NCBI GenBank assembly: GCA_043739185.1
Contig: JAYUEN010000246.1
Location: 1 to 14,978 of the forward strand
DNA from: Bdellovibrionales bacterium
GTDB lineage: Bacteria > Bdellovibrionota > Bdellovibrionia > Bdellovibrionales > JAMPXM01
Length of the DNA stretch: 14,978 nt
Direction of reading: 5' to 3'
Shown: piece after piece, positions 1-14,978 of the stretch
How the letters are laid out: each line of letters begins with the position of its first letter
How positions within the stretch are numbered: position 1 is the first letter of the stretch
Translations under genes and position numbers: made by a program
The notes under the pieces: model-generated
Databases searched by the model: none
Seen by the model: only the letters and a program-made list of their open reading frames with translations
What the model was told of the DNA's origin: nothing

Positions 1-458
1 GTCGTACAAGCTGTATAGTTTCCTTTTTCGGCGATATACTCAGTGGGACCTGTTTTGATAATGCGTTCGCCTTCGAGCATGATTTGGCCAGATACGACAA
101 AACCTTTTTCGATGACTCCAAGATTGGTTTTATAATTTAAAAGAGCTCTCTCGCCCTCGAGATGTGCGGTAGGGGAATCTATAATTAAGTGACCGTCGGC
201 CTCGATTTCATTGGCAGCATCTCGAATGATTGCGTGATCACAGCTGATAGCTTGTTCGGAATAAATGACGTGAACATGGCCGGTAAGCTCCATGATATGG
301 GCTTCGGAATCTCCAGAATAGTTGTCGGCATTTACTAAAACCGGAGAACCTTTATCTGTTTTTAATTTAATACCGGCGGCAATTGAATAAGGCGCCAAAA
401 AAAGCAGCAGATAGAGCAATATAAAGATGCGAAAACCCGAGTTGAAAATCTTCATCAT
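1..458 (-). CDS. lptD: LPS-assembly protein LptD (OstA), N-terminal part; runs off the window edge
   Basis: Not in the ORF track. Manual translation from ATG 458 is open to the edge: MMKIFNSGFRIFILLYLLLFLAPYSIAAGIKLKTDKGSPVLVNADNYSGDSEAHIMELTGHVHVIYSEQAISCDHAII...EIEADGHLII...LEGERALLNYKTNLG...YIAEKGNYTACT. This gives a signal peptide, an OstA-like beta-jellyroll pattern and the LptD-type YTAC/FTTC motif. Confidence 0.8.
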   Translation of the reverse strand, partial: MMKIFNSGFRIFILLYLLLFLAPYSIAAGIKLKTDKGSPVLVNADNYSGDSEAHIMELTGHVHVIYSEQAISCDHAIIRDAANEIEADGHLIIDSPTAHLEGERALLNYKTNLGVIEKGFVVSGQIMLEGERIIKTGPTEYIAEKGNYTACT

Positions 459-498
459 GAATAGACAGATCGTAGTTCGAACTAGTCGATTTGCAAGC

Positions 499-3400
499 CT
501 ATTTTGACTTCATTTCATGAACTCCGTCCCAATTTTCAGCGGGAGCTTCTTTCATATAATCTTCGCATCTCTCGACATAGAGTTTACTCGGTTCGTCATT
601 GGGCGAAATTTTGAGTACGCTTCTGAAGCTTGCAAGCGATTCGGCAAATTGCCTATTGTGATAATGGGAGAATCCTTCATTCCAATGTTTGAGTAATTCC
701 GAAGTTTGGTTTGAGATTTGTCCTTCGCCCATTAATTCAAAAATTCGCACTGGGAGTTTTTTGCCCTTTACCTTTACCCAATCCATTTCGCGAGTGATAA
801 AGGTCGCTCCCGCGGCTCGTTGGGTAAATTCACTAATGATGATGCGTGTGCCGTATTGTTTATTGATACCTTCAAGTCTAGAGCCTAAATTCACGGCATC
901 ACCCATGATCGTATAGCTTCTCACTGTTAGCGAACCCATATTCCCGACGCTCATTTCTCCGGAATTGAGTCCGATTCCAATATCAATTTCAGGAAGTCCT
1001 TTGGCTACCCAGTCGCGCTGAAGCTCCTTGAGCTTTACAATACTTTGAAGGGCGCATCGGCAGGCCCATTGGGCATGATCATCGAAGGGGATTGGTGCTC
1101 CCCAAAAAGCCATGATGGCATCACCCATATATTTATCAAGAGTGCCTTTATTTTCAAAAACTAGATTCGTCATGGGTGTAAGATAACTATTAAGTAAATC
1201 TGAAAGCGCTCTCGGATCTAATTTCTCTGAAATCGTAGTAAAGCCACGAACGTCTGAAAACATGACGGTCAACTCCATTTTTTTACCACCCAATTCAATA
1301 TTGCTGGGGTCGGCTAAAATTTCGGCAACAATCGAAGGTGAAACGTATTTCTCAAATGTGCCTTTGAGCTCCCGTTTTTTTCTCTCTTCAGTAAAATACT
1401 TATAAAAAGTAAGAACAATGAAAAGAGTTAAAACAAACGAAAGTGGAATGACAATATTGATAACGATGCCATTTTTGAACAAATAGTATTTGTCGGCGTA
1501 GTAAAGAGTCCCTGCGCTTACAAGAGTTAAAATCAAACCAGGAATTGAACTTAAGATTGCAAGTAAATATGAAAACAGAGCACCAAAAATGAGAACTCCA
1601 AAAGTCATATAGCTTTGCTCTTGAACGTGGGTCCTTAAAAAGCCGGGTTTGTCTTTGAGCTCTTGACTGATGCTTTCACCAGCTTTTATTTTCTTATTTC
1701 TTTCAAGTTCGACAAGTAAATTTGAGAGAACATTGGCGTGGGTTTCAACTCCGGGATAGTTTTCTTCAAAGGGTGTCACGCGCAAATCATAAATTCCAAT
1801 TGCGGTCGCTCCAAAAATAAGAATTTTGTCTTTCAAAAAATCTTTTCGATTTACTTTTTGAGTTTCGCGAATCTCAAATTTTTTAGTTTTAGGATCCATT
1901 TCGGCGCGCTCGTAGCTAATGGTTTCAGAGTTGTTTAAAAGCTCGGTCGCCGGAATATGGGCAAACATTTTTTGCCGGCCCGAGTAGTTTATCGATAATT
2001 CGCCGAAAGCATTCACCGGAATTTTCATAACCACGTCGCCATTTTCATTGGTGGCTGAAAAATCAGAGACAATTTTGTGAGTTTCGTCTGCTCGATTGAA
2101 TCCTTCTTCATTGATTTTAACTTGTATTCCAAATTTATTGGCAAGCATAAAGGCCTTTAAAGCTATGCTCGGAAAATAACTATAGCCCCAATGACTCATC
2201 AAATAGCTTTTGCGAACGGTTCCGTCTGAGTCGAGATCGGCATTAAAATACCCACTATGTTTGGTCGCCTGCGCGAGTAACGGGAAGTTAAGGGTCCAAT
2301 TATAGATCGGGGCCACTGAATTTGTCAGAAAATGATCTTTGTATGCGTGAATCCATTCTTCAAATTTTAGATTGGCAAATTTTTTATTTTCAGTCTGTGC
2401 TTGAGCCCATGCATCTGGTAAAGAAAGATCTTTATATTCTGAAATAACTTGAGAATAGTGAGTTGGTGAAATGAGATTGTCAGTATGGCTTAAGAAGCGA
2501 GAGCAATAATTACTGGTGACGCGCTTATTTAATTCCTTTAAGTCGGCTTCATTTTTATGGCCGAGTAGGTTCTCGGTTTCCTCAAAGAGCTGAGGAATCT
2601 GCGCTAGTAACTTTGGATCCGAAGCAAACAAGCTTTGAAAAGTTTGATCGTCCTCTAACATTATTTTTTGAAGTAAAATGGCAACTTGATCTTTTGGAAT
2701 GCCAATGCCCAATTTATTAAAGTGCATATGCAACTGATCAAGAATTGAGGGGTGAGCAAGAAGCCATTCTGAAATTTCCCGAATTTCAAGCTCGTCAAAA
2801 AAAGTATTCAGTCGGGTTTTAAAAGCCGTAGGCAGATGCTCTTTCTCTTCTTCAGAGTCTAAGACCACGATTGGCAACTCTTCTTTGCTCCAATATTTAG
2901 CGTAAGGAGAACGTTTGAAAAGCAAATCATCGCAAGCGTCTTGCCAAGGCTGTCTTTCAGAAGTCACATCCTCGGCGAAAAAAGATCCCATGACGAGATG
3001 ATCTGCATGTTTTTTGATGGCCACTGAAAATTTATAATCACTTGCAGCCGTTTGCATTTCTCGACCAACAAAATCATTCAATGCTAGATTTGAGACTGAA
3101 TTTTGACTTAAAAAAGTTTTGAGTTTATTTAAAACGGGGAGTGAAGAATTTTGATCCTCCTCTGAAAAGACGGCATCGAAGGCGACAACCTTGGCTCCCG
3201 CTGCGATCGCATTTGAAATGATTGCACCAATTTTCTCTCTCGGCCAGGGCCAACGTCCCTCTTTTTCGATTGATCGATCGTCTACTGCAATAATTGCAAC
3301 TTGCTCACTACCGTACTTTGGGCCGCGATCAAGAAGACGCCAATCAATTGATTTTTCGTGAAGCAAATTGATTGCATGATAAATTAGATTGAAATTCGAT

Positions 3401-3522
3401 TTATCTTTGCTTTCCTGACTGTAGTAGTGAGTCAAAATGTAAAAAAATAGTGCGGTGACAACCAGACCTAGGGTTACTGGCGAAATGAGAAGTTTCACTA
3501 AGTACTTGAGTTTTTTTTTCAT
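499..3522 (-). CDS. Membrane-bound CHASE2-domain class III adenylate/guanylate cyclase with C-terminal TPR-like segment
   Basis: N-terminal TM helix. CHASE2 motifs: IIAVDDRSI..GRWPWPR, VVAFDAVF, GYFN..DSDGTVR, FGATA..DLRVTP..PGVETHANVL. Three further TM helices. Cyclase motifs: MFSDVRGFTTISE, TLDKYMGDAIMAFWGAP, GIGLNSG..VGNMGS..RSYTIMGDAVNLGSRLEG. The substrate Lys plus Thr in place of Asp fits an ATP-using class IIIb enzyme. Confidence 0.93.
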   Translation of the reverse strand: MKKKLKYLVKLLISPVTLGLVVTALFFYILTHYYSQESKDKSNFNLIYHAINLLHEKSIDWRLLDRGPKYGSEQVAIIAVDDRSIEKEGRWPWPREKIGAIISNAIAAGAKVVAFDAVFSEEDQNSSLPVLNKLKTFLSQNSVSNLALNDFVGREMQTAASDYKFSVAIKKHADHLVMGSFFAEDVTSERQPWQDACDDLLFKRSPYAKYWSKEELPIVVLDSEEEKEHLPTAFKTRLNTFFDELEIREISEWLLAHPSILDQLHMHFNKLGIGIPKDQVAILLQKIMLEDDQTFQSLFASDPKLLAQIPQLFEETENLLGHKNEADLKELNKRVTSNYCSRFLSHTDNLISPTHYSQVISEYKDLSLPDAWAQAQTENKKFANLKFEEWIHAYKDHFLTNSVAPIYNWTLNFPLLAQATKHSGYFNADLDSDGTVRKSYLMSHWGYSYFPSIALKAFMLANKFGIQVKINEEGFNRADETHKIVSDFSATNENGDVVMKIPVNAFGELSINYSGRQKMFAHIPATELLNNSETISYERAEMDPKTKKFEIRETQKVNRKDFLKDKILIFGATAIGIYDLRVTPFEENYPGVETHANVLSNLLVELERNKKIKAGESISQELKDKPGFLRTHVQEQSYMTFGVLIFGALFSYLLAILSSIPGLILTLVSAGTLYYADKYYLFKNGIVINIVIPLSFVLTLFIVLTFYKYFTEERKKRELKGTFEKYVSPSIVAEILADPSNIELGGKKMELTVMFSDVRGFTTISEKLDPRALSDLLNSYLTPMTNLVFENKGTLDKYMGDAIMAFWGAPIPFDDHAQWACRCALQSIVKLKELQRDWVAKGLPEIDIGIGLNSGEMSVGNMGSLTVRSYTIMGDAVNLGSRLEGINKQYGTRIIISEFTQRAAGATFITREMDWVKVKGKKLPVRIFELMGEGQISNQTSELLKHWNEGFSHYHNRQFAESLASFRSVLKISPNDEPSKLYVERCEDYMKEAPAENWDGVHEMKSK

Positions 3523-3656
3523 TTCTAAAGATGGTCCTCAGTCGTTTACCGTATTCTGATTGTAGGAATAGATGTGTATATGAGGCAAAGAAATTCCTCG
3601 CAGACTAAAAGCTAGTATAGCGCTCAAAACTTAGGTCTACCTGGGCCTTGGAATCC

Positions 3657-3686
3657 TTGAGCCGAGCATTGCTCAAATGATATTCT
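3657..3686 (+). promoter_or_regulatory. Possible sigma-70 promoter of the STAS gene, overlapping an inverted repeat
   Basis: TTGAGC (3657-3662), 18-nt spacer, TATTCT (3681-3686) preceded by TGn. Inverted repeat TTGAGC-N8-GCTCAA at 3657-3676. Confidence 0.35.
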
Positions 3687-3723
3687 TTAAATATATATTT
3701 TCAAAATCGGTGGGAGACCAATT

Positions 3724-4200
3724 ATGCAGGCGCGTTTAAAAAATGAAGCTGATATAAAAATAGTTGAACTTTTTGGACGAGTTGAAATTGAAGGATCCGA
3801 GTCGTTTAAACTCAATTGTCTCAATACACTCATTGGCCAAAAGGTTATTTTTGATTTGGCCGGTCTTAACTTTGTCGGCAGTACCGGCATACTTGCATTC
3901 TTAGAGGGCCTTCAAGAATTCGCGATTCAAAATCCAAATCGCTTTAAATTTTGTCATGTTGGTTCTGAATTTAAAAAAATATTTGCAGCGACAAGTCTCG
4001 CTTGCATCGATATTTTTGAATCTACTCAAATGGCGCTAGCTTCTTATCAAAATATTGAAACGAGTCAGAATACTGCTGTTGAGCTCATTCCATTTAAACG
4101 GGATGCCTCGATATTTAAGGATCTCGACATAATTGAAATTCCAGAAGAAGTAGAGGCCATTGCCTTAACTGAAAAAGCGATCGAAAACGACTCGAATTAA
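3724..4200 (+). CDS. STAS-domain protein (anti-sigma-factor antagonist-like)
   Basis: IVELFGRVE and VIFDLAGLNFVGSTGILAFL match the SpoIIAA/RsbV pattern DLxxVxFxDSxG. SD-like GGGAG upstream. Acidic C-terminal tail. Stop overlaps the stop of the convergent gene (TTAA, 4197-4200). Confidence 0.85.
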   Translation: MQARLKNEADIKIVELFGRVEIEGSESFKLNCLNTLIGQKVIFDLAGLNFVGSTGILAFLEGLQEFAIQNPNRFKFCHVGSEFKKIFAATSLACIDIFESTQMALASYQNIETSQNTAVELIPFKRDASIFKDLDIIEIPEEVEAIALTEKAIENDSN

Positions 4201-5285
4201 TCTTTCTCTTTGATTACATCGGTTTCGTTGATTCGAAGTTCGTTGCTCTTTTTTTGAGTAAGTTTGTTTAAATGAATTAATTCACCATGAATGTATCCAA
4301 AATTATTATGTTTCAGTCTTTGAGGGAACCAAGAGAAGAATTCCCGCTCATCTGAACGACATACAGCTTGCCGGTTTTTACCTTTCTCTACCAATTCGTC
4401 GCCTATTACTCGCGCTGGGCTGAATTGAAGCCCCTCACTTAAAATGGTTTTATCCTGTGGCTTGGTTTTTCGCATAAGCAAGTAAGAGTAAGTAATGGTT
4501 TCGTTTTTAAAGGGGAGTACTTTTTCAATTGCTTGAGACCATTTAGAATGTTCAATTTTAATTCGGTCATGACACCAATCCGTTTTTGAATGTATGAGCA
4601 AAGGACATCCTAAATTATGCGTGCAGGGGCCCCAGGCATTGTAATTGGATTTTATGAGCTTCGCCCTGGTCTCCATGAGCTGCCTTGCATGCAGCGAGGT
4701 TGAAGGTTCAATAATTAAAAGGGCTTCAAACTTTTGCGCATGGTTTAAGAAATTTGTTTTTTCTAGATCAGAAAACTCATTCCAACTGTAAGACAAGCAG
4801 GCGAGATCATATTGTTCTTCTGTGTTTAGTTTGTCTTGTTTGGTAAATTTCACTGAGCGCAAGGGCAGAATTGAGTTTGAATTCTCAAATAATCGCTTTT
4901 GGATTTCAAGAGCTTCGCCTGAAACATCTAAACTATTAAGTTGCGTGAGATTGGCTTGAGCTAAATTAAGAGTGAGTGATCCCAGCCCCGAGCCAATATC
5001 GACAGCACTTTTAAGGCCAGTGAAGAAGTTGAGGCGCTGCGCTTCTTCACACACAGCTTGGGCCCGCAAAAAGTTTAATGGAAAATAGTATGCAAGATAT
5101 GCAATTTGCGCCCACTTTTCAGAGAGCGGACTTCTTGACGAAGCGTCAATGAAATGATTGGAGAGTCGTAAAATGCATTCTTTTATTCTTGAAATATCAT
5201 TTGGATCACAATTCAATTTTTCAAGTTCGATCCAAATTTTTTCTTCTAAGTATTGCGGAAATTTGAAGTTTCTAAGTTTAGACAT
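4197..5285 (-). CDS. Rsm22/METTL17-family SAM-dependent methyltransferase-like protein
   Basis: AYLAYYFP, SAM motif VDIGSGLG, LSYSWNE, LLIIEPST, GPCTHNLGCPL, DWCH and TYSYLL are all characteristic of the Rsm22 family. Confidence 0.85.
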   Translation of the reverse strand: MSKLRNFKFPQYLEEKIWIELEKLNCDPNDISRIKECILRLSNHFIDASSRSPLSEKWAQIAYLAYYFPLNFLRAQAVCEEAQRLNFFTGLKSAVDIGSGLGSLTLNLAQANLTQLNSLDVSGEALEIQKRLFENSNSILPLRSVKFTKQDKLNTEEQYDLACLSYSWNEFSDLEKTNFLNHAQKFEALLIIEPSTSLHARQLMETRAKLIKSNYNAWGPCTHNLGCPLLIHSKTDWCHDRIKIEHSKWSQAIEKVLPFKNETITYSYLLMRKTKPQDKTILSEGLQFSPARVIGDELVEKGKNRQAVCRSDEREFFSWFPQRLKHNNFGYIHGELIHLNKLTQKKSNELRINETDVIKEKD

Positions 5286-5312
5286 GAAGAAAAGGCCTTA
5301 ATTAGATTGAGC

Positions 5313-5351
5313 AAAAAAAAAGGGCTGAGTCGAGGGGTAGCGACTCAGCCC
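5313..5351 (-). terminator. Rho-independent terminator
   Basis: On the minus strand, a perfect 11-bp GC-rich stem GGGCTGAGTCG/CGACTCAGCCC (5322-5332 and 5341-5351) with 8-nt loop CTACCCCT is followed directly by 9 T (5321-5313). Confidence 0.9.
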
Positions 5352-5400
5352 AGCCAAGGTGAAGGAGGTCCCAGATGCAAGGGGGTGATGCATCCGTTAC
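5313..5400 (-). ncRNA. Putative ~88-nt sigma-54-dependent small RNA with C-rich, anti-SD motifs
   Basis: Bounded by a -24/-12 promoter and an intrinsic terminator. Predicted RNA: GUAA-CGGAUGCA-UCACCCCCU-UGCAUCUG-GGACCUCCUUCACCUUGGCU-GGGCUGAGUCG-CUACCCCU-CGACUCAGCCC-U9. Confidence 0.65.
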
Positions 5401-5410
5401 AAACTTATAA

Positions 5411-5428
5411 AGCAATCACGGGGCCAAA
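5411..5428 (-). promoter_or_regulatory. Sigma-54 (RpoN) -24/-12 promoter
   Basis: Minus strand reads TTTGGCCCCGTGATTGCT, with GG at 5425-5424 and GC at 5413-5412. This is the exact GG-N10-GC spacing of consensus TGGCACG-N4-TTGCW. Predicted TSS ~5400. Confidence 0.7.
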
Positions 5429-5534
5429 GTTTGGGTGAGCTAAAGGCTTATAAATTGGATCAAGACGCCAGTGAAAACCTAGTTTTTGTTAGACAGGTCG
5501 GCAATTTTTGTTACTAGACCACAGAGTATTCGCA

Positions 5535-5563
5535 TTGAGCGAGCCATTGAAATGGCCTATAAT
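5535..5563 (+). promoter_or_regulatory. Sigma-70 promoter for the 5582 gene and bcp, with a palindrome in the spacer
   Basis: TTGAGC (5535-5540), 17-nt spacer, TATAAT (5558-5563). The spacer holds the perfect inverted repeat GCCATT-GA-AATGGC (5543-5556). SD AGAGGA at 5571-5576. Confidence 0.65.
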
Positions 5564-5581
5564 TCAATTTAGAGGACATCT

Positions 5582-6343
5582 ATGAAATCGATTCTACTCA
5601 AAAGCCTGGCGTTTAACTTTTTGACAGTTTCGGCAATGGCCTTAGATAGTGCAGCTACTATCGCAGATACCGTCAAAATCTTAGGAATGCCGGACTACGC
5701 AACTATTAACTTTACTCAGGATACCGAAACGCACTATCTCAGTTTACCAGAGCGCTCGGATTGGCGAGTGGCCTTTCAAACCAAGGCTAAGAAATACCTA
5801 TTTGAAAAGGATGCTTCTGGTGACAACGGCAAATCCTTGGTGCAAATCAATTTGAATACCGATGGAAGCATAAAAGAAAGTGTTACCTATTTCTCAGATG
5901 CGAGCGGGAAAAAAACCGAGTTACGCTATACCTCTTTTTTAGAAGCTCCAAAATTTTCAAATACGACTATCTGTTGGAGTTTAAAATCTTGTATAACACT
6001 GAATCATGAATATTGTATGAAACTCTTACGAGCACAAAAAGAAGACAAACTTCAAGAGTTTTTGAATGCGCCCACAAAGAAAGACTTAACGGAATTGCAG
6101 ATACTAAATGAATATGCGCTTTTTGGTAGTTCTGCCAATAAACACCTCAACTTCTGGAAGCTTGATCCCATAAAGCCCGGTAACCATCTTCCTCGACTGG
6201 TGGCTGAAAAAGCGACTAGAGAGCAGGTTAGTGAAACCCATAAGGTTTGCCAGGACTTAATTGGCGCATCAAAACTTCCTCCGTCGAAAACAGAGTCGAT
6301 TCGCCCTATTCGTAAAAGAGCTAAGGCATCAGATAAAAGTTAA
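5582..6343 (+). CDS. Hypothetical secreted protein (253 aa)
   Basis: Long ORF with promoter and SD. Sec-type signal peptide MKSILLKSLAFNFLTVSAMA, four Cys, basic C-terminus. No family recognised. Confidence 0.75.
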   Translation: MKSILLKSLAFNFLTVSAMALDSAATIADTVKILGMPDYATINFTQDTETHYLSLPERSDWRVAFQTKAKKYLFEKDASGDNGKSLVQINLNTDGSIKESVTYFSDASGKKTELRYTSFLEAPKFSNTTICWSLKSCITLNHEYCMKLLRAQKEDKLQEFLNAPTKKDLTELQILNEYALFGSSANKHLNFWKLDPIKPGNHLPRLVAEKATREQVSETHKVCQDLIGASKLPPSKTESIRPIRKRAKASDKS

Positions 6344-6354
6344 TTGGAGCTTAA

Positions 6355-6867
6355 ATGCCACTACTCAAAGCTACAAAAACAAATTCAAAATCAAAGGCAA
6401 AAACTTTCATTGGTAAAAAAGCACCGGATTTCAAGCTGCCCATGACCGGAAATCAAATTTTTGATTTGAAAAATTTAAAAGGACAGAAATTTGTTTTGTA
6501 TTTCTATCCAAAAGATAAAACTCCTGGATGCACTCTTGAAGCACAAGATTTTTCAAAGTTAAAAGCGCAATTTAAAAAATATGGGGCACTCGTCTTTGGT
6601 GTTTCTCGCGACAGCCTTAAAATTCATGAGTCTTTTAAAGAGAGCTGTCAGATCAATATAGATCTGGTCGAAGACCAAGACGAGTTACTTTGTAAGGCTT
6701 ATGATGTCATTCAAATGAAGAGTCTATATGGACGCAAGTTCAAAGGAATCGAGCGCTCAAGCTTCGTTATTGATGAAGAGGGCGTGATACGATCAGAATG
6801 GCGAAAGGTAAAAGTAAAAGATCATGCCCAGGAAGTTTTAGATTTTATTAAAGGCTTAATGCCTTAA
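6355..6867 (+). CDS. bcp: Peroxiredoxin, BCP/PrxQ family
   Basis: GKKAPDFKL, VLYFYPKDKTPGCTLEAQDF (PxxxTxxC), VFGVSRD, GIERSSFVID. SD GGAG at 6346-6349. Confidence 0.93.
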   Translation: MPLLKATKTNSKSKAKTFIGKKAPDFKLPMTGNQIFDLKNLKGQKFVLYFYPKDKTPGCTLEAQDFSKLKAQFKKYGALVFGVSRDSLKIHESFKESCQINIDLVEDQDELLCKAYDVIQMKSLYGRKFKGIERSSFVIDEEGVIRSEWRKVKVKDHAQEVLDFIKGLMP

Positions 6868-6872
6868 GACTC

Positions 6873-9494
6873 TCATTCGTGTTTTTCAAATATACCTTGT
6901 AGCCGATTTTTTAGAGCTTCAATCTTATCCTGTTTCTCAGCACCTGCTTTTGTCGTCTTGGTCGGCAGGGCAGGAGTCTCTTGCTCTTCAACATCGTCCG
7001 GATCAACCGGACCATCATCTGCTTTTACTTTGATTTCTGGGGGAGCAATTCCTCGTAGTTTATCGCTTTCTTTCTTTGCCACATAAACTAGTGTTCTTTT
7101 AAGAATTTCTTGAATGCTATTTTGGGCGAAGTTAGCTTCTGGCGCTCTCAGATTTCCCTGAATTGAAAAAGGAATTCGAAAGCGCCCGGCAGCATCCGAG
7201 TTAGCCAGTTTTACATCGCCGCCAATCGGGGCGTCCGCCAAAAAAGCATTGCCTTCCAAATTCAGATTTTCTGATGGAATAGCAATACTTCCTTTGGCCT
7301 GAAGTTCATTTTTTCCTGGGGTTAGCAGCTTAAAATCTGAAATATTCATGATGGAGTCGGCAAAATTAAATAGCATTGAAATATCAGAGCCCATAGGAAT
7401 TCCCGTGGGCTTTGCTTTGCCGATCCCAGGAATTTGCGCAAGCTTTTCGTTGATTAAATCATCAATTCCGCGCTTTGAAATGAAGGCGTTCTTTAAGTGA
7501 ACGCGGCCCTTTGATTCAAAGTGTGCGAGTCGATCTTCGCTCTTAGGTAGTAATGCGCGAAAAGACAATTGGCCCGATGCCTCTCCTTTTACGAGCTCCC
7601 CTGAATCACTGTTCAATTGACCTACAAATCGATTGGCATCAATTTTTGAAAAGTCTGCTTCGCCACTAAATTCAGAAAGCTCGTTCTTATAGTTGTAGAC
7701 GAGATTCTTAAATTGAATTTCACCAGAATCTATTTTATTGATTTTGGCACTTCCATTAATATTTTCATCTGCCAGATTAAAACTACCATTGAGGCCTTCG
7801 GCTACCAGTCGATTGAACTGAAATTGACTTGCTAGCAAGTCAATTTTAAAATTATTGGATTTAAATTTTGGAAAATAAAATGAATAAGGCGTTTCTTCGC
7901 TTGATCCCGGCGCTGGCTCTGTTGGTTGACTCTTGTTAGAATTTTCAATTTGAGAGGTCGCACTTTGTAATTGGCTCAACTTAAAATTAGCAGAGCCGTT
8001 AATACTGAGTGCCGTTTTTGTATGAAGCTTACCATAGGGACCCTTGATTTCGGCATTCAAATCAAAAGGACCCTTAAACTGATATCTATGGTCCTGAGAG
8101 GTATATTGCAAATTTCCCTTTAGTCGTTCGAGTTTTAGCGTTTGAATATTGAGATCAAAATCATTCTCTGAGAGTTCATTGATATAGGAATCGAGAGAAA
8201 AAATCCCGCTAAGCGGCGCCCCTCCAAAAAAAGTAAAATACTTCTCCCAATCTGAAAGGCTTGTGGGGCGAATTGAAAAATGAAGCTTGGTCGCACTTTG
8301 TTTGTTAAAAGAAAGGGCGCCATCTAAATGTGCATTGAGAGTTAAGAAATCAAAATTAAAATCTTGGACATCAAAGATTTGGTCCTGCCCAGAAAGCTTG
8401 AACATCAACGACATTGGCACTTGTTTTGGCTTATTAAAAAATCCCGAATTTCTGACTTCTAAATCATTGAGATTCGCGTTCAAATCCAATGAGGATATTC
8501 TAAAAGATTTGGCATATGAAAATTTTGAATCCAGATCAATAAGTATTGGACCTTCTAACTCCAGTTGTTCTTGCTTGAAATCGAGATCGGCAGATAAAGC
8601 CTTGGTTTTTAAATCGCCAAAGACTTGCCAATCAAGCTCTGAACTGAGAGAAGCTGAAATATTTGCTTTTAGTGCGCCCTTAAAATTCTTCAAATGTTCT
8701 ACGTGAGGTGGATTGCTCAACTTTGATAAGTCTGAGGACTCACTTACGAGCTTCCAGTCTGCGGTATTTTCGAGAAAATTTTGTTGTCCTTCAAAGCTAA
8801 AATTGATGCCGGAAATCAGCCCGGAGCTAGGACTCACAGATAAAATTTGATCTTTGTATGTAAATTGGCCGTTCATTTCAAAAGGCAAGCCAAGTGCGGG
8901 CTTAAATCTTGTCATTTTAGCTTTAACATTGAAACTCCAGTCCTTATCAATTCCTGGAATATTCACTTCAAAATCAAGGGGATCGAAGGAAGTTTCGTTT
9001 TCAAACTGTGCTTCAGTGCTAATTTGCGTGATTTTGATTTTAGCTCTTTCGACCTTGAGCTCTAAGTTAAAATCTCGACCAAACTTAAATTGAGTTCGAG
9101 TTACAAACTCTGGTTTATTAGGTTTCTGATCAGAAGCCTGAGCCCGCAATTCATAATTAAAACGTGGGTCTTCGACTTTCATTCGAATGGGACCAAAAGG
9201 TATTTTTCGATTAAACAAACTCTTGTTAAGAGGTATTTCAATATAGATTTTGGCGATATCGACTTTAAGATTGGGATCTTTGAGGTCAAATTTTAAGCCT
9301 GTCGCAGCGATTGAAATTTTAGGTAAAATGAGTACTCTCAAATCCCGAATTTGAACAGGAGTACCTAGTAGTTCAGAAGACTTTTGCTGAATCATTTCTT
9401 TTACTTTGGGAGACAAATAATACTTGGCGTACATCAGGCCACCGCTAATGCTCATAGCTGAGGAAACAACTATATATATTAAAAAATTTTTCAT
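6873..9494 (-). CDS. AsmA-like envelope protein (repeating beta-groove lipid-bridge superfamily)
   Basis: 873 aa with a single N-terminal TM. AsmA-like start (IQQKSSELLGTPVQIRDLRVLILP), long amphipathic beta-strand pattern, and C-terminal GSIAIPSENLNLEG...IPFSIQGNLRAP as in AsmA_2 domains. Start overlaps the ltaE stop. Confidence 0.7.
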   Translation of the reverse strand: MKNFLIYIVVSSAMSISGGLMYAKYYLSPKVKEMIQQKSSELLGTPVQIRDLRVLILPKISIAATGLKFDLKDPNLKVDIAKIYIEIPLNKSLFNRKIPFGPIRMKVEDPRFNYELRAQASDQKPNKPEFVTRTQFKFGRDFNLELKVERAKIKITQISTEAQFENETSFDPLDFEVNIPGIDKDWSFNVKAKMTRFKPALGLPFEMNGQFTYKDQILSVSPSSGLISGINFSFEGQQNFLENTADWKLVSESSDLSKLSNPPHVEHLKNFKGALKANISASLSSELDWQVFGDLKTKALSADLDFKQEQLELEGPILIDLDSKFSYAKSFRISSLDLNANLNDLEVRNSGFFNKPKQVPMSLMFKLSGQDQIFDVQDFNFDFLTLNAHLDGALSFNKQSATKLHFSIRPTSLSDWEKYFTFFGGAPLSGIFSLDSYINELSENDFDLNIQTLKLERLKGNLQYTSQDHRYQFKGPFDLNAEIKGPYGKLHTKTALSINGSANFKLSQLQSATSQIENSNKSQPTEPAPGSSEETPYSFYFPKFKSNNFKIDLLASQFQFNRLVAEGLNGSFNLADENINGSAKINKIDSGEIQFKNLVYNYKNELSEFSGEADFSKIDANRFVGQLNSDSGELVKGEASGQLSFRALLPKSEDRLAHFESKGRVHLKNAFISKRGIDDLINEKLAQIPGIGKAKPTGIPMGSDISMLFNFADSIMNISDFKLLTPGKNELQAKGSIAIPSENLNLEGNAFLADAPIGGDVKLANSDAAGRFRIPFSIQGNLRAPEANFAQNSIQEILKRTLVYVAKKESDKLRGIAPPEIKVKADDGPVDPDDVEEQETPALPTKTTKAGAEKQDKIEALKNRLQGIFEKHE

Positions 9495-10528
9495 TTTTGT
9501 CTTTGCCTCAGGAGTTCTTTAGTTTTAATTCCGAATTTTTGAATGTCTTCTTCACGAGAATCAAAACCAGTCATGAGACGCGCTTCAAAGTTTGTTTCAT
9601 TCCAAATATAAAAAAAATGATGTTTTTTCAATTCATGAACTATTTCTTTTGGGAAAAGGGCGAATACAGCGTTAGACTCCGTTGCCTGAGTAATTTGGAT
9701 TTCGGGCATTTCAAGCAAACTCGCCCTCATCAGTTGCGCCATCGCAAGGCTGTGTTTTGAAATCTCTTTCCAGAGGTCTGTGCATAACCAGGCTTCAAAT
9801 TGGGCCGCTACAAATCTAGTCTTACTTGCAAGTTGCATACATTGTTTGCGTTTAAATTTAAAATCCTTTGCTAAGTGTTTATTTAAAATAACCACTGCTT
9901 CGCCAAATAAAAGTCCATTTTTTGTCCCGCCCAAAGACACCACATCCATATATTGGGTCAATTCGTTTAAGCTTGTACTCAAATGAGTTGCAGCGTTTAC
10001 GAGTCTTGATCCGTCCATGTGAAGATAAAGAGAATTTTTATCGGCAAATTGTTTGAGTTCTCGTAGTTCATCAAGAGTGTATACTGTGCCATACTCGGTT
10101 GGCTGCGTAATCGAAATACCAACTATTTGAGAAGCATGTTGGTCGCCCTTTCGAATTAAATAAGGCTTTAAAGCTTGGGGGCTTAGCTTTGCATTTGAAC
10201 TAGGAATGGCGATAAGCTTACAGCCCAAAAGTTTTTCGGGGGCACCACATTCATCTACCCAAAGATGCGATGTGTTCGCCGTTAATATCGCGTGATAAGA
10301 ATTCGCAAAGCAAGAAAGTGCTAGAACATTGGCCGCGGTGCCATTGAATACAAAATGAATTTCAGAATCCTTTGTGAAATGCGATTTCATTTTTTGAATT
10401 ACACCGAGGGTATAATCATCTGTTCCGTAGGAGGCGGAATGCCCAAAATTAACAGCGGCCAAAGATTCTAGAATCTTTGGGTGAACCCCGGAGTGGTTGT
10501 CGCTGCCAAAATGAGTTGTCAAATCCAA
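9491..10528 (-). CDS. ltaE: Low-specificity L-threonine aldolase (PLP-dependent)
   Basis: FGSDNHSG, YGTD, FNGTAANVLAL, HLWVDECGAPE, TQPTEYGTVY, LHMDGSRL, SLGGTKNG (PLP Lys). Start placed at TTG 10528, after SD AAGGGAGA (10540-10533). The ORF-track start at 10555 overlaps hutG. Confidence 0.88.
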   Translation of the reverse strand: MDLTTHFGSDNHSGVHPKILESLAAVNFGHSASYGTDDYTLGVIQKMKSHFTKDSEIHFVFNGTAANVLALSCFANSYHAILTANTSHLWVDECGAPEKLLGCKLIAIPSSNAKLSPQALKPYLIRKGDQHASQIVGISITQPTEYGTVYTLDELRELKQFADKNSLYLHMDGSRLVNAATHLSTSLNELTQYMDVVSLGGTKNGLLFGEAVVILNKHLAKDFKFKRKQCMQLASKTRFVAAQFEAWLCTDLWKEISKHSLAMAQLMRASLLEMPEIQITQATESNAVFALFPKEIVHELKKHHFFYIWNETNFEARLMTGFDSREEDIQKFGIKTKELLRQRQK

Positions 10529-10538
10529 AATTTCTCCC

Positions 10539-11486
10539 TTATATTGCAAATACAAATTTGTGCATGATCAGTGCTGCTAGTTTCGAGGTTTGATTGTCTT
10601 GATCGAGAGGCGGTGAGCACTCATAAATTCCAATGCCTCGAACATCGAGGCGTTTATTCAAAATGGAGGTCAACTGAAAAAACTCATCGATTTGAAAACC
10701 GGTGGCAAAGCTTTGACTGCAACCAGGAGCATAGGCACTTGAAAACCCATCAATGTCGATTGAGAGAAAGCACTTTCTCCGCTTGGTTATCAAGTGGGAA
10801 AGTCTTTTAATACAATAGCTACTTAGATTTTCACCCGAAAGCCTGAAGTCATCATACTTTAAAACTTCGACCTGATGTTCTCTTGAATAATCAAAGTGAG
10901 CTAAGGAATTGCATTGGGCTTGTATGCCGATTTGAACTAAATCTATTTCTTGGTATTTCTCGAGAATTCTAAAAAATGGTGTACCGCTATTGATTCCATT
11001 TTCAGTGGAGCGAACGTCAAGATGGGCATCAAAATTGATAATGAGCGGGCGATCCTCACAAGTTTCAATGAAGGCCGAGACATCGGCGAAGGCGTAGTCG
11101 TGGCCTCCGCCGAGTGCAATCCATTTGTAGTTGTTTTTAAGAGCTTGGGTTGCTATCTCTTTGGCTTTTTCGTGTCGCATTTCGAGTTCAAATTTTTGAA
11201 TCTCAAGGTCGCCCAGATCGCCCAAATCAAATTTCATTTGTGCTGCCGGAGTCATTTTATAAAAGAATTCACGAATTTTGTATGGTGCAAGGGCCGCTCC
11301 CAAGCGCCCTGAATTATTTTTTATACCTTCATCATCGGGATAGCCGGCAATTAAGAAATAGTCTTTTTGATCTTTTTGCATTTCAAAAAAATTGTAATCC
11401 AAAGCGATGACTTTTTCGCCCAAGCGGAGGTCATTTGATTTCTGACTCTTGAAAAATAATTTTGCATCTGTTTTTTTGAATATCAA
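10539..11486 (-). CDS. hutG: Formimidoylglutamase (arginase/ureohydrolase family)
   Basis: GYPDDEGIKNNSGRLGAALAP, GGGHDYAF, INFDAHLDVR, NSGTPF, SIDIDG..AYAPGCS and ECSPPLD..TSKLAA are HutG-type variants of the arginase metal motifs. TTG start. Confidence 0.88.
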   Translation of the reverse strand: MIFKKTDAKLFFKSQKSNDLRLGEKVIALDYNFFEMQKDQKDYFLIAGYPDDEGIKNNSGRLGAALAPYKIREFFYKMTPAAQMKFDLGDLGDLEIQKFELEMRHEKAKEIATQALKNNYKWIALGGGHDYAFADVSAFIETCEDRPLIINFDAHLDVRSTENGINSGTPFFRILEKYQEIDLVQIGIQAQCNSLAHFDYSREHQVEVLKYDDFRLSGENLSSYCIKRLSHLITKRRKCFLSIDIDGFSSAYAPGCSQSFATGFQIDEFFQLTSILNKRLDVRGIGIYECSPPLDQDNQTSKLAALIMHKFVFAI

Positions 11487-11507
11487 TTTCAGCTCGCTTT
11501 AAGTAAA

Positions 11508-11536
11508 AGTATATAATCACTGTACTTTTTGGTCAA
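11508..11536 (-). promoter_or_regulatory. Sigma-70 promoter of the hutG-ltaE-asmA-like operon
   Basis: Minus strand TTGACC (11536-11531), 17-nt spacer, TATACT (11513-11508). Overlapped by inverted repeat AAAAGTA-N11-TACTTTT (11505-11529). Confidence 0.65.
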
Positions 11537-11565
11537 AGCTCTTTAATTTTCAATTCAATCCATGA

Positions 11566-12639
11566 CTATGAGCGGGCCAGCTTTTGAAGAGCCCAATCAC
11601 AAAGTTCGGAAAAATAAGGATTGGATTTGTAAGAGGAGATCAAGCTAGAGAGTTCGATGAGCTCACGATTGGCGGCAACTATAATGGCATTGCGCTTTAA
11701 TTTATTGCCACTGGCCCTTGATAAGCTTGAGTCTCGAAAATTTTTCGCTAGAGCTTTATTTGAACTTTCTAAAATAAAGCTTAAGTCCGTAATAAGATCT
11801 TCTTTTTTAGAATCTTGGTTTTCGATTTCAATTTCATTTTTATAAAACTTAATATTCCAGGGGCAAACGCTTTGGCACAGATCACAGCCAAATAGCCAGT
11901 CTCCTATTTGCGATCTTAAGCTGGGCGAGGGGATTTCTTTACTTTCAATTGTCAGATAGGATATGCATTTCCTGGCATCGAGATTTCTCACGTTGAGGGC
12001 GCCGGTCGGACAAATATCAATGCATCGCCTACAAGTTCCACAATGATCAGATTGAATTTGTTTATTTGGATCTAGCTTTAAAGTGGTATAAATCTCGGCG
12101 ATAAAAAAGAGACTGCCTCGTTTTGGGTGAATGATGCAGGTGTTTTTACCATACCAACCAAGTCCAGCACGTTGAGCGAGGTCACGTTCAAGTACAGGAC
12201 CAGAGTCAACAAAGCCTACGAAACTTTCTTCAGGAAATTGAATTTTTAATTCCTCACAAAGTTCATTCAAAGTAAGGCCAATCCAGTGGTGATAATCTTT
12301 GCCGCGAGAGTAAAGTGCAGTGCGAGCTCCCTTGAGCTGTCTTTCTCTCTCGGGGTAGGGGTGGGGTAAATATGAAAATGACAAAACAATCGCTGAGCGC
12401 GCTTTCGGTAGTAGCGCTTGAGGATTTTCCTTCTTGGGTACATGATTTTTAAGGTATTCCATTTCTCCGTATTGCGAGCTTTTGATCCAATCAAGATAAA
12501 AGTCCATAGTAAGGGGACGGGTGAGCTCAGTGAATCCAAAGCGCTCAAGATTTTTAGATTCAAGAATCTTCGTGAGCTTTTCAGACATATTTTGCTTTAT
12601 TGCACCAGGATTTAGTTTTGCAGGCATTGTTTTGACCAA
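11566..12639 (-). CDS. queG: tRNA epoxyqueuosine(34) reductase QueG
   Basis: GEMEYL, YSRGKDYH, FVDSGPVLERDLAQRAGLGWYGKN, CGTCRRCIDICPTGAL, DARKCISYLTIE, FGCDLCQSVCPWN. The start is uncertain (ATG at 12627 or 12588 also possible). Confidence 0.95.
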   Translation of the reverse strand: MVKTMPAKLNPGAIKQNMSEKLTKILESKNLERFGFTELTRPLTMDFYLDWIKSSQYGEMEYLKNHVPKKENPQALLPKARSAIVLSFSYLPHPYPERERQLKGARTALYSRGKDYHHWIGLTLNELCEELKIQFPEESFVGFVDSGPVLERDLAQRAGLGWYGKNTCIIHPKRGSLFFIAEIYTTLKLDPNKQIQSDHCGTCRRCIDICPTGALNVRNLDARKCISYLTIESKEIPSPSLRSQIGDWLFGCDLCQSVCPWNIKFYKNEIEIENQDSKKEDLITDLSFILESSNKALAKNFRDSSLSRASGNKLKRNAIIVAANRELIELSSLISSYKSNPYFSELCDWALQKLARS

Positions 12640-12690
12640 GCTAAAATTTTAAACTTTGTGAGACTTGATTTTTAAGATAGCCTATTTTCA

Positions 12691-13956
12691 ATGCGGAATG
12701 TAGTTAGCAATCTAGATATTTTCAATTCTCATCCAGCTTGGCCTGAAGTCCAGAAGATTTGGGCAAACCTCAATGCAAATGGCTTTGAAGCCTTGCTTGC
12801 TGGGGGTTGCGTTCGAGACTTGATAATGCATCGAGTTCCAAAAGATTTTGATATTGCCACCAATGCCACTCCTGATGAAGTTGCAAAATTGTATCCGAAA
12901 GCCCTAAGCGTCGGTAGAGAGTTCGGGGTCATAATACTTGCCTATGAGAATTTTCAAATTGAGATTGCCAGCTTTCGAAGGGATGGTCCCTATTTGGATG
13001 GCAGGCGTCCAAGTCATATTGTTTTAGCAACTCCTGAAGAAGATGCGCGCCGGAGGGATTTTACTGTCAATGCACTCTTTTTTAATATTGGCAGCTTAGA
13101 AGTCATCGATTATGTAGATGGTGTTAAGGACATTCAAGCAAAACTCATTAAGGCTGTAGGCGACCCGGCGCTTCGATTCACAGAGGACAAGCTTCGAATG
13201 TTGCGAGCCCTGAGATTCTCATCCCAGCTCGATTTTGAAATTGAAGCTAGTACCCTAAGAGCTATTTCAGAAAAGCGAAATGAACTCGGCCAAGTTTCAA
13301 GTGAACGCATTACAGATGAGATTTGCAAATGGCTAAATTGTTCGAATCTCTTGCCATGCTTGAACGGACTTTGGACTACTGGACTTTTAAAGCGCTTGCA
13401 TTCAAATTTTGAGAAGTATTTTGACCAATCCGCTTATGACGATCTCACTAGTTACTTTAGCACCAGTCTTATAAATATTTCCATAAGCGTTAAATTGTGC
13501 CTATTGTTTTCTTGTTTTGTTAAGAAAAACCAAGACATTGAATTCGATGATTTAAAGCATAGCCTTAAGAGTATGAAATTCTCGAAAGATCAGATTTCAG
13601 AAGTGCTTTGGATACTAAAGTATTACTTTAAATTTTTTAATTTTAAAGATTTGGCGCTTTATGAGCAAATAGAAATATGTGCTCATAGTTCAGTTTCATC
13701 TTTAAGGGATTTCAGTCGAATTGTTAATCCATCACTTTCAAAATCCTTAGAACCTCAATTTTTGCTAATAAACAAAGAATATTTAGTAAATGCTAAATTA
13801 CCAAAAGCTTTTTTAGATGGTGAAAGCTTAAAAGCTCTGGGCTTCAAACCTGGCCGCGAAATGGGTGAGGCGCTAAAAGAAATTTATCGACTACAAATTG
13901 AAAAAAAAATAACGACGCCGCAAGAGGCTCTTAACTTTGCAAAACGAAAACTCTGA
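12691..13956 (+). CDS. cca: CCA tRNA nucleotidyltransferase (class II)
   Basis: AGGCVRD..DFDIAT, intact flexible loop FRRDGPYLDGRRP, EDARRRDFTVNAL, RFTEDKLRMLRALRF, SERITDE, C-terminal LDG..LKALGFKPG..MG. Lacks the poly(A) polymerase signature. No HD domain evident. Confidence 0.88.
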   Translation: MRNVVSNLDIFNSHPAWPEVQKIWANLNANGFEALLAGGCVRDLIMHRVPKDFDIATNATPDEVAKLYPKALSVGREFGVIILAYENFQIEIASFRRDGPYLDGRRPSHIVLATPEEDARRRDFTVNALFFNIGSLEVIDYVDGVKDIQAKLIKAVGDPALRFTEDKLRMLRALRFSSQLDFEIEASTLRAISEKRNELGQVSSERITDEICKWLNCSNLLPCLNGLWTTGLLKRLHSNFEKYFDQSAYDDLTSYFSTSLINISISVKLCLLFSCFVKKNQDIEFDDLKHSLKSMKFSKDQISEVLWILKYYFKFFNFKDLALYEQIEICAHSSVSSLRDFSRIVNPSLSKSLEPQFLLINKEYLVNAKLPKAFLDGESLKALGFKPGREMGEALKEIYRLQIEKKITTPQEALNFAKRKL

Positions 13957-14038
13957 AAATAGACTTTTTGTTGTAACAAATAAGAGCCAATATATTCCGG
14001 TCCTAAATCGAGGACTTGATCTTGAAGGCAGATAGGTT

Positions 14039-14218
14039 CTAGTTTTTTTTAGATGTTTTTGATTTTTTAGCGGCATGCTCCCGCCAATTATAGTCTGAAT
14101 CCTTAAAGCGATTTTGCCAGTCTTGCCACTTTTTATCGGTAAATTTATGGCGAACTTGGCCCTTTTCATCAAAAATTTCTGGATCTTTTCCAAATAAAAA
14201 ATCAAGAATTGCCTTCAT
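14039..14218 (-). CDS. Small hypothetical protein (59 aa)
   Basis: ATG 14218 preceded by SD GAGGAG (14231-14226). Sequence MKAILDFLFGKDPEIFDEKGQVRHKFTDKKWQDWQNRFKDSDYNWREHAAKKSKTSKKN. Confidence 0.7.
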   Translation of the reverse strand: MKAILDFLFGKDPEIFDEKGQVRHKFTDKKWQDWQNRFKDSDYNWREHAAKKSKTSKKN

Positions 14219-14470
14219 TTTAGGACTCCTCGTTTGAGTCCTATCAAAACACAATGAAGAAATCTTGGCAAAGGCTTTGATGATTTACTGATAGCCGCCG
14301 CGTTTAATGACAAAGGGATGAGCTGAGTCCAAATCGAAATAGCCTATTGGAGTGGTACTTTGAGTAAAATAACAATCAGGACGGTCCGAAATATTGGGAA
14401 TGTTCAGAGATGTAGAGGGGCCACCTCCATTGGCCTGAATTAAGGCGGGAAGTTGCGGCTTTAAATAAAA

Positions 14471-14749
14471 TTATGTATCAGAGCATTTAGTTTGATTTAC
14501 GCAGTCATCGGCAAAATCAATTTGGCGATCTTTGAAATCTTCGCGCTTCATATTCGAATGCCTTTCGCGAAGCAGCTCCGAGCGCTTTGCAAGACATTGT
14601 GCTGAAACTTTCTCGAGGGCGGCTTCGTAAGTGGCCCGTGCTTTTATAACGCCTATTTCGGGCGACTCGAAAACACAGGTGGTTGCCTTGGCTTGAGCTG
14701 AAAGTGCGCCGAATATGATTTGCAATACGATTAGGATTTTCTTAAACAT
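14471..14749 (-). CDS. Small secreted hypothetical protein (92 aa, four Cys)
   Basis: Perfect SD AAGGAGG (14762-14756) 6 nt before ATG 14749. Signal peptide MFKKILIVLQIIFGALSAQA. Four Cys in the mature part. Confidence 0.75.
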   Translation of the reverse strand: MFKKILIVLQIIFGALSAQAKATTCVFESPEIGVIKARATYEAALEKVSAQCLAKRSELLRERHSNMKREDFKDRQIDFADDCVNQTKCSDT

Positions 14750-14897
14750 CTCAGACCTCCTTGAGGGACTCATCTTTAACTATTGCAAGCCTAAGCCATC
14801 TTGCTCAGCCATTAATTGATTTTGAGGAGGACATTACTGGAGGCTCCCAAAGCGGGCGTGCCAGCTGTCAAAAACTTAGACAGGCTTGTGTCTCTTT

Positions 14898-14978
14898 CTA
14901 CTTTTTGTTGGTCCAGTTTGAACTCTTAGAATTCAGAGCGGTTTTAACGGCAGCAGCAGCAGTCAACTGCCTGGCAGT
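14898..14978 (-). CDS. Possible 3' end of a CDS entering from beyond the window
   Basis: Open frame TARQLTAAAAVKTALNSKSSNWTNKK ending in TAG at 14900-14898. Too short to identify. Confidence 0.3.
   Translation of the reverse strand, partial: TARQLTAAAAVKTALNSKSSNWTNKK

What the first reader, a model, noticed from the sequence alone, without database searches (positions are those of the whole stretch)
5313..5428. Unannotated sigma-54-driven small RNA displaying three anti-Shine-Dalgarno-like motifs
Seen: on the minus strand, in order, a GG-N10-GC promoter (TGGCCCCGTGATTGCT, 5426-5411), an 8-bp stem with loop UCACCCCCU (5396-5372), an unpaired linker GACCUCCUUCACCUU, and an 11-bp terminator with loop CUACCCCU plus U9. 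No protein gene lies between promoter and terminator. The linker and both loops resemble the 16S rRNA 3' tail (GAUCACCUCCUU). Known: sigma-54-dependent sRNAs exist (Vibrio Qrr, Myxococcus Pxr), and C-rich or anti-SD loops are the RBS-targeting elements of S. aureus RsaE/RNAIII and alphaproteobacterial AbcR. Inference: a trans-acting translational repressor switched on by an enhancer-binding protein. I do not recognise it as a named family.
Basis: partly seen in the sequence, partly recalled or inferred. Interest (0 to 1): 0.8.

Follow-up and report, generated by a model that had tools for sequence, protein, structure and literature searches.

The report
Sigma-54 small RNA mimicking ribosome's tail
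A conserved, uncatalogued gene predicted to make an 88-base regulatory RNA in uncultured relatives of the predatory bacterium Bdellovibrio shows three exposed cytosine-rich patches that likely cover the ribosome-binding sites of messenger RNAs, possibly including that of the flagellar sigma factor.

Summary
In detail: a sigma-54 motif, two hairpins with C-rich loops, an unpaired linker and a U9 terminator (fold z = -4.9). Homologues occur in 8 of 35 genomes of this Bdellovibrionales family (5 genera) and on one metagenome contig. All 9 keep the promoter at the same spacing, and the stems change compensatorily. In two genomes the RNA faces a convergent tdo gene, so it is a free-standing gene, not an rsm22 leader. 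Rfam gives no match at threshold (best MmgR, 19.8 of 41 bits). One refinement: the exact anti-Shine-Dalgarno ACCUCCUU is in only 4 of 9 members; the invariant parts are C5, UCACC and C4. RpoN is present. Hfq was not found in any of 35 genomes. Best reading: an Hfq-independent repressor pairing with G-rich ribosome-binding sites, like sX13 or 6C RNA. The best candidate target is fliA (matching site in 7 of 7 carriers, 5 of 22 others), but it is weak and was picked post hoc. There are no expression data. The scan earlier reported sibling sigma-54 C-rich RNAs on other Bdellovibrionales DNA; this is a separate family.

The parts
5485..5514 (-). Candidate upstream activator site for an enhancer-binding protein: GTAACAAA (5514-5507) and a second half-site (5495-5485), about -114 to -85
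   Evidence: Both halves are conserved in 5 of 9 members and the first half in a sixth, while the flanks diverge (mean column identity 49%). Of 322 sigma-54-like motifs in the genome, 5 have a half-site 30-150 nt upstream and only this one has the two-part form. Function inferred.
5411..5426 (-). Sigma-54 (-24/-12) promoter motif
   Evidence: TGGC-N7-TTGCT is invariant and sits 10-11 nt before the RNA start in 9 of 9 members. G008 and L101 were found with a model or pattern that lacked the promoter and still have it. RpoN and 22 full-length activator domains are in the genome.
5313..5400 (-). Predicted 88-nt small RNA
   Evidence: Fold; homologues; covariation. Transcription not shown.
5372..5396 (-). 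Stem-loop 1 with a C5 run in the loop (5385-5381)
   Evidence: A hairpin with a mostly unpaired C5-6 run forms in 9 of 9 members although the stem sequences differ. A further sediment contig has a different 8-bp stem around the same loop (loose end at 5370, read by eye).
5352..5371 (-). Single-stranded linker; ACCUCCUU (5369-5362) copies the 16S tail in this genome, and UCACC (5362-5358) is the invariant seed
   Evidence: UCACC is unpaired (probability 0.97-1.0) in 9 of 9 members. The 16S tail of relatives is canonical.
5313..5351 (-). Intrinsic terminator: 11-bp stem, loop with a C4 run (5337-5334), U9
   Evidence: In 8 sequences, 100% of cells pair and 5 of 11 pairs change on both sides.
4197..5285 (-). 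Downstream neighbour: Rsm22-like methyltransferase gene (context only)
   Evidence: Pfam PF09243, E 3e-24. It lies directly downstream of the RNA in the 6 members where this was checked (G000-G003, G010, G013), but not in G008 or G019.
6355..6867 (+). bcp-type peroxiredoxin gene, the recurrent divergent neighbour (context only)
   Evidence: AhpC-TSA. It is directly divergent from the RNA in G008 and G019.

Best explanation
This is a conserved, free-standing gene predicted to make an 88-nt small RNA from a sigma-54 promoter, and the RNA likely damps translation of several mRNAs by pairing its exposed C-rich patches with G-rich ribosome-binding sites without help from Hfq. Shown: the anatomy, the conservation, the covarying stems, the unpaired invariant motifs (C5, UCACC, C4), the presence of RpoN, the lack of an Hfq match, and the enrichment of the complementary words at start-codon regions. 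Inferred: an enhancer-binding protein bound at about -100 switches the gene on. The two C-runs would dock on GGGG-type SD sites, and the UCACC seed would select GGUG(A/G)-type sites, occluding the 30S subunit. fliA (sigma-28) is the best but weak candidate target. Step odds: real sRNA gene about 0.93, sigma-54 dependent about 0.88, acts by pairing at ribosome-binding sites about 0.65-0.7.
For: Conservation: 93-97% identity within the genus while the adjacent Rsm22 protein is 66-68% identical; 8 of 35 family genomes. Covariation: 9 of 21 pairs change on both sides, 0 of 500 shuffles reach this, and slid controls give 1-3. Free-standing gene: convergent with tdo in G008 and G019. Chaperones: Hfq in 0 of 35 family genomes; ProQ not found in this genome. 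Complementarity: among 4315 called genes, GGGG occurs in 264 SD zones vs 61 control zones, and AGGTG in 82 vs 17. The linker has a perfect match of 6 or more nt in 463 of 4289 SD zones, vs 100 and 112 in control zones; 0 of 200 shuffled linkers reach this. Helices of 7 bp or more covering UCACC: 81 vs 18 and 26 in G000, 45 vs 5 and 15 in G010. In 619 G000-G010 orthologue pairs the SD type is retained: G4 vs canonical OR 3.4, p 0.006; GGTG vs canonical OR 12.5, p 0.002. Precedent: sX13 (PMC3771888, passages) and 6C RNA (PMC6486639, abstract) repress through C-rich loops without Hfq.
Against: No RNA run holds this DNA, so expression is unknown. Any C-rich RNA will match SD zones, so enrichment is expected and does not prove pairing. 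The letter order of both loops is no better than shuffles (loop 1: 87 vs shuffled mean 102; loop 2: 46 vs 78), and by gapped duplex energy the linker also equals its shuffles (0.245 vs 0.237). SD-type retention may be plain descent, since canonical words are retained as strongly. The best single match in this genome, sufC (11 nt), is not conserved. The ftsH match is confined to the genus. The fliA helix is only 6-9 bp with 1-3 G-U pairs. In sX13, compensatory mutations failed to restore regulation (PMC3771888, passages).
Confidence: 0.62

Rival explanations
1. Protein decoy: the RNA displays repeated C-runs to titrate a pyrimidine-binding protein (KhpA/B, an RRM protein, a cold-shock protein or S1), in the way sigma-54-driven CrcZ titrates Hfq/Crc (CrcZ mechanism recalled).
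For: The invariants are short runs displayed on stems of any sequence. Analogous sigma-54 RNAs elsewhere in the order carry one to four C-loops, some of only 4-6 nt. The genome has KhpA and four RRM proteins. The upstream GTAACA half-site equals a CbrB subsite at crc-type promoters (PMC6296734, passages). Loop order is no better than shuffles.
Against: The third invariant, UCACC, is not a C-run: it is a piece of the 16S tail whose complement is enriched at start codons in two genomes. There are only three motifs, few for a sponge. No binding protein was identified.
Confidence: 0.2
2. RNA-RNA sponge pair: the real partner is another, G-rich small RNA, as CrfA pairs with the anti-SD core of SisA-D in Caulobacter, and mRNA pairing is secondary.
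For: Precedent for anti-SD sRNAs being paired by a G/A-rich RNA (PMC12559287, passages). No strongly conserved long mRNA match was found.
Against: No such partner RNA was sought or seen. In the precedent, the C-rich RNA still represses mRNAs.
Confidence: 0.07
3. Cis element: the sigma-54 promoter belongs to rsm22, and the RNA is a 5' leader or attenuator whose terminator is read through conditionally.
For: The terminator ends 28 nt before the rsm22 ATG, and rsm22 follows directly in 6 members.
Against: In G008 and G019 the same RNA points into a convergent tdo gene, and rsm22 lies on the other strand more than 1 kb upstream. Most other family genomes have rsm22 without the RNA. No alternative antiterminator fold is predicted.
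Confidence: 0.05
4. No function as an RNA: an ordinary terminator next to chance promoter-like and hairpin sequence.
For: No expression data. The gene is present in only 8 of 35 family genomes.
Against: The promoter is present at fixed spacing in 9 of 9 members and in 0 of the 19 non-member pattern hits. Stem 1 is rebuilt with different letters around the same loop. No same-strand upstream gene needs this terminator.
Confidence: 0.03

Closest known systems
sX13 of Xanthomonas (PMC3771888, passages read)
   Same: Stable stems showing 4C/5C loops; Hfq-independent; represses mRNAs with G-rich motifs near start codons; about 5% of genes have a 4G site at the RBS (here 264 of 4315).
   Different: Three C-loops versus two loops plus a UCACC linker; other phylum; no Rfam match; a sigma-54 promoter here.
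alpha-r8 / MmgR / SisA-D (Rfam RF00519; PMC12559287, passages read)
   Same: Same layout: 5' hairpin, single-stranded anti-SD stretch, terminator. Best Rfam hit (19.8 bits).
   Different: Below the gathering score of 41; lacks the UUUCCUCCCU 10-mer; not beside an FGase gene; Hfq not found; not Alphaproteobacteria; C-rich loops in addition.
6C RNA of Actinobacteria (PMC6486639, abstract read)
   Same: C-rich loops pairing with mRNAs without RNA chaperones.
   Different: No Rfam hit, different lineage, extra UCACC linker, sigma-54 promoter.
alpha-r14 / NfeR1 (cuckoo-type) RNAs (PMC10746234, passages read)
   Same: Three exposed anti-SD-like elements on stems of variable sequence; Hfq-independent.
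   Different: The CCUCCUCCC motif is absent in 9 of 9 members; two hairpins, not three; the NfeR1 promoter lacks a sigma-54 signature.
Pxr of Myxococcus xanthus (PMC5684412, passages read)
   Same: sRNA with a predicted sigma-54 promoter and upstream enhancer region in a predatory bacterium without Hfq.
   Different: No sequence or Rfam match; no NtrC-like activator gene adjacent here; three stem-loops in Pxr.
Tiny sigma-54 poly-C RNA of Bdellovibrionales (uncatalogued; scan note e1-8564604)
   Same: Same promoter type and spacing, similar first bases, a C-run at the 5' end and in the terminator loop. Found here by pattern in 159 of 384 genomes of the order, with 1 control hit.
   Different: About 50-55 nt, no 5' hairpin, no UCACC linker, different terminator stem, often beside amidase-rph. 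It co-occurs with this RNA in G008, G013 and G019, so it is a separate gene.

Membership tests
alpha-r8 / MmgR (RF00519) | Covariance score at or above the gathering score of 41 | tested here: not met
   19.8 bits, E 0.074 on 351 nt
alpha-r8 / MmgR (RF00519) | Single-stranded 10-mer UUUCCUCCCU | tested here: not met
   Absent in 9 of 9 members; the conserved seed is UCACC
alpha-r8 / MmgR (RF00519) | 5' hairpin, single-stranded anti-SD stretch, intrinsic terminator | tested here: met
alpha-r8 / MmgR (RF00519) | Adjacent FGase gene and Hfq association | tested here: not met
   Neighbours are rsm22, bcp and tdo; Hfq in 0 of 35 genomes
alpha-r14 / cuckoo-type (NfeR1) | Three hairpins, each with CCUCCUCCC | tested here: not met
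   Two hairpins; motif absent
6C RNA, sX13, Pxr and other Rfam families | Match to the family model | tested here: not met
   No hit at threshold; none of these is listed even at E up to 10
C-rich-loop, Hfq-independent base-pairing sRNAs (works-like class) | Conserved unpaired C-rich motifs on covarying stems | tested here: met
C-rich-loop, Hfq-independent base-pairing sRNAs (works-like class) | Complementary G-rich sites at start regions of the host's mRNAs | tested here: met
   expected of any C-rich RNA, so of limited weight
C-rich-loop, Hfq-independent base-pairing sRNAs (works-like class) | Conserved specific targets | tested here: inconclusive
   fliA 7 of 7 carriers vs 5 of 22 others; sufC and ftsH not conserved
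C-rich-loop, Hfq-independent base-pairing sRNAs (works-like class) | Expression and seed-dependent repression | not testable with these tools
   No RNA run available for this DNA
Sigma-54-dependent sRNA genes | Conserved -24/-12 motif at the right spacing; RpoN and activators in the genome | tested here: met
Sigma-54-dependent sRNA genes | Loss of transcription without RpoN or activator | not testable with these tools
   Needs an experiment
Tiny sigma-54 poly-C RNA of Bdellovibrionales (scan note e1-8564604) | C-run directly after +1 followed by a GCGGY terminator stem; amidase-rph locus | tested here: not met
   The pattern does not match this RNA; both genes co-occur in 3 genomes

The most novel reading that the evidence does not exclude
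A sigma-54-activated RNA copies part of the ribosome's own anti-SD tail to shut off translation of fliA, the sigma-28 proposed to run most attack-phase promoters in Bdellovibrio bacteriovorus. It would be an RNA brake for the switch from hunting to growth, and one arm of an order-wide set of Hfq-independent sigma-54 C-rich RNAs that read the type of Shine-Dalgarno sequence (GGGG or GGUG) as a regulatory code.
Probability: 0.17. Interest if true: 0.78.

Novelty: new member of a known kind. Interest (0 to 1): 0.5.

Why it matters
Post-transcriptional control in predatory Bdellovibrionales is almost undescribed. The sRNA list I found is eight attack-phase RNAs (PMC3627812, Table 2 read), and a 2026 review has no occurrence of 'sRNA', 'small RNA' or 'Hfq' (PMC13689555, term search only). 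This family, with its siblings across the order, points to a layer of sigma-54-driven, Hfq-independent riboregulation. If fliA is a true target, the long-open question of what drives the attack-to-growth switch gains a testable RNA component. The family itself was found only in uncultured genomes, so tests must be heterologous or use the sibling RNA in cultured relatives.

Tried and rejected
Rfam: only sub-threshold hits (the sibling RNA likewise). Expression: no RNA holder listed; the two DNA runs laid give contigs only. A loose promoter-plus-start pattern matched at about control level and was uninformative. A promoter-plus-UCACCUU pattern over 384 genomes gave 29 matches, of which 5 were known members and the rest looked like chance on inspection of the printed match. 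The invariant-motif pattern over 35 family genomes returned the 8 members plus 5 further places with no promoter, so no member was found in G007, G016 or G017. Small peptide: not conserved. Repeat or mobile element: single copy. sufC as target: an 11-nt match in G000, a GGTGA-type site in 3 of 7 carriers, weak in two same-genus genomes. ftsH: TGAAGGAG in 3 same-genus genomes only, of 6 examined. purA could not be checked (one search returned no result). Enrichment of secreted proteins among G-run SD genes: 0.358 vs 0.329 for canonical SD, p 0.42, rejected. Whole-RNA cofolding with fliA ranked in the top 6.5% of 400 sampled genes, but through a fold that used the U-tail rather than the seed, so it is no support. 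A regulon sharing the upstream site was not found. The G000-G010 comparison covers 1.96 of about 3.7 Mb of G010 and could not be extended. Gene starts came from my own simple caller and are partly wrong, which blurs all SD counts.

Full report
Observation. The -12 element places +1 at G5400 and gives an 88-nt RNA ending in U9 at 5313. The fold is far more stable than shuffles (z -4.87, 0 of 200). The terminator is the only one called in 4500-6500 and the only one of 34 strong terminators in the genome with a CCCC loop. The exact promoter motif has about a 5e-5 chance of falling in a given 5-nt window. Rfam has nothing at threshold; the best hits are MmgR at 19.8 of 41 bits and SorY at 16.4 of 111. 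The element is single-copy.

Organism and context. Contigs that carry homologues are titled Bdellovibrionales or Bdellovibrionaceae bacterium. The RNA lies between an Rsm22-like methyltransferase gene (downstream, same strand) and a divergent unknown gene followed by a bcp-type peroxiredoxin. The genome (97.65% complete) has RpoN and 22 full-length sigma-54 activator domains among 26 matches. Hfq was found in 0 of 35 family genomes and ProQ was not found in this genome; KhpA and four RRM proteins are present. No 16S gene is assembled here, but 4 of 5 relatives searched have the canonical tail.

Family. BLAST and synteny gave homologues in G001-G003 (93-97% identical, against 66-68% for the Rsm22 protein), G013 and G010. 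A covariance model without the promoter found G008 (E 6e-7), and a promoter-free pattern found one metagenome contig, L101 (1 member among 10 stretches); both have the promoter at the right place. The same pattern over the GTDB collection gave 16 stretches: 6 were members already known, and the other 10 had no significant model score (best E 0.19) and no promoter. A model that included the promoter added G019. A pattern of the three invariant motifs confirmed 8 of 35 family genomes (5 of 17 genera), with 5 extra promoter-less places. No member was recognised in the 120 and 131 genomes of other families sampled; these searches use lossy filters, so this is 'not found', not 'absent'.

Structure. 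On the MAFFT alignment of 8 members, 9 of 21 pairs change on both sides (0 of 500 shuffles; slid controls 1-3). The terminator pairs in 100% of cells, and stem 1 in 72% because of register shifts. Folded one by one, all 9 members form stem 1, keep UCACC unpaired (probability 0.97-1.0) and show C-runs in both loops. A sediment contig carries the same terminator with a different 8-bp stem 1 around the same C5 loop (read by eye). In G008 and G019 the RNA is divergent from bcp and convergent with tdo, which rules out an obligatory leader role for rsm22. The short frame from the ATG at 5393 is not conserved. A two-part upstream motif at -114 to -85 is kept in 5 of 9 members, and in part in a sixth. 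Its GTAACA half equals a CbrB subsite (PMC6296734, passages), which is a resemblance only.

What is really conserved. The exact 8-nt copy of the 16S tail is in 4 of 9 members. The invariants are C5, UCACC (itself part of the 16S tail) and C4. With my own rough gene calls, GGGG occurs in 264 SD zones vs 61 control zones of 4315 genes, and AGGTG in 82 vs 17. The linker matches 6 or more nt perfectly in 463 of 4289 SD zones, more than all 200 shuffles, whereas the loops do no better than their shuffles, and gapped duplex energy does not separate the linker from shuffles. UCACC-covering helices of 7 bp or more are enriched at SD zones in both G000 (81 vs 18 and 26) and G010 (45 vs 5 and 15, among 1663 genes). 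In 619 orthologue pairs from the 1.96 Mb of G010 that I held, GGGG sites are shared in 11 (3.9 expected); these include hppD, hmgA, a cystathionine gamma-synthase family gene, tdk, smc and two DksA-like genes. The SD type is retained given that both orthologues have an SD, but canonical words are retained as strongly, so descent may explain it.

Candidate targets. sufC and ftsH failed the conservation check. fliA was the only one of the 619 pairs with a UCACC helix of 7 bp or more in both genomes (0.48 expected, so not significant alone), and I picked it post hoc. Across the family, 31 of 35 genomes had a fliA match and 30 loci were fetched, one of them (carrier G001) cut before the start. The GGUG(A/G) site is present in 7 of 7 carriers and 5 of 22 others. 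Two of those five (G004, G020) also lack an rsm22 match, so their carrier status is unknown, and one non-carrier start (G012) is uncertain. Genus-level Fisher p is 0.03-0.04 with the discovery genera and 0.09-0.12 without them, and kin are not independent. The helices are 6-9 bp, -7.3 to -10.8 kcal/mol. FliA is proposed as the global attack-phase regulator in B. bacteriovorus (PMC3627812, passages). This is a lead, not a result.

Wider setting. The promoter-containing model also retrieved other sigma-54 C-rich RNAs. A 50-55 nt one, often beside amidase-rph, matches a pattern in 159 of 384 genomes of the order with 1 control hit. It co-occurs with this RNA in G008, G013 and G019 but was not found in G000-G003 or G010. 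Other one- to four-hairpin forms occur in further families (22 loci inspected; the promoter was part of the model). The scan had noted the tiny RNA and a 75-nt one-loop form before, on other DNA; look-ups by place and by sequence found nothing for this stretch.

Literature. Eight searches listed no paper describing this RNA; most subscription papers are not covered and I read no supplements, which could hold unlisted Bdellovibrio sRNAs. Read as passages: PMC3627812, PMC12559287, PMC10746234, PMC3771888, PMC6296734, PMC5684412, PMC12622784. Abstract and outline only: PMC6486639. Term search only: PMC13689555. The mechanism of CrcZ is recalled.

Verdict. A real, uncatalogued sRNA family of a known working type (C-rich, Hfq-independent, RBS-pairing), most likely sigma-54 dependent; overall mechanism 0.62, protein decoy 0.2. 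It fails the membership tests for MmgR, alpha-r14, 6C, sX13 and Pxr, and is a separate gene from the tiny poly-C RNA of the same order.

Noticed in passing
L089:1484-1568 (G083), L129, L133-L139, L141, L143, L215; 159 of 384 order genomes: A tiny (50-55 nt) sigma-54-driven RNA with a 5' C-run and a C-rich terminator loop, often beside amidase-rph. No Rfam hit at threshold. Not found in G000-G003 or G010, so this finding's RNA may stand in for it there.
   Followed up: partly
L206, L207 (G267, G266), L202 (G339), L199 (G059), L191, L193 (G054, G241), L189, L190: Further sigma-54 C-rich RNAs with other layouts: four hairpins with CCCC loops, two hairpins, or a long unpaired C-rich 5' part.
   Followed up: no
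L127 (G011), L132 (G007), L128 (G034), L130 (G025): A C-rich single-stranded stretch plus a terminator with a C-loop; in G034 and G025 it lies upstream of a gene that looks like a tyrosine recombinase (name from recall). G011 has a sigma-54-like motif before it.
   Followed up: no
L088:1290-1578 (G191) and L087 (G072): A short secreted-peptide-like ORF upstream of a murA-like gene, with a sigma-54 motif in G191 and a C-rich terminator loop in both genomes.
   Followed up: no
G000:C188, 16356-16387 minus, with look-alikes in G001-G003, G015, G019, G023, G026: A conserved sigma-54 motif directly upstream of a sigma-54 activator gene, suggesting autoregulation.
   Followed up: no
window 6873-11486 and L083, L126: Amino-acid catabolism genes recur near the RNA (threonine aldolase-like lyase, arginase-family gene, tdo, a cyclase/kynurenine formamidase-like gene), and hppD and hmgA are among the genes with conserved GGGG SD sites. 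This hints at an amino-acid signal.
   Followed up: partly
window 14471-14773 (minus): The start region of this unknown gene has a 9-nt perfect complement to the RNA's linker; it is a canonical SD and its conservation was not checked.
   Followed up: no
window 499-4200: A CHASE2 adenylate/guanylate cyclase gene divergent from a STAS-domain gene whose stop overlaps the rsm22 stop.
   Followed up: no
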